The notes beneath the pieces were generated by a model that saw nothing but the letters and a program-made list of their open reading frames with translations, was not told the DNA's origin and made no database searches. Below are positions 1 to 64,000 of a stretch of DNA of 64,000 nt, one piece after another. The position numbers were made by a program, and so were the translations under genes. The stretch comes from a phage. Position 1 is the first letter of the stretch, and each line of letters opens with the position of its first letter. Location of the stretch: sequence record PV806337.1, one strand, 5' to 3'.

Positions 1-1754
1 ACTAGGATAGATTTCTCACCCATCTCTAGAGAAGTCTGAAGTGCAACCCAAATACTGGATTCATCAGGGAACTCATAAGCATGAGCTTTTGATAGCATTT
101 TACGGTGATGATTATAAAATGCAACCGGTTTATCAAACTCAATCAAAGAACCATATGCTTCAATTGTTTCTGCACTAATATCCCCATCAGATAATATAAT
201 GATTTTTGCAGTTGCAAGAATATCCCGAAGAACCTGAATACATTCACGACGTTGTTTAACAACCGGGGCGAATAATAGGTCGTTCATTACTGCATCACAT
301 TCATCGATAAAGATTGCATCAATTTGACCAATAAAACTCTTGAACTTATGCAAAGAGTGAATAGTTGTGGACATACGGTCAATAGCACCACGCTTAAAAT
401 TAAGCATATCTACAGACTTATCGTATTGTCCTGCACTAAATTTCTTAGCATTTGAAGATACCAGTGCTCTAGTATTGGTAATTGCTAAAAAATTACCTTT
501 AATAACTCCTGAATCTAACCAACGCACAACCGCCGTGGTTTTACCTGTGCCTAAACTCGCTTTTACAAAAGTCATATAACCTTCTGGTGGCACAGTATTT
601 AGTTTCAAGAAATTATCAGTTTCTAGAGAATTAGTTTCTAGCTTTTTAAGTGGAATACCTTTTAAAATATCGGGTATATCGCGTTTAGAATTATTAACAA
701 ACGCTTTCAGAGCCTGCTTACGACCGTTATTAAAATAATCTTGAATATTACGACTGTTATCTTTAGTTGCGATATATTCTGATAAGGCTGGACGGATTTC
801 TTTTTCTAGCCATGCAAAATCAACACCATCCTCTAATGCTCTATGGTATAGTTTGGGGATAATACGCAAGTACACCCCATCCTCAGCTTCTTCTAGTTCG
901 CTGATAGTTTCCTCTACTTTATCAGAGGCAGCTTTTTTACCTTTAATTTGATCGAGTAAAGAGTAAAACTCCTCCTTAAACTCACCTCTAGTTGTTTCAT
1001 AGTCAACCAGATTATTTGGTAAATTTACTTTAGAACCTTTAACAAATACCAGACGTGAAGCACCCTCCGCTTTAAACGGATCTACTATACCATCGGTAAA
1101 TAACGGATCTGCAAAATAATGGAGCTGTACGGAAGAGTAATAAGCTAAGTCGGCAATATCAAAGCCGTACTTTTGTCTACTACTTTCATTGATAGATGTA
1201 AATAAGAATTTGATTTGACCCTGAGTTACTTTAACATTAGATTCTAGTATTAAGTGCATTCGGATACCTGGTTTTAGCCCAGCCGAAGACGATGCATGAG
1301 CGATAAACCCTGCATCAAGAGGAAACATATCCTCACTAATACTATTTAACATCCTAATAATATGTCGAGCCATGCCAACAAGATCAAACTTGTTACAACC
1401 ACCTGTATCTACAATACCATCCACGTCCATTGCAATTATATGACTTGGGTTAGATACATTAAAGTTGCCCTTCTTACGTCGCACATTATTTTTAGGTGCA
1501 AGACATCGACCTCGTACCGCAACGATATGAGGGTCAGACGTTAAACGTCTCATAAGAGGAAGCATTTCTACTAGGGTTTGAGGATCAACTTCATCAATTA
1601 CATCAAACTTGAAGGGCATTGAGGCTGGTTTACCTTCAGGATGCTTTGAGGAAAATCTTTTAGCAAAAAGATAGTCTTCTGCTTTAACTTCTCGCCAATT
1701 GCCTGTGGCTAAATCGCGATGAAATCCTGCATGACCTTGTAGGATTGAGAACAC
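1..1754 (-). CDS. P-loop NTPase, putative helicase-type replication protein (partial; 3' end beyond window start)
   Basis: Uninterrupted reverse-strand frame from GTG at 1754 (AGGAG 7 nt upstream) to window edge; Walker A GTGKTT and Walker B IFIDECD in translation; absent from ORF track because no in-window stop. Confidence 0.6.
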   Translation of the reverse strand, partial: MFSILQGHAGFHRDLATGNWREVKAEDYLFAKRFSSKHPEGKPASMPFKFDVIDEVDPQTLVEMLPLMRRLTSDPHIVAVRGRCLAPKNNVRRKKGNFNVSNPSHIIAMDVDGIVDTGGCNKFDLVGMARHIIRMLNSISEDMFPLDAGFIAHASSSAGLKPGIRMHLILESNVKVTQGQIKFLFTSINESSRQKYGFDIADLAYYSSVQLHYFADPLFTDGIVDPFKAEGASRLVFVKGSKVNLPNNLVDYETTRGEFKEEFYSLLDQIKGKKAASDKVEETISELEEAEDGVYLRIIPKLYHRALEDGVDFAWLEKEIRPALSEYIATKDNSRNIQDYFNNGRKQALKAFVNNSKRDIPDILKGIPLKKLETNSLETDNFLKLNTVPPEGYMTFVKASLGTGKTTAVVRWLDSGVIKGNFLAITNTRALVSSNAKKFSAGQYDKSVDMLNFKRGAIDRMSTTIHSLHKFKSFIGQIDAIFIDECDAVMNDLLFAPVVKQRRECIQVLRDILATAKIIILSDGDISAETIEAYGSLIEFDKPVAFYNHHRKMLSKAHAYEFPDESSIWVALQTSLEMGEKSIL

Positions 1755-2373
1755 AACAATACTCCTGTGTTGGAAATAAAATAAGTTTTCTTTAGGACTA
1801 TTCAGAAAGAATAGAACAACTGTTACTGTCAATTTCTCAACAAATTAATCGCAAATACTGAAGTGGGGTGGCAACTTCCACTTTCACGCTGCGCTGCTGC
1901 TTTGCTATATCGCACAAATCCTTGAGGATGGCCGCTAAGCCAGATTTGCTCACCTAATGCTTCATATACTAGCTCATACTAGATGCAATATAACTTACAG
2001 AATCACGTCTCGGAGTTTTTCACTCCTCCCATCTCACTTCACAACCACCTCATACTAGGTTGCTTCGAGGCCTTACCAGGGTTCCTATGGGACGCAGATC
2101 GCTAAGTATTCTATTAACTATTTGTTTAAAAACTAACACGTAACAGTTAAAACAACCCTTAATGGGGCAGCCTAACTGTTCCGTATCGCGGATTGTAAAC
2201 AAGAAAAATTAGCAAAATCAATTTTTACTAATGTCTCTCAATTCAATATAAATATTATATCAAGATTTTGGGCATCCTGCAAGTAAAATTTTCCGGATGG
2301 TGCTATCATTGGTCTTGAGTACGGATAAAACCGAGCCAAAATGACTCGGTAATCAGAGTTCAGCTAATAAAAA

Positions 2374-2766
2374 TCATTCATCATTTAAGCCTGGAACATA
2401 AATCCCAACACGGTTTAATTGTTCTTTAGCTTCTTTGAGAATATCTGGAGTGTACTCCCAAATATCATCTTCCACCTGTAAAAGATGGGGCGAACAACCA
2501 TCATCCGACACACGACATATGGCCAAACCACGTGGGTGGAACAAAGAGAAATTTAGGGCAACAATTAAACCCATAGCAGACAACTCATTCCAATCCAACT
2601 CCCATTCCCCCGCGTAGCCGGATAGGAAAACACCAACACAGGGATCATCTATTTGCTGCTCCGGAAAAGTGAAGGAGGCTTGTCTTACCCCCAACCAACG
2701 TTGTAGCAGCTTCTCCGCACGTTTCACCAAACTAGGATCAATCTGACGCCAATATACTTGTTCCAT
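2374..2766 (-). CDS. hypothetical protein, paralog of adjacent gene
   Basis: ORF track 130 aa; shares motifs (GL.VALN..LF.P, I.VPGL C-terminus) with 2776-3204 product. Confidence 0.55.
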   Translation of the reverse strand: MEQVYWRQIDPSLVKRAEKLLQRWLGVRQASFTFPEQQIDDPCVGVFLSGYAGEWELDWNELSAMGLIVALNFSLFHPRGLAICRVSDDGCSPHLLQVEDDIWEYTPDILKEAKEQLNRVGIYVPGLNDE

Positions 2767-2775
2767 TCTGCCTCC

Positions 2776-3204
2776 TTAAGCAGTTAAACCTGGGATCATA
2801 TACCCGAAACGTCGAAGTTTCTGAATCCCCTCATTTACTTCTTCCGGTGAGTAAGACCAACCATAACGTTCATTAACCTGAAAACCAGGAGATTCACTAG
2901 TTTTATAGTTAACAACAAGGCGATGCTTAGCAGGCATAAACAGCTTATAATTTAACGCAAAAACTAAGCCCATTTCGTCTAACTCTTTCCAGCCCACAAT
3001 CTCTTCAAGACCATCCTCTACCTGCACAATTAAACCAATACAGGGGGCCTCATCAATATCATCTTTAAAAGCAAAGGAGATTTCGTTATTCTCACACCAT
3101 ATTTTCAAGGAGTTAATAGCCTCATTATACAGGCTAGCCGGTAGAGTACGCCAAAAGTTAACCAAAATTGGGTTAGCTTCTTTAGAGAATACATTATTGA
3201 ACAT
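2776..3204 (-). CDS. hypothetical protein, paralog of adjacent gene
   Basis: ORF track 142 aa; tandem with 2374-2766 and similar in sequence. Confidence 0.55.
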   Translation of the reverse strand: MFNNVFSKEANPILVNFWRTLPASLYNEAINSLKIWCENNEISFAFKDDIDEAPCIGLIVQVEDGLEEIVGWKELDEMGLVFALNYKLFMPAKHRLVVNYKTSESPGFQVNERYGWSYSPEEVNEGIQKLRRFGYMIPGLTA

Positions 3205-3206
3205 AT

Positions 3207-3713
3207 TTACACCTTAAATTGTTGTAGGGCTTTACACATTTCAAGATCTGGACTAAATTCTAGCATATAGCTAACAGCCATTAAATCTTGAAGATTTATT
3301 CCAGTTCTACCGTTGACTATAACCGTTGGATACTGGTACATCATAGCACCAGCGTCATCCAGAACACACCAATGTTTGAGCTTATGCTTTTCAACGAAGC
3401 GAAGAACAGAATTACCCCTAGATAATCCACCCCCAGTAAAATCCGTTGTACCAAGAAAACGATCGATAAGACCTAATCCGGTCATAATCTGAACGTTCTC
3501 CATCTCATTCCTGACAGAGAACCATGAGGATACTCCAACAATCATTATCGGAGAAGGACGAATAAAGTCCTGAAAAGCCTTGAGAAGCGGTTTGAAAACC
3601 CAATCACTTCCAAAGAAAATCTTTTCGTCATCAGGTGCATGATGGTGGGAGATGCTCGAATTGAGCACCCCATCAATATCTAGAAAAATAATTGGAGTAT
3701 TACTTATTTCCAT
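3207..3713 (-). CDS. HAD-superfamily phosphatase-like protein
   Basis: ORF track 168 aa; N-terminal IIFLDIDGVLN motif (HAD motif I DxDGV). Confidence 0.6.
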   Translation of the reverse strand: MEISNTPIIFLDIDGVLNSSISHHHAPDDEKIFFGSDWVFKPLLKAFQDFIRPSPIMIVGVSSWFSVRNEMENVQIMTGLGLIDRFLGTTDFTGGGLSRGNSVLRFVEKHKLKHWCVLDDAGAMMYQYPTVIVNGRTGINLQDLMAVSYMLEFSPDLEMCKALQQFKV

Positions 3714-3909
3714 TTTTGTTCCTTTCTAAGAACCTATCATACTCAACCGTATCAACATATATAACACCATAGTCATCGGATTTATAGTCCATCTCCCACA
3801 GCTCACAGCGATAGCACCAACTACCATCCGCCCATACAAATATATCATCGGGGTGTGTATACACAGATTTAACTATGGACATACCTGTTTCCCTTGCTTC
3901 TCGACACAT
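3700..3909 (-). CDS. hypothetical small protein
   Basis: ORF track 69 aa, same strand as flanking operon, overlaps neighbours by a few codons. Confidence 0.4.
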   Translation of the reverse strand: MCREARETGMSIVKSVYTHPDDIFVWADGSWCYRCELWEMDYKSDDYGVIYVDTVEYDRFLERNKNGNK

Positions 3910-4705
3910 AAGGTCTACCCTCTAAATGAGCTTCTACACGAGCAATAAAATCAGGATCACTAAAAGCATCTACCGCACCTTTACTCCAGTAAGGGACACC
4001 ACGTTCTTCCAGCTGGTACATCTCACTACGAGTCATACCTTGATAGCCCGGTTCCGCCGCGAGGGCACTATCATAGTAGTTAACTACCATAAATTTCGCA
4101 GCAGTCCTATTAAGAACAGGAAATAATTCCCAGTAGAAGTTAATTACTTGGTTAGAGCAACCAACCACAATGATCATATCTTGACTGGTAATACCATCAA
4201 AAACATTATACATTTCTGCGTATGCAGGAGCATGCTCTCCAAAGAAGATTACATTAGGTTTAACCCATTTATAATCATCTGGATCAATAGAATTGTATCC
4301 TACATCAATAATCCGTTTATTGCTACTATTGTAGCTATCAGCTACAACAACCTCTTTTAAATATCCGTGAATATGCAGAATGTCACTATGTGGAACGCCA
4401 GCACGCTCAATAAGGTCATCAACGTTGGTAGTCAAGTTTACTACTTGACCTGGATATTGTTTATACCATTCACCAATACGCAAATGCGCAAGATTGGGTT
4501 CAACAGTTTTTAGCTCTTCACGACGCTTGTTGTAAAACATATGGGTTTTATGATAAAAATTACCACGAAAGGCATGAATATTACATACTTCTTCTAGATC
4601 ATAGTCATCCCACAATGCTTTACCACTAGCAGTATCAGTACGGAAGGCTCGTACACCACTTTCAACACTCAAACCCGCACCACTAATAATAATTAATCTA
4701 CGCAT
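3869..4705 (-). CDS. Sir2-family (sirtuin-like) NAD-dependent deacetylase / ADP-ribosyltransferase-like protein
   Basis: ORF track 278 aa; motifs GAGLSVESG..FR, TTNVDDL, IHG, VIFFGE, VVGCS match sirtuin core; no Zn-binding Cys pairs seen. Confidence 0.7.
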   Translation of the reverse strand: MRRLIIISGAGLSVESGVRAFRTDTASGKALWDDYDLEEVCNIHAFRGNFYHKTHMFYNKRREELKTVEPNLAHLRIGEWYKQYPGQVVNLTTNVDDLIERAGVPHSDILHIHGYLKEVVVADSYNSSNKRIIDVGYNSIDPDDYKWVKPNVIFFGEHAPAYAEMYNVFDGITSQDMIIVVGCSNQVINFYWELFPVLNRTAAKFMVVNYYDSALAAEPGYQGMTRSEMYQLEERGVPYWSKGAVDAFSDPDFIARVEAHLEGRPYVSRSKGNRYVHS

Positions 4706-4919
4706 TTTTCACCTGTTCTCTGAAGTTTTGCCCAATACTGTCTAATAGCTCAGCTAATTCTTTATTGCCTTTCTCCATTAAGGTATTAGCAATAACTTCT
4801 AGCATAGTAGCGCAGGATTCAACACCATCCTTATAGCCAGTTTCCCACTGCTGCATTAATGCATTTTCCAAAGCGGAGTTTAAACCCTTATCTGGTAGCA
4901 TCGGCTTCGAGAATGCCAT
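4698..4919 (-). CDS. hypothetical protein
   Basis: ORF track 73 aa in co-directional cassette. Confidence 0.45.
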   Translation of the reverse strand: MAFSKPMLPDKGLNSALENALMQQWETGYKDGVESCATMLEVIANTLMEKGNKELAELLDSIGQNFREQVKNA

Positions 4920-5112
4920 AAAGTTTCTCCTCTAGTTCCATAACACGATTTTCATAAGAGGCACGCAACTTTTCAATTGCCAGTGCACGCACTGTAACCT
5001 CATTAGAGTTAATAGCTAATTGGGCCAGATCTTCTGTTTCCATACGTCCGTTGTAAATTAATCGATATTTAAGGTGTTTCACATTCTTAGTCATTATTAA
5101 ACTCCACTGCAA
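4888..5112 (-). CDS. hypothetical protein
   Basis: ORF track 74 aa. Confidence 0.45.
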   Translation of the reverse strand: MQWSLIMTKNVKHLKYRLIYNGRMETEDLAQLAINSNEVTVRALAIEKLRASYENRVMELEEKLYGILEADATR

Positions 5113-5467
5113 CTGTTTCTAGGTCTTCGTCAGAAAAACTAGAGTATACATCTTTAAGATACTGTTTAATACTCCAAGTAATATCTTCGTACCCATTGGG
5201 GCTACGTTGGTATACTTTTAACACTCTATTATACACAAATTCAAGATTACATTTTACTTCATCTCTGTCTTCATCAAACAAGCAATATGGGTTATAAGGC
5301 GATACATCTAGATTTGTTCCCACCCAATCGCCAATAATGGTAGGGTATCCAACACCCTCTATATGCGAGTAATCACCTGTGGCAGCAAAGACAGCCTCAG
5401 CAATATCATCTACACCCAGATGGAAACTACCACATGTAGATTCAACTATATAGGGCTTTAATTCCAT
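5087..5467 (-). CDS. hypothetical protein
   Basis: ORF track 126 aa. Confidence 0.5.
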   Translation of the reverse strand: MELKPYIVESTCGSFHLGVDDIAEAVFAATGDYSHIEGVGYPTIIGDWVGTNLDVSPYNPYCLFDEDRDEVKCNLEFVYNRVLKVYQRSPNGYEDITWSIKQYLKDVYSSFSDEDLETVAVEFNND

Positions 5468-5566
5468 ATCTTTCTCCTCTCAAATTTATAAATCTATTAT
5501 ATATAAATTTTTGGCTGAAAGCAAATAAAATAAAAGCCAGGTCGACTAGCAACCCGGCTGATTAGC

Positions 5567-7414
5567 TTACTTAGCTCGAATATCCTGATGTTTCACCCTG
5601 CCCATAACCTCATGCTGTTTGCCTGGGTTAAATGGACGAGCACCTGGATTTCCAAGATACCCACAAACTCGACGAGTTACTTCAAGAGTTTCGGGGTCAT
5701 GATTACCACAGATAGGGCACTTAAATCCATCTTCGGATGCTATTGTTTCACCTAAGAATCCACATTTACCACAAGAATCCACTGGAGTATTAATACCGAA
5801 GTAATGAACTTTACTAGCAGCATAATTAATAACCCATTCTAGTGCATCTGGGAATCGTTTCATATCCGGTAGTTCTACATAGGAAATACACCCACCAGAA
5901 GCAATCGGAGTAAAGTTAGATTCATAATCAAATTTCACATTGGGAGCAACTTTACGTTCCACATCAAGGTGGTGAGAGTTAGTGTAGTATCCTTTGGACA
6001 GAATATCTTCATGCTCCGGGAAATATTCACGATCTAAACGGCAAAACCTATCACACAGGGACTCTGACGGTGTAGCATACAGGCTATAACCTAACTTAGT
6101 TTCTTCCTTCTTCTGATCGACTCTATCTCGCATGTACTGCAATACACGCTGAACAAACTTGATGCTGGTCTCGGACATTGTGTCTACATCTTTGCCAAAC
6201 ATGAACTGTAGCATTTCATGACAACCAATATATCCTAGAGATACAGAAGCACGGTTATAGAAATGATCGAATACGTATTCATCAGGCTCCAAGCGCAGTC
6301 CAAAGGCTCCTGACATATAGAGGATGGGTGCAGCTTTAGCTTGAATGTATTTTAAGCGATCAACTCTCCACTCCAACGCTTTTAATGCTGTATCCACACG
6401 TAGCTCAAGCAAATCAAAGAATAGATCAATATTTCCTTCAGCTTCGATAGCAATTCTAGGCAAGTTTACAGAAACAACACCTAAGTTATTACGACCTGCA
6501 GTTTCACCATCTTCTGTAGCAGCTAGGAATGAACGGCAGCCCATAGAAACTTTATAGTCACCAGTAACTTCCACAACCTTATCATAGCTGATATAATCTG
6601 GATACATACGTTCAGCAGTACATTTCATAGCTAACTTCTTGATGTCATAATTAACATCCCCTGGTTTCATATTAACGCCATCACGGAGTACAAATACCAG
6701 TTTAGGGAAGATAGCTGTACGCTTATTGATACCTAAACCATCCATGCGTACTTTCAGTATTGCTTTCTGTACTAGACGTGCTTCCCAAGAAGTTCCTAGA
6801 CCAAAACCAAAGGTAATAAATGGACTCTGCCCATTAGAGTTGAACATGGTATTGATTTCATATTCTAAACCCTGACAAGCGTCATAGACTTCTTTTTCAG
6901 TCATCTCCGTAGCCATTACGGATGCTTTGGCTTCATCCTTAGTCCAACGTTTTGCAAACGCATGATTTTTGTCATAAGATTTACGAACATAAGGGGCTAA
7001 TACTTCATCAAGGCGATCTACAGAAGTACCACCATACTGATGGGAGCTAACCTGAGTGATAATCTGAGCAGTAATAGCCGCCGCAGTAGTGATAGAGTTT
7101 GGAGTGCTAATTTCAGCATTACCAACCTTCATACCATTCTTCAACATATCTTCCAGAGCTACCAGGCAACAGTTAGTCATACCTAATGCAGCATAATCAG
7201 CATCATGGAAATGAATATCCCCAATCATATGAGCATTTCGAATCTGAATTGGCATTTCTTCTAAAATCAGATACTTACTCAATTCACCTGCAAGCATATC
7301 CCTTTGTGTAGGGAAACGTTCACTCGGTTTGTTCGCGTTATTAAAAAGTAACTCTTCATTGGCAGATCCCTCAATAATTTCCTTACAATTTCTAATCAAT
7401 TCATCTTTGTTCAT
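5567..7414 (-). CDS. nrdD: anaerobic ribonucleoside-triphosphate reductase (class III RNR)
   Basis: ORF track 615 aa; C-terminal Zn ribbon CGKCG..CPICG and glycyl-radical motif RRVCGYLG. Confidence 0.85.
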   Translation of the reverse strand: MNKDELIRNCKEIIEGSANEELLFNNANKPSERFPTQRDMLAGELSKYLILEEMPIQIRNAHMIGDIHFHDADYAALGMTNCCLVALEDMLKNGMKVGNAEISTPNSITTAAAITAQIITQVSSHQYGGTSVDRLDEVLAPYVRKSYDKNHAFAKRWTKDEAKASVMATEMTEKEVYDACQGLEYEINTMFNSNGQSPFITFGFGLGTSWEARLVQKAILKVRMDGLGINKRTAIFPKLVFVLRDGVNMKPGDVNYDIKKLAMKCTAERMYPDYISYDKVVEVTGDYKVSMGCRSFLAATEDGETAGRNNLGVVSVNLPRIAIEAEGNIDLFFDLLELRVDTALKALEWRVDRLKYIQAKAAPILYMSGAFGLRLEPDEYVFDHFYNRASVSLGYIGCHEMLQFMFGKDVDTMSETSIKFVQRVLQYMRDRVDQKKEETKLGYSLYATPSESLCDRFCRLDREYFPEHEDILSKGYYTNSHHLDVERKVAPNVKFDYESNFTPIASGGCISYVELPDMKRFPDALEWVINYAASKVHYFGINTPVDSCGKCGFLGETIASEDGFKCPICGNHDPETLEVTRRVCGYLGNPGARPFNPGKQHEVMGRVKHQDIRAK

Positions 7415-8072
7415 TAATTATTTCCTCAATAAACCTTGCTACTACTTCTGGCTCAATACTAAAAAATTCTGTAGCACCATCAAAATCTTTATATTGACAA
7501 TTATATTCCTTAAACTGTAAATGGGTTTCTCTCTCAATATGCATAGCTTTTGATCTATCTGAAAAGCTATACTCCTTAAATATTTTTAAATCATGTATGT
7601 TAGAGGAAGTTTTAATATCTCTGAGTCTATCTTTAGTTCTGCTAGACACACCTATTTTGGTTCCCACATTACTTACTAAAATATATACGTTAGTAGGATA
7701 ATTATCCTTCTCTAATAAACATATAGGACAACCAGAATTATGATTTCTAACACTATCAAGTGTAGACTCCCATTTATGATCATTCTCACAGCTGAACATG
7801 ATTTTACTCTTGGAATTGATATATTTACCTTCCATCTTTATTCCACGGGCAGCTAAAGATTCATTTACTTCTTTAAGATCTAAAGTACGGCTAGCACAAT
7901 AAGGGCAACCTCTACCACCTTTTACGTTATCTACTCTAGCCTCCCAACTATGCCCATTAGAGCACTTAAATATAGCCTTGGATTTAGCTGATACATACGT
8001 GCTTAGCATAACTATTCCTCTAGGAGCAAGTGCTAAGTTCACATCTTCTGTAGTTATTTTCTTTCTTACCAT
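7401..8072 (-). CDS. tandem zinc-ribbon + T5orf172 (GIY-YIG-like) domain protein
   Basis: ORF track 223 aa; two repeats with GCPYC/GCPIC; C-terminal YILVSN..KIGVS..R..GATEFF pattern. Confidence 0.6.
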   Translation of the reverse strand: MVRKKITTEDVNLALAPRGIVMLSTYVSAKSKAIFKCSNGHSWEARVDNVKGGRGCPYCASRTLDLKEVNESLAARGIKMEGKYINSKSKIMFSCENDHKWESTLDSVRNHNSGCPICLLEKDNYPTNVYILVSNVGTKIGVSSRTKDRLRDIKTSSNIHDLKIFKEYSFSDRSKAMHIERETHLQFKEYNCQYKDFDGATEFFSIEPEVVARFIEEIINEQR

Positions 8073-8294
8073 TAAATTCTCCTTAATTCACATATTATAC
8101 ATAATTCCACCCCATACGTCAACTACATTTTTCTAATACTATTTGACTTTTGATTTTTATCAATTTTTATTGATGCTATACAGCATAATATCTTTACATA
8201 TAAATAAATGATTATCTAGTATCATATTTCTACCTTTATAAGCAAGTAAATTTTTTATTTAAAAGCAATATCATAGGTTTATTTAAAATTATAC

Positions 8295-8323
8295 TTGCTT
8301 TTTGCTGTAAACCTTGTTATAAT
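8295..8323 (+). promoter_or_regulatory. T5-type sigma70 early promoter (TTGCTT-17-TATAAT) for phoH-nrdA operon
   Basis: -35 at 8295-8300, -10 at 8318-8323, A/T-rich upstream. Confidence 0.7.
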
Positions 8324-8399
8324 ATATTTGTAAGTTGATAAACAAGATCTCTTTGTTGATCCTCTGTTAGAAGCGAAGTACACTATAGGAGTGTTATTT

Positions 8400-9152
8400 A
8401 TGGGAAAAGCACGTCAAAAAAGAGAGAACCGCAATGGTTCAAGAAAGCGTGGCAACAAGTATGAGAATAACGTAATTCAGGCTGATTTTTCTAATGATTA
8501 CGCTAACCCAGTTGCTAAATCCCTAGTAGGTAAAAACCGCGAGCAAAAATCATATATCAATATGATCAAGAACAACACAGTGACTGTGGGCATCGGTGAG
8601 CCAGGTACTGGTAAAACCTTTATTCCGTCCGTTCTTGCAGCTCAGGAACTCGTAGACATTCACTCAGATATTGAGCAAGTGATCCTCGTACGTCCTAATG
8701 AACCTCTAGGTAAGTCTCTTGGTATGCTTCCTGGTGATCTAGCAGAAAAGCTAGAGCCTTGGTTGGAGCCAATAGCTGATGGTATGAAATGGGCCATCGG
8801 CGATCATGCCTATAAGGGATATGTCGAACGTCAGAAAATTAAATTTTTGGCTGTCGAACATGCTCGTGGCAGAACTTTCAACAACTCCTATGTAATTGTC
8901 GATGAAGCTCAGAATATTTCCGTTGAGGCAATGATTTGTCTTCTAACTCGTGTAGGGCAAGACTGCCGTTTAATTATCTGCGGAGATATAGCTCAGAAAG
9001 ACATTAAAGGTGACTCAGGTCTAGCACTCCTTATGGAAGTCTATGAGAAATACGAAAATGCCCCATTCTCAATGATCGAATTGATTGATAACGTTCGTTC
9101 TGTTGAGTCTAAAGCATTCTATGACATCTTTAAAGACATGGGGAAGGTGTAA
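8400..9152 (+). CDS. phoH: PhoH-like ATPase
   Basis: ORF track frame; ATG 8400 with AGGAG 8 nt upstream; Walker A GEPGTGKT and Walker B VIVDEAQN. Confidence 0.8.
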   Translation: MGKARQKRENRNGSRKRGNKYENNVIQADFSNDYANPVAKSLVGKNREQKSYINMIKNNTVTVGIGEPGTGKTFIPSVLAAQELVDIHSDIEQVILVRPNEPLGKSLGMLPGDLAEKLEPWLEPIADGMKWAIGDHAYKGYVERQKIKFLAVEHARGRTFNNSYVIVDEAQNISVEAMICLLTRVGQDCRLIICGDIAQKDIKGDSGLALLMEVYEKYENAPFSMIELIDNVRSVESKAFYDIFKDMGKV

Positions 9153-9153
9153 T

Positions 9154-9375
9154 ATGGGAAACGTCGTTCATCTGAGCCGTAAAACTAAAATACATCGTAC
9201 TTCACTGAGTGCTGCTAATATGATTACACGTAAGGAAGGGGAAGAAAGTCCTAAGACAACCCTAGCGTGGAAAATTGTAACCTCAAATCCAAATAAACCA
9301 TTCAATTATAACGAGTTGAGCACCTCCATAGATATTCTATTAAAAGAAGTAGCTAGAACTAAAGTAATTGAATAA
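9154..9375 (+). CDS. hypothetical protein
   Basis: In-frame ATG 9154 immediately after phoH stop within track ORF 9085-9375. Confidence 0.45.
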   Translation: MGNVVHLSRKTKIHRTSLSAANMITRKEGEESPKTTLAWKIVTSNPNKPFNYNELSTSIDILLKEVARTKVIE

Positions 9376-9517
9376 GCTAAAAAGCTAGACTGGTAATATA
9401 CAGGGCCTGGGTATGAAAATACTCGGGCCTTTTCTATCAGAAAATTTTATTTGCCTAATGACCGATAATAAAGTAGAATATTCCTTAAATCCTGATAACT
9501 ATAAAAAGGAAAGCCAA

Positions 9518-11848
9518 ATGAGCCATCGCATTGAAAAAGTAATTAAACGTGACGGTACTGTAGAAGACTTTGCTCCTGAAAAAATCAATGGTTGGGCAGA
9601 GTATGGTTGCAAAACAGTTGATGTAAGCTGGTCAGCCATTACTATGGCTGCTCAAAAAACTCTGCCTAAAGGGGTTGTAGATTCCGACACTCTGATGGAT
9701 GCATTAATTAAAGCTGCTGAAAGTCTTATTAAAGATAATCCAGCATACGATGTGCCAGCAAAGGAATTACGTCTTGCGCAAATGCGTAAACGCCTTTATG
9801 ACTCTTTCGAACCACCTTCTTTACGCTTCTTCCATGACCACATGGTTAGCGTAGGTGCATGGGAAGACATGAGTGCATGGATTACCGATGAGCAATTTGA
9901 AGCTCTGAATCAGGTTATCGACCATGATCGTGACCGTCTTTTTACTAGTGGTGGGCTGAAGCAGTTCTTTGATAAGTATTCCCGTCGTAATATAGCCACT
10001 GGTGAAATTTATGAAACCCCGCAATTCGCCTACATGGGTATGGCAATGGCGATGTTATCTCAACCTAACTGGACAATTCTAGATGCAATCGACCTCTACA
10101 ACGCAATGTCGCTCCACAAAATCAACGTTCCTACGCCGCCACTGGTTGGTCTGCGCTCTAGTGACCGTGGATTTGCTAGTTGCTGTCTCGTGGATTCCAC
10201 TGACACGTTGGATTCAATCGACACCGCCGAGCACATCGTCTTCAAAATGGTCGCAGCCAGAGCGGGAATCGGGTATCATCTTGAAAGCCGATCAATTGCT
10301 GATCCGGTGCGAAATGGGGCATTCCCGCATTCCGGAAAACTGCCATATTATCGACACATTGACCGCTCAGTAAAGGCCAATACTCAGCAAACTCGTGGTG
10401 GTTCTGCTACAGTGTCTTATCCATACTTCGACCCTGAAATCATTCAATTGATGCAGGTTAAGCAACAACGTGCTACAGATGAGAATAAAATCGATAAGAT
10501 GGATTATTCTCTGAGCTTTAACAATCTTTTGTTAAAACGTTATCTTAAAAACGAAGATATTACGCTAATGTCATACTTCTATGCTCCAGAAGTTCATGAA
10601 GCGTTTTATAGTGATGACGAGGCTAAATTTGAAGAAATCTACGTGGCAGCGGAGAAACGTGTGGCATCTCTTACAAAGATCGACCACGAAGGAAAAACAG
10701 TTCCTGCAGCTCCTAAAGTCTCTGCAAAAGAAATCCTAGATACTTGGCTACGTATCCGAATGGAAACAGGACGTATGTATGCTCACCACATTGGGGAATC
10801 TAATCGTCACGGTAACTTCCTTGATCCGATCCGTATGACAAACCTTTGTGTTGAAATTACTCAGCCTACACGCCCGTTCCATCACATTACAGAGCTGTAC
10901 AAGACAAAAGAGCAGCTTGATCAAATGAAGCCGGAGGATATTGGTGAAGTATCTCTGTGTAACTTAGGTGGTGTTGTACTTGGACGCATGGAATCTCTGG
11001 CTGAGTGGGAAAAAACTTGCTACATCCTTCTGAAGTTTGTTGATACAATTATTGAAATTCAGGATTATCCGTTCCCAACTATGGAATATACGGCCAAGAA
11101 ACGTCGTAATGTCGGTATTGGCCTAATGAACGCAGCAGGTGCAATGGCAGCAGAAGGTCTGGCTTACGAAGGTATTGAAGCTCGTAACTGGATCCACCGT
11201 GAGGCTGAAAAACTGTCTTACTTCCTGCATAAAGCCTCTGTACGCCTGGCTAAGGAACAGGGTGCATGTGAGTGGTTTGATCGTACTAAACCATCTAAAG
11301 GAATTCTGGTAATCGACACGTACAAGAAAACTGTTGATGAGCTGGTATCCGTAGGTCTAGAAATGGACTGGGAGTCTCTGCGTGCAGATATTCTGAAATA
11401 TGGTATGCGTAACTCTGTTCTGACTGCTCAGATGCCGGGAGAAAGTTCTTCTGTTCTGTTAGGTGTTACTAACTCTATCGAACCACCTCGTAAGATTGTA
11501 TCTATCAAGGGTAGTGCAGTAAATAAAGTAATTGCAATTGCTCCAGGTGCAACCGATTGGGAAACGTTAATGAGCTATAAATTGGCTTATGATGTAGATC
11601 GTATCGAGTGGATCAAATGGGTAGCAACTATGCAGAAATTCTTCAGCCAGTCTGTTAGTACTAATATGTACTACGACTACACCAAGTTTGAGAATGAAAT
11701 TATTCCTGGCCCAGTAGTAGTTCGTGATTTCATGACTGCTGTTAAATACGGGTGGAAAACTTGGTATTATGCTAACTTCAACACCGCAAATGGTGGTGGT
11801 GCTGGAGAAGAAGCAGCTGGTTGTGCATCAGGCGGTTGTACTATTTAA
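9518..11848 (+). CDS. nrdA: ribonucleoside-diphosphate reductase alpha subunit (class I RNR)
   Basis: Track ORF 9413-11848; ATG 9518 after AAAGGAAAG; N-terminal ATP-cone KRDGT, core motifs NLCVEI and C-terminal Cys pair. Confidence 0.9.
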   Translation: MSHRIEKVIKRDGTVEDFAPEKINGWAEYGCKTVDVSWSAITMAAQKTLPKGVVDSDTLMDALIKAAESLIKDNPAYDVPAKELRLAQMRKRLYDSFEPPSLRFFHDHMVSVGAWEDMSAWITDEQFEALNQVIDHDRDRLFTSGGLKQFFDKYSRRNIATGEIYETPQFAYMGMAMAMLSQPNWTILDAIDLYNAMSLHKINVPTPPLVGLRSSDRGFASCCLVDSTDTLDSIDTAEHIVFKMVAARAGIGYHLESRSIADPVRNGAFPHSGKLPYYRHIDRSVKANTQQTRGGSATVSYPYFDPEIIQLMQVKQQRATDENKIDKMDYSLSFNNLLLKRYLKNEDITLMSYFYAPEVHEAFYSDDEAKFEEIYVAAEKRVASLTKIDHEGKTVPAAPKVSAKEILDTWLRIRMETGRMYAHHIGESNRHGNFLDPIRMTNLCVEITQPTRPFHHITELYKTKEQLDQMKPEDIGEVSLCNLGGVVLGRMESLAEWEKTCYILLKFVDTIIEIQDYPFPTMEYTAKKRRNVGIGLMNAAGAMAAEGLAYEGIEARNWIHREAEKLSYFLHKASVRLAKEQGACEWFDRTKPSKGILVIDTYKKTVDELVSVGLEMDWESLRADILKYGMRNSVLTAQMPGESSSVLLGVTNSIEPPRKIVSIKGSAVNKVIAIAPGATDWETLMSYKLAYDVDRIEWIKWVATMQKFFSQSVSTNMYYDYTKFENEIIPGPVVVRDFMTAVKYGWKTWYYANFNTANGGGAGEEAAGCASGGCTI

Positions 11849-11855
11849 TAAAAAC

Positions 11856-11880
11856 AAGGAGATCTTCGGGTCTCCTTTTT
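11856..11880 (+). terminator. rho-independent terminator after nrdA
   Basis: Hairpin AGGAGATC-TTCG-GGTCTCCTT then T-run. Confidence 0.7.
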
Positions 11881-11894
11881 CTTTGAAATTTTAC

Positions 11895-11923
11895 TTGCTA
11901 ATCGCTACCAGATTTGCTATAAT
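11895..11923 (+). promoter_or_regulatory. T5-type promoter (TTGCTA-17-TATAAT) for nrdB-folA-thyA
   Basis: -35 at 11895-11900, -10 at 11918-11923, just after nrdA terminator. Confidence 0.7.
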
Positions 11924-11954
11924 ATTCCTGAAATAGTGAGAAAGAGGAAAATCA

Positions 11955-13100
11955 ATGACTACTTTACTAAACCTGAATTGGGATCATACTAACGCCGACC
12001 TTTTCCTGGGAGATTCTCTCGGTATCGCAGATTATGTACGTGTAGCACATCCAGAACTAGAACGTCTGGCACTTCTGCAGCGCTCTCAATTTTGGACTGA
12101 AACTGAAATCAGTCTGGAAGCAGATAAGAAACAATGGCCTAATCTCCCACGAGAAATTCAGGAAATTACACTCCTGAACTTAGCATGGCAAACTCAAACT
12201 GATTCCTTTATCAGTCGTGCCCCTGAAGCAGCTATTATGCCGCTTGTAAGTCGTCCAGAATTGGAAGGTATGCTCAAACAGTGGAGCTATTTTGAAGACC
12301 TGCATAGTCGTGCTTATAGCAATATTATTCGTAATGTGCTGACTGATCCAGCAGAATTTATTGATTCTGTAACCAAAAACCAAGAAGCATTCGCGCGCAT
12401 CGCTGATTCTGTTGAACTATTCGATGAACTGTACCAGTTAGGTCAGTATTTCATCGCAGTACGCGATCATCGTGGCGACAATACATATCCAGAAACTGAG
12501 TTCCCTGAAGTTAAACGTGAAACTCAGGCTAAACTATTAGACGCTTACTTTGCGATCTATGGTCTGGAAGCAATGCAGTTTTACGCATCCTTTGCATGTA
12601 CCTTTGCATTAGCAGAGAACGATATTCTGCAAGGTATTGCTAAAAATCTGCAATTAATCGCTAAAGATGAAGCTCTGCACACTCAGATGTCCAAAGCAAT
12701 CATCCAGATTATGTTTCAGCAATTTGACAAAGATCTGGTAGATGAAGCAGTGGCTAAAGCACCAGCACAGCTCCTGAAAACTCTGAAAACTGAAATTGAA
12801 TGGGGTCATTTCATTTTCAAAGGTCGTAGTCTGATTGGCTTGAATGCAGAACTTCTAGAAGAATATCTGTATTTTGTGGGACGTAATGCATTTATGCACA
12901 TCGGTGTAGAATGGCCTAGTCATTTACCAGTAATCACCAAAAACCCTATTCCGTGGATTATGAACTGGTTGGATACTACTTCTCTACAGCCTGCTCCACA
13001 AGAAATCCAGATTGGTGCAGCCTACCGTGTAGGTCAGGTAACTGAGACCTCTACTGATACTCTGAAAGATCTGGGTAATGAATTTGGAGATTTCTTATGA
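11955..13100 (+). CDS. nrdB: ribonucleoside-diphosphate reductase beta subunit
   Basis: ORF track 381 aa directly downstream of nrdA; ferritin-like di-iron type sequence. Confidence 0.85.
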   Translation: MTTLLNLNWDHTNADLFLGDSLGIADYVRVAHPELERLALLQRSQFWTETEISLEADKKQWPNLPREIQEITLLNLAWQTQTDSFISRAPEAAIMPLVSRPELEGMLKQWSYFEDLHSRAYSNIIRNVLTDPAEFIDSVTKNQEAFARIADSVELFDELYQLGQYFIAVRDHRGDNTYPETEFPEVKRETQAKLLDAYFAIYGLEAMQFYASFACTFALAENDILQGIAKNLQLIAKDEALHTQMSKAIIQIMFQQFDKDLVDEAVAKAPAQLLKTLKTEIEWGHFIFKGRSLIGLNAELLEEYLYFVGRNAFMHIGVEWPSHLPVITKNPIPWIMNWLDTTSLQPAPQEIQIGAAYRVGQVTETSTDTLKDLGNEFGDFL

Positions 13101-13630
13101 TTACAGCAATGTATGCAGTTGGGCCGAATGGGGAGTTCGGCCTCCGCGGTAAACTTCCATGGGGTTCCTTCAAAGAAGAACTAGATGCTTTCTATTCTCA
13201 ACTGGACGTGTTGAATCCAGATAACATCATCATTGGTGCGGGTACTTATTTAGCTCTTCCATACGCCGTTAGAGAACGTATGATTGGAGCTTCTGACCTA
13301 TTTATTCGTGCTGATCGTCCACTGCCAGATGATATTACACATGATATTTACACCCCAATTTCTAAGATTGGGGATGCTTTACCTACATTTCTGAAAGATC
13401 AGCAGACAGTAGTTCTAGGTGGTGCTAACCTTCTTCTAGAAATGTATCAATATGGTCATATTGAAAGTGCTTTTGTATCCACAATCTTTAGTAATCAAAA
13501 ACTAGAGGCAGATGTATATCTGGATAATACGATTCTAGATTACAACTATGAATCTACTCGTTTAGTTTACGCAACTGGCGCAAACAGTGATAACAGCCTG
13601 CGATTTGTACAGGAATTGGTTACTTATTAA
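13097..13630 (+). CDS. folA: dihydrofolate reductase
   Basis: ORF track 177 aa; stop/start overlap with nrdB and thyA; DHFR-like N-terminus (GKLPW). Confidence 0.7.
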
Positions 13631-14484
13631 TGGATCAGTATATAGAAGTTGGAAAACGTATTCTATCAGAAGGTCAGTGGGTAACGAATCCCAGAACAGG
13701 GGTTCGTTGCCTCACCATTATTGATGCAGATTTTACTTTTAACGTAGGTGCAGGTGAATTCCCACTTATTACTACTCGTAAGGCGTTTGCAAAACAAGCA
13801 ATAATGGAAATGATTGGGTATCTACGTGGGTATGATTCAGCAGCACAATTCCGCGCTATTGGTGTTAACACATGGAATGCTAATGCAAATGAAAACTTAG
13901 CTTGGCTAGACAATCCATACCGTAAAGGTGAGGATGATATGGGACGAGTCTATGGTGTTCAAGGACGTCAGTGGACTAATTCCGATGGTCTTATGTTTGA
14001 CCAACTAGTCAAGATTTATCATAATCTGAAAAAGGGCATTGATGATCGTGGGGAAATTCTAACCTTCTGGAATCCGGGGGAGTTCTCAAAGGGTTGCTTA
14101 CGTCCATGTATGCATACTCATCAGTTCTCTATTTTGGGAGATACATTATATCTGAACTCTTTCCAGAGATCTAATGACTTCCTGTTAGGCCAAGTATTTA
14201 ACATGGTTCAGTGCTATACGCTTCTAGCATTAATGGCACAGATTACAGGCCTTAAACCAGGAATTGCACGCCAGAAGATTATCAATCTTCATATCTATGA
14301 GGATCAGTATAATGTTTTGATGGAGCACAAGCAATTCGATCGTGAACCTTTTGCACTCCCAACTCTAGAAATTAATCCAAATATTAAGACTTTAGATGAC
14401 GTATTGACTTGGGTAAGTAAGGATGATTTTACTGTTCAAGGTTATGAACATCATCCAGCTATTGCATACCCATTCACTGTTTAA
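13630..14484 (+). CDS. thyA: thymidylate synthase
   Basis: ORF track 284 aa; active-site-like RPCMHTHQF and ThyA-like downstream block. Confidence 0.8.
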
Positions 14485-14497
14485 TTTAAAATATTAT

Positions 14498-14527
14498 TTG
14501 CTTTAATCCCAGTACTTATAGTATAAT
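14498..14527 (+). promoter_or_regulatory. T5-type promoter upstream of HNH endonuclease
   Basis: TTGCTT at 14498-14503, TATAAT at 14522-14527. Confidence 0.6.
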
Positions 14528-14558
14528 ATCTCCTATATACATTATAGGAGATATATTT

Positions 14559-15113
14559 ATGATCGTACAAGAGGGGTGGACAAAAGAATCCGCACGTAAT
14601 AGGTTTATCTATAATCCTCTTACTGGGGAGATTTTAAATAGAATTAACAGTGGTAGGGCTAAGAAAGGACAGATAGCCGGGTACCTAGACAAGTCTACTG
14701 GATATATTCGGGTAACATTGGCAGGAAAAAGAATGAAAGGACATCAGTTAGCCTTCTTATACATGGAAGGATATATACCTGATACTATAGATCACATCAA
14801 CAGAATAAAATCTGATAATAGATGGTGTAATTTAAGGGAATCTTCACCCCAAGAGAATGCTAGAAATATTAAAGCAAGAAGTAAATCTGGTTATTTAGGG
14901 GTTGGGTGGCATAAGCCAAGTCAAAAATGGTGGGTATATACTAAAGATGTAAAAGGAGCGCAGATTAATGGTGGTTACTTTGATTATACGAAATTAGAGG
15001 AAGCAGTCAATAAAGCTAATGAACTCCGTCAGCAATTACATGGACATACTGCTATTTTAGAAGTTTTTAATCCTGATCAACCAATACCTACCATAGAGGA
15101 ACTTAATAAATGA
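14559..15113 (+). CDS. HNH homing endonuclease with AP2-like DNA-binding domain
   Basis: ORF track 184 aa; IDHINRIKSDNRWCNLR (HNH) and SKSGYLGVGWHK (AP2-like); own promoter at 14498-14527. Confidence 0.75.
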   Translation: MIVQEGWTKESARNRFIYNPLTGEILNRINSGRAKKGQIAGYLDKSTGYIRVTLAGKRMKGHQLAFLYMEGYIPDTIDHINRIKSDNRWCNLRESSPQENARNIKARSKSGYLGVGWHKPSQKWWVYTKDVKGAQINGGYFDYTKLEEAVNKANELRQQLHGHTAILEVFNPDQPIPTIEELNK

Positions 15114-15586
15114 GTGTTTTCCACATTTACACAGATGGTGCTTGTAAGTCTAACCCAGGTCCAGGTGCTTGGGGATTTATTGTCTATGATGATAACGATG
15201 ATCGTTTAGGTTCTAAATCTGGATATAGTCCTAAAACTACAAATAATGAGATGGAACTCACGGCTATTGTAGAGGCTCTACGTTGGTCAGTTAAAAAAGA
15301 TAATAGACCAATTGTTATCTATACTGATTCTGCTTATTGCAAAAATGGTATGGAAAGTTGGATGTTTTCTTGGCAAAGGAAAGGCTGGAAGAAAGCAGAT
15401 GGTGAAGTTCCTCTTAATCTAGAACTTTGGCAGGAAGCATTTAAATTAACACAGCAGTATATCAACTTTCATAATACTAACCCTACCTTTATTAAGGTTA
15501 AAGGACATTCTGGTATTAGTGGTAATGAAGCTGTAGACGCCTTATGTAACACAGTTATTACTGAAGCTGAAATGGCTGAGATGTGA
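15110..15586 (+). CDS. rnhA: ribonuclease H
   Basis: ORF track 158 aa; N-terminal IYTDGACKSNPGPGAWG typical of RNase HI. Confidence 0.8.
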   Translation: MSVFHIYTDGACKSNPGPGAWGFIVYDDNDDRLGSKSGYSPKTTNNEMELTAIVEALRWSVKKDNRPIVIYTDSAYCKNGMESWMFSWQRKGWKKADGEVPLNLELWQEAFKLTQQYINFHNTNPTFIKVKGHSGISGNEAVDALCNTVITEAEMAEM

Positions 15587-15607
15587 TAAATAAATTAAAA
15601 AATTTTC

Positions 15608-15636
15608 TTGCTTAAAGCCCTCTAATTTAGTATAAT
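15608..15636 (+). promoter_or_regulatory. T5-type promoter
   Basis: TTGCTT 15608-15613, 17 bp, TATAAT 15631-15636. Confidence 0.7.
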
Positions 15637-15663
15637 ATTCGTATTGAAAGTGAGGAGGGCTTT

Positions 15664-15942
15664 ATGAGAATTTATAACTCAAATTCATTAGGATTTAAAC
15701 CGTTGAGAAAACGTGCACAATCACCTCGTCAAATAAGAAAGGCTAATATTGGTGAGCCAGAAACACGTCTTCCACCTCCTCCGGAACAACGTTTAGTTTA
15801 TCTGGATGAAGAATTAGCTGAACGCGAAAGAAAAGCTCAAGAAGAGATTGAGCGTAAGAAAATGTGTACTGCTCCAGCATATAATAAAGGAGCGTATCAA
15901 TATGTTTCCGATGCAGAACAAGCCAAGATGGTTGGTAGATAA
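15664..15942 (+). CDS. hypothetical protein
   Basis: ORF track 92 aa following promoter 15608-15636 and GAGGAGG RBS. Confidence 0.55.
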   Translation: MRIYNSNSLGFKPLRKRAQSPRQIRKANIGEPETRLPPPPEQRLVYLDEELAERERKAQEEIERKKMCTAPAYNKGAYQYVSDAEQAKMVGR

Positions 15943-15958
15943 TTTTTAAAAAATTCAT

Positions 15959-15987
15959 TTGCTAAACGCTTCAAATTCTCGTATAAT
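15959..15987 (+). promoter_or_regulatory. T5-type promoter with AAAAATTCATTTGCTA upstream block
   Basis: TTGCTA 15959-15964, 17 bp, TATAAT 15982-15987. Confidence 0.75.
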
Positions 15988-16025
15988 ATACTTCATAAAT
16001 TGATAAACAAAAAGGAAAATAAATA

Positions 16026-16541
16026 ATGGCTAAGCAGAAAAACGCAAAAACTCAAGCAGCCCCGGCAGTTAAAACTTTCCCTCAGACTGAGGCTAACCGC
16101 AAAGCTCGTCTGGAACGCCACCTGCGCAAGCACCCTACTGATGCTCAAGCTGCACAGGCACTGAATCGTCCGGCTCCGATTCGTCAAAAGCCGAAGGCTA
16201 AGAATACCACTCGTTCTGTAGTCCGCCTTGTGACCTATGTACAGGGTTATGGTCACAAATCTGTTCCAGTAGCACTGAGTTTCAATGCTGGAGCAGAATT
16301 GTTCCCTCGTAATGGCATGGCCATGAAAGATTACGAGAAAGCAGTTAACCAGAAACGCAAACCAACGGCAGATGTATTGCGTGATACTCGTGGACAGTTT
16401 GGTTCTGTTAAGCCAAATATCTTCGGTGTAGAGTATAGCAAAGATAATGTTCGTGCTCTATGTTACGGTGTAGGCATTAAGTTCACGGGTGATTCTGCTC
16501 GTAAATCTGCTAAACCAGCTCGTAAACGTAAAGCGAAGTAA
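16026..16541 (+). CDS. basic, Lys/Arg/Ala-rich protein (possible nucleic-acid-binding)
   Basis: ORF track 171 aa; promoter 15959-15987; highly basic termini. Confidence 0.6.
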   Translation: MAKQKNAKTQAAPAVKTFPQTEANRKARLERHLRKHPTDAQAAQALNRPAPIRQKPKAKNTTRSVVRLVTYVQGYGHKSVPVALSFNAGAELFPRNGMAMKDYEKAVNQKRKPTADVLRDTRGQFGSVKPNIFGVEYSKDNVRALCYGVGIKFTGDSARKSAKPARKRKAK

Positions 16542-16605
16542 TAGATAAATAGGGGCAGAAGCCCCTACAATCTACTAATTCTCTAACTAATCAAGGATAT
16601 TTTTT

Positions 16606-16821
16606 ATGTTCTCTAAGAAACCACGTTCCGTTACTGAAATCGTTGCTTCCTTTACCACTATCACTGATGAGCTTCAAGCTCGTATTGAGGCTGATCAAAA
16701 AATTGCGGCGGATATTCAGAAACAGCAGGAAGAACTCGCTTTAAAGTTGGCTGAAACCAACAAGAGTGAAAAATCTGCCCAAACTATTATGGAAAATATC
16801 CTTAAACTGCTGGGCAAGTGA
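16606..16821 (+). CDS. hypothetical protein
   Basis: ORF track 71 aa between two hairpins. Confidence 0.5.
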   Translation: MFSKKPRSVTEIVASFTTITDELQARIEADQKIAADIQKQQEELALKLAETNKSEKSAQTIMENILKLLGK

Positions 16822-16862
16822 TTTAAATCAGGGGGCGAAAGCCCCTCTTATTTGGAGAAACT

Positions 16863-17099
16863 ATGCGTAATTTTGTAGCAAAGAATGATTTTAACCGTGC
16901 TAGCACTCATAAGTCCGCTAGAGATTATACACGACTTTCTAGTCATGAGGTAATGGACACCTGTTATGAAGAGCTGGAAGGTAGCTGGAATGAATGGCCC
17001 GACTTCTCTATGGAAGAGAACTGGGATGTCAGTGAGGATATGCTTCCTGGCTTTAAAGACCCCAAGAAGTGGGAGTCTATTAAAGAGCTGTCTCTTTAA
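16863..17099 (+). CDS. hypothetical acidic protein
   Basis: ORF track 78 aa with GGAGA RBS; overlapping reverse ORF judged spurious. Confidence 0.5.
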   Translation: MRNFVAKNDFNRASTHKSARDYTRLSSHEVMDTCYEELEGSWNEWPDFSMEENWDVSEDMLPGFKDPKKWESIKELSL

Positions 17100-17127
17100 T
17101 AGTTTTCTACACAATAAAGGATAAGTT

Positions 17128-17829
17128 ATGAAAGTAAAACCATTTGGTATGCTAGATATTGAATCTCTGGGAACTCCAGGAGATTGTGGTACTACTCATA
17201 TCGCAATGCCTTCTTTCGCTTTTGTGGCTATGCATGGAATTGATAAAGACCCTGATCTAATATTTGTTACTTTGGATGTACAAGATCAGCTTAATTCTGG
17301 TGCCAAAGTTACAGCATCTACTCTAGCATTCTGGATGGATCAAGCTAAAAATAGCCCGTCTGCTATCCACATTATGGAAGCTATGAAGGAACGTAATCCA
17401 AAACTGATTGCCTTCCAAAATGGTAAACATCATTGCACTAATAAACTCGGCTCTAACTATGCTGCCTACTCTATGGCTAAAAATATTATGGAGTTGGCTT
17501 TAGGCGAAAATGCTTTGTATTATGGAAACGGTCCAGAGTTTGATATGACTATCTACTCTGCAAACACGTTCCATGCTGGAACCAATGAAGAGGTAGTTCC
17601 GTGGAAATTCTGGAATTTGGGTAATGTTCGATCTCTTCGTAACCTCTGGATGCAGGCTGGATACAGTTATAAAGCTCTAGAGACCGAAGGTATTAGCTGG
17701 GCAATAGCTAAAATGGAGAAGATGGACACCATTCGTTATGGGATCTATCCGGTTAAGCACGACCCAGCATTTGATGCCTTAGTTGAGAGCTATTGTGTTG
17801 CAGCTATGATCGAAAAAATGAAAATTTGA
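17128..17829 (+). CDS. DnaQ-like 3'-5' exonuclease
   Basis: ORF track 233 aa; Exo I-like MLDIESLG and Exo III-like HDPAFDAL motifs. Confidence 0.6.
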   Translation: MKVKPFGMLDIESLGTPGDCGTTHIAMPSFAFVAMHGIDKDPDLIFVTLDVQDQLNSGAKVTASTLAFWMDQAKNSPSAIHIMEAMKERNPKLIAFQNGKHHCTNKLGSNYAAYSMAKNIMELALGENALYYGNGPEFDMTIYSANTFHAGTNEEVVPWKFWNLGNVRSLRNLWMQAGYSYKALETEGISWAIAKMEKMDTIRYGIYPVKHDPAFDALVESYCVAAMIEKMKI

Positions 17830-17830
17830 T

Positions 17831-17859
17831 TTGCTTCCGGCTCCAAAATTCTGTATAAT
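17831..17859 (+). promoter_or_regulatory. T5-type promoter
   Basis: TTGCTT 17831-17836, 17 bp, TATAAT 17854-17859. Confidence 0.7.
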
Positions 17860-17899
17860 ATATTCATAAATTTGAGAAAACAATAAAAGGAAAACAAAT

Positions 17900-18082
17900 A
17901 TGCCAGTATCTAAAAATGTTCGTAAAAATGGTAAGAAAGCTACTCGTAATCTGGGTATCCGTCGTATGGCTGAACGTCAATCAGGTATCCAGAAAATCTT
18001 TGATCTGCTAAATCGTGCTAATCCTAAAATTGATAACAGTAACGATACTGTTCTGCGCACTCTGCTGGCAATTGGTCTGTAA
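17900..18082 (+). CDS. hypothetical small basic protein
   Basis: ORF track 60 aa after promoter 17831-17859. Confidence 0.5.
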   Translation: MPVSKNVRKNGKKATRNLGIRRMAERQSGIQKIFDLLNRANPKIDNSNDTVLRTLLAIGL

Positions 18083-18135
18083 TAGACCAACTTTAAACAA
18101 ATTCAAATCTCAAACTTCATATAAGGAAGCAAATA

Positions 18136-18774
18136 ATGACTACTCGTATCTCTAAAACTCGCGCTCTGGCAACTATCAAATCTCTGGAAGCTAAAATCCG
18201 TAAAGCTACTGAACAACAGCTTCTGATCGCTGTTGGTGAAGGTAAGGATAAAAATAAGGTTGTAGTTGGCGCTGCAATCGAAGTAGATGATTTATCTGAG
18301 CGTATTAAGACAGATTTCCAGTCCCTGCTGGATATGATGTCCCAGCGTGATCGTATCAAAGCTGCTCTGATTAAGAGCAATGCAGAAACGATCGTTGAGA
18401 TAGGCTCTCGTAAAATGACTGTTGCGGAAGCAATTGAAGCTAAGCGTTCTATGGAACTTAAAGCCCAACTGCTGGCTAACATGCGTAAGCAGTTCCATGC
18501 CGCCACGGTTAAGTTTAATACGCAGAAAGCACAGTTTGATGCTAAATATGAGCGTTTGCAGGATAGCATGGCTACCCGTGATAAGAAAACTTCCGAAGAT
18601 GAAGTTAAAATGCAGCTCAACCTGCTGGAACTCAAGAATACTCCATTCTTGATTGATCCGCTGGAACTGGAGAAGCTGATTAAGCAGCATGACGAGGAAT
18701 ACCAGGACTTTGCAACAAATGTTGATTTTGTTCTGTCCGAGTCTAACGCCTCTACCTTCATTGAAGTAGAGTAA
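18136..18774 (+). CDS. hypothetical protein
   Basis: ORF track 212 aa with AAGGAAG RBS; two overlapping reverse ORFs judged spurious. Confidence 0.6.
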   Translation: MTTRISKTRALATIKSLEAKIRKATEQQLLIAVGEGKDKNKVVVGAAIEVDDLSERIKTDFQSLLDMMSQRDRIKAALIKSNAETIVEIGSRKMTVAEAIEAKRSMELKAQLLANMRKQFHAATVKFNTQKAQFDAKYERLQDSMATRDKKTSEDEVKMQLNLLELKNTPFLIDPLELEKLIKQHDEEYQDFATNVDFVLSESNASTFIEVE

Positions 18775-19157
18775 TAATTTAAAAGCTAGTAAATCGGTAG
18801 ACGAAAGCCCAAGCATCTTACCTCGCAGCAGCGGTTGAAATACGAGGTTAAATAAGACCGCTGACCATACTATAAAGTATAATCTATTGGAGATTATGTT
18901 TATTACACCAGCCTTTTAAGCTGACACGTAAGAACAAAGCGTCGTTGATATTACCGACACAACTTCAAAGATCAACATTTAAGTATGAAAGCTGAAAAGT
19001 TTAAAGAACTCAAACTTCTAAACTTCTAAAGCTAAAAGATGCAAAGTATTCGTTGATGATTCAAACCCTAGATCAAAGGTACATGGCTCATAAGATATGG
19101 CCTGTGGCGCCTCTAGGCTGTTTATCGGTTTACTAGTTTCACAATTTAAAAATGTAT

Positions 19158-19186
19158 TTGCTAATTTACTAAGTTATCTGTATAAT
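19158..19186 (+). promoter_or_regulatory. T5-type promoter
   Basis: TTGCTA 19158-19163, 17 bp, TATAAT 19181-19186. Confidence 0.7.
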
Positions 19187-19216
19187 ATATTTTTAAATTG
19201 ATGAAACGAGGCTATT

Positions 19217-19534
19217 ATGACTTTTCATATTTTGATTGATGATGTGCGTAATCTTCACGGAATGGATATTATCATTCGAACCCCAGAAGCCGCTGTAGAG
19301 TTTCTGAATAAAACTGATACCACCGGCCATTTCGTTTATATGGATAATGACTTGGCTGTAGATGGTATGGAAGGTTATCAAATTCTTCGTTTACTCTTAG
19401 AATTTGGGCAGAGACCAAAGAAAGTGGTACTAGTAACCTCGAACCCAGTAGCTAAGCAAAATATGCGTAATGATTTGCTTGACTTAGGGTATAAAGAAAA
19501 TCCCAATCGTGTTGAATATGATTGGCAGGAGTAA
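19217..19534 (+). CDS. hypothetical protein
   Basis: ORF track 105 aa after promoter 19158-19186. Confidence 0.55.
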   Translation: MTFHILIDDVRNLHGMDIIIRTPEAAVEFLNKTDTTGHFVYMDNDLAVDGMEGYQILRLLLEFGQRPKKVVLVTSNPVAKQNMRNDLLDLGYKENPNRVEYDWQE

Positions 19535-19539
19535 AAAGA

Positions 19540-19989
19540 ATGAAGGCAGCTTTGCTTTTAGTAGCTGCCCTTACCTTCAGCTTTAGTAGTCAGGCATCGC
19601 ACGATGCAAAAGAAATAGATTGCATTGCTAAAAATATCTATTTCGAAAGTCGTGGTGAGGGCATAAAGGGAATGACGGCGATTGCACATGTTACTAAAAA
19701 CCGTGTAAACTCCGGTAAATTCCCAGATTCCTACTGTAAAGTAGTATATCAGTCTAACCAGTTCTCTTGGGTATCTAAGAGACCAAAAGTTGATAAAACT
19801 GATGAGGCTTGGCAAACCGCTAAGAATTTAGCTAGAGTGATATACTACGTTGATTTACCACAAGATCCTACATATGGAGCACTATACTTCCATAGTGGTA
19901 AAGATAAACCTTACTGGACAAAGAAGTTTAAGAAAACAACTAAGATTAAGGGACATACATTCTATAAACCTGTTGTCACTAAAACTTAA
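19540..19989 (+). CDS. secreted cell-wall hydrolase (SleB-like)
   Basis: In-frame ATG 19540 within track ORF; signal peptide; hydrolase-like core IYFESRGE. Confidence 0.6.
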   Translation: MKAALLLVAALTFSFSSQASHDAKEIDCIAKNIYFESRGEGIKGMTAIAHVTKNRVNSGKFPDSYCKVVYQSNQFSWVSKRPKVDKTDEAWQTAKNLARVIYYVDLPQDPTYGALYFHSGKDKPYWTKKFKKTTKIKGHTFYKPVVTKT

Positions 19990-19997
19990 AAATTTAC

Positions 19998-20026
19998 TTG
20001 CTTAGCTACTTAAATTTCTGTATAAT
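19998..20026 (+). promoter_or_regulatory. T5-type promoter
   Basis: TTGCTT 19998-20003, 17 bp, TATAAT 20021-20026. Confidence 0.7.
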
Positions 20027-20057
20027 ACTTTCATAAATTAATGAGAGGAAGCGAAAT

Positions 20058-20228
20058 ATGAAATCAGTTGTAATTATTGGTGTTAACACTCGCGGTATTC
20101 GTACTACGAAAACTGTTAAAACTTCTAACGTTGCTGAAATAACTACGAACCCTAAAAAGTTTGATTTCGCCAAAGTCTCAGCAGTTATGACAGAACAATC
20201 TTTTAACCAAGCATTGGGGATGAAATAA
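20058..20228 (+). CDS. hypothetical small protein
   Basis: 56-codon frame read by eye (below track cut-off); GAGAGGAAG RBS after promoter 19998-20026. Confidence 0.45.
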   Translation: MKSVVIIGVNTRGIRTTKTVKTSNVAEITTNPKKFDFAKVSAVMTEQSFNQALGMK

Positions 20229-20662
20229 TGGGTGAAAATATTCTAATGACCCTTCGTGGACTACTTAGTCTAGCACGTACTCACGGTGATAAGGAACGGG
20301 CACTTAATCTTCAGACCATGATTGGTGATCTGCAACGTATTGATAAAGACATTGTTACTCGAACCGAGTTCGTAGCCTATCTGAAAGCTCAGATTAAGGC
20401 TCTAGAAAATGCAAAACAACGCGCTATTAAAGTTGGTATGGAAGTTCCTACTGATGTAGACTATGAGCAACTGCTTTATTCCATGCTGCAAGAGTATCAG
20501 CCAAGTCAACTGACTGAGGTTCAGATTCGTGAGTATTTTGCAGAACTGGTTAAATTAAACCCAGGTATTACCAAAGCTCTATTAATGAAAACTATTAAGG
20601 CAGAATTTCCCGGACGTTATGACGGTAAAACAACTGCTTTGATTGCTAGTGAATTTTTCTAA
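20228..20662 (+). CDS. hypothetical protein
   Basis: ORF track 144 aa. Confidence 0.55.
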   Translation: MGENILMTLRGLLSLARTHGDKERALNLQTMIGDLQRIDKDIVTRTEFVAYLKAQIKALENAKQRAIKVGMEVPTDVDYEQLLYSMLQEYQPSQLTEVQIREYFAELVKLNPGITKALLMKTIKAEFPGRYDGKTTALIASEFF

Positions 20663-20670
20663 AAATTCAT

Positions 20671-20699
20671 TTGCTAAATGCTTATAAATTCTGTATAAT
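20671..20699 (+). promoter_or_regulatory. T5-type promoter driving ORF-free/tRNA segment
   Basis: TTGCTA 20671-20676, 17 bp, TATAAT 20694-20699. Confidence 0.7.
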
Positions 20700-20922
20700 A
20701 TATTCATAAATTAGGGAACAGCGAGCCGATTACGCTGAGTGCAGAATCCCAACCGGAGCGCATTGAATAGAGTCGGTGGGTTAGTTGTAAAACTAGTACA
20801 CAGGGGGCGGCAATCCCGGTTAGTGGCTAGAACGTGTAAAATGAGGCGTCTGAAACCTCTCCCCTAAACTCTTCTCTGATTTATAAATAGTGGGGTGTGG
20901 AAATCACTTATGTAGTAACACT

Positions 20923-20994
20923 GCCGTCCTAGTATAATTGGTATTATCAAGCCGTAACTGGTGGAAGATGTAGGTTCGAATCCTACGGTCGGTA
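20923..20994 (+). tRNA. tRNA-like gene, anticodon unresolved
   Basis: Canonical T-arm GTAGG-TTCGAAT-CCTAC followed by acceptor 3' strand; 5' acceptor pairs with one mismatch; no clean anticodon stem found by eye. Confidence 0.35.
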
Positions 20995-21496
20995 AGAACT
21001 GGATAACTGATGCTTTTAACATAAAAGCTTCCGAGGTTAGTTGCGCACTGCCTAAACCACGCGGTAGTTGGTTCCAGACTAACCAACCAGTCTGCTGAAT
21101 AGTTTTATTACGATTTAACTATGTCCAGGCTAAAGAAGAACTTTAGAAGGTATTCTAGGATAGTGAAGTTCTTTCTCCATATCGGAGTAGTTTTTCAAGC
21201 TATCCACAAAGTGGGAAATGCTGACATGAGAGATGTCACTAATGGTGCACAATAGCACAGGTAATTCGCGATAACTCCTGTTGAGTAGCAGCAAAAGGTG
21301 GGAAGTCATGACCCCAAGCCTAACCGAGTCCTCAATATACCGCAGGACATAACCACTAAGTCACCCTGACTTAAACTGGAAAATAATAGACGTTACTGTA
21401 TTTTGTCTTGAAATACTTAATGAGTGAGACTTATGACTCTCCCGGTATCGTCTGTATTTTTAAGAGTTTTTACGAGAGTTCTTAAAAATACTTAAA

Positions 21497-21571
21497 CGGG
21501 GTGTAGTCTAAGGGAGAGGCAGGAGTCTTCTAAATTCCTTTATGCAGGTTCGAATCCTGTCACCTCGGCCA
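21497..21571 (+). tRNA. tRNA-Arg (anticodon TCT)
   Basis: Acceptor CGGGGTG/CACCTCG, D-stem GTCT/AGGC, anticodon loop CTTCTAA, T-loop TTCGAAT, encoded CCA. Confidence 0.7.
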
Positions 21572-21605
21572 ATTTTATTAACTGTAACTAAAACAAAGGA
21601 AATAT

Positions 21606-22553
21606 ATGTTTGCTACTAAAAATATGAAAGAACTGACTTCTGAGCAGAAAGTAATTCGTACTATTAAACGTTGGGGTATTGGTGCTGTAGTTGGTTTAGC
21701 AGGTTTAATCCTAGCTTTTAATTCATATACTATTGTTTCTGATGGTACGGTTAAAACCCAAACATTCCTGGGTAAAGTAGACCCTAATCCAGTATTGCCG
21801 GGCTTCCATCTTGTAAACCCGTTTGCATCTTTCGATACTTTTAGTACAAAAGATATTGCTGTAAAATTAGATAAACTTCAGGTTCCTAGCCAGGATAAGT
21901 TTAAATCCACTGTTGACCTGACTGTTATGTTGCAGTTTGATGGTTCTAAAGCACCGATTAACCGTATTAACGCAGGTACTCAGGATCAGGCACTAGACAA
22001 GTATGTAACTGAAAAATTACTGTCTACTATTCGTGAGTTTGGTAAGTCTGTACCTAAAGCACAAGATTTATTTGATGCTAAAATTCAGGCTCAATTGCAA
22101 ACTGCAATTCAACAGGAAGTTGAAGAGTATGCGCGCCCATATGGTTACACAGTTAAGCAGGTATTCCTTCAGGATATTACCTTGCCGCCAGTAATCATGG
22201 AACAGGTACAGAATACCAAAGTTCGTGAAGAGCAAGTTAATGCTGCGAAAGCTGAACTTGCTCGCGTTGAACAGGAAGCACAGCAAAAAGTTAAACAAGC
22301 AGAAGCAGATCGTGAAGCTCGTAACAACCAAGCTATTGCTAATGAACGTGACGCAGATGCTAAACTGTACGCAGCTAAGAAAGAAGCTGAAGCTAACGCC
22401 GCATTGCAACGTACCATTACTCCTGAAATGATTCGTTGGAAACAACTGGAAGTTGAAATGATCCGTGCTCAGAAGTATCAAGGTGGTGTACCTCAGACTG
22501 TGGTAGGTACTGGCTACGATGGTCAAATGATCATGGATATGCGTAACAAGTAA
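21606..22553 (+). CDS. SPFH/band-7 (prohibitin/HflK-like) membrane protein
   Basis: ORF track 315 aa; N-terminal TM segment, SPFH-like core, Ala/Glu/Gln-rich coiled-coil tail. Confidence 0.65.
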   Translation: MFATKNMKELTSEQKVIRTIKRWGIGAVVGLAGLILAFNSYTIVSDGTVKTQTFLGKVDPNPVLPGFHLVNPFASFDTFSTKDIAVKLDKLQVPSQDKFKSTVDLTVMLQFDGSKAPINRINAGTQDQALDKYVTEKLLSTIREFGKSVPKAQDLFDAKIQAQLQTAIQQEVEEYARPYGYTVKQVFLQDITLPPVIMEQVQNTKVREEQVNAAKAELARVEQEAQQKVKQAEADREARNNQAIANERDADAKLYAAKKEAEANAALQRTITPEMIRWKQLEVEMIRAQKYQGGVPQTVVGTGYDGQMIMDMRNK

Positions 22554-22577
22554 TAGTTACACGTAATCTTCGAACCA

Positions 22578-22617
22578 AGCCCGCGTTTCCTACGAGAGCG
22601 CGGGCTTTTCTGTATTT
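22578..22617 (+). terminator. rho-independent terminator after SPFH gene
   Basis: Hairpin AAGCCCGCG...CGCGGGCTT then T-run. Confidence 0.7.
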
Positions 22618-22624
22618 AAGGCAA

Positions 22625-22665
22625 AAGAAAAAGCCCCTTACCTTTCGGCAGGGGCTTTTGTTTTT
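22625..22665. terminator. bidirectional terminator
   Basis: Hairpin AGCCCCTTACC-TTTCGG-CAGGGGCTT with A-run 5' and T-run 3'; lies between convergent gene sets. Confidence 0.65.
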
Positions 22666-22872
22666 GGTTTAGAACCATACTCTCGGTGTACAGCAACCAC
22701 CCATACGGGAGGCCAATCTTGACTGAAAATCTACTCTAGGGGGCAGGATAAGAGTAGGCTTAAAGGCAAAGGGATTGAACGCCGGTATTTGCGTAAACAT
22801 TGCTGGAGAGCAACAACGTGCTACAGGCACTGGGCAGCACGAAACAGATTTTCTGCAACACATATTTCCTCC

Positions 22873-23289
22873 TTAGGAGTTACTACCCCCATTTTGAGCT
22901 TTTGCAACTTGGCTTTGGCAGAAGCTATTAAACTTACCCATAAGTGATACAAGCTGTTTCCCATCCTCTGTCTTTGCGAAGTCTTCGAAAAGGGCTAGTA
23001 CTGCCTGTCCTTCCGCAGAAACCTGCGGTTGTTGGGTTTGTTGCTGAACTTGCTGCTGAGGCACCTGTTGCTGCATTTGTTGAGGCATTTGCGACTGCCC
23101 GCTCATTTGCTGCATCATTTGCATAGGACTCACACTTCCAGGGTTTTGCTGGAGTTGTTGCTGCATCTGTTGCGCTTCTGCTAAACGCTGTTGCAACTGT
23201 TGTAAGTAGGGGTTATCCAGACCCGGAATGGGCTGCTGGGAGCCCATACTTTGATTAAGTCCGTTATTTACAAAACCATATTTACTCAT
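22873..23289 (-). CDS. Gln-rich low-complexity protein
   Basis: ORF track 138 aa; GGAGGAG RBS upstream on reverse strand; long Q/M/P repeats. Confidence 0.55.
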   Translation of the reverse strand: MSKYGFVNNGLNQSMGSQQPIPGLDNPYLQQLQQRLAEAQQMQQQLQQNPGSVSPMQMMQQMSGQSQMPQQMQQQVPQQQVQQQTQQPQVSAEGQAVLALFEDFAKTEDGKQLVSLMGKFNSFCQSQVAKAQNGGSNS

Positions 23290-23310
23290 AATGGGCTCCT
23301 CCCCTTAATA

Positions 23311-24300
23311 TTAAGCCGGCAGTTTAGCCTGCAGACCAGCCAGAGTCTGAGTGATAGCACCAAGACTTAAAGCGATTTGATTAATTACCTGACCGTTAGC
23401 ACCGCTACCCGCAGCGATTGCTTCACGTAGGCGACATGCGTCTAACTCATCCTGGATACGCGCAGTAGTTACACCAGCGATCGCAGTCTGAAGTTCACAG
23501 CAACATTCAGCGATCTGACGTTCCAGAGAGTTCTGGTTAGCACACATCTGAGCCTGAACAGCGGCAAACTGGTTATTAGTTTGTAAAGTCTGCTGGAAAG
23601 CGATCTGTGCAGAATCAAACTTATCTTGTGCACGAGCTATCTGGTTAGCTGCGAAAGATTGATCAATCTGGCGAGAAAGATCGAACTGACCCTGAATAAC
23701 GTTGCGAGTTTCCTGGCAGATCTGATTAGACAGATTAGCACCTGTACCGTAGATCGTAGTTAGTACAGACTGAGTATCACGGCTCTGGTTTTGGGTTGTC
23801 TGGCTAAAACCATTGTTAACTGCGCTTAAAACAGCTCCAGTACCCTGGTTAGCCTCTGTACGAGTAGTGTTGATAGCTGCTAGAATACTAGCGGTATCTT
23901 GGTTCTGAAGTACTGCATCAACTGCGGTACCTTCACCAACTACACCACGTCCACCGAATCCACCGAAACCACCGAATCCGCCGGTTAATAGAGCACCGAT
24001 TAGGATAGCTCCGAATAGTCCCATACCTTCACCACCGAAAGCACCTGCGTTTGCTGGGTAACCACCCAGTAGGCCAGGGAAGCCACTAGTGAATACGTTT
24101 ACTGGTTCTTGCATTTTATGTTTTCCATATTTATGACAATGTTCATCATCGTCATCTTCTTCTTCATCATCGTGTTCACGATGTTTTTCTTCGTAGGCTC
24201 TGACCTTCTCCCACTTTTTCTTATCTGATTCCTCGTGACGGTGCAGTTCTGCTGCAACGCTAGCGACGGTCTCAGGACTCTTAGCTACTTCTTCTGTCAT
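23311..24300 (-). CDS. acidic N-terminus / Gly-rich hydrophobic / Gln-Asn-Thr-rich protein
   Basis: Track ORF 23311-24360; ATG at 24300 has AGGAGG RBS; GGFGGFGGFGG segment. Confidence 0.55.
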   Translation of the reverse strand: MTEEVAKSPETVASVAAELHRHEESDKKKWEKVRAYEEKHREHDDEEEDDDDEHCHKYGKHKMQEPVNVFTSGFPGLLGGYPANAGAFGGEGMGLFGAILIGALLTGGFGGFGGFGGRGVVGEGTAVDAVLQNQDTASILAAINTTRTEANQGTGAVLSAVNNGFSQTTQNQSRDTQSVLTTIYGTGANLSNQICQETRNVIQGQFDLSRQIDQSFAANQIARAQDKFDSAQIAFQQTLQTNNQFAAVQAQMCANQNSLERQIAECCCELQTAIAGVTTARIQDELDACRLREAIAAGSGANGQVINQIALSLGAITQTLAGLQAKLPA

Positions 24301-24507
24301 ATTTTGACACCTCCTAGTATATAGAAAATGTGTGTCTCTTTGATCACTCATCCATAACATATACTTTACACTACCCCAGCGAAAATGTCAAGGGGTCTTT
24401 AAAAATTGCCCCCGGATTTTTAGTGGGGTCACAAATTTTGGTCCTCCCCACTTATCTGCTACCCTTAAGTGCCCTATGATTTTCCTCTAAAAAGTTAAAA
24501 AATTTGA

Positions 24508-24536
24508 TTGCTTGAATGCTAAATTCTCTGTATAAT
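24508..24536 (+). promoter_or_regulatory. T5-type promoter
   Basis: TTGCTT 24508-24513, 17 bp, TATAAT 24531-24536. Confidence 0.7.
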
Positions 24537-24566
24537 ATATCTATAAATTTGAGAGAGGAACCAAAT

Positions 24567-25085
24567 ATGAATGTTGATGAGCTAACACAGCACCTCTTAT
24601 CCAGAGGATTTGATACAGATAAATATCATTGCTGGTTAAGTCCGGAAGGATGGCTAACAGTCCCGTTGTATGACTTCTCCGGGATGTTGCGAGGCTATCA
24701 GACGTATAATCCTTCTGCTCCAAAAGGTCATGGTAAGTGTCCCTTTGAAGCTAAATATTTTACTTATTCTACTACCCAGTGTGTATGGGGACTAGAAACT
24801 CTCAATGGAGATGAAAAAGTAGTATTGATCGCTGAATCTGTATTTAAGGCAGTTGCGCTACATAACGCTGGTTATCCAGCCCTGGCAATGTTAGGTTCTT
24901 CTCCAGGAAAAGCGTTATTAAAGCAACTGAAATTATTACCTTTTAAATTGGTAGCTGTCGGAGACAACGATCCTGCGGGTGAAAAATTTGCTAGAAAATT
25001 AAACGGCTTTGTTTCTCCCGTAGATGTGGATGAGATGTCTACCGAAAACTTGAAAAATTTTCTTGCTATGAAGCTAAATTTCTAA
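24567..25085 (+). CDS. Toprim-domain protein (primase-like)
   Basis: In-frame ATG 24567 after promoter 24508-24536; LIAESVF..VAVGDNDPAGEKFA resembles DnaG Toprim. Confidence 0.55.
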   Translation: MNVDELTQHLLSRGFDTDKYHCWLSPEGWLTVPLYDFSGMLRGYQTYNPSAPKGHGKCPFEAKYFTYSTTQCVWGLETLNGDEKVVLIAESVFKAVALHNAGYPALAMLGSSPGKALLKQLKLLPFKLVAVGDNDPAGEKFARKLNGFVSPVDVDEMSTENLKNFLAMKLNF

Positions 25086-25091
25086 TATAAT
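25063..25091 (+). promoter_or_regulatory. T5-type promoter embedded in 3' end of Toprim-like gene, driving tRNA cluster
   Basis: TTGCTA 25063-25068, 17 bp, TATAAT 25086-25091; tRNA-Ser starts at 25107. Confidence 0.65.
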
Positions 25092-25106
25092 ATATCTTAT
25101 AAATTC

Positions 25107-25195
25107 GGAAGAATAGCATAACGGTATTGCAGCAGATTGCTAATCTGTCGGTTTGAAATATAGCCTTGTGGGTTCGATTCCCACTTCTTCCGCCA
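25107..25195 (+). tRNA. tRNA-Ser (anticodon GCT)
   Basis: Acceptor GGAAGAA/TTCTTCC, anticodon loop TTGCTAA, long variable arm, T-loop TTCGATT, CCA. Confidence 0.75.
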
Positions 25196-25201
25196 AATTC
25201 T

Positions 25202-25279
25202 GGTTCTCAAGCTCATATGGTATGAGCACCCGGCTCATAACCGGAAGGTACGTAGGTTCGAATCCTCGGGGAGCCACCA
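25202..25279 (+). tRNA. tRNA with CAT anticodon (Met/fMet/Ile2 type)
   Basis: Acceptor GGTTCTC/GGGAGCC, D-stem GCTC/GAGC, anticodon loop CTCATAA, T-loop TTCGAAT with weak T-stem, CCA. Confidence 0.5.
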
Positions 25280-25299
25280 ACTTAATTAGGGGATTACAA

Positions 25300-25488
25300 G
25301 TGGAATTATACATAGTTTATGTTGTATTTATTCAAGATAGAGAATACCCGGATGAATATAAAAAAGGATATAGGTTAGCCAGAGCTACCTCTGAGGCCCA
25401 AGCTATGGATAAAGTGGCAGATTATATGATTATGGTAGAAAACGTATACTATATCGACTCCCTTGAAGCCTCAAAAGTAATTGACTAA
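25300..25488 (+). CDS. hypothetical small protein
   Basis: GTG 25300 downstream of tRNAs; 5' part of track ORF 25153-25488 overlaps two tRNAs and is rejected. Confidence 0.35.
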   Translation: MELYIVYVVFIQDREYPDEYKKGYRLARATSEAQAMDKVADYMIMVENVYYIDSLEASKVID

Positions 25489-25497
25489 GGAGACTAT

Positions 25498-25683
25498 ATG
25501 TCCAAGTTTCAAGAACTCAAGCAAGAGCTAGAAGAATGTGCCTGCCCTGAGTGTAGGGGAATTGGTGAAAGTTCTGATGCAGAAGCAGGAGATACTTTTT
25601 GCAATATCTGGATTTGTTCAAATTGCAACGGTACAGGTATTAATCCTAACTGCGGTGTTTCCCTAGATATTGAACGAGGATAA
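25498..25683 (+). CDS. Cys-rich putative zinc-binding small protein
   Basis: ORF track 61 aa; CxC..CPEC..CSNCNG pattern. Confidence 0.5.
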   Translation: MSKFQELKQELEECACPECRGIGESSDAEAGDTFCNIWICSNCNGTGINPNCGVSLDIERG

Positions 25684-25784
25684 TACCTGTGAAACTAAAA
25701 GATTATTATATTGGTTGGTTTGTGGGACTAGTAGTAGGATTTTCACTAGGCTATAATATGTATCAACTAATAAACTGATTACAT

Positions 25785-25861
25785 GGGGGTGTAATCGAAT
25801 TGGCATAGGTACTGGACTTAAAATTCAGGTTTTGTGGGTTCGAATCCCACCACCCCTACCA
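25785..25861 (+). tRNA. tRNA with TAA anticodon (Leu by anticodon) but short variable arm
   Basis: Acceptor GGGGGTG/CACCCCT, anticodon stem CTGGA/TTCAG, loop CTTAAAA, T-arm GTGGG-TTCGAAT-CCCAC, A73, CCA; variable region only 5 nt. Confidence 0.55.
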
Positions 25862-25876
25862 ACTTAAGGAAATAAG

Positions 25877-26044
25877 ATGTATAGACATCCACCTCCGCCA
25901 ACACGTCGTTCTAGGGAAGTCATCCTTATGGAATTGACTAAAAACTTCAAGGCAACTCTTGAAGATAGAGATTTAGGCACGGATGAAGACATTGATTTTA
26001 TTTGTAGACTATTAAAGATGAAACTGGAGAAACAACATGGCTAA
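25877..26044 (+). CDS. hypothetical small protein
   Basis: 55-codon frame read by eye; AAGGAAA RBS. Confidence 0.4.
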   Translation: MYRHPPPPTRRSREVILMELTKNFKATLEDRDLGTDEDIDFICRLLKMKLEKQHG

Positions 26045-26243
26045 TCCTGAAATTACCGCACAACGTTTCATGCTTAAAGGCATGATTGCTGAAGCAGGTA
26101 TGACTCAAGAGGTTGCAGACTTTCATAAGCAATTTCTTGATATTATAACTCTAGCTAAAGAGACTGGAGAAAGAGAACACGGTGCAGCAATTATGGCTAT
26201 ATCTCTTATTAGCCTAGACTTAGCTGAAGAATCTGGAATTTAG
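26037..26243 (+). CDS. hypothetical protein
   Basis: ORF track 68 aa. Confidence 0.5.
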   Translation: MANPEITAQRFMLKGMIAEAGMTQEVADFHKQFLDIITLAKETGEREHGAAIMAISLISLDLAEESGI

Positions 26244-26273
26244 CTCCTCCAAACAGAATTTTTAAAAATGTAC

Positions 26274-26303
26274 TTGCCTTTTGCTTTAAATTTCTGATAT
26301 AAT
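26274..26303 (+). promoter_or_regulatory. T5-type promoter
   Basis: TTGCCT 26274-26279, 18 bp, TATAAT 26298-26303. Confidence 0.6.
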
Positions 26304-26333
26304 AGTTATATAAATTGATGAAGGAGTTAACTA

Positions 26334-26609
26334 ATGCAAAATCGTGTTGTAGCAACTGGTATTGAAAGTGCAATCTGTAAATCCTGGGAAGGCTGGGAAG
26401 GTGAGATTGAATGGCTTTATTTCTATGATGTAGAACTTCTACCGGAAGTTAAAGCTAAATGTGTTGAAGCTGGCATGGCTCCAGATGCAAAAGCTGATAT
26501 TGATATTTCAATGTCTGAACTTAAAGGTCGTGTAATTACTGTTAGTGATGAGGGCGAAGAAGTCTTCGAACTTCCATTCTCCTTAACTGTCACTCCTAAG
26601 TTCGACTAA
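26334..26609 (+). CDS. hypothetical protein
   Basis: ORF track 91 aa after promoter 26274-26303. Confidence 0.55.
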   Translation: MQNRVVATGIESAICKSWEGWEGEIEWLYFYDVELLPEVKAKCVEAGMAPDAKADIDISMSELKGRVITVSDEGEEVFELPFSLTVTPKFD

Positions 26610-26645
26610 CTAATACAGCATTGGGTAAGTTCTTTAAAATTTGAC

Positions 26646-26674
26646 TTGCTCAGTGCCTTAAAACTTGGTATAAT
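26646..26674 (+). promoter_or_regulatory. T5-type promoter driving tRNA-Tyr/Glu/Trp/Phe group
   Basis: TTGCTC 26646-26651, 17 bp, TATAAT 26669-26674. Confidence 0.65.
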
Positions 26675-26737
26675 AGTTATCTAATTTGGAAACATATTTA
26701 AAAGTGTTTAAACTAGTATTTGAATACTTTTAAATAT

Positions 26738-26828
26738 GTTGGATTAGTATCGTAGAGGTAGCGAAGCAGACTGTAAATCTGCCGACTCGGAAGGGTCTCG
26801 GGTGGTTCGACTCCATCATCCAACACCA
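26738..26828 (+). tRNA. tRNA-Tyr (anticodon GTA)
   Basis: Acceptor GTTGGAT/ATCCAAC, anticodon stem GCAGA/TCTGC, loop CTGTAAA, long variable arm, T-loop TTCGACT, CCA. Confidence 0.8.
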
Positions 26829-26835
26829 AATTTAA

Positions 26836-26912
26836 GTCCTGTTAGACAAACTGGTAAAGTCACTACCCTTTCAAGGTAGGATTTGCGGGTTCGATCCCCG
26901 CACAGGACGCCA
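26836..26912 (+). tRNA. tRNA-Glu (anticodon TTC)
   Basis: Acceptor GTCCTGT/ACAGGAC, anticodon stem CTACC/GGTAG, loop CTTTCAA, T-arm GCGGG-TTCGATC-CCCGC, CCA. Confidence 0.8.
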
Positions 26913-26920
26913 TTTTCTGC

Positions 26921-26997
26921 ATTCCTAGAGTGTTACTGGACAGCATGTCGGTCTCCAAAACCGTACGGTCTAGGTTCGAGTCCTAGTAGGTTTGCCA
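26921..26997 (+). tRNA. tRNA-Trp (anticodon CCA)
   Basis: Anticodon loop CTCCAAA, T-arm CTAGG-TTCGAGT-CCTAG, CCA; acceptor stem has two U-U mismatches. Confidence 0.55.
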
Positions 26998-27003
26998 AAA
27001 TTT

Positions 27004-27078
27004 GCACCTTTAGCTGAGATGGATTAGCGCTTGCCTGAAGAGCTTGAGAGGTTGGATCGTTACCAACGGGGTGCTCCA
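27004..27078 (+). tRNA. tRNA-Phe-like (anticodon GAA), atypical
   Basis: Acceptor GCACCTT/GGGGTGC, anticodon loop CTGAAGA, non-canonical T-loop ATCGTTA, CCA; anticodon stem has two U-U mismatches. Confidence 0.45.
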
Positions 27079-27095
27079 AATTGAAGGAGCTGCTG

Positions 27096-27368
27096 ATGCA
27101 TCCTGAAAACTTCTTTATTTACTGCGCTGATAAGTCGCTGAAACGTAGAATTAACAAAGTCTATCATTATAGTGCTAGTCAACAGCCTTATGTATACGCT
27201 TTTGACGGTGATCACATTCCACTAGAACAATTATCTTGTGATTACATGATATTGAAGAACTTTGATGAGACGAAGATCTCGAGCGTTCACAATCGACAGA
27301 ATCCATTAACGTGGAAATATAAGAAGAAAAAGAAAGGCATCAAATTCTTAAAAAATGTAGTTGCTTAG
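27096..27368 (+). CDS. hypothetical protein
   Basis: ATG 27096 with GAAGGAG RBS, inside track ORF 27081-27368. Confidence 0.5.
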   Translation: MHPENFFIYCADKSLKRRINKVYHYSASQQPYVYAFDGDHIPLEQLSCDYMILKNFDETKISSVHNRQNPLTWKYKKKKKGIKFLKNVVA

Positions 27369-27389
27369 TTTCCAAAAGTTCTGTATAAT
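27361..27389 (+). promoter_or_regulatory. T5-type promoter driving tRNA-Cys
   Basis: TTGCTT 27361-27366, 17 bp, TATAAT 27384-27389. Confidence 0.7.
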
Positions 27390-27437
27390 AATTACATAAA
27401 TTGAACTGGAGAAGCAACATGACAGAACAAGATAAAC

Positions 27438-27513
27438 CGACCGTTGGCTGAATGGCTTAGGCGAAGGATTGCAAATCCTTTTTATGTGAGTTCAAATCTC
27501 ATGCGGTCGTCCA
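27438..27513 (+). tRNA. tRNA-Cys (anticodon GCA)
   Basis: Acceptor CGACCGT/GCGGTCG, anticodon stem AAGGA/TCCTT, loop TTGCAAA, T-loop TTCAAAT, CCA. Confidence 0.8.
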
Positions 27514-27534
27514 AATTACTAAAGGAAAGAAGTA

Positions 27535-28053
27535 GTGCATACAAAAGTTTTTGATAGTTTGGTAAAGAAAGGCGTTGTTACTAACGAGCCCTTCTATATA
27601 ACCGCAGAACTAATCCAGAGATTTATGGAAGAATATATAAATCTTTCAGGAACCAATGGTAATACCAAAAAGAATACAAATACTATGTATTCGAGAAAAC
27701 TTGCTGCACTTTCCTTTATAAAGTTTAAGCAGGAAAATAAACTTCCTATTTCTGAAGGTTTTGTATACTGTATTAGTAATCCTGCATGGAAAAATCAGTA
27801 TAAAATAGGTATGAGTCAAAATCCAAAAGAGAGATTAGCTCAATATCAGACTTATTCCCCTTATAGGGATTATAAGTTAGAGCATTGGTCTTTTTGGTTT
27901 GACAAACGAAAAGGTGAAAAACTAATTCACCAGTATTTCAAAGATTTAAAAGAACATGAGTGGTTTAGTATAAATTCTAGGGATCTTAGTAAATATCTAG
28001 AACGTATTAACTCTAGTTCTGACTTATATGGTTCCTTAGCTCTAATTGGTTAG
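27535..28053 (+). CDS. T5orf172 (GIY-YIG-like) domain protein
   Basis: ORF track 172 aa; FVYCISNP..YKIGMS..RL motif. Confidence 0.6.
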   Translation: MHTKVFDSLVKKGVVTNEPFYITAELIQRFMEEYINLSGTNGNTKKNTNTMYSRKLAALSFIKFKQENKLPISEGFVYCISNPAWKNQYKIGMSQNPKERLAQYQTYSPYRDYKLEHWSFWFDKRKGEKLIHQYFKDLKEHEWFSINSRDLSKYLERINSSSDLYGSLALIG

Positions 28054-28107
28054 AGCGGCATCTTGTTAAGTTGAGGGTTGCTGGTTCGAATCCTGCAGGA
28101 ACCGCCA
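28030..28107 (+). tRNA. tRNA-Asn (anticodon GTT)
   Basis: Acceptor GGTTCCT/AGGAACC perfect, D-arm GCTC-TAATTGGTTA-GAGC, anticodon loop TTGTTAA, T-loop TTCGAAT, CCA. Confidence 0.7.
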
Positions 28108-28209
28108 AATTCTGTGTAGAGTTAAGTAAACCGGTAGCCAACCAGCTATCATTGCTGACATCGAATTCAGCCATAGATACCATTTTCGTTAATAACTGAG
28201 GAAACAAGC

Positions 28210-28395
28210 ATGTCCAAGAATGTAATTGCGCAGCTAGAAGTTCATCGTGATAGCACTATCAACAATATTGAAGTTGAGAAGAAATACATAGAAGAACTTA
28301 AACATGATATACTGGTAAGTCTCAACCGTCTTAATGTACGAAAAGAGTTTCTTAAAGAACTTAATGCAGCTATTGAAAAACTCAAAGCTGAGTAA
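28210..28395 (+). CDS. hypothetical coiled-coil small protein
   Basis: ORF track 61 aa. Confidence 0.5.
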   Translation: MSKNVIAQLEVHRDSTINNIEVEKKYIEELKHDILVSLNRLNVRKEFLKELNAAIEKLKAE

Positions 28396-28404
28396 ATGAA
28401 TTAT

Positions 28405-28481
28405 GCGACCGGGGCTGGCTTGGTAATGGTACTCCCCTGTCACGGGAGAGAATGTGGGTTCAAATCCCATCGGTCGCGCCA
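28405..28481 (+). tRNA. tRNA-Asp (anticodon GTC)
   Basis: Acceptor GCGACCG/CGGTCGC, anticodon stem CTCCC/GGGAG, loop CTGTCAC, T-loop TTCAAAT, CCA. Confidence 0.8.
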
Positions 28482-28498
28482 AATAAGGTAGGTTAGCT

Positions 28499-28657
28499 AT
28501 GGAACGTAGGGAGTTTACTCCAGAAGAGATAGAGCAGATAAAAGAATCTGCTATGAAAAATGCTAGAATATCTCTGTCACTGGAAGGTATCATTATTAGT
28601 GATGTAAACTTTGAAAAAATCAAAGCCATAGCTGATGAACTGGAAAAAGTAATTTAA
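28499..28657 (+). CDS. hypothetical small protein
   Basis: 52-codon frame read by eye between tRNA-Asp and tRNA-Lys. Confidence 0.4.
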   Translation: MERREFTPEEIEQIKESAMKNARISLSLEGIIISDVNFEKIKAIADELEKVI

Positions 28658-28658
28658 T

Positions 28659-28734
28659 ACATCCATAGCTCAATGGTTAGAGCTACCGCCTCTTAAGCGG
28701 AGGGTTCTAGGTTCAAGTCCTAGTGGGTGTACCA
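28659..28734 (+). tRNA. tRNA-Lys (anticodon CTT)
   Basis: Acceptor ACATCCA/TGGGTGT, D-arm GCTC/GAGC, anticodon loop CTCTTAA, T-arm CTAGG-TTCAAGT-CCTAG, CCA. Confidence 0.6.
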
Positions 28735-28760
28735 AATTAAACTAGCACGAGAAATATGCT

Positions 28761-29108
28761 ATGATTAATGCTAAAGAAGAATTGTTACTTGCCCTAAAGA
28801 ATACTAATTCTGAAGTTAAGTGTATTAAGATAGAATTCGGTTATTATGGGGATAAAGAAGTTTGGGTATTACCCGTAGGTTATACAGAAAAAGATATTGA
28901 AGATTTTCTAGATAATCTAGACTTTAAATATGATTCTGGTTTCGGCGGACAATTGCTTTATGGTAACGTATGGTTTACCGATGGAACTTGGTTAGAACGT
29001 GGTGAATATGATGGTTCTGAATGGTGGGAATATAAGACTACACCAGCAATCCCAGAAGAATGCCGAACAATTAATGGTGAAGTAGATCGTACTTTACTAT
29101 TAAATTAA
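28761..29108 (+). CDS. hypothetical protein
   Basis: ORF track 115 aa. Confidence 0.55.
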   Translation: MINAKEELLLALKNTNSEVKCIKIEFGYYGDKEVWVLPVGYTEKDIEDFLDNLDFKYDSGFGGQLLYGNVWFTDGTWLERGEYDGSEWWEYKTTPAIPEECRTINGEVDRTLLLN

Positions 29109-29230
29109 CAAAATTTCAGTGCAGAACACGGAGCTAGCAATTCGGAAGTGCTGACTCATGATAAGCTGCCTATGTACTTGCGAAGCGGTCGTGTCCAAGA
29201 CTCGGACTCTTGCACTGAAAACAATCAAAC

Positions 29231-29352
29231 ATTCTAGCGTGGTTGATGGGGAAACCAGCTTGGCGAGGGCAGAAGCTCGTTCGATTCGAGTGAAAGAATG
29301 GTTCTCGTAAGTCCGCACAAGTGATAACAGGTTCGAGTCCTGTCTAGAATGA
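29231..29352 (+). ncRNA. 122-nt tRNA-like structured RNA (acceptor-like helix, D-arm, two T-arm hairpins)
   Basis: ATTCTAG (29231-29237) pairs perfectly with CTAGAAT (29346-29352); D-arm TGGT/ACCA; T-arm hairpins GCTCG-TTCGATT-CGAGT and ACAGG-TTCGAGT-CCTGT; no CCA; no ORF. Confidence 0.3.
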
Positions 29353-29500
29353 CACTATAAAGTTTACTTATTATGTAGGTTCCGATAGACCGGCGGGTCT
29401 ATTCTGGCATTTAAGAGAGGTCTCGCAAACTTCTTTGTCAGCCGTGGGGTTGGTAGCCTCCAGGTGGCCTACACAATAAGTAAATTTATTAAAAATTCAT

Positions 29501-29529
29501 TTGCTATTCTGCTTTATTATCTGTATAAT
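29501..29529 (+). promoter_or_regulatory. T5-type promoter
   Basis: TTGCTA 29501-29506, 17 bp, TATAAT 29524-29529. Confidence 0.7.
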
Positions 29530-29561
29530 ATATTTTATAAAGTGAAGAGAAGGAAAGCAAA

Positions 29562-29720
29562 ATGAAACACAAGATAGCTCAAGTTTTTATGGCATTATGG
29601 TGTATACCAATAGCTATAACAGCATTTAATCTAGATACTTTTACTATAGAAGAAAAATGTATCGGATTAGTTAGCGGTTTTATTATGCTGGGCTTATCTT
29701 TGCTGTGGTTAAAGAACTAA
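29562..29720 (+). CDS. small membrane protein
   Basis: 52-codon frame after promoter 29501-29529 and GAGAAGGAAAG RBS; hydrophobic. Confidence 0.45.
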   Translation: MKHKIAQVFMALWCIPIAITAFNLDTFTIEEKCIGLVSGFIMLGLSLLWLKN

Positions 29721-29724
29721 TATT

Positions 29725-29802
29725 CTCCGTGTAGCTCAGTTTGGCCAGAGCGTTTCGTTTGGGGCGATAGGGTCGGGGGTTCAAATCCTCCCACGGAGAC
29801 CA
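29725..29802 (+). tRNA. tRNA-Pro (anticodon TGG)
   Basis: Acceptor CTCCGTG/CACGGAG, D-arm GCTC/GAGC, anticodon loop TTTGGGG, T-loop TTCAAAT, CCA. Confidence 0.7.
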
Positions 29803-29808
29803 AACAAT

Positions 29809-29886
29809 TGCGGGTTAGATCTCTGGTAGAGATCGCTAGTCTCATAAGCTAGAAAGAGGTAGGTTCGATTCCTGCACCCGCTTCCA
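29809..29886 (+). tRNA. tRNA with CAT anticodon (Met/fMet/Ile2 type)
   Basis: D-arm GATC/GATC, anticodon stem CTAGT/GCTAG, loop CTCATAA, T-loop TTCGATT, CCA. Confidence 0.7.
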
Positions 29887-29906
29887 CTTTAATAGAGGAT
29901 TTCGAA

Positions 29907-30074
29907 ATGAAAGTATTTCGATTAGTAGTAAGTGACAAACGTTTAGGTAAGAATACCTCAAAATCCTTACTTGCTCATTATGGAAAAGATGAGAAAGAAG
30001 TAATGGCGGAGTTTGGGATTAATCACCCTTACTTGAAAGTTCACTCTATTAAAGAAGTATATAATGGTTACTAA
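29907..30074 (+). CDS. hypothetical small protein
   Basis: 55-codon frame read by eye between tRNA-CAT and tRNA-Lys. Confidence 0.4.
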   Translation: MKVFRLVVSDKRLGKNTSKSLLAHYGKDEKEVMAEFGINHPYLKVHSIKEVYNGY

Positions 30075-30075
30075 T

Positions 30076-30154
30076 AGATCGCTAGCTCAATAGGTTTAGT
30101 AGCATCCGACTTTTAATCGGAAGGTTCTGGGTTCGAGTCCCAGGCGATCTACCA
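30076..30154 (+). tRNA. tRNA-Lys (anticodon TTT)
   Basis: Acceptor AGATCGC/GCGATCT perfect, anticodon stem TCCGA/TCGGA, loop CTTTTAA, T-loop TTCGAGT, CCA. Confidence 0.8.
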
Positions 30155-30172
30155 ATTTCAAGAAAAACGCAG

Positions 30173-30201
30173 TTGCTTGATGCTTAATTTCTTGTTATAA
30201 T
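30173..30201 (+). promoter_or_regulatory. T5-type promoter driving ORF-free segment and tRNA-Ala
   Basis: TTGCTT 30173-30178, 17 bp, TATAAT 30196-30201. Confidence 0.7.
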
Positions 30202-30438
30202 ATTTATATAAATTGATGAGGAGAAATCCTCATCATAGTTCACTAAGGTATTAGCTCGACCTAGGACTGGCTACCAAAAAGCACGATCCCTACGATTTGG
30301 AGAAGTTCTAGATTAGTCCACTAGATTCAGCGGCAACTGAATAGTGTATTGGGTTTGCGAGATGACGCAGTTCCTTCCGCTCGAAGCGAAGGTGCTGTAG
30401 TTACGCCGAGCTAATAGCCTTAGTAAACTAAAGAATTT

Positions 30439-30517
30439 GGGGGATGGGTCTGCTAGGGGTGGACACCTCACTTGCACCGAGGACATCAGAACGATTCGAA
30501 TTCGTTATCCTCCACCA
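30439..30517 (+). tRNA. tRNA-Ala (anticodon TGC)
   Basis: Acceptor GGGGGAT/ATCCTCC, D-stem GTCT/GGAC, anticodon loop CTTGCAC, T-arm AACGA-TTCGAAT-TCGTT, CCA. Confidence 0.6.
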
Positions 30518-30522
30518 AATAC

Positions 30523-30599
30523 GCGTGATTGATGGAATTGGCATACATACCGTCCTTAGAAGTCGGGTTTTGAGGGTTCGAATCCCTTGTCACGCACCA
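30523..30599 (+). tRNA. tRNA with TAG anticodon (Leu by anticodon) but short variable arm
   Basis: Acceptor GCGTGAT/GTCACGC, anticodon loop CTTAGAA, T-arm GAGGG-TTCGAAT-CCCTT, A73, CCA; 5-nt variable region. Confidence 0.5.
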
Positions 30600-30724
30600 A
30601 ATTTGATGGTCAGAGTAAATTAAACCTACTATCTCGGTTGAGCTGTTTTAATGGGTTCGAATCCCAGCGAGGCGTAACTGCCTGGTGTGATAGAGGCATC
30701 ATTCCACTAACATTGGAAAAACTA

Positions 30725-30955
30725 ATGAAACGAAAATTAAAAAAGTCTTATATAATTAAGATAAATAAGCTACGAAGTAGGGCAAAAGGATGGCCACTTC
30801 GAATATTAATTGCGGATAACCATACTAGATACCATGCGGAACAACGTCATTACAAACAGTGGGAGTCATACTGCCGCTCAAAAGCAGGTCGTTTAGATGG
30901 ATCTTATGAGTTTCTATTTGGTAAGAAGCCTACTAGAGTAGCTTTAGGTAATTAA
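30725..30955 (+). CDS. small basic protein
   Basis: In-frame ATG inside track ORF 30587-30955; upstream part carries a tRNA T-arm-like motif. Confidence 0.4.
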   Translation: MKRKLKKSYIIKINKLRSRAKGWPLRILIADNHTRYHAEQRHYKQWESYCRSKAGRLDGSYEFLFGKKPTRVALGN

Positions 30956-30959
30956 TACT

Positions 30960-31050
30960 TGGAAGAGCAAATCGAATTGGCGACGAAAACCGCTTGGAAA
31001 GTGGCTGACTGGTAAAACGGCTTGAGAGTTCAAATCTCTCCTCTTCCGCC
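30960..31050 (+). tRNA. tRNA-Ser (anticodon GGA)
   Basis: Anticodon loop TTGGAAA, long variable arm, T-arm GAGAG-TTCAAAT-CTCTC, acceptor 3' CTCTTCC, CCA. Confidence 0.6.
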
Positions 31051-31062
31051 AAACAATTTATA

Positions 31063-31157
31063 TGGTAGGTCAATCCAATGGCTGGCGTGGGACTCCGACT
31101 TGAAATCGGTTGATCGTAGTGATACGGTGTAAGGGTTCGATCCCCTTACCTACCTCC
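31063..31157 (+). tRNA. tRNA-Ser (anticodon TGA)
   Basis: Acceptor GGTAGGT/ACCTACC perfect, anticodon stem CCGA/TCGG, loop CTTGAAA, long variable arm, T-loop TTCGATC, CCA. Confidence 0.7.
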
Positions 31158-31523
31158 AAATCTTGAAGTATGCCGGAATCGGTAGACGGGGCTGCCTAAA
31201 AGGTTTATAGGGAACATCCACTCCCTGCAACATACCTCATAAAGCGGCTGAGATAAATGGTCTATCTCGTGAAGGTTCAAGTCCTTCTGCTTCTTGATAT
31301 ATCTATGGCTCAAAGTGTAACGGTGCTATTTGATGCTCTTAGTAAGACTTTCCCGACATGCGTTCGGGAGTAAGCTGCTAAGGCTAGAGTAGAAGAGTTT
31401 CGGAGAGCCGCCACAATTGAAAATTCGTACTCGTCTTGAGCTGCGCGCAATAGGAGATAACTTGATTAGTATTCTAGAACATGCTAATTGAGGATGGTTT
31501 CGCTAACCCTGCGAGTTTTCAAT

Positions 31524-31600
31524 TGTGGCTATATCATAATTGGTTAATGATCCTGATTGTGAATCAGGCCTATGTGGATTCGAATTCCACTAGCCACCCC
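31524..31600 (+). tRNA. tRNA-His (anticodon GTG)
   Basis: Acceptor GTGGCTA/TAGCCAC, D-arm TCAT/ATGA, anticodon stem CCTGA/TCAGG, loop TTGTGAA, T-loop TTCGAAT, CCA. Confidence 0.8.
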
Positions 31601-31626
31601 AAATTAACTTAAACAGGAAATAAAAT

Positions 31627-31821
31627 ATGGCTGATTTCTGCAAACAATGCTCCATTGATATGTGGGGCAGAGATACTGGTGATCTTTCTGGTTTGATTAC
31701 AGAAGCTGAAGTTAAAGAAGGCTACGGTGCAGTTGTAGTTTGCGAAGGCTGTGGAGTTATTCGAGTAGATCATGAAGGCAAACGTTTAGAAGAACCTGGG
31801 CCAACTACTCTAATTCCATAG
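31627..31821 (+). CDS. putative zinc-ribbon small protein
   Basis: ORF track 64 aa; CKQC ... CEGC pairs. Confidence 0.55.
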   Translation: MADFCKQCSIDMWGRDTGDLSGLITEAEVKEGYGAVVVCEGCGVIRVDHEGKRLEEPGPTTLIP

Positions 31822-31833
31822 AGTAATAATTAT

Positions 31834-31909
31834 TGGGATGTAGATCAATTGGCAGATCGTCGGCCTCTGACTCCGAAGGTTCCACGTTCGATCCGTGGCA
31901 TCCCAGCCA
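31834..31909 (+). tRNA. tRNA-Gln (anticodon CTG)
   Basis: 76 nt; U1-A72, G73, anticodon positions 34-36 CTG, T-loop TTCGATC, CCA. Confidence 0.8.
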
Positions 31910-31915
31910 AACAAT

Positions 31916-31991
31916 TGGAGAGTAGTGTAACGGTTAGCACAACGGCCTTTGACTCCGTTAATGGTAGGTTCGATTCCTCCTTCTCCAGCCA
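31916..31991 (+). tRNA. tRNA-Gln (anticodon TTG)
   Basis: 76 nt; U1-A72, G73, D-stem GTGT/GCAC, anticodon loop CTTTGAC, T-loop TTCGATT, CCA. Confidence 0.8.
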
Positions 31992-31999
31992 AATAATAA

Positions 32000-32075
32000 G
32001 CGGTTAAGCACACGGGTTGTGTCGCAGGCCTTCCAAGCCTCGCTGAGTAGGGTTCGATTCCCTCTAGCCGCTCCA
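32000..32075 (+). tRNA. tRNA-Gly (anticodon TCC)
   Basis: Acceptor GCGGTTA/TAGCCGC, anticodon loop CTTCCAA, T-loop TTCGATT, U73, CCA. Confidence 0.8.
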
Positions 32076-32091
32076 ACTTTAAGGAAATGTT

Positions 32092-32313
32092 ATGCACGTT
32101 TTTGAGTTTCGTAATAAAAATACTGATAAGCGAGTTATCATTATTGGAGAAACATACCGAGCATATGAACAAACTGACGGCTCTGTTATCTTGAATGATG
32201 AGAAAGGAGGTTTTAGCTTTTATCCAGAAGAACCTTATGAAGAGTTTCGTACTAAGTTTCTTTTACCAGACTGGCTAGCAGTAGCTGAGCAACGAGAATC
32301 CGAAGATGGCTGA
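32092..32313 (+). CDS. hypothetical protein
   Basis: ORF track 73 aa. Confidence 0.5.
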   Translation: MHVFEFRNKNTDKRVIIIGETYRAYEQTDGSVILNDEKGGFSFYPEEPYEEFRTKFLLPDWLAVAEQRESEDG

Positions 32314-32470
32314 TAACCTAAAATTAAGGGTCGACAAACAAAAGAAATACATTGAGGTTGAATTAGGCGAAGAACGCTTAAAGCTAACTTTCGAGTTTCT
32401 TCAGCAGTTGGCAATGACAGTTATGACTGATAAGTCTCCTGTTATTGAAAAAGAAATCCCGTTGAAATAA
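32306..32470 (+). CDS. hypothetical small protein
   Basis: 54-codon frame overlapping previous stop. Confidence 0.4.
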   Translation: MADNLKLRVDKQKKYIEVELGEERLKLTFEFLQQLAMTVMTDKSPVIEKEIPLK

Positions 32471-32478
32471 CGGGTTCT

Positions 32479-32553
32479 GCTCCTAAAGCATTGCTGGCGA
32501 TGCAGTTGCCTTGTAAGCATCTGAACCGGGTTCGATTCCTGGTGGGAGCACCA
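32479..32553 (+). tRNA. tRNA-Thr (anticodon TGT)
   Basis: Acceptor GCTCCTA/TGGGAGC, D-arm GCAT/ATGC, anticodon loop CTTGTAA, T-loop TTCGATT, CCA. Confidence 0.75.
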
Positions 32554-32568
32554 AATTTAAAAATTCAT

Positions 32569-32597
32569 TTGCCTTCTCTCTTATTTCTTGTTATAAT
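32569..32597 (+). promoter_or_regulatory. T5-type promoter
   Basis: TTGCCT 32569-32574, 17 bp, TATAAT 32592-32597. Confidence 0.65.
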
Positions 32598-32627
32598 ATT
32601 TATATAAATTAATGAGAGGGAAACCAA

Positions 32628-32921
32628 ATGAAACGTTATCTTTCTGTAGTATTTCAAACTGGTGGTCAAAGATATACCTATGAATTTCCTAACTCTTGGA
32701 AAATCAAAGAAGGTGATCAAGTTGTTGTGTTAACACCACGTGAAGGATATAAAGTAGTAACTGTTAAACAAGTATTCCCAAAAGATCATGAACCAGCTAA
32801 AGGCATTTGCTATAAGATGATTCATGGTGTAGTTCGTCAAGTACCACGAGCGGAAGTCGAAATCAAAATAGATAAAGATGGTAAACTTAAATACACCTCC
32901 TGCTTAGACGAGTTGCTATAA
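32628..32921 (+). CDS. hypothetical protein
   Basis: ORF track 97 aa after promoter 32569-32597. Confidence 0.55.
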   Translation: MKRYLSVVFQTGGQRYTYEFPNSWKIKEGDQVVVLTPREGYKVVTVKQVFPKDHEPAKGICYKMIHGVVRQVPRAEVEIKIDKDGKLKYTSCLDELL

Positions 32922-33127
32922 TGAGGATTACTTTTACAGAAAAGATCATGAGTAATGGTGTTATGATCATTACCGCATGGGATGGTAATCAGTGGTGTAG
33001 TGTTTCAGGTATTAAACCTGAAGAACAAACACTAGAAAATATCTCAAAGATTAAGCGAAGAATGGCAGAACGTGCACGACTTCCAGGTGCACCCAGAAAT
33101 GGCAAACGTTCTGCAACTAAATGTTAA
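32921..33127 (+). CDS. hypothetical protein
   Basis: ORF track 68 aa, ATGA overlap with previous gene. Confidence 0.5.
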   Translation: MRITFTEKIMSNGVMIITAWDGNQWCSVSGIKPEEQTLENISKIKRRMAERARLPGAPRNGKRSATKC

Positions 33128-33128
33128 T

Positions 33129-33205
33129 GCTTCGGTAGCTTAGCGATCTAAAGCACTCGGCTGATAACCGAGAGATCGGGGGTTTAAATCCCTCCCGGAG
33201 TACCA
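33129..33205 (+). tRNA. tRNA-Ile (anticodon GAT)
   Basis: Anticodon stem CTCGG/CCGAG perfect, loop CTGATAA, atypical T-loop TTTAAAT, CCA. Confidence 0.7.
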
Positions 33206-33301
33206 AATTTAGGAATTAAGACTATGCGTCCAGGAAAGTTTAAAAAAGCTAATTGGTCTAAAGAGTATAAAGAATACTTACTTAGTCTAATAAAACATAA
33301 T

Positions 33302-33377
33302 AGTTAGTTGGCAGAGTGGTTATGCACCTCCTTCATACGGAGCGATTACAGTGGTTCAAATCCACTACTAACTACCA
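33302..33377 (+). tRNA. tRNA with CAT anticodon (Met/fMet/Ile2 type)
   Basis: Acceptor AGTTAGT/ACTAACT perfect, anticodon loop TTCATAC, T-arm AGTGG-TTCAAAT-CCACT, CCA. Confidence 0.7.
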
Positions 33378-33414
33378 TTAAAAGAGCTAGAGATAGCTAA
33401 ATATAGGAGCAGTT

Positions 33415-33609
33415 ATGTTAACAGTTAAAGTAATGGCCACTAATGGTGGTGAAGAAATTCATGACGGTACTAGTGTAGGATTTAATCCCAAAAATAAAAG
33501 TATTCATATTTCAGGATTAGATCAACCAATTTTCTTAAAAGAGAATGAAGTTGCCTATGTTATGAACCAAAATGGTAAAACTGTTTCCGTATACTATGGA
33601 AAAGTATAA
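33415..33609 (+). CDS. hypothetical protein
   Basis: ORF track 64 aa; hairpin plus T-run at 33620-33642. Confidence 0.5.
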   Translation: MLTVKVMATNGGEEIHDGTSVGFNPKNKSIHISGLDQPIFLKENEVAYVMNQNGKTVSVYYGKV

Positions 33610-33794
33610 AGAATAAAATATCAGGCCTTTGTGCCTGATTTCTATGTTTATTAAGCTGAATGGGACTATCAATCCACAAGCCGGACTACGAGCGATTATC
33701 GGGTATTCACTTAATAAACAGCCTGCCTTCCAGTTTTTATCTTGCTTCTGGGTTAACAAAAAGCTGAGCCAAATTCTAACATCGGGGAGATCTA

Positions 33795-34163
33795 ATGAAA
33801 GCATATCAAAATCTTAAATCTGGCGTAATTAACCTTGTTCATGAAAATCAGATTATTCAGCTGTACTCCGACAATGGTGAACTTAAACAGAAAGTTCTAG
33901 TTGAAGATCTAGAAGGTATCACACCACAATTCGATTCCGAAGCCTTCCGTGAAGTCAAAGTGGAAGTCGCTCCTCAAATCGAAGGTGGTCAGCACCTAAA
34001 TGTCAATGTGTTAAGCCGTGATCAGCTTTTGGATGCGCAGAAACATCCTGAAAAATATCCTCAGTTGACCATCCGTGTCTCTGGCTACGCTGTTCGATTT
34101 AATGCACTGACTCGCGAACAACAGAACGACGTTATTAGTCGTACGTTTACTCAGGCGATGTAA
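33795..34163 (+). CDS. grcA: autonomous glycyl-radical cofactor protein (GrcA/YfiD-like)
   Basis: ORF track 122 aa; C-terminal [27 protein letters not shown] matches glycyl-radical domain. Confidence 0.7.
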
Positions 34164-34244
34164 TGGGGTTTGGATACGATTTCTCCCAGCTACGCAAGGT
34201 AGTCGAGCAAACTCCATTTATCTCCCAAGTTTTAGGAGAAATGT

Positions 34245-34559
34245 GTGGATCGAGCATTAAGACGCCATCACCGGCAACGTATGAAGAACAACCGCAAGAA
34301 GTACTGGACAGTCTTTCCACATGAAGAAAGCCCTAAGCGGTTAGGTATCATCACTACTACTCCTTGCATCTGTTCTTGTTGGATGTGTGGGAACCCTCGC
34401 AAATATTATAAGAATAGTAAAGCAGGACTGAAAATTTCGGAGATTAGGAAAATGGAAGCAATGATTATGGGCATTTCAAATGATGAATTTGATGGCTTTG
34501 TAGGATTCGGAGAAGGAATCAGCTCAGGCTGTTTCGAAGATGAATGCCACGATCTGTAA
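34245..34559 (+). CDS. Cys-rich hypothetical protein
   Basis: ORF track 104 aa; terminator hairpin at 34569-34599. Confidence 0.5.
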   Translation: MDRALRRHHRQRMKNNRKKYWTVFPHEESPKRLGIITTTPCICSCWMCGNPRKYYKNSKAGLKISEIRKMEAMIMGISNDEFDGFVGFGEGISSGCFEDECHDL

Positions 34560-34568
34560 TTAATAACA

Positions 34569-34605
34569 AACCCCAGCTATTGAACAAGTAGTCTGGGGTT
34601 TTTCT
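34569..34605 (+). terminator. rho-independent terminator
   Basis: Hairpin CCCCAGCT...AGTCTGGGG then TTTTTCTG. Confidence 0.65.
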
Positions 34606-34680
34606 GTATACAGGTAAATAGTTTATGTATAATAAAATTCATCCACATTAGGTTAATTTAAAAGACTTAATGGAGGTAAT

Positions 34681-35028
34681 ATGAGCCGTACTTATCGTAA
34701 ACAATCTGGTGATCAGTGGTGGAAGTCTAAAGAACAATTCTCTCAAGAATATTCTTTCATCAAAGAAAATGGCTACTGGATTCGTGTTATTTATGCCAAA
34801 TCTTGGGACTACATCAAAAAAGAAATGAAGGAAGCAACCATTCGTAATGAGAAAAAGGATGGTTATAACTGGAATTCCATTAGTAAGAATGTTAAGTGGC
34901 ACTCTAATAAAATGGTTCGTCAAGGGAATCGTCAAGAACTCCACCGCGTGATGAAAGATACAGAAAATTATGATTATAATCGCGATCATGACATGCGTAA
35001 GCGTGGATTATGGTGGTGCTATGACTAA
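34681..35028 (+). CDS. hypothetical basic protein
   Basis: ORF track 115 aa with GGAGG RBS; opposing ORF 34648-34989 judged spurious. Confidence 0.5.
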   Translation: MSRTYRKQSGDQWWKSKEQFSQEYSFIKENGYWIRVIYAKSWDYIKKEMKEATIRNEKKDGYNWNSISKNVKWHSNKMVRQGNRQELHRVMKDTENYDYNRDHDMRKRGLWWCYD

Positions 35029-35044
35029 ATTCTGAAATAATTCA

Positions 35045-35073
35045 TTTGCTAAACCTCTCTTTTCTTGCTATAA
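35045..35073 (+). promoter_or_regulatory. T5-type promoter
   Basis: TTGCTA 35045-35050, 17 bp, TATAAT 35068-35073. Confidence 0.7.
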
Positions 35074-35104
35074 TATATTTATAAATTGATGGGAGAGGTT
35101 TGAA

Positions 35105-35386
35105 ATGAAAACTCGTCTAGACTGTGCCCTTCATGTTCTTGAGCATGATGTTGTGGGAACCTGTATGTCTTACCACGAAGCAGGTCGTTTAATTAAAGAA
35201 CGTGTGGCAGATGTGTGCGGATTGAAGATTACTGCTGAGGAATCTGAGGATCTTTTAGGTCAAGCACTGGAGAAAACCGAAATGTTTCTCTGCGATTCTT
35301 GTTCTTGGTGGTGTGAAGCTCACGAACGTTCTTTCAACGATTATGATGTATGTCGTGATTGTAGTGGGGAGGATGAAAATGAATAA
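35105..35386 (+). CDS. Cys-rich hypothetical protein
   Basis: ORF track 93 aa after promoter 35045-35073. Confidence 0.55.
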   Translation: MKTRLDCALHVLEHDVVGTCMSYHEAGRLIKERVADVCGLKITAEESEDLLGQALEKTEMFLCDSCSWWCEAHERSFNDYDVCRDCSGEDENE

Positions 35387-35678
35387 GTTTATTATTGCAC
35401 TGATGATCTCCGCAGTTAGTTTCGGTTCTATGGCGTCTACCAAAGTTTCTATGAAAAATGGCAGTGTTAAAGTCCAACAGAACGGCATTATTACCGAGTA
35501 TGGTAAAGTTCGTGATGTTAAAGAACGTAATGGTAAAGTAGAAATCTATACTAACAAAAACTTTTCTACTCCAGCTGTTACTATTGGCAAACGCGGTGAA
35601 ATAACCACTCAACGTACTAATAGCTCTAGTTCTTTTACTTGTCGTTATGATTGCGACTTTGAAGGTGAAGATGAATAA
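35379..35678 (+). CDS. secreted small protein
   Basis: ATG 35379 overlapping previous stop (ATGAATAA), inside track ORF; signal-peptide-like N-terminus. Confidence 0.5.
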   Translation: MNKFIIALMISAVSFGSMASTKVSMKNGSVKVQQNGIITEYGKVRDVKERNGKVEIYTNKNFSTPAVTIGKRGEITTQRTNSSSSFTCRYDCDFEGEDE

Positions 35679-36063
35679 TTTAGACCCTAGAATTAAATTT
35701 GCAATTACCGAAATCCAAGATCAAATTGATGAGGACTTTACTGTTTGGTCAAGGTCCGGTAACGGGGAATACTGCCAGCTTTATAGTATGAAAATGGGTA
35801 TCTCAATTGAGCTTAATATCAACTCTGAGGGTAGAGTTGAAGCCCAACCCATGTTCAGTGTTCCAGGCTTCTCTGGATTTGTTGCAGGTATAAAATTGTG
35901 CCTACCAAATAACCATCTTCATCGAGTTATTTGTCAGCTAGAGACTATTAAGCATTTCTTGCCAGAAGGTAATATTAATGACTACTACCATGAAGTTGTA
36001 GCAGCTCATATGATGAAAGAAAGTAAACGTCGGAGAGAAGAACGTGAAAAGACTAAACATTAA
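35671..36063 (+). CDS. hypothetical protein
   Basis: ATG 35671 overlapping previous stop (ATGAATAA), inside track ORF 35647-36063. Confidence 0.5.
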   Translation: MNNLDPRIKFAITEIQDQIDEDFTVWSRSGNGEYCQLYSMKMGISIELNINSEGRVEAQPMFSVPGFSGFVAGIKLCLPNNHLHRVICQLETIKHFLPEGNINDYYHEVVAAHMMKESKRRREEREKTKH

Positions 36064-36340
36064 CAGCACAGTGCAGATTCCAGCAACTAAGGATGTTTTA
36101 ACATTCCTACGAAGTGAAAACGCTCAGTTTTGGCATGATCATGTTGTAAAGAACGGTAGTATTCCAGATGTAGTTGCCTTTGCCAAAAAACGTATCGAAG
36201 AATATAAAGATCCAGAGATTAAAGATGGGATGATCACTATGCAATTGTGGGTAGCCATGAATACGTTTGGACCTACTATGAGTCTAGGAGTTACTCCACT
36301 GTTTACTAATATTCTAATTAATGAAAAGGATCTGAAATGA
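36044..36340 (+). CDS. hypothetical protein
   Basis: ORF track 98 aa. Confidence 0.5.
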   Translation: MKRLNINSTVQIPATKDVLTFLRSENAQFWHDHVVKNGSIPDVVAFAKKRIEEYKDPEIKDGMITMQLWVAMNTFGPTMSLGVTPLFTNILINEKDLK

Positions 36341-36621
36341 TTATCTCTCCATTTGCTCTTTGGTTCGTCATTGGATCTATAGTAGCTATTTACAGCTTGG
36401 TTGATGATCTGTATATTTCTAAGAATAAAGATGTAATATTATACGTTATACATAAAACTCGACCGTTAGATCTGCCTCCTCTTGATGATAAAACATTACT
36501 CAGATGTGCTAGATCTATGATATTTATTGTGGATATTCTTCTAGGCCCAACATCTGTGTTTTTCTTTTATAGAAAGACTCGTAATATGAAAAAATTTAAA
36601 GCTGAAATGCAGAATACCTAA
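36337..36621 (+). CDS. membrane protein
   Basis: ORF track 94 aa with hydrophobic segments. Confidence 0.5.
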   Translation: MIISPFALWFVIGSIVAIYSLVDDLYISKNKDVILYVIHKTRPLDLPPLDDKTLLRCARSMIFIVDILLGPTSVFFFYRKTRNMKKFKAEMQNT

Positions 36622-36731
36622 AGAACTCGCGTAGGACCGAGTTGCGTCACCTGCAACTGTTACGGATAAGGGAGTCGTGCCCCTTAGTGCGGTAAGTGGT
36701 GAGGTGGCTGCTAGCCATAACTGGAGATAAT

Positions 36732-37076
36732 ATGACTATATTACTAATTCTTGTTACAACTTGGTTTTTAATCGGTGCTGTATATGCGATAGCTATTATT
36801 AGACATTTGGATGAACATTCTGCTGAATGGTTTGTTAAGTATCTACGTATTGATGATCAAGAACAGAAGTTTAAAGATGAAAAGCAGAAAAAAGCAGTAA
36901 ATAATATGACAGCCAAAGAATGCTTGTTCTACATGCGTATTGTAGGGTTCTTTGGACTATTAGTTGCTGGCCCAATTGGTTCTACCATTGCTCCATATAA
37001 AGAAACAGTTGCTGACATCAAATTGTGGAGAAATGCAGGGGTACTACGCAAAGCTAGAGAAACTAATATTACATAA
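36732..37076 (+). CDS. membrane protein
   Basis: ATG 36732 with GGAG RBS, inside track ORF 36696-37076; two hydrophobic segments. Confidence 0.5.
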   Translation: MTILLILVTTWFLIGAVYAIAIIRHLDEHSAEWFVKYLRIDDQEQKFKDEKQKKAVNNMTAKECLFYMRIVGFFGLLVAGPIGSTIAPYKETVADIKLWRNAGVLRKARETNIT

Positions 37077-37119
37077 GATTGATACTAAATCAACTTACTA
37101 GCAAAAGCAAATAATGACA

Positions 37120-37156
37120 AAGCCCAGCCTGCACTTTTGCGACTGGGCTATTTTTA
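37120..37156 (+). terminator. rho-independent terminator
   Basis: Hairpin AGCCCAGCCTGCAC-TTTTGC-GACTGGGCT then T-run. Confidence 0.65.
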
Positions 37157-37170
37157 TAATAAAATTTTAG

Positions 37171-37199
37171 TTGCTTAGATGCCCAAACTTTTGTATAAT
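37171..37199 (+). promoter_or_regulatory. T5-type promoter
   Basis: TTGCTT 37171-37176, 17 bp, TATAAT 37194-37199. Confidence 0.7.
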
Positions 37200-37230
37200 A
37201 TGTTTATAGATTGAGGCAAGAGGATTAAAT

Positions 37231-37929
37231 ATGAGGATTATTTCTAAGTTCGCCGATGTGTATGATTTGCAGAACAGTTTGTTCGACCCAGATCGTGTTT
37301 GGGAGCGTAAAACTGAAGAGTTGCTGGTTAAAGTAACCGATGATGCAGAAAAGAACATTGTGCATACTCGCCAGGTATTTCGTGATGGCTCGCTATCTTT
37401 TCGTGGTGATTTCGAATATTTTGTAAACCCACTATTTGTTGCAGGTGAAGTTTACTGGTTGCACGAGCTGTACTGCTGGCATCCGGCATTTAGCTTCAAA
37501 ACGTTCAACCTCGACACTATGTTCGATAAAATGGAAGAGATGGGGTTGCATGCCCGCTCTTATTTAATGGATAAGAGTCGCGGAGATGTTCGTGAAACAA
37601 TGCGTGATTTGCTCGCTGAAGCAAAACCTAAAGCAGAACGTATCTTATCCGAACTGCGTGTACCGATTGCATATGTGAAAGGTATTAAAAAGAACGATAA
37701 CGATGATGTTCGTAACTTCGTGATTCAGACTAACATTCGTTTCCATCAGTCAGGTATTCCGTGGCAGGAAATTGAAAGTAACTTATACCGTTTACACCAA
37801 GTTCTCGAACAGTATATCTTCGGTGTACTAGGAACTGGTGAGCCTGATATGATTAAAGTATCAGATAAAGACAGGTTAGCAGCGCATGGATTTGATACAA
37901 AAACTTCTTTCAGGAATATGGCAAGGTAA
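37231..37929 (+). CDS. hypothetical protein
   Basis: ORF track 232 aa after promoter 37171-37199. Confidence 0.6.
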   Translation: MRIISKFADVYDLQNSLFDPDRVWERKTEELLVKVTDDAEKNIVHTRQVFRDGSLSFRGDFEYFVNPLFVAGEVYWLHELYCWHPAFSFKTFNLDTMFDKMEEMGLHARSYLMDKSRGDVRETMRDLLAEAKPKAERILSELRVPIAYVKGIKKNDNDDVRNFVIQTNIRFHQSGIPWQEIESNLYRLHQVLEQYIFGVLGTGEPDMIKVSDKDRLAAHGFDTKTSFRNMAR

Positions 37930-38335
37930 GTGGTATATCCTGGGAGCAGGTCTAGCGATAGGCATCGGGTTCGGTGCTTATCACTTAGTAGATAAAGTGG
38001 AGACTTTAGCAGGAGATCTTGCGGTAGCTACTAAAAAGATTTCTTCTCTAGAGACTTCCCTCAATAAGGTGAAAGCTGAAAGCGAACTTCGTGAGACTAG
38101 AATGAATCAGTATTTCACAATGAATAATATTTCGCAAGCAGATCTAGACAAAAAGATTAAGCAGTTAGACAAAGCTCTTAGTCGCCAAGATATTATAGCT
38201 GCAAAGCCTGGATTGGTAACATTAATTGCTAAAAAGCAGAGTAAAGAGTTCGAGGAAAGATTAGCATGTTTAACTGGAAACTTGGAATACTGCTCGCAGC
38301 CGCAATCACAATCACAGGCTGTGCAGAAGAAATAA
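37886..38335 (+). CDS. candidate i-spanin (N-terminal TM + coiled coil)
   Basis: ORF track 149 aa; single N-terminal hydrophobic segment then charged helical region. Confidence 0.45.
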   Translation: MDLIQKLLSGIWQGKWYILGAGLAIGIGFGAYHLVDKVETLAGDLAVATKKISSLETSLNKVKAESELRETRMNQYFTMNNISQADLDKKIKQLDKALSRQDIIAAKPGLVTLIAKKQSKEFEERLACLTGNLEYCSQPQSQSQAVQKK

Positions 38336-38619
38336 AACCAGAGCCATCTCATGAGTTAAAGCAAGCTCATGTAGACTGGCCTAAAGGACTTCAACCTTGT
38401 AGCTTTGACTTTAAGTTTGAAAAGAAAGTAGCTACAAATGGAGAAGATGGCGTAGTAGTTGTTGTACCATATAAAGATTGGAATATGTTGGCAAAATGCC
38501 GTGAGGCAGAATATTCATATATTTCACGACTGACAAGTATGGTTTGCTTCTATCGCCAAGATTTACAAGAAAAACGTTGCTTAGTTTACTATCCACCCAT
38601 TACAAATAGGAAAGATTAA
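38266..38619 (+). CDS. candidate o-spanin / outer-membrane lipoprotein
   Basis: ORF track 117 aa; lipobox AITITGC; starts inside 3' end of previous gene in another frame. Confidence 0.45.
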   Translation: MFNWKLGILLAAAITITGCAEEIKPEPSHELKQAHVDWPKGLQPCSFDFKFEKKVATNGEDGVVVVVPYKDWNMLAKCREAEYSYISRLTSMVCFYRQDLQEKRCLVYYPPITNRKD

Positions 38620-39371
38620 TGTCAGTATTAGTCGGTTTACATGGTGAAGCTGGTTCGGGAAAAGATACCGTTGCAAAATTAATTATCGATTGGTGTAATG
38701 ACACGTATCCAACGTGTTTACCCCGTCGTTATAGTTTTGCTAAGCCCGTTTATGAACTTGCATCCGTAATCCTCGGTGTAACTCCAGAGTTTCTAGGAGA
38801 GCGCAGGGGAAAAGAGGTTGACCAATGGTTTACGGTCACACAATCTCAATTGGAGCGAGCCAGAGATGTGTGGTTTAAGTACGGTATCGATAAGTTTGAA
38901 GACTTCTCGTACGTTTGGCCTATTTTTGAGGAAAAATATCTTAATCCTCAACAACTTATCTCAGAGAGTAAAAAAGACGGACTTTATAGTTTATTTATTT
39001 CTCCGAGAAAAATGTTACAGCTCGTAGGAACTGAGCTAGGAAGGCAGCTGGTGCATGAACGCATTTGGCTCATAATTCTGGAGCAATCCATCGCTAAAGA
39101 CGACCCAGACGTCGCCGTAATAACAGATGTTAGATTCCCCAATGAAGGAGAGTTACTCAGAGAAACAAACCATTTAGATATGGATTCTTTGATAGTAAAT
39201 GTAGTACCCGCTGAGCAGAAGTTCACTATTAAATCAGATCATCCATCTGAAAGTGGTATTCCTGCAAAATATATTACTCACGAATTAGTTAATAAATTCG
39301 ATGGTATCAATAACCTTAAACTAGAAGTTTATAACTTCTGTGACTTAGAGCTAGAACCACTAGTTGGATAA
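38619..39371 (+). CDS. dnk: deoxynucleoside monophosphate kinase
   Basis: ORF track 250 aa; P-loop GEAGSGKDT at N-terminus. Confidence 0.7.
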   Translation: MSVLVGLHGEAGSGKDTVAKLIIDWCNDTYPTCLPRRYSFAKPVYELASVILGVTPEFLGERRGKEVDQWFTVTQSQLERARDVWFKYGIDKFEDFSYVWPIFEEKYLNPQQLISESKKDGLYSLFISPRKMLQLVGTELGRQLVHERIWLIILEQSIAKDDPDVAVITDVRFPNEGELLRETNHLDMDSLIVNVVPAEQKFTIKSDHPSESGIPAKYITHELVNKFDGINNLKLEVYNFCDLELEPLVG

Positions 39372-39383
39372 TCAAGGATCGCT

Positions 39384-39983
39384 ATGACTAATAAAAAAGA
39401 AGAAAAGACTAACCTGTTTCACTCCATTCGCCAATCTAATGAGTATACCTTTTTCTTTGATGAAGAATTAGGTCCACCTGATGAATACCGTGATTTATCA
39501 ATGGTACTTATGCAGGCAAATGAGGACGACGAAATTAATCTGATGATTAATGGCCCGGGTGGTTATGTTGATACTGCCGCACAGTTATCTAACTTAATTG
39601 CTAATTGCCGTGGAACAGTTATAGGACACCTGATTGGTCCTAGTGCTTCTGCTTACTGCACAATTTTCCTATCTTGTCATGGATGGGTAGTACACCCACA
39701 TGCTACGCTAATGGGACACACGTTCTCTGGCGGGTTCTGTGAGAAAGGTCAAGAAATCAAGAAAGCCTATGAATCTTACAACAAGTTCGTAGAAGATATG
39801 ATGCTAGATGTCTACTATCCATTCTTCTCAATAGATGAAATCGACGAGATGGTAAAAGACAACAAAAATATCTATCTAGATAGCAAGGAAATACATAAGC
39901 GTATTGAAATCTTGGCAAAATATCGATCTGAGCAATATAATAAAATGCAGTTACCTCAATCCGAGGGGCACAACGAAGAGTAA
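39384..39983 (+). CDS. ClpP-like serine protease
   Basis: ORF track 199 aa; INGPGGYV ... GPSAS ... HP resembles ClpP catalytic core. Confidence 0.6.
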   Translation: MTNKKEEKTNLFHSIRQSNEYTFFFDEELGPPDEYRDLSMVLMQANEDDEINLMINGPGGYVDTAAQLSNLIANCRGTVIGHLIGPSASAYCTIFLSCHGWVVHPHATLMGHTFSGGFCEKGQEIKKAYESYNKFVEDMMLDVYYPFFSIDEIDEMVKDNKNIYLDSKEIHKRIEILAKYRSEQYNKMQLPQSEGHNEE

Positions 39984-39992
39984 GTAATTTTA

Positions 39993-40022
39993 AGCCAGGG
40001 TTAAGTACCCTGGCTTTTCTTT
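39993..40022 (+). terminator. rho-independent terminator after ClpP-like gene
   Basis: Hairpin GCCAGGGTTAAGTACCCTGGC then TTTTCTTTT. Confidence 0.7.
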
Positions 40023-40085
40023 TATCTAAAATTCTTCTTGACAACGACATAATTTTGTGCTCCAAGTGTAACATTTAAAAACCCA

Positions 40086-40114
40086 TTGAAATTTTCCTCC
40101 AAAATTAGTATAAT
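40086..40114 (+). promoter_or_regulatory. sigma70-type promoter of lysis cassette
   Basis: TTGAAA 40086-40091, 17 bp, TATAAT 40109-40114; holin start TTG 40140. Confidence 0.55.
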
Positions 40115-40139
40115 GGTACTGGTTAGAGGAGGTTACAAA

Positions 40140-40796
40140 TTGGAAAAGTTCTTACAATTATTAACAGTACTGCTCCAAGAAGCGAAAGACCCAGCATCGC
40201 TTCTTAAACGTCTGCTAACTATCTTAGTTGCTGTCATTATTTTCTTATTTGTTAGTAATACTAGTGAAGTGATGTCATTCTTAAAGACTTTTTCCACGTC
40301 TGCAGTTTTACAGGATTTACAAACCCAGAGGATAGATAACTTCCCTAATGTGGCGAGGGAAAAGAGCATGGTTCTCTTCTCTCAGACGGGTGCAGATGCT
40401 GTTTTTGTAGTCAAGTATAAACCAGATGCTATCAATGACTATTCCAATATTATTGCATGGGAAAGTAATGCGCAATTAGATAGGGCTGACTTGGCCGATA
40501 AAGCGGTAAATAAAACGTCTGAATTATACAGACGTCATTTAGAGGGCTTTAACTACGCATCGGATCTAAGTGTAAGAGTAAATAAATATATGGGGTTAAA
40601 TATACCTGCGTTTAAAAACGTTACTTTTAATTACATATACACTTGTCCATACTTCAATCTAAAAAATATCTATGCTGGGTACATTGGTATTGCTTGGAAA
40701 GATAATCCGGTAGATACAGCTGATTCTGAACAGTTCAAGGAATATTTAGCAAAGCTCTGTTCCCCACAACAGAGATCTTTAGGTAGATCAATATGA
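40140..40796 (+). CDS. holin-like membrane protein
   Basis: TTG 40140 with GAGGAGG RBS after promoter 40086-40114; 218 codons; N-terminal TM; immediately upstream of endolysin. Confidence 0.55.
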   Translation: MEKFLQLLTVLLQEAKDPASLLKRLLTILVAVIIFLFVSNTSEVMSFLKTFSTSAVLQDLQTQRIDNFPNVAREKSMVLFSQTGADAVFVVKYKPDAINDYSNIIAWESNAQLDRADLADKAVNKTSELYRRHLEGFNYASDLSVRVNKYMGLNIPAFKNVTFNYIYTCPYFNLKNIYAGYIGIAWKDNPVDTADSEQFKEYLAKLCSPQQRSLGRSI

Positions 40797-41206
40797 GTTT
40801 TAAATTTGGTAAAAATAGTGAAAAACAATTAGCTACCGTTAAGCCCGAACTACAAAAAGTAGCTCGTAGGGCTTTAGAACTATCTCCGTATGATTTCACA
40901 ATCGTGCAAGGTATTCGTACAGTAGCACAAAGTGCCCAGAACATTGCTAATGGTACTTCATTTCTAAAAGATCCTAGTAAAAGCAAACATATTACTGGGG
41001 ATGCTATTGATTTTGCTCCATATATTAATGGCAAAATTGATTGGAATGACTTAGAAGCATTTTGGGCAGTTAAAAAGGCTTTTGAACAAGCTGGTAAAGA
41101 GCTAGGCATTAAACTTCGTTTTGGTGCTGATTGGAATGCTTCGGGAGATTATCACGACGAAATAAAACGTGGTACCTATGATGGCGGTCATGTCGAACTA
41201 GTTTAA
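40793..41206 (+). CDS. lys: endolysin, L-alanyl-D-glutamate peptidase (M15/VanY-like)
   Basis: ORF track 137 aa; SKHITGDAIDF and DGGHVEL zinc-peptidase motifs; terminator at 41214-41241. Confidence 0.8.
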   Translation: MSFKFGKNSEKQLATVKPELQKVARRALELSPYDFTIVQGIRTVAQSAQNIANGTSFLKDPSKSKHITGDAIDFAPYINGKIDWNDLEAFWAVKKAFEQAGKELGIKLRFGADWNASGDYHDEIKRGTYDGGHVELV

Positions 41207-41213
41207 TTAATAA

Positions 41214-41241
41214 CTGAGGCGGGAATATTCCCGCCTTTTTA
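41214..41241 (+). terminator. rho-independent terminator after endolysin
   Basis: Hairpin GGCGGGAATATTCCCGCC then TTTTT. Confidence 0.7.
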
Positions 41242-41283
41242 GGCAAAGGGGGCTTTAATAATTTTTGAAGATAGGAGAAAGCC

Positions 41284-41700
41284 ATGTTTGCAGAACTATT
41301 CACTATGATGCTGCTAGGTATCTGGAAAATAAGTCTAGTAGTATTCGTTTTAATGATAGTCTTTACTATCATTGCATTAACTACCCGAAATAGCTTATTA
41401 ATAAAGGTTATTCACGGACTAGAGTATATAATTATGGGTTCATTCGGCGTTTGTAAATGCAATTGCCATAGAGATACGAAATATTGTTGGTTATGGATGG
41501 AACTAGAGAATCCTATATCCATAGCTTTGGCTGTTTCATTCGGTATGATTCTTATGGCCCTTACTCTAGCATTAATACCTTTGATGTTAGCTGGGGGAGT
41601 TACAGCGTATTTCACCCTTTTCTCCCCGATACTTATGTACTCAATTTACCCAATAACTATGTATCTAGTTAGGAAAAAATTTATACATACAGTAGATTAA
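41284..41700 (+). CDS. multi-pass membrane protein
   Basis: ORF track 138 aa, several hydrophobic segments. Confidence 0.5.
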   Translation: MFAELFTMMLLGIWKISLVVFVLMIVFTIIALTTRNSLLIKVIHGLEYIIMGSFGVCKCNCHRDTKYCWLWMELENPISIALAVSFGMILMALTLALIPLMLAGGVTAYFTLFSPILMYSIYPITMYLVRKKFIHTVD

Positions 41701-41713
41701 GATAAAAAAGTAG

Positions 41714-41742
41714 TTGACTTTTAGCCCTAGTTATTATATAAT
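41714..41742 (+). promoter_or_regulatory. sigma70-type promoter
   Basis: TTGACT 41714-41719, 17 bp, TATAAT 41737-41742. Confidence 0.65.
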
Positions 41743-41775
41743 ATATACATAAATTAGTTAAGAGAGGTATATATT

Positions 41776-42207
41776 ATGTCTGATCGTTTCTATACTCAAA
41801 TGGCGGAACATTTTCGTATACCACATTACGAGCTAAACATTGCACTCCGTGATCATGACTCTCCTGAGTACAAAAAGCTCGAAAAGAAAGCGGAAAAATC
41901 TATTGATACAAAGGTAGGTGCATCTATGTCTAAGGGCAAAAAGTTAACTCGTCTTGATCTTAATAAAATTTTAACTGAACTTTTGGGTACTGATATTGAA
42001 GGTGCTAAATTACCGCTTCTTGTACTAGAGACTATGATTAAAAAGGTCAAAAATAAAGAATATAAGAAGGTAGAAGTGCCAGAAGGCAGATTGAAGGCTC
42101 CTTATCAGGAAGCATTAACCGAGTGTTTGGGTGTAAATCTTGATCTAAGCACCGCAACCGTAAAAACTATGAAAAACTTCTTAGAGGCCATTAATAACTA
42201 TGAGTAA
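41776..42207 (+). CDS. hypothetical protein
   Basis: ORF track 143 aa after promoter 41714-41742. Confidence 0.55.
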   Translation: MSDRFYTQMAEHFRIPHYELNIALRDHDSPEYKKLEKKAEKSIDTKVGASMSKGKKLTRLDLNKILTELLGTDIEGAKLPLLVLETMIKKVKNKEYKKVEVPEGRLKAPYQEALTECLGVNLDLSTATVKTMKNFLEAINNYE

Positions 42208-42490
42208 ATTAGTATATCTATTGAAAGGTTCCACTTGCAATCCTTGCAAAATGTTTGAGCCAGTATTTGATAAAGTAGTCAATGACTATAATTTGGAAAT
42301 CCATAAAGAGACTGATAATACAGAATTAATGCAGAAATTTGGTGTGCGCCAAGTTCCTGTAGTAGTTCTGGCAGATCGCTTACCTAATGGTCGAGTAGAA
42401 GCTAATCATATTCTGATTGGACGTCAGCTTCGTAAAGAAACTATGCACGAAGCTATTAAAAATTTCCTGGATGATAATCCAGAGGACTAA
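42200..42490 (+). CDS. thioredoxin-like protein
   Basis: ORF track 96 aa; CNPC motif near N-terminus. Confidence 0.5.
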   Translation: MSKLVYLLKGSTCNPCKMFEPVFDKVVNDYNLEIHKETDNTELMQKFGVRQVPVVVLADRLPNGRVEANHILIGRQLRKETMHEAIKNFLDDNPED

Positions 42491-42497
42491 TAAACAA

Positions 42498-42530
42498 AGC
42501 CTGATCTTAGCGGATCAGGCTTTTATTTTA
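42498..42530 (+). terminator. rho-independent terminator
   Basis: Hairpin AGCCTGATC-TTAGC-GGATCAGGCT then TTTTATTTT. Confidence 0.7.
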
Positions 42531-42531
42531 C

Positions 42532-42560
42532 TTGCTTTTTGCTAAAAATTTTGGTATAAT
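42532..42560 (+). promoter_or_regulatory. T5-type promoter
   Basis: TTGCTT 42532-42537, 17 bp, TATAAT 42555-42560. Confidence 0.7.
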
Positions 42561-42587
42561 ATTTATATAAATTGATCGGAGGATTAA

Positions 42588-42833
42588 ATGTTAGCGGAAC
42601 AGGCAAAACGTTTAGCCAGAATAAATAGAGCTGCACTTCTTAAAAGCAGAAAGAAACAATATAAGTATGTTAAAAAGAGAATAGTTTCTTCTGTGGGGAT
42701 TGGAGGTTCTTTTGTACAGTTTAATCGTGATGAAATTGGTTATGAAGCTATAAAAGCCCTCTATAAAGAGGGTTATACCCTCCAACTATCTAATGATTAT
42801 GGCACAACTATTTTAACTGTTATTTGGGAATAA
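42588..42833 (+). CDS. hypothetical protein
   Basis: ORF track 81 aa after promoter 42532-42560. Confidence 0.5.
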   Translation: MLAEQAKRLARINRAALLKSRKKQYKYVKKRIVSSVGIGGSFVQFNRDEIGYEAIKALYKEGYTLQLSNDYGTTILTVIWE

Positions 42834-42835
42834 TT

Positions 42836-43699
42836 ATGAAAAAAGAATTTAATGTACATAAAACTCTAGTAGTGCCGGATGATGCCAACTTGTTTTTCGT
42901 TGGTGATATTCATGGGTGCAACGATTTGCTAGAAGATGCGTTAAAATTAGCTGGGTATAATAGCAAAAAAGATTGCGTAGTATGTGTTGGTGACTTAATT
43001 GACCGAGGCACACAAAACTTACAAGTTTTAGCCAAATTCCTGTATAATCCACGCTTTATCAGTGTCCGTGGCAATCATGACCAATTTATGATTGTGGGAG
43101 ATTGGGCTAACTGGATGTATAATGGTGGTATGTGGGCCATGAATGAACTAGATGCTGACACCATTAAAAATATTGCCGAAGATATGGCTGAAAAAATGCC
43201 AGTATTCCTAACTGTTAGACATCGTGGTAAGAAGTTTGGTGTTGTTCATGGTGGTATACCTTTTACATACAAAGAATGTGGTAATGAAGTAGAAACCCCA
43301 GTATGGGATAATCTTATTGCACAAGTAGAAGCAACTAAGGAAGACCCACATGACCATCCGGGATACCATGTTGAACCATATTTATGGGATCGAGATGTAA
43401 TCCAAGAAATAGGCTTCTACTTGTCCAAAAATGGTGAGGAACACCCATATTTCCAGCGTTATGCAGGATTTAAAGAAAAATACATGGTAGAAGTGCCTGA
43501 AGTTAAAGGGGTAGATTTCGTGTTTCACGGGCATACTGGGGTCCCTTACCCACTTCTTTATAAAAACCGTGTTTATCTTGATACTGGCGGTGTTTTCAAC
43601 GGGCAGTTGACGGTTGCGCAGGTTAATGATGAAACGGGCAAAATCACCACATTTACTACACTCCGGGAAGATAGCTGTGGTGTACAGAGGATTCTTTAA
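42836..43699 (+). CDS. serine/threonine protein phosphatase (calcineurin-like metallophosphatase)
   Basis: In-frame ATG of track ORF; GDIHGC, GDLIDRG, GNHD motifs. Confidence 0.75.
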   Translation: MKKEFNVHKTLVVPDDANLFFVGDIHGCNDLLEDALKLAGYNSKKDCVVCVGDLIDRGTQNLQVLAKFLYNPRFISVRGNHDQFMIVGDWANWMYNGGMWAMNELDADTIKNIAEDMAEKMPVFLTVRHRGKKFGVVHGGIPFTYKECGNEVETPVWDNLIAQVEATKEDPHDHPGYHVEPYLWDRDVIQEIGFYLSKNGEEHPYFQRYAGFKEKYMVEVPEVKGVDFVFHGHTGVPYPLLYKNRVYLDTGGVFNGQLTVAQVNDETGKITTFTTLREDSCGVQRIL

Positions 43700-43998
43700 T
43701 GAATGATAGAATGAAAGAAGTACGAGAAGAATTACGAGCAATGCGTATTGATGCCCTTCGTTGGAGGGCATTAGTTAATGCTTTCGTCAAAGGAGATACT
43801 GGGGTAATATATTCTGGGATAGCAGTCAATTTTTGTTTTAATTCTCCTACTGAAATAGAGGTAGAAACAAGGCTTACTACCTATCTTAATGAGGTAGACC
43901 TTAAGGAAGGAGAGACTTCCGAGGAGTTTAAAACCAAAGTGTTAACCTCTTGGGTTGATAGTTTAATACAGAATAAGGAAAAGAGTAATGAAAGTTAA
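43699..43998 (+). CDS. hypothetical protein
   Basis: ORF track 99 aa. Confidence 0.5.
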   Translation: MNDRMKEVREELRAMRIDALRWRALVNAFVKGDTGVIYSGIAVNFCFNSPTEIEVETRLTTYLNEVDLKEGETSEEFKTKVLTSWVDSLIQNKEKSNES

Positions 43999-44578
43999 AT
44001 TCTGGTCAGACTTGCACCTAGACCACCCTGGAGCGTTACGTTTCCGTCCGTGGTTTAAGAACATGAAGGAGCACGATGAGTATATTCTAGACACTTTGTC
44101 CAAGCATATTGGTAAACGAACAAAACTTATTTTGCTAGGAGATATTGCAGTAGGTCGTGAAGGTCTGGCCAAGTTAAAGTCGGTTATCCACAATGTCCCT
44201 AATCAACTCATTATGGGTAATCATGATGCGGAGCGTCAAGGACTGAGTATTAGGGACTTAGCGGAAGTTTATGACGATATTCAAGCTCTAGGCAAACAGA
44301 CTGGAGGTGGCAAAAAGTTTTGGCTATCTCACTGCCCTTTGCATCCCAATGAACTTCGTGGCAAACTAAATATTCACGGACATGTACATACTACTTCTTT
44401 ACGTGACCCACGTTATATTAATGTCTCATTTGAAATGAGTAGAACTCCAATTCCACTAGAGGATATTGTGTCTGGTAAGTTTACTAGTTACGATAGAGTG
44501 GTTAATTGTACTACCGGCGAGGTATTACAAATAGGAGAAGACGTAGCTGCTGTATTGCGTGGCGATATAAATGTCTAA
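43988..44578 (+). CDS. metallophosphoesterase
   Basis: ORF track 196 aa; DLHLDH, GDIAVG, GNHD motifs. Confidence 0.6.
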   Translation: MKVKFWSDLHLDHPGALRFRPWFKNMKEHDEYILDTLSKHIGKRTKLILLGDIAVGREGLAKLKSVIHNVPNQLIMGNHDAERQGLSIRDLAEVYDDIQALGKQTGGGKKFWLSHCPLHPNELRGKLNIHGHVHTTSLRDPRYINVSFEMSRTPIPLEDIVSGKFTSYDRVVNCTTGEVLQIGEDVAAVLRGDINV

Positions 44579-44686
44579 GTATATAGCTGAGGTTATTATT
44601 AAACGAATCATACAGGCGATAGCAATACTTATAATCATTTGTATTGCTATTGGCACAGGATTAGGCATTTTAATTAAAAGTTTTAT

Positions 44687-44715
44687 TTGCTAAAATGCTT
44701 AAGTTTCTGTATAAT
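44687..44715 (+). promoter_or_regulatory. T5-type promoter
   Basis: TTGCTA 44687-44692, 17 bp, TATAAT 44710-44715. Confidence 0.7.
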
Positions 44716-44745
44716 TGCTGTATAAATTGATGAGAAGGAATCAAA

Positions 44746-45177
44746 ATGAACAAAGTTGATAAAGCTCTAGTTTTCGCAGCAGCAGATAAGTTTGAACAAG
44801 TTAAGGCAACTTTCCGAACCCTGTTTCAGTCTTACGTACAGGATAAGTCTAATCCTATTTCTGAACGCTTGATGGTTTGGGAGTGTCATGCTTGCAATGC
44901 CTTATTAATTGCGGATTATCGTAGCGATATAGATAAAGATCTATGCGAAATTCTTATCGCTGAGGAGGCAGAACGTTATCAGTTAGTCTCTTTCCAAGAT
45001 TTGGCGGAGCATATCATTCCCGATGATCTTTGGGATAAATACTATGGTGATCCTGAAGATGAAGGAATGACTCCAGAAGCATGTATTGAGCTGATCTGCA
45101 AAGATCATCCTGAAATTGCAGAGAAATTTGAAAAAGTTTTTGCTTCTGAGTTCTCCGGCGTTGTTAACGATTGGTAA
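44746..45177 (+). CDS. hypothetical acidic protein
   Basis: ORF track 143 aa after promoter 44687-44715. Confidence 0.55.
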   Translation: MNKVDKALVFAAADKFEQVKATFRTLFQSYVQDKSNPISERLMVWECHACNALLIADYRSDIDKDLCEILIAEEAERYQLVSFQDLAEHIIPDDLWDKYYGDPEDEGMTPEACIELICKDHPEIAEKFEKVFASEFSGVVNDW

Positions 45178-45194
45178 GTAATTAAAAAATTCAG

Positions 45195-45223
45195 TTGCTT
45201 TAAGCCTTAAAATTCTGTATAAT
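45195..45223 (+). promoter_or_regulatory. T5-type promoter
   Basis: TTGCTT 45195-45200, 17 bp, TATAAT 45218-45223. Confidence 0.7.
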
Positions 45224-45255
45224 AAGTTCATAAATTAATGAGAGAGGAAATTCTA

Positions 45256-45507
45256 ATGGAAAACATGACTAAAAACGAAATGGCTAACGTTCTGGCAATT
45301 CTCCTCGACATGCAGGGTTTTGAAGGACAGCTCATGAAGATGTCTATTCCGGCGATGAAAAAGATGTATGATTCTCTGAATAAGAATGCTATGGCGTTCA
45401 ACCTTGCAAAACAGGAAGCTCGTTTTGCTAAAGAGCATCAAGCGACTGCCGAACGTCGTGCAGCATCTTTTGAGCGTGAAGTTAAGCAACTGAAAGGTAA
45501 GAAATAA
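45256..45507 (+). CDS. hypothetical protein
   Basis: ATG 45256 after promoter 45195-45223 and GAGAGAGGAAA leader. Confidence 0.5.
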   Translation: MENMTKNEMANVLAILLDMQGFEGQLMKMSIPAMKKMYDSLNKNAMAFNLAKQEARFAKEHQATAERRAASFEREVKQLKGKK

Positions 45508-45529
45508 GGACTAAGGGAGTATATAATTA

Positions 45530-45811
45530 ATGTTGATTGAAATTCTTATTGGGTTACTAGTTCTTACTACGCTAGTAGCGATTGGCGGAGTTATTGGGAT
45601 TGTGAATGCACGAAAAAGCATGGAAAATATGCTTATTACTAATGATGGACTACACCACCGTTTGCTAGAGCAAGAGCAGGATATTGAATTAGCACAAAGA
45701 CGCTCGGATATTCTTAAGGAAAAATTAAATAATATAGAAGCAGTAGTTGGGAATAATAAATTACCTGCTAAAGTAATGCGTACACAGATAATCACGGAGA
45801 TTAAAAAATGA
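45530..45811 (+). CDS. membrane-anchored coiled-coil protein
   Basis: ORF track 93 aa. Confidence 0.5.
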   Translation: MLIEILIGLLVLTTLVAIGGVIGIVNARKSMENMLITNDGLHHRLLEQEQDIELAQRRSDILKEKLNNIEAVVGNNKLPAKVMRTQIITEIKK

Positions 45812-46053
45812 TGATGTTTATCCTAGCATTTTATTTGATTGTGGTAGGGGTTCTAGTTACTAAGTACCACATATGGGCACCAAATAATGTAGGTAAGGTA
45901 GCACTGTTTGTTATCCCAGTTCCACTTATTATACTTTCTATGTTACTGGTGATGTTAATAGGTAAAGTAACAAAAACAGATGTTAAGCGCATTGCTGACG
46001 AATTGCAACAGTCCTGTGATATGGTTGAGGATATTCTTAAAGATGAAGTTTAA
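45808..46053 (+). CDS. membrane protein
   Basis: ORF track 81 aa. Confidence 0.5.
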   Translation: MMMFILAFYLIVVGVLVTKYHIWAPNNVGKVALFVIPVPLIILSMLLVMLIGKVTKTDVKRIADELQQSCDMVEDILKDEV

Positions 46054-46369
46054 TTTTAATGAATTAAATACCTTACATGAGATATTACAGTTTGTGAATA
46101 ATAATATTAGTATTCCAGATGATACACTAGAAGTTCTCATGTTAATCGAGAAAAAGGTAGGAATTGAAATTGAGGATTCTTGGAAACCACTTTCTGTATT
46201 AACACCTCTTAATATGAAAGTGATAGTTAAAAATATTGATACTGGTGAAGAGTGTGAAATGATTCGTAAAGAACTAGCTGATAGCTACTCACCAAAGTCT
46301 GTAGTAATGTACCATGATGATACCGCTAAGACTCTACAGACAGCTAATTACGTATGGCGTCTCCCATGA
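46043..46369 (+). CDS. hypothetical protein
   Basis: In-frame ATG 46043 inside track ORF 45980-46369. Confidence 0.45.
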   Translation: MKFNFNELNTLHEILQFVNNNISIPDDTLEVLMLIEKKVGIEIEDSWKPLSVLTPLNMKVIVKNIDTGEECEMIRKELADSYSPKSVVMYHDDTAKTLQTANYVWRLP

Positions 46370-46468
46370 TTAATTTAGTACCAATTACTGCGTGGCTAAT
46401 AGCACTATTAGTGCTCGCAGTTTTTATTATTGTGGAGCAGGCCAAAGTAATAAGGAGACTTAAAAACA

Positions 46469-46669
46469 ATGATAAAACGTCTTGTTTATCAGGCACCAAA
46501 GATTGTAACTGAGTATTTTGTATTACTGCCTCAGATTGTATTTCTAACAGCATTATTTAATATACTTTTTCGACATCTAGGAATAACGGAAAATATCTTC
46601 TACACTTCTGGACTACTTCCTTTTATGTACGAAGGCATTATCGTGGCAATTAACGGAGTTCGTAAATGA
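46469..46669 (+). CDS. membrane protein
   Basis: ORF track 66 aa. Confidence 0.45.
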   Translation: MIKRLVYQAPKIVTEYFVLLPQIVFLTALFNILFRHLGITENIFYTSGLLPFMYEGIIVAINGVRK

Positions 46670-47127
46670 CAGCACTACAACAACTACAGAATTACTGGTT
46701 TGATAACCAATTTAACGATCTTTTCATCCAGTTGTTTGTCGAAACGAACGGACGCTTCAACTACCGATTCTTTAACAAGTTTCACGAAACAAAATTCTCG
46801 CATACAGAAATTAATGCAGCGATCCAAGACCTAACTGGTTCTAAAGTAGTTCAATATCGTGAAGTAGACTTTACACCAGATTGTTTTGGGTTTGAGTTGT
46901 TTAAGAAAGCATATAAATTTGGTAAGTTTGAGGATGCTCGTCAATGGGTTCATGATTTCTGGTACAACACTGATATTGTTCCTAGTCGTGTACTGATTCT
47001 TAACTGGATTGCTAAACAACATCCGCCTAAAGCTCAATCATCCTTCTTACCAACTGACACAGGAAACCTCTACCATGACAGAAAAGAAAAATCCATTATT
47101 GGAGCAGATGAAGGAGTGGGAGAGTAA
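46666..47127 (+). CDS. hypothetical protein
   Basis: ORF track 153 aa. Confidence 0.55.
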   Translation: MTALQQLQNYWFDNQFNDLFIQLFVETNGRFNYRFFNKFHETKFSHTEINAAIQDLTGSKVVQYREVDFTPDCFGFELFKKAYKFGKFEDARQWVHDFWYNTDIVPSRVLILNWIAKQHPPKAQSSFLPTDTGNLYHDRKEKSIIGADEGVGE

Positions 47128-47446
47128 TATTGAATCTGGTCTAGTAGACGGAGAAGATATTGTTAACTCCATGCTAGAAGTAACAGTAGATAATATTAAT
47201 CCTATTTTGGCCAAAGAAACCTCCGATCTTATAGGACTCTCTAGCACATTTGATTCTTTAGCTAAATTAGCCTTAGATGACGAAGAGATAACCAAAGAAG
47301 ATCTCGCCTCAGCTATGAATATGGCTATTAACGCTTACATTGGTAAACGTACCGATGAACTTGGTAAACAGATCAATAAGCGTGATGCTACGCTAGGTCT
47401 TATGGAAACGGCCACTATGTTAAGAAGTGGTAAACAACTTCATTAA
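47075..47446 (+). CDS. hypothetical acidic protein
   Basis: ATG 47075 inside track ORF 47009-47446; terminator 47454-47481. Confidence 0.5.
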   Translation: MTEKKNPLLEQMKEWESNIESGLVDGEDIVNSMLEVTVDNINPILAKETSDLIGLSSTFDSLAKLALDDEEITKEDLASAMNMAINAYIGKRTDELGKQINKRDATLGLMETATMLRSGKQLH

Positions 47447-47453
47447 TTCTAGA

Positions 47454-47481
47454 GGCCAGGACTTAATTGTTCTGGCCTTTT
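47454..47481 (+). terminator. rho-independent terminator
   Basis: Hairpin GGCCAGGAC...TTCTGGCC then TTTTG. Confidence 0.65.
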
Positions 47482-47505
47482 GAGTACATATAAAAGGAGA
47501 CTATA

Positions 47506-47739
47506 GTGGAAATTGTATTAGTTATTCTTGCAATAGCACTATTATTCGCAATCAGCGTATCTATTAAAAAGACTCGTGATCTTAATAGGACTATAGATGA
47601 TAACAGAAAACTACGTGGTGAAAAGGCTAGGCTTAACCTACAACATGAAGCTCTGAAGTTATTTGTAGTTCAGGGCAATAGAAACCATACTCCTGAAGAC
47701 TTTATTAAACAGCTTAAAAAGCACTTAGGGCTCAAATAA
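47506..47739 (+). CDS. small membrane-anchored protein
   Basis: ORF track 77 aa; AAGGAG RBS. Confidence 0.5.
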   Translation: MEIVLVILAIALLFAISVSIKKTRDLNRTIDDNRKLRGEKARLNLQHEALKLFVVQGNRNHTPEDFIKQLKKHLGLK

Positions 47740-47924
47740 TGGAAACTCTTTTTCTTTTAATGCTCGTAGGTTCTCTGTTACTAATACTAGCACTTCTACT
47801 AATCTGCAATATTCTTAATAATAAGAATCTAGAGCTAAAGTGTGAGAACCAAATCCTTAACCGTGAACTTAAACAATATAATCTAGCAGCCTATAAACTG
47901 TTAGACAAACTGGAGAATAAATAA
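47739..47924 (+). CDS. small membrane protein
   Basis: ORF track 61 aa. Confidence 0.45.
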   Translation: METLFLLMLVGSLLLILALLLICNILNNKNLELKCENQILNRELKQYNLAAYKLLDKLENK

Positions 47925-48526
47925 TGACTTTTAATGCGCAACAATCTATTCAAGTAGTGCCAGATCATGAACTGAACACATGGGATTATAGCTTTAAAGA
48001 TTTAACCGCTACTGTACAATTTAAATCTATGAAGCTAACATTTGCACACACTGACCTTAGAGCATGTAAAGGTCTTGAGGATAAGCTCGAAGATGCTCGC
48101 AAGATTTTTGGTAAGGCTCGCATCCCAGCTGATAATCTAATTAACGCATTAATCGATGCAGGGTACAAACTTGTGAAGACTGAGGTGAACCGCCCTAGTA
48201 CTCCAGTGACTATTAGAGATCCGTGGCAGTCAGGGACAATCGCAATGCTGAATAAATCATCGGATTTGCACAATGTTCCTTGTGGGGGTGTGATAAGTAG
48301 TACGCAGTCATATAAGTTTGGGGAAGATTACGGCCCTTCTGTACAGTTGAAACATACTCAAGAAGCTTTTGAATCTGATATGCGAAGCGTAGCACCTGCG
48401 GATGCTGAAGGTTTTAGAAGTCCCATCTATGTTACTCACTTTAATAATCTTAGGCCTGGGAGTATAAATGATGCTATCCTTGAAGCGTTGGGAGCTGCTA
48501 TTAATGAAGATAAGAGGGGTAATTAA
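47924..48526 (+). CDS. hypothetical protein
   Basis: ORF track 200 aa; internal reverse ORFs judged spurious. Confidence 0.55.
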   Translation: MTFNAQQSIQVVPDHELNTWDYSFKDLTATVQFKSMKLTFAHTDLRACKGLEDKLEDARKIFGKARIPADNLINALIDAGYKLVKTEVNRPSTPVTIRDPWQSGTIAMLNKSSDLHNVPCGGVISSTQSYKFGEDYGPSVQLKHTQEAFESDMRSVAPADAEGFRSPIYVTHFNNLRPGSINDAILEALGAAINEDKRGN

Positions 48527-49251
48527 TGAGTATAAAAAAGAATTTAGCAGAGATTATTAAGTTAGCTAGAGCTTGTAATGGAAAATGTGTTTCTCAGCTT
48601 AATGAACTAGAAGCACATGCAGTAGCATTTTGTGCAGAGTTTTATCCTGCATACCTTAATGCTAGTGGGCAACCTAAATATAATAAGGATGCCGAAGAAG
48701 TTACGTTAGCTCCTTCATATATTAGCTTGCGTCGTTTAATTCAAACCGTTGATCCTACTATTAAAGGATTCTCAGCAGATTCATTCCACGTCTTTGCAGA
48801 TAAAGAACTCCCGTATTTTAAAGAAGGAAATGCAAAGTCATGTTTAGAATGTTATCCTAATATACTGATGATTCCTCAAAAGCAATGTAAATACGATCAT
48901 CTTCCTAGACTTACAAAGAAAGTAGCACCACCTTATTCTTCTCTATCTGAATTAAAGCTAGGAATTGTATCTACACTTGCGCAGATTCATCTAAGTATAG
49001 TTGACGACTCAACAACATCTAACCCTATTCTAGATGCTGCTCACTTTGAAATTTTACGTGATCCTGAACAAGCTAGAAAAGTTGCTAAGTCTGTTAAGTT
49101 TGATATATCAACAATTCTTGACACTAAACAAGAAACTAGACCTAGAGGAAGTGTAGATTATTCTGCGCTAAATTCCGAGTCATCTTACTTAGCAACATTC
49201 CTTTTCATGGCGTCAAAAGGGGTTATTCTAAAGGTTAATAAAGATGGATGA
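48526..49251 (+). CDS. hypothetical protein
   Basis: ORF track 241 aa. Confidence 0.55.
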   Translation: MSIKKNLAEIIKLARACNGKCVSQLNELEAHAVAFCAEFYPAYLNASGQPKYNKDAEEVTLAPSYISLRRLIQTVDPTIKGFSADSFHVFADKELPYFKEGNAKSCLECYPNILMIPQKQCKYDHLPRLTKKVAPPYSSLSELKLGIVSTLAQIHLSIVDDSTTSNPILDAAHFEILRDPEQARKVAKSVKFDISTILDTKQETRPRGSVDYSALNSESSYLATFLFMASKGVILKVNKDG

Positions 49252-49972
49252 TTTACGTGCTGAAATTAATAAAAAGTTACGAGAGGAAGCCCGGAGGTTT
49301 CCTCTTAAAAACTTTTTGAAGTCAAATGGCTCTACTAATATAACGAAGATTAGGCAACTTCACCCTGACTTCCAACAAGAGGCCTTAAACCTTATCTTTA
49401 TTAGGAAAGCTTTAAAAGTCCAGAAAGAAGAGTATGGGTATGAAAGAGTTAATTATAAGACAGCCAATCAGTTAGTAGAGATATGGTGCTATAAACATAA
49501 AGGATACTTTATGCAAACTGCTAGATCTCACCTAGATGGGCACGGTTGTTTACAATGTGCTAGGGAAAGCAACCTAAATACACCTATCGAGAAACCGGAG
49601 GTAGAAGAAGATGTTCAGTCCCCCACATATCTCTATATCTTCTCTAATAAAGATCAGTCTAGGAAGAAATTAAAGACAAAGATTGGGGTTTCTAGAGAGC
49701 CACATCAAAGGTTTAAGAATCTAGAGTATGATAAATTGCGTGTGCCGGGTTTTGAAGATATGGAAGTATTTGGTATCTACCAGTATAAGAAAGGATCGAA
49801 AGAACTCGCTTACAAAATAGAACACCAAGCACATAAATTTTTCGAGAATAAATTTGCTAACCATTATAAATTCGATGGAGCAAAAGAGATATTCAACATT
49901 AAAGCTGTAGAGGCAGAAGAATATCTATTAAGTCAAGGTTGCATAAAAATTTACCCAACTCCAAACTCATGA
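49244..49972 (+). CDS. zinc-ribbon + T5orf172 (GIY-YIG-like) domain protein
   Basis: ORF track 242 aa; GHGCLQC ribbon; YLYIFSN..KIGVS..FDGAKEIF pattern. Confidence 0.6.
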   Translation: MDDLRAEINKKLREEARRFPLKNFLKSNGSTNITKIRQLHPDFQQEALNLIFIRKALKVQKEEYGYERVNYKTANQLVEIWCYKHKGYFMQTARSHLDGHGCLQCARESNLNTPIEKPEVEEDVQSPTYLYIFSNKDQSRKKLKTKIGVSREPHQRFKNLEYDKLRVPGFEDMEVFGIYQYKKGSKELAYKIEHQAHKFFENKFANHYKFDGAKEIFNIKAVEAEEYLLSQGCIKIYPTPNS

Positions 49973-49999
49973 CAAAAATTTAAAAGTAACGAAATCTGC

Positions 50000-50029
50000 T
50001 TGACATTCGTGAGAATAATGTGTTATAAT
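50000..50029 (+). promoter_or_regulatory. consensus sigma70 promoter (TTGACA-18-TATAAT) with no ORF downstream
   Basis: TTGACA 50000-50005, TATAAT 50024-50029; next about 300 nt lack a credible ORF and lead into the repeat field. Confidence 0.6.
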
Positions 50030-50369
50030 AATCTCATAGATTAAAAACATCAACTTGTTTTTACCTCTAGGCCGTAGATTTACATCATTCCTCGTAGGAA
50101 AACACTTGATGACGGTTCTGCTCGCAGGTTCTCGTCAATTGTTCTTCCACACCGAGACTTAGGAGGATGTATCAAATCGCACGCGCCTAGAGGGGCTAAC
50201 TCTCATGAAATGGGGGTATATTTACTTTTAAATAACTAAAAAATATTTAAAGGCAATATCTGTGTTCAAGATGATACACCTGTTGCCGCTCTCCATCTCT
50301 AGGATCACATACACTTTCCTAGAAACTCCAGAGTTCTCACTAAATACTCACGAAATATCACACTTCTAG

Positions 50370-50442
50370 TGGGCGGTTCTCCTAAGTTTCTAGGAACATA
50401 TACTAGGCGGTTAATATAGGGCGGTTAATATAGGGCGGTTAT
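50370..50442. repeat. tandem GGCGGTT-containing direct repeats (TAGGGCGGTTAATA x3 plus variant)
   Basis: Copies at 50405-50417, 50417-50430, 50431-50442, variant 50370-50380. Confidence 0.8.
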
Positions 50443-50485
50443 TTCTAGGAGACATTTTTCCAAAACACATTTCCAGAAATTACTA

Positions 50486-51085
50486 TCGGATTTGCACATT
50501 GTGTTTCTAGAAATTTATGGTCGGATTTGCACAAACGCCTAAGTTTTTAGGAACTCTTACTCCCCTGAAAATGGCAGCATTATTTCGGGCCGAAGGCCCA
50601 TAATTGCCTGAGTTTTTAGAGCCACAGAAATTTTCACTTGTCAAGCTATTTTGCCCCATTTTGCTAATAAAATTTTACTTTATCTCCACTAATCTCAAAT
50701 TAACCCAAATCTTCTCAACTCTTCCCCAAAAACGCAGCAAATCAGGCGTTGCACGCCACCCATGCTGCTCCTCCAGTTTCTCCCCTTATTTTCTCTCGCT
50801 CTCTCATCTTCTCCTCAAACCCATACAATCACACACCCTCTCATCGAAGTCACAAAAATCTTGTCGGATTCGCACATCTTAATCCTAGAAAAACCGTGTC
50901 GGATTTGCACATACCCCACAGGATTCGAACGCAGTTCGTGATTGCTGGAGTTTTTAGGAAAATTCATTGTCGGATTTGCACACTATAAAAATTTTTCGGG
51001 TCGGATTTGCACACTACCAAAAATTGTCGGATTTGCACACACACGCCCACGCGTAATCCATGGGGGCAAATGTCGGTTTTGCACA
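50486..51085. repeat. dispersed 14-bp direct repeat GTCGGATTTGCACA, 8 copies (injection-stop-signal-like region)
   Basis: Copies near 50486, 50520, 50863 (variant), 50898, 50969, 51000, 51026, 51072 (variant), irregular spacing. Confidence 0.8.
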
Positions 51086-51119
51086 AAAGCGCAGGGCAAT
51101 TGCCCTGCTCGCCTGAATG

Positions 51120-51300
51120 CGAATGATAATGAGAATGATTCTCATTTAAAAAGCGGAATGAGAATGATAATAATTCGCATTTAAGAATGGAAGTGAGAAT
51201 TATTCAGGAAGTGAAACGATTCTCATTTAAAAAGCAGAATGATTCTCATTTAGAAAGTGGAACGCAAATAATAGTGATTCGTATTTAAGAACGGAAGTGA
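51120..51300. repeat. palindromic repeat family (GAATGAGAATGATTCTCATTTAAAAAGC-like)
   Basis: Several similar ~25-bp units, each a near-palindrome around GAGAATGATTCTC; further copy at 51623-51643. Confidence 0.7.
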
Positions 51301-51426
51301 GAAACACTATTATTTAAGTTATCCACAGACTTATTAACAGCACGATTTGACTTGACAGAATCCTAGCCATTTTGGGGTGTTATTAACAGACTTATCCACA
51401 GCTTATCCTACTGTATAAATATACAG
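51297..51426. repeat. left arm of ~130-bp imperfect inverted repeat with two DnaA-box motifs
   Basis: TTATCCACA at 51319-51327 and 51392-51400; ends in palindrome CTGTATAAATATACAG; reverse complement matches 55251-55380. Confidence 0.8.
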
Positions 51427-51794
51427 TATTCCTACGCAGTGAATAATTCTAATATAGCGTTAAAACGTCCTAGATCGCATTCTAACGCGTTTAATTTTGG
51501 TGGAGATACTAAAACAAGGGCAAAATTGGAGGAGGCTTGAAAATTAGTTAGCTCGCTAACGATCACACAAGGCGACACGTAACACCCTAATCATTAGCAG
51601 GCTAACCATCGCGGGCGCGGTCAAATGAGAATGATTCTCATTTGAGAATTGGGGGCACTTCCCGATAGTTGCGCCCCGTGATTATTATAGTAGCGGGCAA
51701 CCGTTACGCTTTGCCCACTCCCGCCACTCATCTTGATGCCTAGACTTGCGACGGCGTACTAAAAACCGCTTGTACCAGTGATTAAACCATCGTT

Positions 51795-51998
51795 TCATAA
51801 ACCCTCCTCCGGTAGTCGATGCGTGATCTTCTCCTCCTCCCCGTAGGAATCCACCAAATACTGATAATAACCATCGTGATCATAAATCACTTTATCATAT
51901 TCGCCCCGCTCGACCGCTTGCCGATTCTCCGGCGTATCTGGCACGTAAAAAACATCAACCATTGTACTGATTTTGGTTACAATAATTTTATTGCTCAT
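51795..51998 (-). CDS. hypothetical protein (pre-early block)
   Basis: ORF track 67 aa in GC-richer block between inverted repeats. Confidence 0.45.
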   Translation of the reverse strand: MSNKIIVTKISTMVDVFYVPDTPENRQAVERGEYDKVIYDHDGYYQYLVDSYGEEEKITHRLPEEGL

Positions 51999-52221
51999 AA
52001 TAACGCTCCGTTATTAAAAATTACCATATATTCCCGGCCAAATTTTACTAGTAACATAAGTTACTATTCCTGCCGTAATTATGCTATAAACTACTAATAA
52101 GGTAAACATTAAACCAGACATAATAACTCCTAGTAAATATATTTTTGCCAATGGTGGCGAACGTTGTCGCCACCAGCGGAATCATTAGCTGCCTTAACAT
52201 TACCAACGAAAATATATAATC

Positions 52222-52581
52222 TCATTGCGCCACCTTTCGAAATGCTGTTTCAATACTTTCCGCAGTTGATTGAATATACACGCCTTTCATTATCAAGCGC
52301 TCAGTGCATACCTTACGGAAAATATTAATAAAATCCTCTTCATTTTCCGCGATTAATGCCTCACCCATAACCTGAACGTCACAAGATGCAAAGGTCAAAA
52401 ATTGAAATGCTAGTTCACGGGCAACGACCGCATTAATTTTATAATGCGCCTTTCCCTCATAAATATTAATAACGCCCTTATAAGCTGGGGAAAGCTGGTT
52501 TAAATAGTTTGCTAATAATGCCGGACGGCAATTAGCAACAAAGCGATTGCCTTCATAAATTATCATTTGCATAGCTCCCAA
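52222..52581 (-). CDS. hypothetical protein (pre-early block)
   Basis: ORF track 119 aa. Confidence 0.5.
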   Translation of the reverse strand: MGAMQMIIYEGNRFVANCRPALLANYLNQLSPAYKGVINIYEGKAHYKINAVVARELAFQFLTFASCDVQVMGEALIAENEEDFINIFRKVCTERLIMKGVYIQSTAESIETAFRKVAQ

Positions 52582-52681
52582 ATAGTTCCGCCGATGATCA
52601 TTAGCTGACTAATAATTATCAGAATAAAACCAATTGAAGGCAGGACGCCCCAAAAACGAAAAGCCGTTTTAATTTGCTGAA

Positions 52682-52894
52682 TCATAATACCCCACGAAAA
52701 GCAGCGTAAAAGGTGGCAAAATGTTTAACTGTTTCAGCTATCACGTTGCCGCGCTTATCAAATTTTTTCTCGGTAACACGAAAGGCATTTTTGTTACGTG
52801 CTACATATTCGATTTTACAATCTTCCCGCTCGAACGTGTTAACATCCACCAGCTTAAAGCCTTTCGAACGTGCAAGGGAAACGTTGCGGATCAT
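52682..52894 (-). CDS. hypothetical protein (pre-early block)
   Basis: ORF track 70 aa; overlapping forward ORFs judged spurious. Confidence 0.45.
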   Translation of the reverse strand: MIRNVSLARSKGFKLVDVNTFEREDCKIEYVARNKNAFRVTEKKFDKRGNVIAETVKHFATFYAAFRGVL

Positions 52895-53095
52895 TTTTAT
52901 TCTCCTTTACTAGTCATGCAGCCCAGCAGATAAGAAAACGCAGCAATGCCAGCGCCAATAATAACAGCGTGAACGCCGAAAGCTATCGCAAATAACGATA
53001 AAATAGCGCCCAAGATACCCGCTAAAATAGATCGAAAAATAACCATTTGTGATAGCCTCCTAGTTATCGGGGCGAAAGTAACGCCCCGTTATTAA

Positions 53096-53404
53096 TTACA
53101 TTAAAACAATTTTAGCGGCTTGTTTTTTAGTGCAATGTTCAGCTTTCAGGGTATCCAGTAAAAAGCCAGCCGTTTGCTGATCGATTTTATCGGCGTTATA
53201 TAGTTCCTGAATGGTATTATAAGTTTTAGCAATGCCGAACTCCTGCACCATTTCATAGATGACAGCACGATTAGATACCCAGCCTTGCGCGGTAAACAGA
53301 TGACTAGCAGAAGAATAAGCAACCATTTTAAGCCTCCAAATTTTTGGGAAAATTTTCAATCCACCGTTTTGGTGTAAAAGCATTATAACAAAAAAGGCCA
53401 CCAT
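53096..53404 (-). CDS. hypothetical protein (pre-early block)
   Basis: ORF track 102 aa. Confidence 0.5.
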   Translation of the reverse strand: MVAFFVIMLLHQNGGLKIFPKIWRLKMVAYSSASHLFTAQGWVSNRAVIYEMVQEFGIAKTYNTIQELYNADKIDQQTAGFLLDTLKAEHCTKKQAAKIVLM

Positions 53405-53431
53405 AAAAGGCGACCTTTACAAAACTTTACA

Positions 53432-53926
53432 TTAGACTACTTGCAGGGATTCAATATTGAAACATCGTTTCAATTCGTCATGCAAAACAGCGTATTCATC
53501 CCATCGGGTACTATCAGGAATATAAACAAGCTGTTTTAATCGGTTTGCGTATATTACCGCTTTGTTATCAATTATCTCGACGCCACCATATTTAATAATT
53601 AATTTCATGACGGAATTAATAGGATCGCCGCCGTTTACATATGTGCCGGATTTACTTAGCTGATAATGATAAAGGCTTGCATATACGTTTTCATTTTCAT
53701 ACCATTCGCCAGTTTCTTCGTCTTCATAGCCATCGCTACCAAAACGAGAAGCATTATCAATAGCCATTTCATGAGCGAAAGCGTCCAGATCCGTACCAGC
53801 AGGAACAAAGTATTCTTCGGTGTTCCCTTCTCCGCAATAGCCAGTATGACAATCGACTAAAATGATCATATCATGTTTAGCCGTGCTCACTTCTCCTAGC
53901 GAGAAGCCGTATTTTTCCTCAGCCAT
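53432..53926 (-). CDS. hypothetical acidic protein (pre-early block)
   Basis: ORF track 164 aa. Confidence 0.55.
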   Translation of the reverse strand: MAEEKYGFSLGEVSTAKHDMIILVDCHTGYCGEGNTEEYFVPAGTDLDAFAHEMAIDNASRFGSDGYEDEETGEWYENENVYASLYHYQLSKSGTYVNGGDPINSVMKLIIKYGGVEIIDNKAVIYANRLKQLVYIPDSTRWDEYAVLHDELKRCFNIESLQVV

Positions 53927-53991
53927 TAGTTAGCCTCCTATTAATTAACAAGGGAATAGTAAAGTGGGGAAATAATCCCCACTAAATATTA

Positions 53992-54984
53992 TTACTCGAT
54001 TTCGGTGCTAGTGGTAAAAGTAGAAATATCAATACCTTTCACCATTTCATCAATCATTTCAGCGATGTTAAAACTTTGCACCATTTCCAGCATTGCCGCT
54101 TCCATAGCCGCCCCTGCTACCGCTTTCGCTTTCTGGTTAGTCGGTGCGTACTGGTCAACCGCTACACTTAGCAGGTTAGCAATCACTACTCGACCAATCG
54201 GCGTATCAATATAGCCTTTAATCATGAACGGTGCTTTTTTAGCCGCTACTTTCGTGATTTGAGTCAGTGCAATTTTACCCGCTTCCAGTTTTGCAGCATT
54301 TACAACAGCAGACTTATTGGCGGCAACGATATTAGCGATCTTGGTCATGGTATTTTTTCCTTTGTTTTCAGTAGTTTGAGTGTTAACGCTTTGAGTGTTA
54401 GAATTTACAGCATGTTTTTCGATGTTGTCAATAGGCTGATCTTCCTCCTTCCAGAAAGTAAAACCAGCCTCCTCTATTAAATCATTATATACATACGGGT
54501 ATAATTCCGACGGTAGCAAAAAATTACCGTTATCATCAAAAGCCATTATAGCCGCAAAACGATACCCGTGATAATCTGATCGATTCCACCCAATTGATAA
54601 ATAACGCCAAAATGAATCGAGAAAATTTTCTACGTCATAAAGATCCTTATCATAAGGCTCATAATTTTCTATCGTGAAAACTTCTAAGCCCATCCCCGCA
54701 TCATAGGCTTTTACTGTACTGCCTTTCACTATAATAAAATCAGTATCTGGCCCTCGACTAGTAAGCAAGTGAGATTCCTGATTATATAAAACAAGCGTTG
54801 CCCCTTGATTATATAACGGTAGAAAACTATTCATATTATAAGCATCGTAATCATCAAGAAAATTACGATGAATAGTTTCAATATTGAAAACAAAATGTTT
54901 AATGCTGGTTGTTCTGCTACCGTCCAGCAGGTTACGCAGCGCGCCTTTTAAGACGGTTGCGTTATCTGGTTTATACAGCCTCAT
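53992..54984 (-). CDS. hypothetical protein (pre-early block)
   Basis: ORF track 330 aa. Confidence 0.55.
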   Translation of the reverse strand: MRLYKPDNATVLKGALRNLLDGSRTTSIKHFVFNIETIHRNFLDDYDAYNMNSFLPLYNQGATLVLYNQESHLLTSRGPDTDFIIVKGSTVKAYDAGMGLEVFTIENYEPYDKDLYDVENFLDSFWRYLSIGWNRSDYHGYRFAAIMAFDDNGNFLLPSELYPYVYNDLIEEAGFTFWKEEDQPIDNIEKHAVNSNTQSVNTQTTENKGKNTMTKIANIVAANKSAVVNAAKLEAGKIALTQITKVAAKKAPFMIKGYIDTPIGRVVIANLLSVAVDQYAPTNQKAKAVAGAAMEAAMLEMVQSFNIAEMIDEMVKGIDISTFTTSTEIE

Positions 54985-55250
54985 TTGTTGGCCTCCCTCG
55001 TTAATCGGTGAGTGAATGATAAAGGTAATTTTCTAGCATGGGCAAATATTATTTTACCTTTTTATTTTCCTTGCCTAACGCCTAGTTTTATGCTAACCGC
55101 GCAGCGGTGCAATAAAGAGCAAAACACGGCGAAGCCACCAGGGCGACGCGTTGCGGCTTTACTTTAACATTACCCTACAGCATTTTGCTCGTTAGAAAGC
55201 GATTTAGGCCGCTTAAAATTGATTGCAGTTGTTAACACTACCTTTTTACC

Positions 55251-55380
55251 CTGTATATTTATACAGTAGGATAACCTGTGGATAAGTCTGTGTAAAAGTC
55301 CTTATATCGCCGCCTATCGTGTCAAGTCAAAAAGTGCTGTGGATAACTTTGTGTATAACTTAAATGATAGTGGTTCTCAC
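55251..55380. repeat. right arm of ~130-bp imperfect inverted repeat with two DnaA-box motifs
   Basis: TGTGGATAA at 55277-55285 and 55338-55346; starts with CTGTATATTTATACAG; inner ~40 bp nearly identical to left arm, outer part diverged. Confidence 0.8.
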
Positions 55381-55900
55381 TTAGCTAGATGATTTCTTAT
55401 AGTTATTATTTCTCATTAATTTATATGTATATTATATATCATGAAATAGTTAGTTGGCTAATGAGATTTTTCCGTGATTAATAGTCTGCTAATAATTCAG
55501 GTCGTTACAATCCACCAGCATGATTATCATTCTAGCAATTATTAGTCTGCTATCTTTCCGATGCATACTAACAAATAAAAGTCAATTAATTTATTTCATA
55601 AAATAAGTAGTTATCCACTGGAAAATAAAAGTCAAGTGGATAACTAGGAAAATTTCATTTTTGCTTTTGGGGATAAGTTATCAACAAGGCTAGAATGCGC
55701 CTAAAACGCTCCAGAACGCAATAAAGTTTTTAGCCATCCCATCATAAGGGGATAAGCCGTTTATCGTTACCACGAGCTTTTTAGATTTTGTCAAGTAGGG
55801 CAAAGCAAATATAAATGAAAAAATTACTTGCCTATTTGCTTTATTTTGTGGTATTCGCGCGCCCGTTTCTTTTAATTTTAGGCCGTCGCCGCACGGTGTC
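55380..55900. promoter_or_regulatory. AT-rich non-coding control region with further DnaA-box-like motifs upstream of pre-early genes
   Basis: TTATCCACT (~55610) and GTGGATAAC (~55637) in inverted orientation; repeated AATAAAAGTCAA; no ORF. Confidence 0.45.
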
Positions 55901-56090
55901 CGGTGAGTTTTACCTTTACATTTCTTTACAAAAATAAGGTTGCGCCATTTTCGGGAATCCCCTATTATTTATCTCGTAGGGCGGCAATGACGAACTACAC
56001 GGCGGGAAGTTTACCGCCACGCTCTTTAAAAATTGGGTATATCTTAAAGCCTATCGGCGGTAAACTTATTCATTATAAGGAATCGACGAT

Positions 56091-56294
56091 ATGAAACAAA
56101 CGCTTTTGATCACTGGCAAGCCTAGCAAGGCACTAGATAGCAAAACAAAAAACTTGTTGACAGTAGCGCAAAATTCTGTAAAATGGCGATTCAAGCAATA
56201 TTTGCAAGGTCGCCAGCAAGGTTTAGAAATGATCTGGCGAAACATTATGATTGACCTGAAGGAAAATCATAAAAAATCTCAAAAAATTGTTTGA
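56091..56294 (+). CDS. hypothetical small protein
   Basis: ORF track 67 aa. Confidence 0.4.
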   Translation: MKQTLLITGKPSKALDSKTKNLLTVAQNSVKWRFKQYLQGRQQGLEMIWRNIMIDLKENHKKSQKIV

Positions 56295-56520
56295 CAGCCT
56301 AGCCGATAGGTTTTAAGATGTACCCAGTTCGAAAAGAGCGATAACTTGATAAAATTTGACGGTCGGTGCTTACCATAATGCATCCCGCCCCCTAACGGGA
56401 TATAGCGGCCTACGTGGAGTTCTTTAAATTGATTAAACTGGCGAGCGGATTGTTACTTATTACCTGCTACTTTCTAGCAGGTAATGCGGAACAATCCCCA
56501 AATAACTAGGAGTTTATATT

Positions 56521-56772
56521 ATGCAAAACGTTATTACCGCGCCTAAAATTGGTCAATCCGTTTTTATTCCTTTCGTTACTAAAACGGACGAATTAACCGG
56601 AAAAGCCGAACGTATTAAAGGTGCGGCGCTTATGCCGTTCGATACAATCGACGCGGTATACACTGAAAATGAACGCAGTAACAACGGCAAGCCCGTTTTT
56701 AGCGTTCGCGTTAAATCCGGCGATGTTGTAAAGGTTGTTCAACGCAACGAAAAATGGGAAGCTGTTTTATAA
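56521..56772 (+). CDS. hypothetical protein
   Basis: ORF track 83 aa with AGGAG RBS. Confidence 0.5.
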   Translation: MQNVITAPKIGQSVFIPFVTKTDELTGKAERIKGAALMPFDTIDAVYTENERSNNGKPVFSVRVKSGDVVKVVQRNEKWEAVL

Positions 56773-56870
56773 TTTAGTGCTAACTTTATATCCCTCTTAT
56801 TTCAGGGGGATATAACGATTAACATTAAGTTAATCTAATCCCTTAAATTAAACTAATAGGAGTTTTTACC

Positions 56871-57278
56871 ATGACTAACGCAAAAACCGCAAAATTCGCA
56901 TGGAATGAAGAAAACACTCAGAAAGCTGTTACCATGTACCAGCAGTTAATCAACGAAAACGGTTTAGATTTTGCAAATAGCGACGGCCTGAAAGAGATTG
57001 CAAAAGCAGTAGGCGCGGCCTCCCCCGTATCCGTTCGCTCAAAATTGACCAGTGCAAAAGCCTATCAAAAAAGCGATAAGCCGCGTAAAGTTGGCGGCGG
57101 TAGCTCTGTGCGTAAAGCTCACTATGTGCGCGTTATCGCTAAACATGCTATTGATTCCGGCATTATCAAAGACGCCGATGATTTGGCAAGCCTTGAAAGT
57201 GCAAAACTTGAAACGCTGGACGCAGTAGCGCAATTGTTAGGCGTTGCCGATGAAGTAAAACAGGCCGCAGGCGAATAA
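56871..57278 (+). CDS. hypothetical protein
   Basis: ORF track 135 aa with AGGAG RBS; terminator hairpin 57291-57311. Confidence 0.55.
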   Translation: MTNAKTAKFAWNEENTQKAVTMYQQLINENGLDFANSDGLKEIAKAVGAASPVSVRSKLTSAKAYQKSDKPRKVGGGSSVRKAHYVRVIAKHAIDSGIIKDADDLASLESAKLETLDAVAQLLGVADEVKQAAGE

Positions 57279-57290
57279 TAGTTATATCTT

Positions 57291-57315
57291 GCCCCCTTTT
57301 AGTGAGGGGGCAATA
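57291..57315 (+). terminator. rho-independent terminator-like hairpin
   Basis: GCCCCCTTTTAGTGAGGGGGC palindrome after 56871-57278 gene. Confidence 0.5.
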
Positions 57316-57368
57316 ATATAACTGTTTAGCGATAGTTATTTTCTTCCCTTAAATCAGGAGTTTTAAAA

Positions 57369-57566
57369 ATGGTTTTCTTCCCTACTGAATCTTTAATTCT
57401 AGGCTTATTTATTATGGCGGCCTCTCTATTATTCGCTTATTTTCAAAATGATTTAGATTCATATTATTTTAAACGCAAATCTAAATTGGCAAAGCGTTTG
57501 GGCTTACTTTGTTTTATCGCTGCCGTTGCTTGTGGTGTTAGTTCTAGCCTAGTGCCTTTAAATTAA
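57369..57566 (+). CDS. small membrane protein
   Basis: ORF track 65 aa. Confidence 0.45.
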   Translation: MVFFPTESLILGLFIMAASLLFAYFQNDLDSYYFKRKSKLAKRLGLLCFIAAVACGVSSSLVPLN

Positions 57567-57656
57567 TGTTGCAAATTATAACGCCTATTGTTCGAGGCGT
57601 TATATTTGGCAATATTGCCGTTATTAACCTAATCCCTTTAATGGAGTTTTATTACT

Positions 57657-59327
57657 ATGATTATTTCCGCAGAAAAACAAACCGTTATCCTGAAAATGGC
57701 CGCTGACTTTAATTTCTATGGTAAACGTCTGCGCGCTACTAAGCTGGAAGTCTGCGACGATATATCAAAAGCGGTTTACGATACTACAAAACACTCCACC
57801 GCCATTTGTGATTGGTTGGAAGCAAATAAACCAGCGAAACCAAAAGCGGCAAAAGTAGCAAAAGCCATTAAAAATGATGAGCGCCCAGAAGCGGCTGGGA
57901 TTGTTTCTAGTACGGTGGAGCAATGGGAAGTAAAACAAGGTAAACGCTTTATTATTACATCGATTCAGAATAATACTTTCCCACATAAAAACTTTTTAGC
58001 CTCACTGGAGCAATTTGCTAAATATATCGGTGCTGATTTGCTTGTTTCTAAGTATATTTATAATAAAAACGGTTTTCAAAATGGGGAAGGTGCGGATGGA
58101 ATCAAATATGATTCCGCGTTCGATAAATATATTTGCAGCAAAAACGTGTTTTTAAATAACCGCCGCTTTGCTTTTATGGCTGAAATTAATGTTTTGCCAA
58201 CCGCAGATTATCCGCTTTCTGGATTCGCTGAAACTGCAACGGCGCTTAATCTTGAAGGTCTGGCAATTGGTCACGCCAAAATTACCGCCGAAAGCGTGCC
58301 AGCTTTAAAAGGTGAAGTAGTGCGCCGCATGTATTCAACCGGAACGGCAACGCTCAAAAACTACATTCAGCAGAAAGCAGGGCAAAAAGCCGAAGCGCTG
58401 CATAATTTCGGTGCGCTTATTGTTGAGTTCGACGAGGACGGGGAATTTTTTGTTCGCCAGCTTGAAACAATGGACGAAAGCGGGGTGTTTTATGATCTGA
58501 ACGTTTGCGCTACTCCTGCCGGATGCTATGAGACATCGGGGCATGTTTTAGGCTTGCAGTATGGCGATATTCACGCCGAAAAATTAGATGAGGAGTGCGC
58601 CGCCGCATCTTGGGGGCATGGTGATACTTATGGGCTAGTAGATATTCTTAAACCAAAATATCAGTTTGTGCATGACGTTCATGATTTTACATCCCGCAAT
58701 CATCATAACCGCGCATCCGGTGTATTCCTAGCGAAACAATATGCCGCCGGACGTGATAAAGTTCTGGATGATCTTATCGATACGGGGCGCGTACTGGAAT
58801 CAATGGAGCGCGATTTTAGTCAAACAATCATTGTTGAATCGAATCACGATTTGGCGCTATCCCGTTGGCTTGATGATCGTAATGCTAACATCAAAGACGA
58901 TCCAGCAAACGCCGAGTTATATCACCGCCTGAATGCTGCAATTTACGCGGCAATCGGTGAACACGACGAAACGTTTAACGTGCTAGATTATGCGTTGCGC
59001 AAGGTTGCAGGTTGTGAATTTAACGCCATTTTCCTGACCACTGATCAATCTTTCAAGATTGCAGGCATTGAATGCGGCGTACACGGTCACAATGGCATTA
59101 ACGGCAGTCGTGGCAATCCTAAACAATTTAAAAAATTGGGCAAGTTAAACACGGGGCATACCCATACCGCCAGCATTTATGGCGGCGTATATACCGCTGG
59201 CGTAGCTGGTAGTCTGGATATGGGCTACAACGTTGGCGCGTCAAGTTGGACGCAGACGCATTTAATTACCTATGCAAACGGTCAACGCACTTTGATCGAC
59301 TTTAAAAACGGTAAATTCTTTGCGTAA
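57657..59327 (+). CDS. A1: pre-early A1-like protein (metallophosphoesterase-type)
   Basis: ORF track 556 aa (matches recalled size of T5 A1); GDIHAEK and GHNGINGSRGN phosphoesterase-like motifs; next to A2- and dmp-like genes. Confidence 0.6.
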   Translation: MIISAEKQTVILKMAADFNFYGKRLRATKLEVCDDISKAVYDTTKHSTAICDWLEANKPAKPKAAKVAKAIKNDERPEAAGIVSSTVEQWEVKQGKRFIITSIQNNTFPHKNFLASLEQFAKYIGADLLVSKYIYNKNGFQNGEGADGIKYDSAFDKYICSKNVFLNNRRFAFMAEINVLPTADYPLSGFAETATALNLEGLAIGHAKITAESVPALKGEVVRRMYSTGTATLKNYIQQKAGQKAEALHNFGALIVEFDEDGEFFVRQLETMDESGVFYDLNVCATPAGCYETSGHVLGLQYGDIHAEKLDEECAAASWGHGDTYGLVDILKPKYQFVHDVHDFTSRNHHNRASGVFLAKQYAAGRDKVLDDLIDTGRVLESMERDFSQTIIVESNHDLALSRWLDDRNANIKDDPANAELYHRLNAAIYAAIGEHDETFNVLDYALRKVAGCEFNAIFLTTDQSFKIAGIECGVHGHNGINGSRGNPKQFKKLGKLNTGHTHTASIYGGVYTAGVAGSLDMGYNVGASSWTQTHLITYANGQRTLIDFKNGKFFA

Positions 59328-59383
59328 TTAAATTATTTCCCTAGCGGCTTGAAATATAGCCGCTATTACAGGAGTCACAAAAA

Positions 59384-59641
59384 ATGAAAGTTACATTACC
59401 CAAAACATTGGACGAAAAAGTATTCATTTCACCGGATGAAATGGAATCTGATAAAGTTTACAGCTTCGGGCCTATCCTAGCCGCTAAAACTAATACTGAT
59501 GGTATTATTTCCGTCGATTCCCGTGATAATGATGTTGTTCCTTTTGATGACGATGGCGCTTTTTATGAGTGGCTAAGCGATAATAATTTACCCGTAAACG
59601 GTGAATTAACGCCGTACCAGATGCAGATTATTATCAAATAA
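59384..59641 (+). CDS. hypothetical acidic protein
   Basis: ORF track 85 aa. Confidence 0.5.
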   Translation: MKVTLPKTLDEKVFISPDEMESDKVYSFGPILAAKTNTDGIISVDSRDNDVVPFDDDGAFYEWLSDNNLPVNGELTPYQMQIIIK

Positions 59642-59679
59642 ATTAAATCCATTATTAAACTAATTGGGGTTTTATAAAT

Positions 59680-60072
59680 ATGAAAAAGCAAAATATTCCA
59701 TTCGATCGCGCTCAATCTTCCATTGTTCTGGTTTATTCTAATGGCGAACGTTACCACGTCGAGGCGGGGCACGTTATTGATGAACTACTAGACTTTAATG
59801 ACGCTTTGCAGGTTACTACCTTTGCCTATACGCAAGGCCGCGCAAGTAGTTACATTAAGGCCGCAGGCGTTTATGTTGACACGGTGAAACAAGAAACGAT
59901 TATCATCGACGCCGTAAAATCCGGCCTAGCCTTTGCAGTTGTCGCGCCTTGCCCCGCTTGCCTTGATGATCAATTGATCAGCGCAAAAGTATATACTTGT
60001 GCGGGGATTCGTTCCAGCGTATCCGGTGAAGATGTTAGTTTTATTGCCGATGCGTTGGCTTATGGTCTTTAA
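59680..60072 (+). CDS. A2: pre-early A2-like protein
   Basis: ORF track 130 aa; position between A1-like and dmp-like genes; assignment by synteny and size only. Confidence 0.45.
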   Translation: MKKQNIPFDRAQSSIVLVYSNGERYHVEAGHVIDELLDFNDALQVTTFAYTQGRASSYIKAAGVYVDTVKQETIIIDAVKSGLAFAVVAPCPACLDDQLISAKVYTCAGIRSSVSGEDVSFIADALAYGL

Positions 60073-60151
60073 TAGTTAATTTATTATTACCCGCTTATAA
60101 ATAGCGGGTAATGCTGAATAAACTAAATCCCTTTAACGGAGAATGTAACAA

Positions 60152-60886
60152 ATGAGTAAAGCTATTATGAATATTTCCCGCAGCTTCCCGCATATTTCCC
60201 GCGTCATGATTTGGGATCTGGACGGCACTATCATTAATTCTTTCCATCGTGTAGCACCCTGCTTTGATAGCGAGGGCAATTTAGATTTAAATAAGTATAA
60301 AAATGAAGCCTGCAAACATGATTTAATAATGCAAGATACTTTATTGCCCCTTGTTACATATATGCGCCAGTGCATGAATGACGCAAATACATTAAACATT
60401 ATTTGCACCGCTCGACTGATGAGCAAGTCGGATTATTATTTCTTGCGTAAACAAGGCTTGCGCGGTCGTGATAAAAGCAATATCCGCGTTTTTTCCCGCG
60501 ACACACTGCATAAATATTTTGAAGCTGATAAAGTTAGCGAAATTTACCATAGTAAAGACGCTATATATAAAAGCCATTATTTTGAGCTATTTAAACAGTT
60601 ATATCCGAACGCTGATTTTACGATGATTGACGATCATAAAGGTGTGCTATCGGCGGCGGCATCATACGGATTTAAAACGCTGGACGCGCAAGCTATTAAC
60701 GATATTCTATCGATTGGGGTTACATTGATAGGTGAAACCTTTATTGATGAATCTCTTGAGGATGATAATGATTATCAGTTCCTAGCCGACCGCCTGCAAT
60801 TATGTTGGGAAGGTATGACCGAAGAAGAACGCGCAGAATATAGTTGCAGCCCGCAACAATATATTGAGAAATTAAAAGTTGCGTAA
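60152..60886 (+). CDS. dmp: 5'-deoxyribonucleotidase (HAD-like)
   Basis: ORF track 244 aa; N-terminal MIWDLDGTIINS HAD motif; size and synteny as recalled for T5 dmp. Confidence 0.6.
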   Translation: MSKAIMNISRSFPHISRVMIWDLDGTIINSFHRVAPCFDSEGNLDLNKYKNEACKHDLIMQDTLLPLVTYMRQCMNDANTLNIICTARLMSKSDYYFLRKQGLRGRDKSNIRVFSRDTLHKYFEADKVSEIYHSKDAIYKSHYFELFKQLYPNADFTMIDDHKGVLSAAASYGFKTLDAQAINDILSIGVTLIGETFIDESLEDDNDYQFLADRLQLCWEGMTEEERAEYSCSPQQYIEKLKVA

Positions 60887-60902
60887 TAATTAAAGTTGAA
60901 AT

Positions 60903-60937
60903 AGTCACGGTGTGTAATGATAACATGCCGTGACTAT
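60903..60937. terminator. hairpin between convergent dmp-like and reverse small genes
   Basis: TAGTCACGG...CCGTGACTA inverted repeat. Confidence 0.5.
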
Positions 60938-61037
60938 TAGCCTGCTAAGTACCGGGCGGTAATGAGACTCATTCTCATCTGGAGGACCACTGGACACACC
61001 TCCATGTGTAATCTTATGAAATTTGGCAAAAGTCAAA

Positions 61038-61283
61038 TTAGCGCATAGAAGGGTCATCAAACCTGTGTTCTGGTCTGAACTCACGGAATCTCTTTCGCGA
61101 CGCCCGAGATCCATCCGACCACTCCCGCTCAAACTCCGCACGTTTCTCATCAAACTTCCGCTCCCTTTCCGCAATCTCCCGCGATACTTCCGCAGTATAC
61201 TTACGATGCTTGTTAATAGCCGCAGTCATTCCGAAAACTCCCGCGAGTACCCCGATAATAAAAGCAATTACAATACTAAACAT
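61038..61283 (-). CDS. small membrane protein
   Basis: ORF track 81 aa; N-terminal TM then charged tail. Confidence 0.45.
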   Translation of the reverse strand: MFSIVIAFIIGVLAGVFGMTAAINKHRKYTAEVSREIAERERKFDEKRAEFEREWSDGSRASRKRFREFRPEHRFDDPSMR

Positions 61284-61470
61284 CTAATTCCCTCTCAATT
61301 TGCAGAATACGGGTACTATCACAACGTTGGAGTTCTACTAATTTTTCTATGGCAAATTGTTGCTGCTTTACCTGGGCCTCTAGAGTTTTTAGGCGAACAT
61401 ACGCGGTGTAAGAAATAATGAAAACTGCCCAGACTAGTATTACTATTAGTGTAGCTACCACTTCCATCAT
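61276..61470 (-). CDS. small membrane protein
   Basis: ORF track 64 aa; N-terminal TM. Confidence 0.45.
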   Translation of the reverse strand: MMEVVATLIVILVWAVFIISYTAYVRLKTLEAQVKQQQFAIEKLVELQRCDSTRILQIERELDV

Positions 61471-61880
61471 TTACGTTTCTCCAATAATAAGGTTTCAATT
61501 CTAGCTAAGTGATTATCTAAAATACATTGCCCAGTAATAACAACCCCTAGTAGTGCAATAATTATCCATTCCATTAAATCCACCCCGCCATAGCTGCTAA
61601 CCAAAAACCTACGAAAATAAAGAATAGGATAGTTCCGAATCCAAAGCTATTAATCCAGCTATCGTACACTTCTCCACGTCTGCTCTTTCTTTTGTTTGAC
61701 ATATCTTTCATGCTCCTATAAATATGGTATTTTAAAATATTTTATAATTTGTGTAATAACCAACCATGCTTGTGACTTCCTAGAAGGACTTCTACTTTTC
61801 TTACATAGTGGTTTCTGCCAATATACCATCCAAAAAATAAAAAATTTAGTTTACTTGGATGTCTTTTTGCTTTATACTAA

Positions 61881-62147
61881 TTACAGGTAGTTAGATTGCT
61901 CTAGTTTAAATTTACAATCACCATATTTAAGGTCAAACTGACTGAGATCCCACCACCCAAACTTAGTACGGAGCTGTACTACTGGGAAGCGATCTCCCTT
62001 AATACGAACTTTTTGAATCTTGAGGCCGTAATGTTCTTCTCCCGCACCGCCAAAAGATTTTACAAATCCAGTACAAAATGGTTTGGGAGCAGGTGCACAA
62101 CCAGATAACATAACTGCGGCAACTAGTGCAATCACAAACTTTTTCAT
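61881..62147 (-). CDS. llp: lytic-conversion-type lipoprotein (Llp-like)
   Basis: ORF track 88 aa; lipobox MLSGC; GGAGAG RBS; divergent from adjacent receptor-binding gene. Confidence 0.6.
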   Translation of the reverse strand: MKKFVIALVAAVMLSGCAPAPKPFCTGFVKSFGGAGEEHYGLKIQKVRIKGDRFPVVQLRTKFGWWDLSQFDLKYGDCKFKLEQSNYL

Positions 62148-62232
62148 ATTTATCTCTCCATTTCTAATTTATGAATCTATTATAGCAAAATAGAGGGATG
62201 AAAGCAAATACATTTTTATAATAGGAGATTAT

Positions 62233-63990
62233 ATGGGTTTTTTCGCTGGAAAATATAGCGATGGTAAGACCGTACTATCCTTAAATACTGAATCTGGTGG
62301 TGACATTAATCGTCACTATAGTCCAAATAATAATAGTATTTTTCATAGTGATATGCCATTTGTTCTAGTTGATGGTACTTATGAGGTAGGATTAGGTGAT
62401 GCCGGGAATGGGTTTTTCGTATGTCAGATGCCTCCTGATATAGTAAATATTAAATCTAATGATCCTGGTAGAGTTATACTAACTGCTATTGAAATTAACG
62501 GCACTCACAGAGCTTTTCTTAATGGTACTCAGAGTAAGGTTGGTCAAACTATAGTTGCCACTCAAGCAGATCCCTTTAGATCTTTTGCTAGTGTTTCTCA
62601 AACCAGTGGATTTGCCTTTGGTAATAGTCTAGCATCCGGCACTTATAATTATAATCCCTCTCTAGGGCACGAAGAATCTATCTCTAGGAGTGGTACAGGG
62701 GGTACTACGTTACATAGTACCTACCATGGGATAGTTAGGCCCGGTGCGGGAGCTCCTGTAGGTATTACTGTTGCAGAAGCTTTTGCACAATTAGGTTTTC
62801 CTACTAATAGTAGCACAGTACCTATAGATGGCAATAACCCGTACTATTGGGATCCTGGATGGATATCACCTCTAGGAGCAGCGCATAGAGGGCATGATTG
62901 GTTTTATGTCTGCAATTCTAATATACGTGGATATGGTGGGGTTAGGCAAGGGCTCCCAGGTAATGTAAATACTATGTACCACGACGGTGGGAACAGATTT
63001 GTTTGTAGGGGATCTACTACTAATCTGGCCAACCAGTCTGGCAATCCTACGGTAATACAGGACTGGTATAATATAACTCCTACTAAGGTTATTTGGTATG
63101 TTCTTAATTTAAGGTACTCTAATGGTGGAATGAGTATTTCAGGCAACCCCTTTACTGGTTCTGATATTCTTATATCGCCTTCTAACTTCATAATTAAAGG
63201 GGTGAGTCTCCCTAATACCGGATATAAATTTATAAATCAGAATGCTTTTGGTAACCTAGGTTACCGTCCTGATATGGAGTATATAGGAAATAACGCAGCG
63301 TATACCGGGGTTTTTGGTGATACCACGGCAAGATGTGAACTTGTAGGGTCTAGTAATGGAGGGTTGTGGTCTCCTGTAGATTATGGAGGAGCTAAATCTC
63401 AAATTAGTATTTATAGATTCGGAGTAGGTAAACAGTGGTATGTAAACTCTAACGATAATACTATTGGTAATGAGCATGGAGTTGTTTGGGGACCCTCAGC
63501 AGTTCCACTGCGACTTTTTGGTGGAAATGTAGGTAGTTCTTATATGGGAGATGATATTACTCCCAGCTACCCAGGAACGGGTGATAGATACGTTGGTTTA
63601 TCAACTATTGGGCTAGGTATACCAGGCGGAAATGCTACAGTAATTCTTACTACTGAAGTTATATCAGGTAATCTTAATTGTGCGGGTGTTCCAGCTAATA
63701 CATGGAATAATGGTGTGTTTCAAGTGCAAGGAAGAAGAGCATATAGCTATAGCGGCGGGGATGCAATATTCCACCAGATTTTAACGCTACCTGTGGGCTA
63801 TCTAGTACCTTTTCATACTACATCTGCTTTTAGATATACACCTAACAATGCTCTAAGTAGAAACAGTTTTATATACACTGTTAAAAATTTAGGAAATGGA
63901 AATGTAGAGTTAGGAGTAGTTATGCACGTGAGTTTGGGTAGTGCAGTTTTCCTACCTAGATTAAGAGTAACAGTTCAACGCCTTACCTAA
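62233..63990 (+). CDS. oad: receptor-binding tail protein (pb5/Oad-like)
   Basis: ORF track 585 aa; AGGAG RBS; Gly/Asn/Ser/Thr-rich; N-terminus MGFFAGK..IFHSDM, internal KVIWYV.NL and FIIKGV, C-terminal QRLT resemble T5 pb5 as recalled. Confidence 0.65.
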   Translation: MGFFAGKYSDGKTVLSLNTESGGDINRHYSPNNNSIFHSDMPFVLVDGTYEVGLGDAGNGFFVCQMPPDIVNIKSNDPGRVILTAIEINGTHRAFLNGTQSKVGQTIVATQADPFRSFASVSQTSGFAFGNSLASGTYNYNPSLGHEESISRSGTGGTTLHSTYHGIVRPGAGAPVGITVAEAFAQLGFPTNSSTVPIDGNNPYYWDPGWISPLGAAHRGHDWFYVCNSNIRGYGGVRQGLPGNVNTMYHDGGNRFVCRGSTTNLANQSGNPTVIQDWYNITPTKVIWYVLNLRYSNGGMSISGNPFTGSDILISPSNFIIKGVSLPNTGYKFINQNAFGNLGYRPDMEYIGNNAAYTGVFGDTTARCELVGSSNGGLWSPVDYGGAKSQISIYRFGVGKQWYVNSNDNTIGNEHGVVWGPSAVPLRLFGGNVGSSYMGDDITPSYPGTGDRYVGLSTIGLGIPGGNATVILTTEVISGNLNCAGVPANTWNNGVFQVQGRRAYSYSGGDAIFHQILTLPVGYLVPFHTTSAFRYTPNNALSRNSFIYTVKNLGNGNVELGVVMHVSLGSAVFLPRLRVTVQRLT

Positions 63991-64000
63991 AGGAGGAAAT

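What the first reader, a model, noticed from the sequence alone, without database searches (positions are those of the whole stretch)
61881..63990. Divergent Llp-like lipoprotein and a diverged pb5-like receptor-binding protein
The 585-aa tail protein shares N-terminal, internal and C-terminal blocks with T5 pb5 as I recall it (MGFFAGK..IFHSDM, KVIWYV.NL, FIIKGV, ...QRLT), but is shorter and different through most of its central region. That implies a different outer-membrane receptor from FhuA. The divergently transcribed 88-aa lipoprotein (lipobox LSGC) is positioned like Llp, which blocks the receptor against superinfection. Together they form a receptor-specificity and superinfection-exclusion module.
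Basis: partly seen in the sequence, partly recalled or inferred. Interest (0 to 1): 0.55.

Follow-up and report, generated by a model that had tools for sequence, protein, structure and literature searches.

The report
Known BtuB-type T5-like receptor module

The parts
61881..62147 (-). llp: the 88-aa BF23-type receptor-blocking (superinfection exclusion / lytic conversion) lipoprotein precursor
   Evidence: ORF. 98.9% identical to BF23 Llp (only V44I), 100% to SPC35 and 97.7% to DT571/2 Llp. phrog_1119 at E 1.7e-26. The exact sequence is public as ADW80124.1 on 66 contigs. The published BF23 llp cloning primers match at 61697-61717 (0 mismatches) and 62119-62159 (1 mismatch) (primers quoted).
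62097..62147 (-). Signal peptide and lipobox (MKKFVIALVAAVMLSGC; lipidated Cys17, Ala at +2, which by the standard E. coli sorting rule sends the protein to the outer membrane)
   Evidence: Pfam LPAM_1 at E 5e-5. G16 and C17 are invariant in 12 family members, as are C25 and C78, the putative intramolecular disulfide. T5 Llp has the analogous C11-C58 disulfide in mature numbering.
62148..62232 (.). 85-bp divergent intergenic region carrying the llp and RBP translation starts and, by homology with BF23 and T5 annotation, the early (llp) and late (RBP) promoters
   Evidence: Nearly identical to the BF23, DT571/2 and IrisVonRoten spacers and recognisably conserved with T5 (mean column identity 92% over 5 sequences). 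Divergent early and late promoters are annotated in T5 and BF23. The simple sigma-70 scan found nothing above chance here.
62233..63990 (+). rbp (hrs/oad/pb5 homologue): the 585-aa receptor-binding tail-tip protein, chee24/IrisVonRoten allele of the BtuB-binding clade
   Evidence: 99.5% identical to chee24 (3 substitutions), 97.3% IrisVonRoten, 97.1% Cit2, 73.7% DT571/2, 72.6% SPC35, 68.3% BF23 and 30-34% T5 pb5. phrog_4815 at E 1.5e-273. The only solved relatives are T5 pb5 entries 8b14 and 8a8c. The exact sequence is already in the Logan assemblies.
62554..62580 (+). RBP residues 108-116: variable segment equivalent to pb5 loop L1 (T5 Gln115 maps to residue 114)
   Evidence: Low conservation among four BtuB-type allele representatives, and a 1-aa indel relative to BF23/SPC35. 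Loop definitions come from the FhuA-pb5 structure paper.
62725..62796 (+). RBP residues 165-188: variable segment equivalent to pb5 loop L2 (T5 Phe170 maps to residue 172)
   Evidence: loop definition.
62950..63054 (+). RBP residues 240-274: most variable central segment, with a 3-aa indel relative to BF23/SPC35 and 15- and 10-aa deletions relative to T5. It may correspond to pb5 L3; this is an inference.
63817..63849 (+). RBP residues 529-539: equivalent of pb5 loop L4 (T5 570-590). It is much shorter here than in T5 (T5 has 21 extra residues) and 7 residues shorter than in BF23/SPC35.
   Evidence: L4 definition.

Best explanation
The region is the host-recognition and lytic-conversion module of a Tequintavirus (T5-like siphovirus) of the BF23/DT57C/SPC35 type. 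The 585-aa protein is the single-copy receptor-binding protein at the tip of the central straight tail fibre. [quoted passage not shown] There it binds BtuB and makes it unusable as a receptor. This excludes superinfecting BtuB-dependent phages and protects progeny from adsorbing to debris. Shown here: the sequence identities and the gene arrangement. Shown in the literature for near-identical proteins: BtuB dependence of IrisVonRoten, DaisyDussoix, DT57C, BF23 and SPC35, and exclusion of BF23 and DT57C but not T5 by a 97.7-98.9% identical Llp. Inferred by analogy with T5 Llp-FhuA: that Llp binds the periplasmic face and plug of BtuB and closes extracellular loops by reverse allostery.
Against: This particular phage has no experimental data. 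The RBP differs by about 26-32% from the alleles studied in most detail (DT57C, BF23), mostly in the putative receptor-contact loops, so its exact contacts with BtuB could differ. The periplasmic plug-jamming mechanism has been demonstrated only for T5 Llp with FhuA. No BtuB-RBP or BtuB-Llp structure turned up among solved structures. One paper infers FhuA for the same RBP allele (Cit2), but the identity it rests on does not reproduce.
Confidence: 0.93

Rival explanations
1. The RBP binds FhuA like T5 pb5. This is what the Cit2 paper inferred for a 97% identical RBP, with an Llp that has become decoupled from the RBP's specificity.
For: PMC12980165 states that the Cit2 RBP is 96.9% identical to the T5 RBP and infers FhuA. 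The Cit2 RBP is 97.1% identical to the window RBP.
Against: Direct alignment gives only 31.7-36.2% identity between the Cit2 RBP and authentic T5 pb5, and 30-34% for the window RBP. The paper's other figures (SPC35 71.8%, BF23 66.7%, DT57C 73.2%, S131 30.8%) match mine and place Cit2 in the BtuB clade, so the 'T5' comparator was probably mislabelled. IrisVonRoten, which carries this allele, is listed as BtuB-dependent. JLBYU40 (RBP 97.3% identical) was isolated on a K-12 deletion host whose description is truncated in the output.
Confidence: 0.02
2. This RBP allele has shifted to a different TonB-dependent transporter (for example FepA, as in H8/S124), or needs a second receptor in addition to BtuB.
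For: The putative receptor-contact loops are the most divergent parts compared with BF23 and DT57C. The allele occurs in phages isolated on E. coli, Salmonella, Shigella and Citrobacter.
Against: Only 28% identity to the FepA-type RBP of S124. The allele is linked to a BF23-type Llp in every relative examined. BASEL lists BtuB for phages with this allele. DT57C, which is equally divergent from BF23, still uses BtuB.
Confidence: 0.03
3. The 88-aa lipoprotein is only a positional analogue of T5 Llp. It would be evolutionarily unrelated and would block BtuB by a different mechanism, such as binding from the outside or steric masking.
Confidence: 0.3

Closest known systems
Phage BF23 hrs/llp module (Hrs receptor-binding protein plus BtuB-blocking lipoprotein; Mondigler et al. 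2006; genome OR083247)
   Same: Same gene order and divergent orientation. The Llp is 98.9% identical (one substitution). The intergenic region is nearly identical. The RBP is homologous over its full length (68.3%). The receptor is BtuB.
   Different: The RBP is a different allele: 585 aa against 595 aa, with only 34-57% identity across residues 100-250 and indels in the L1, central and L4 loop equivalents.
chee24 / IrisVonRoten (Bas32) / DaisyDussoix (Bas31) / T5_ev219 / Cit2 RBP allele group
   Same: RBP identity is 97-99.5% and Llp identity 96.6-98.9%, with 94-98% nucleotide identity over the whole 2.5-kb module. BASEL lists BtuB as the terminal receptor.
   Different: Three amino-acid substitutions relative to chee24 (N33A, I211M, V550I). 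The surrounding genome is only about 93% identical to its best matches, so this is a new mosaic backbone carrying a known module.
DT57C / DT571/2 rbp-llp module (Golomidova et al. 2016; DT57C cryo-EM, Nat Commun 2023)
   Same: BtuB-dependent. The Llp is 97.7% identical and has been shown to exclude BF23-type phages but not T5. The same pattern is seen of a conserved llp next to a mosaic, diverged rbp.
   Different: The RBP is 73.7% identical, with divergence spread across the protein.
Phage T5 pb5 (oad) and Llp (PDB 8B14/8A8C for FhuA-pb5; 8A60 and 7QJF for Llp)
   Same: The RBPs are homologous over the full length and share N-terminal, internal and C-terminal blocks. The module architecture is the same. 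The lipoproteins are of similar size, have the same lipobox and Cys pattern, fall in the same PHROG and have a best-matching fold.
   Different: The RBP is only 30% identical and 55 aa shorter, and the L4 loop equivalent is largely deleted. The receptor is FhuA in T5 and BtuB here. The mature part of Llp has no significant pairwise similarity. DT57C-type Llp does not protect against T5.

Membership tests
BtuB-binding RBPs of T5-like phages (BF23 Hrs / DT57C / EPS7 / SPC35 clade within phrog_4815) | Full-length homology to Hrs/pb5-family tail-tip RBPs | tested here: met
   phrog_4815 at E 1.5e-273, covering 1-585 of the protein and 1-650 of the profile. 68-74% identity to BF23, SPC35 and DT571/2.
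BtuB-binding RBPs of T5-like phages (BF23 Hrs / DT57C / EPS7 / SPC35 clade within phrog_4815) | Groups with RBPs of experimentally BtuB-dependent phages rather than with the FhuA (T5) or FepA (H8/S124) types | tested here: met
   97.3% to IrisVonRoten, and in the same 90% cluster as DaisyDussoix; both are listed as BtuB. By contrast 30% to T5 pb5 and 28% to the S124 RBP.
BtuB-binding RBPs of T5-like phages (BF23 Hrs / DT57C / EPS7 / SPC35 clade within phrog_4815) | Locus position: divergent from llp and immediately upstream of the small terminase subunit gene | tested here: inconclusive
   Divergence from llp is confirmed. The window ends 10 nt after the RBP stop, so terS is not visible. In chee24, which is 98% identical, terS starts 10 nt downstream.
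BtuB-binding RBPs of T5-like phages (BF23 Hrs / DT57C / EPS7 / SPC35 clade within phrog_4815) | Infection depends on BtuB | not testable with these tools
   Requires plating on btuB, fhuA and fepA deletion strains.
BF23-type receptor-blocking lipoprotein Llp | Signal peptide with a lipobox and an outer-membrane sorting signal | tested here: met
   LSGC lipobox, Cys17, Ala at +2. Pfam LPAM_1 at E 5e-5. Invariant in the family.
BF23-type receptor-blocking lipoprotein Llp | Sequence identity to the functionally characterised BF23 and DT57C Llp | tested here: met
   98.9% to BF23 and 97.7% to DT571/2. Functional data are quoted.
BF23-type receptor-blocking lipoprotein Llp | Two further conserved cysteines for an intramolecular disulfide | tested here: met
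   C25 and C78 are invariant in 12 sequences at 59-98% identity. Actual disulfide formation was not tested.
BF23-type receptor-blocking lipoprotein Llp | Expression confers resistance to BtuB-dependent phages | not testable with these tools
   Requires cloning and plating assays.
T5 Llp / Cor superinfection-exclusion lipoprotein family (FhuA-blocking) | Detectable homology of the mature domain | tested here: inconclusive
   Both proteins hit phrog_1119 over the full length. However, hhalign aligns only residues 1-29, BLASTP gives E 2e-4 helped by the signal peptide, and NCBIfam Cor scores 16.1 bits against a cutoff of 31.
T5 Llp / Cor superinfection-exclusion lipoprotein family (FhuA-blocking) | Same fold as T5 Llp | tested here: inconclusive
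T5 Llp / Cor superinfection-exclusion lipoprotein family (FhuA-blocking) | Blocks FhuA | not testable with these tools
   Literature on the 97.7% identical DT57C Llp reports no protection against T5, so this feature is probably not met.
T5 pb5 proper (FhuA-binding RBP) | High identity to pb5 across the receptor-inserting loops L1-L4 | tested here: not met
   30% overall and 18-34% in the central bins. The L4 equivalent is largely deleted.

The most novel reading that the evidence does not exclude
The BF23-type BtuB-blocking lipoprotein may be a true, very diverged homologue of T5 Llp and the Cor proteins, with the same small beta-barrel fold and the same disulfide. If so, a single phage lipoprotein superfamily has been retargeted from FhuA to BtuB, and it probably jams the plug of different TonB-dependent transporters from the periplasm. 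This would run against the repeated statement that the T5 and BF23 Llp proteins are non-homologous. It would generalise the reverse-allostery exclusion mechanism to BtuB.
Probability: 0.5. Interest if true: 0.35.

Novelty: already known. Interest (0 to 1): 0.1.

Why it matters
It matters little as a discovery. The module identifies the phage as a BtuB-dependent Tequintavirus. That is useful in practice for predicting receptor usage, designing phage cocktails and anticipating btuB-based resistance, but it is already covered by the BF23, DT57C, SPC35 and BASEL literature. The small added value is threefold. It corrects a published FhuA inference for this RBP allele group (Cit2). It shows that allelic variation is concentrated in the loop equivalents that contact the receptor. 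It also gives weak structural evidence linking BF23-type Llp to the T5 Llp/Cor family.

Tried and rejected
- Pfam and NCBIfam have no model for the RBP. For the lipoprotein they give only the lipobox model and a sub-threshold Cor hit.
- The sigma-70 promoter and terminator scan of 61600-62400 found nothing above chance: 4 promoter-like sites against 3.1 expected, none in the spacer, and no terminators. Promoter assignment therefore rests only on homology to annotated T5 and BF23 spacers.
- Single-sequence AlphaFold of the lipoprotein was unusable at pLDDT 47. It was redone with a 12-sequence alignment, giving pLDDT 83.
- hhalign of the Llp family profile against T5 Llp aligned only the signal peptide and the first Cys.
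- The large protein search found only 11 clusters for the lipoprotein, all at 59% identity or more, so no bridging sequences to T5 Llp or Cor were obtained.
- I checked whether a FepA-type phage carries a BF23-type Llp, which would break the RBP/Llp linkage. The hit 'vB_SenS_S124' is a different phage with a BF23-type RBP. The Gencay S124 has an unrelated annotated 'blocking protein'.
- I rejected the FhuA inference made for the Cit2 allele.

Full report
**Observation**

The ORF list and the sequence show an 88-aa ORF at 61881-62147 on the minus strand and a 585-aa ORF at 62233-63990 on the plus strand. They are divergently oriented across an 85-bp spacer.

The small protein begins MKKFVIALVAAVMLSGC. 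This is a canonical signal peptide with an LSGC lipobox (Pfam LPAM_1, E 5e-5).

The large protein aligns end to end with authentic T5 pb5 (640 aa, AY587007) at 30% identity, E 1e-56. IFHSDM, FIIKGV and the C-terminal QRLT are exact. The N-terminus is MGFFAGK here and MSFFAGK in T5. KVIWYVLNL here corresponds to KITWYVTNL in T5. In 50-aa bins, identity to pb5 falls to 18-34% through the centre.

**What it is**

Megablast of 61500-64000 finds 275 phage records, all T5-like (Tequintavirus and Epseptimavirus). Of these, 117 cover the whole 2.5 kb, and the best (chee24 and its siblings, and NG_A1) are 98.0% identical.

RBP identities at protein level:

| Phage | Identity to window RBP |
|---|---|
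| chee24 | 99.5% (three substitutions) |
| IrisVonRoten | 97.3% |
| Cit2 | 97.1% |
| DT571/2 | 73.7% |
| SPC35 | 72.6% |
| BF23 Hrs | 68.3% |
| T5 pb5 | 30% by BLASTP; 34% over MAFFT-aligned positions |

The lipoprotein is 100% identical to the SPC35 protein. It is 98.9% identical to BF23 Llp (only V44I), 97.7% to DT571/2 and IrisVonRoten, and 26% to T5 Llp.

Both exact sequences are already public. The Llp is ADW80124.1 and occurs on 66 contigs. The RBP sits in a 231-member 90% cluster that includes DaisyDussoix, phiAPCEc03, fp01 and LVR16A.

The published primers used to clone the BF23/DT57C llp gene match the window with 0 and 1 mismatches (primers quoted).

Synteny is that of T5, BF23, DT571/2 and chee24: A1, then dmp, then four small membrane ORFs, then llp, then rbp.

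**Receptor**

The literature is consistent.

- BF23 uses BtuB, and its Llp blocks BtuB (Mondigler 2006, summarised).
- Golomidova et al. 2016 showed that DT57C and DT571/2 use BtuB, because btuB deletion and IS-insertion mutants are resistant. They also showed that the DT57C Llp inhibits DT57C and BF23 but not T5.
- The BASEL S5 table lists BtuB as the terminal receptor for IrisVonRoten (Bas32) and DaisyDussoix (Bas31). PMC10373560 calls IrisVonRoten BtuB-dependent.
- A 2026 genome-wide screen found 23 BtuB-binding Demerecviridae whose RBP is about 30% identical to pb5. That is the figure measured here.
- The FepA-type RBP of S124 is only 28% identical.

The receptor is therefore almost certainly BtuB. 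This remains an inference by near-identity, not a test of this phage.

**A conflicting claim, resolved**

PMC12980165 reports that the Cit2 RBP is 96.9% identical to the T5 RBP. It infers FhuA and interprets the BF23-type Llp of Cit2 as a decoupling of the two genes.

A direct alignment does not support this. The Cit2 RBP is 97.1% identical to the window RBP and only 31.7-36.2% identical to authentic T5 pb5. The Cit2 Llp is identical to BF23 Llp. The paper's other identities agree with mine, so its 'T5' comparator was probably a mislabelled sequence. There is no decoupling, and this allele group belongs to the BtuB clade.

**How it most likely works**

By homology with the FhuA-pb5 cryo-EM structure, pb5 inserts four loops (L1 around Gln115, L2 around Phe170, L3, and L4 at 570-590) into the receptor lumen.

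Mapped onto the window protein, these fall at about residues 114, 172 and 529-539. Among four representatives of BtuB-type alleles, the least conserved segments are 108-116, 165-188, 240-274 and 536-539, and all the indels lie there. Allelic variation is thus concentrated in the presumed receptor-contact loops, while the scaffold and the N- and C-termini are conserved.

The window allele is itself mosaic. It is 92-98% identical to SPC35 over residues 1-100 and 300-400, but 46-62% identical over residues 100-300 and 57-76% over residues 400-585. This is the recombination pattern already described by Golomidova et al..

For the lipoprotein, Ala at +2 predicts outer-membrane sorting (standard E. 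coli lipoprotein sorting rule). C25 and C78 are invariant and parallel the C11-C58 disulfide of mature T5 Llp. The T5 mechanism is periplasmic binding to a non-native plug conformation, which makes extracellular loops fold inward. It is the best available model, but for BtuB it is inferred, not shown.

**Is the lipoprotein a relative of T5 Llp?**

The literature says no. The evidence here is mixed.

In favour:
- Both proteins match phrog_1119 over its full length, at E 1.7e-26 and 1.1e-19.

Against:
- Foldseek finds nothing significant.
- hhalign aligns only residues 1-29.
- The NCBIfam Cor model is below its cutoff.

I rate distant homology with a shared mechanism at about even odds. A 2026 preprint reaches the same conclusion for T5 Llp and the Cor proteins, but does not consider BF23-type Llp.

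**Comparison and novelty**

The region is a member of the BF23-type hrs/llp module, specifically the chee24/IrisVonRoten RBP allele with a BF23/SPC35 Llp. It works like the T5 pb5/Llp module but is not a member of the FhuA-specific pair.

Nothing about it is new. The only unusual aspect is the genomic backbone, which is about 93% identical to its nearest relatives over 24 kb. That is normal mosaicism for this group.

**Verdict**

The finding is already known and the interest is low.

Noticed in passing
L008 (Citrobacter phage Cit2, OP745948) 680-2789; compare window 61881-63990: A 2026 paper (PMC12980165) reports the Cit2 RBP as 96.9% identical to the T5 RBP and infers FhuA usage and an RBP/Llp decoupling. 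Direct alignment gives 31.7-36.2% to authentic T5 pb5 and 97.1% to this window's BtuB-type RBP. The published inference looks like a reference mix-up.
   Followed up: yes
window 61038-61711 (-): Four small overlapping ORFs (81, 64, 45 and 45 aa as listed, hydrophobic) lie between dmp and llp on the llp strand. They are syntenic with T5 ORF148-151 and with the DT571/2 'putative membrane proteins'. Their function is unknown. They may be co-transcribed with llp.
   Followed up: partly
window 57657-60886 (+), relative to 61881-63990: The A1 DNA-transfer protein (57657-59327) and the dmp 5'-deoxyribonucleotidase (60152-60886) are terminal-repeat genes in T5 and BF23. They lie just upstream of the module, yet about 57 kb of further phage sequence precedes them in the window. 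This suggests the source assembly has a collapsed or circularly permuted terminal repeat rather than the true linear ends.
   Followed up: no
L010 (Salmonella phage S124, NC_048013) 4219-4530 (-): The ORF annotated 'receptor blocking protein, T5 Llp-like' next to the FepA-type RBP is 103 aa. It has no signal peptide or lipobox and no similarity to T5 or BF23 Llp. It may be a mis-called frame or a different kind of protein.
   Followed up: partly
window 62233-63990 compared with L003 (SPC35) 1128-2915: The window RBP is mosaic relative to SPC35. Identity is 92-98% in residues 1-100 and 90-92% in residues 300-400, but 46-62% in residues 100-300. This implies recombination breakpoints inside the RBP gene, while the adjacent llp is 100% identical.
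   Followed up: partly
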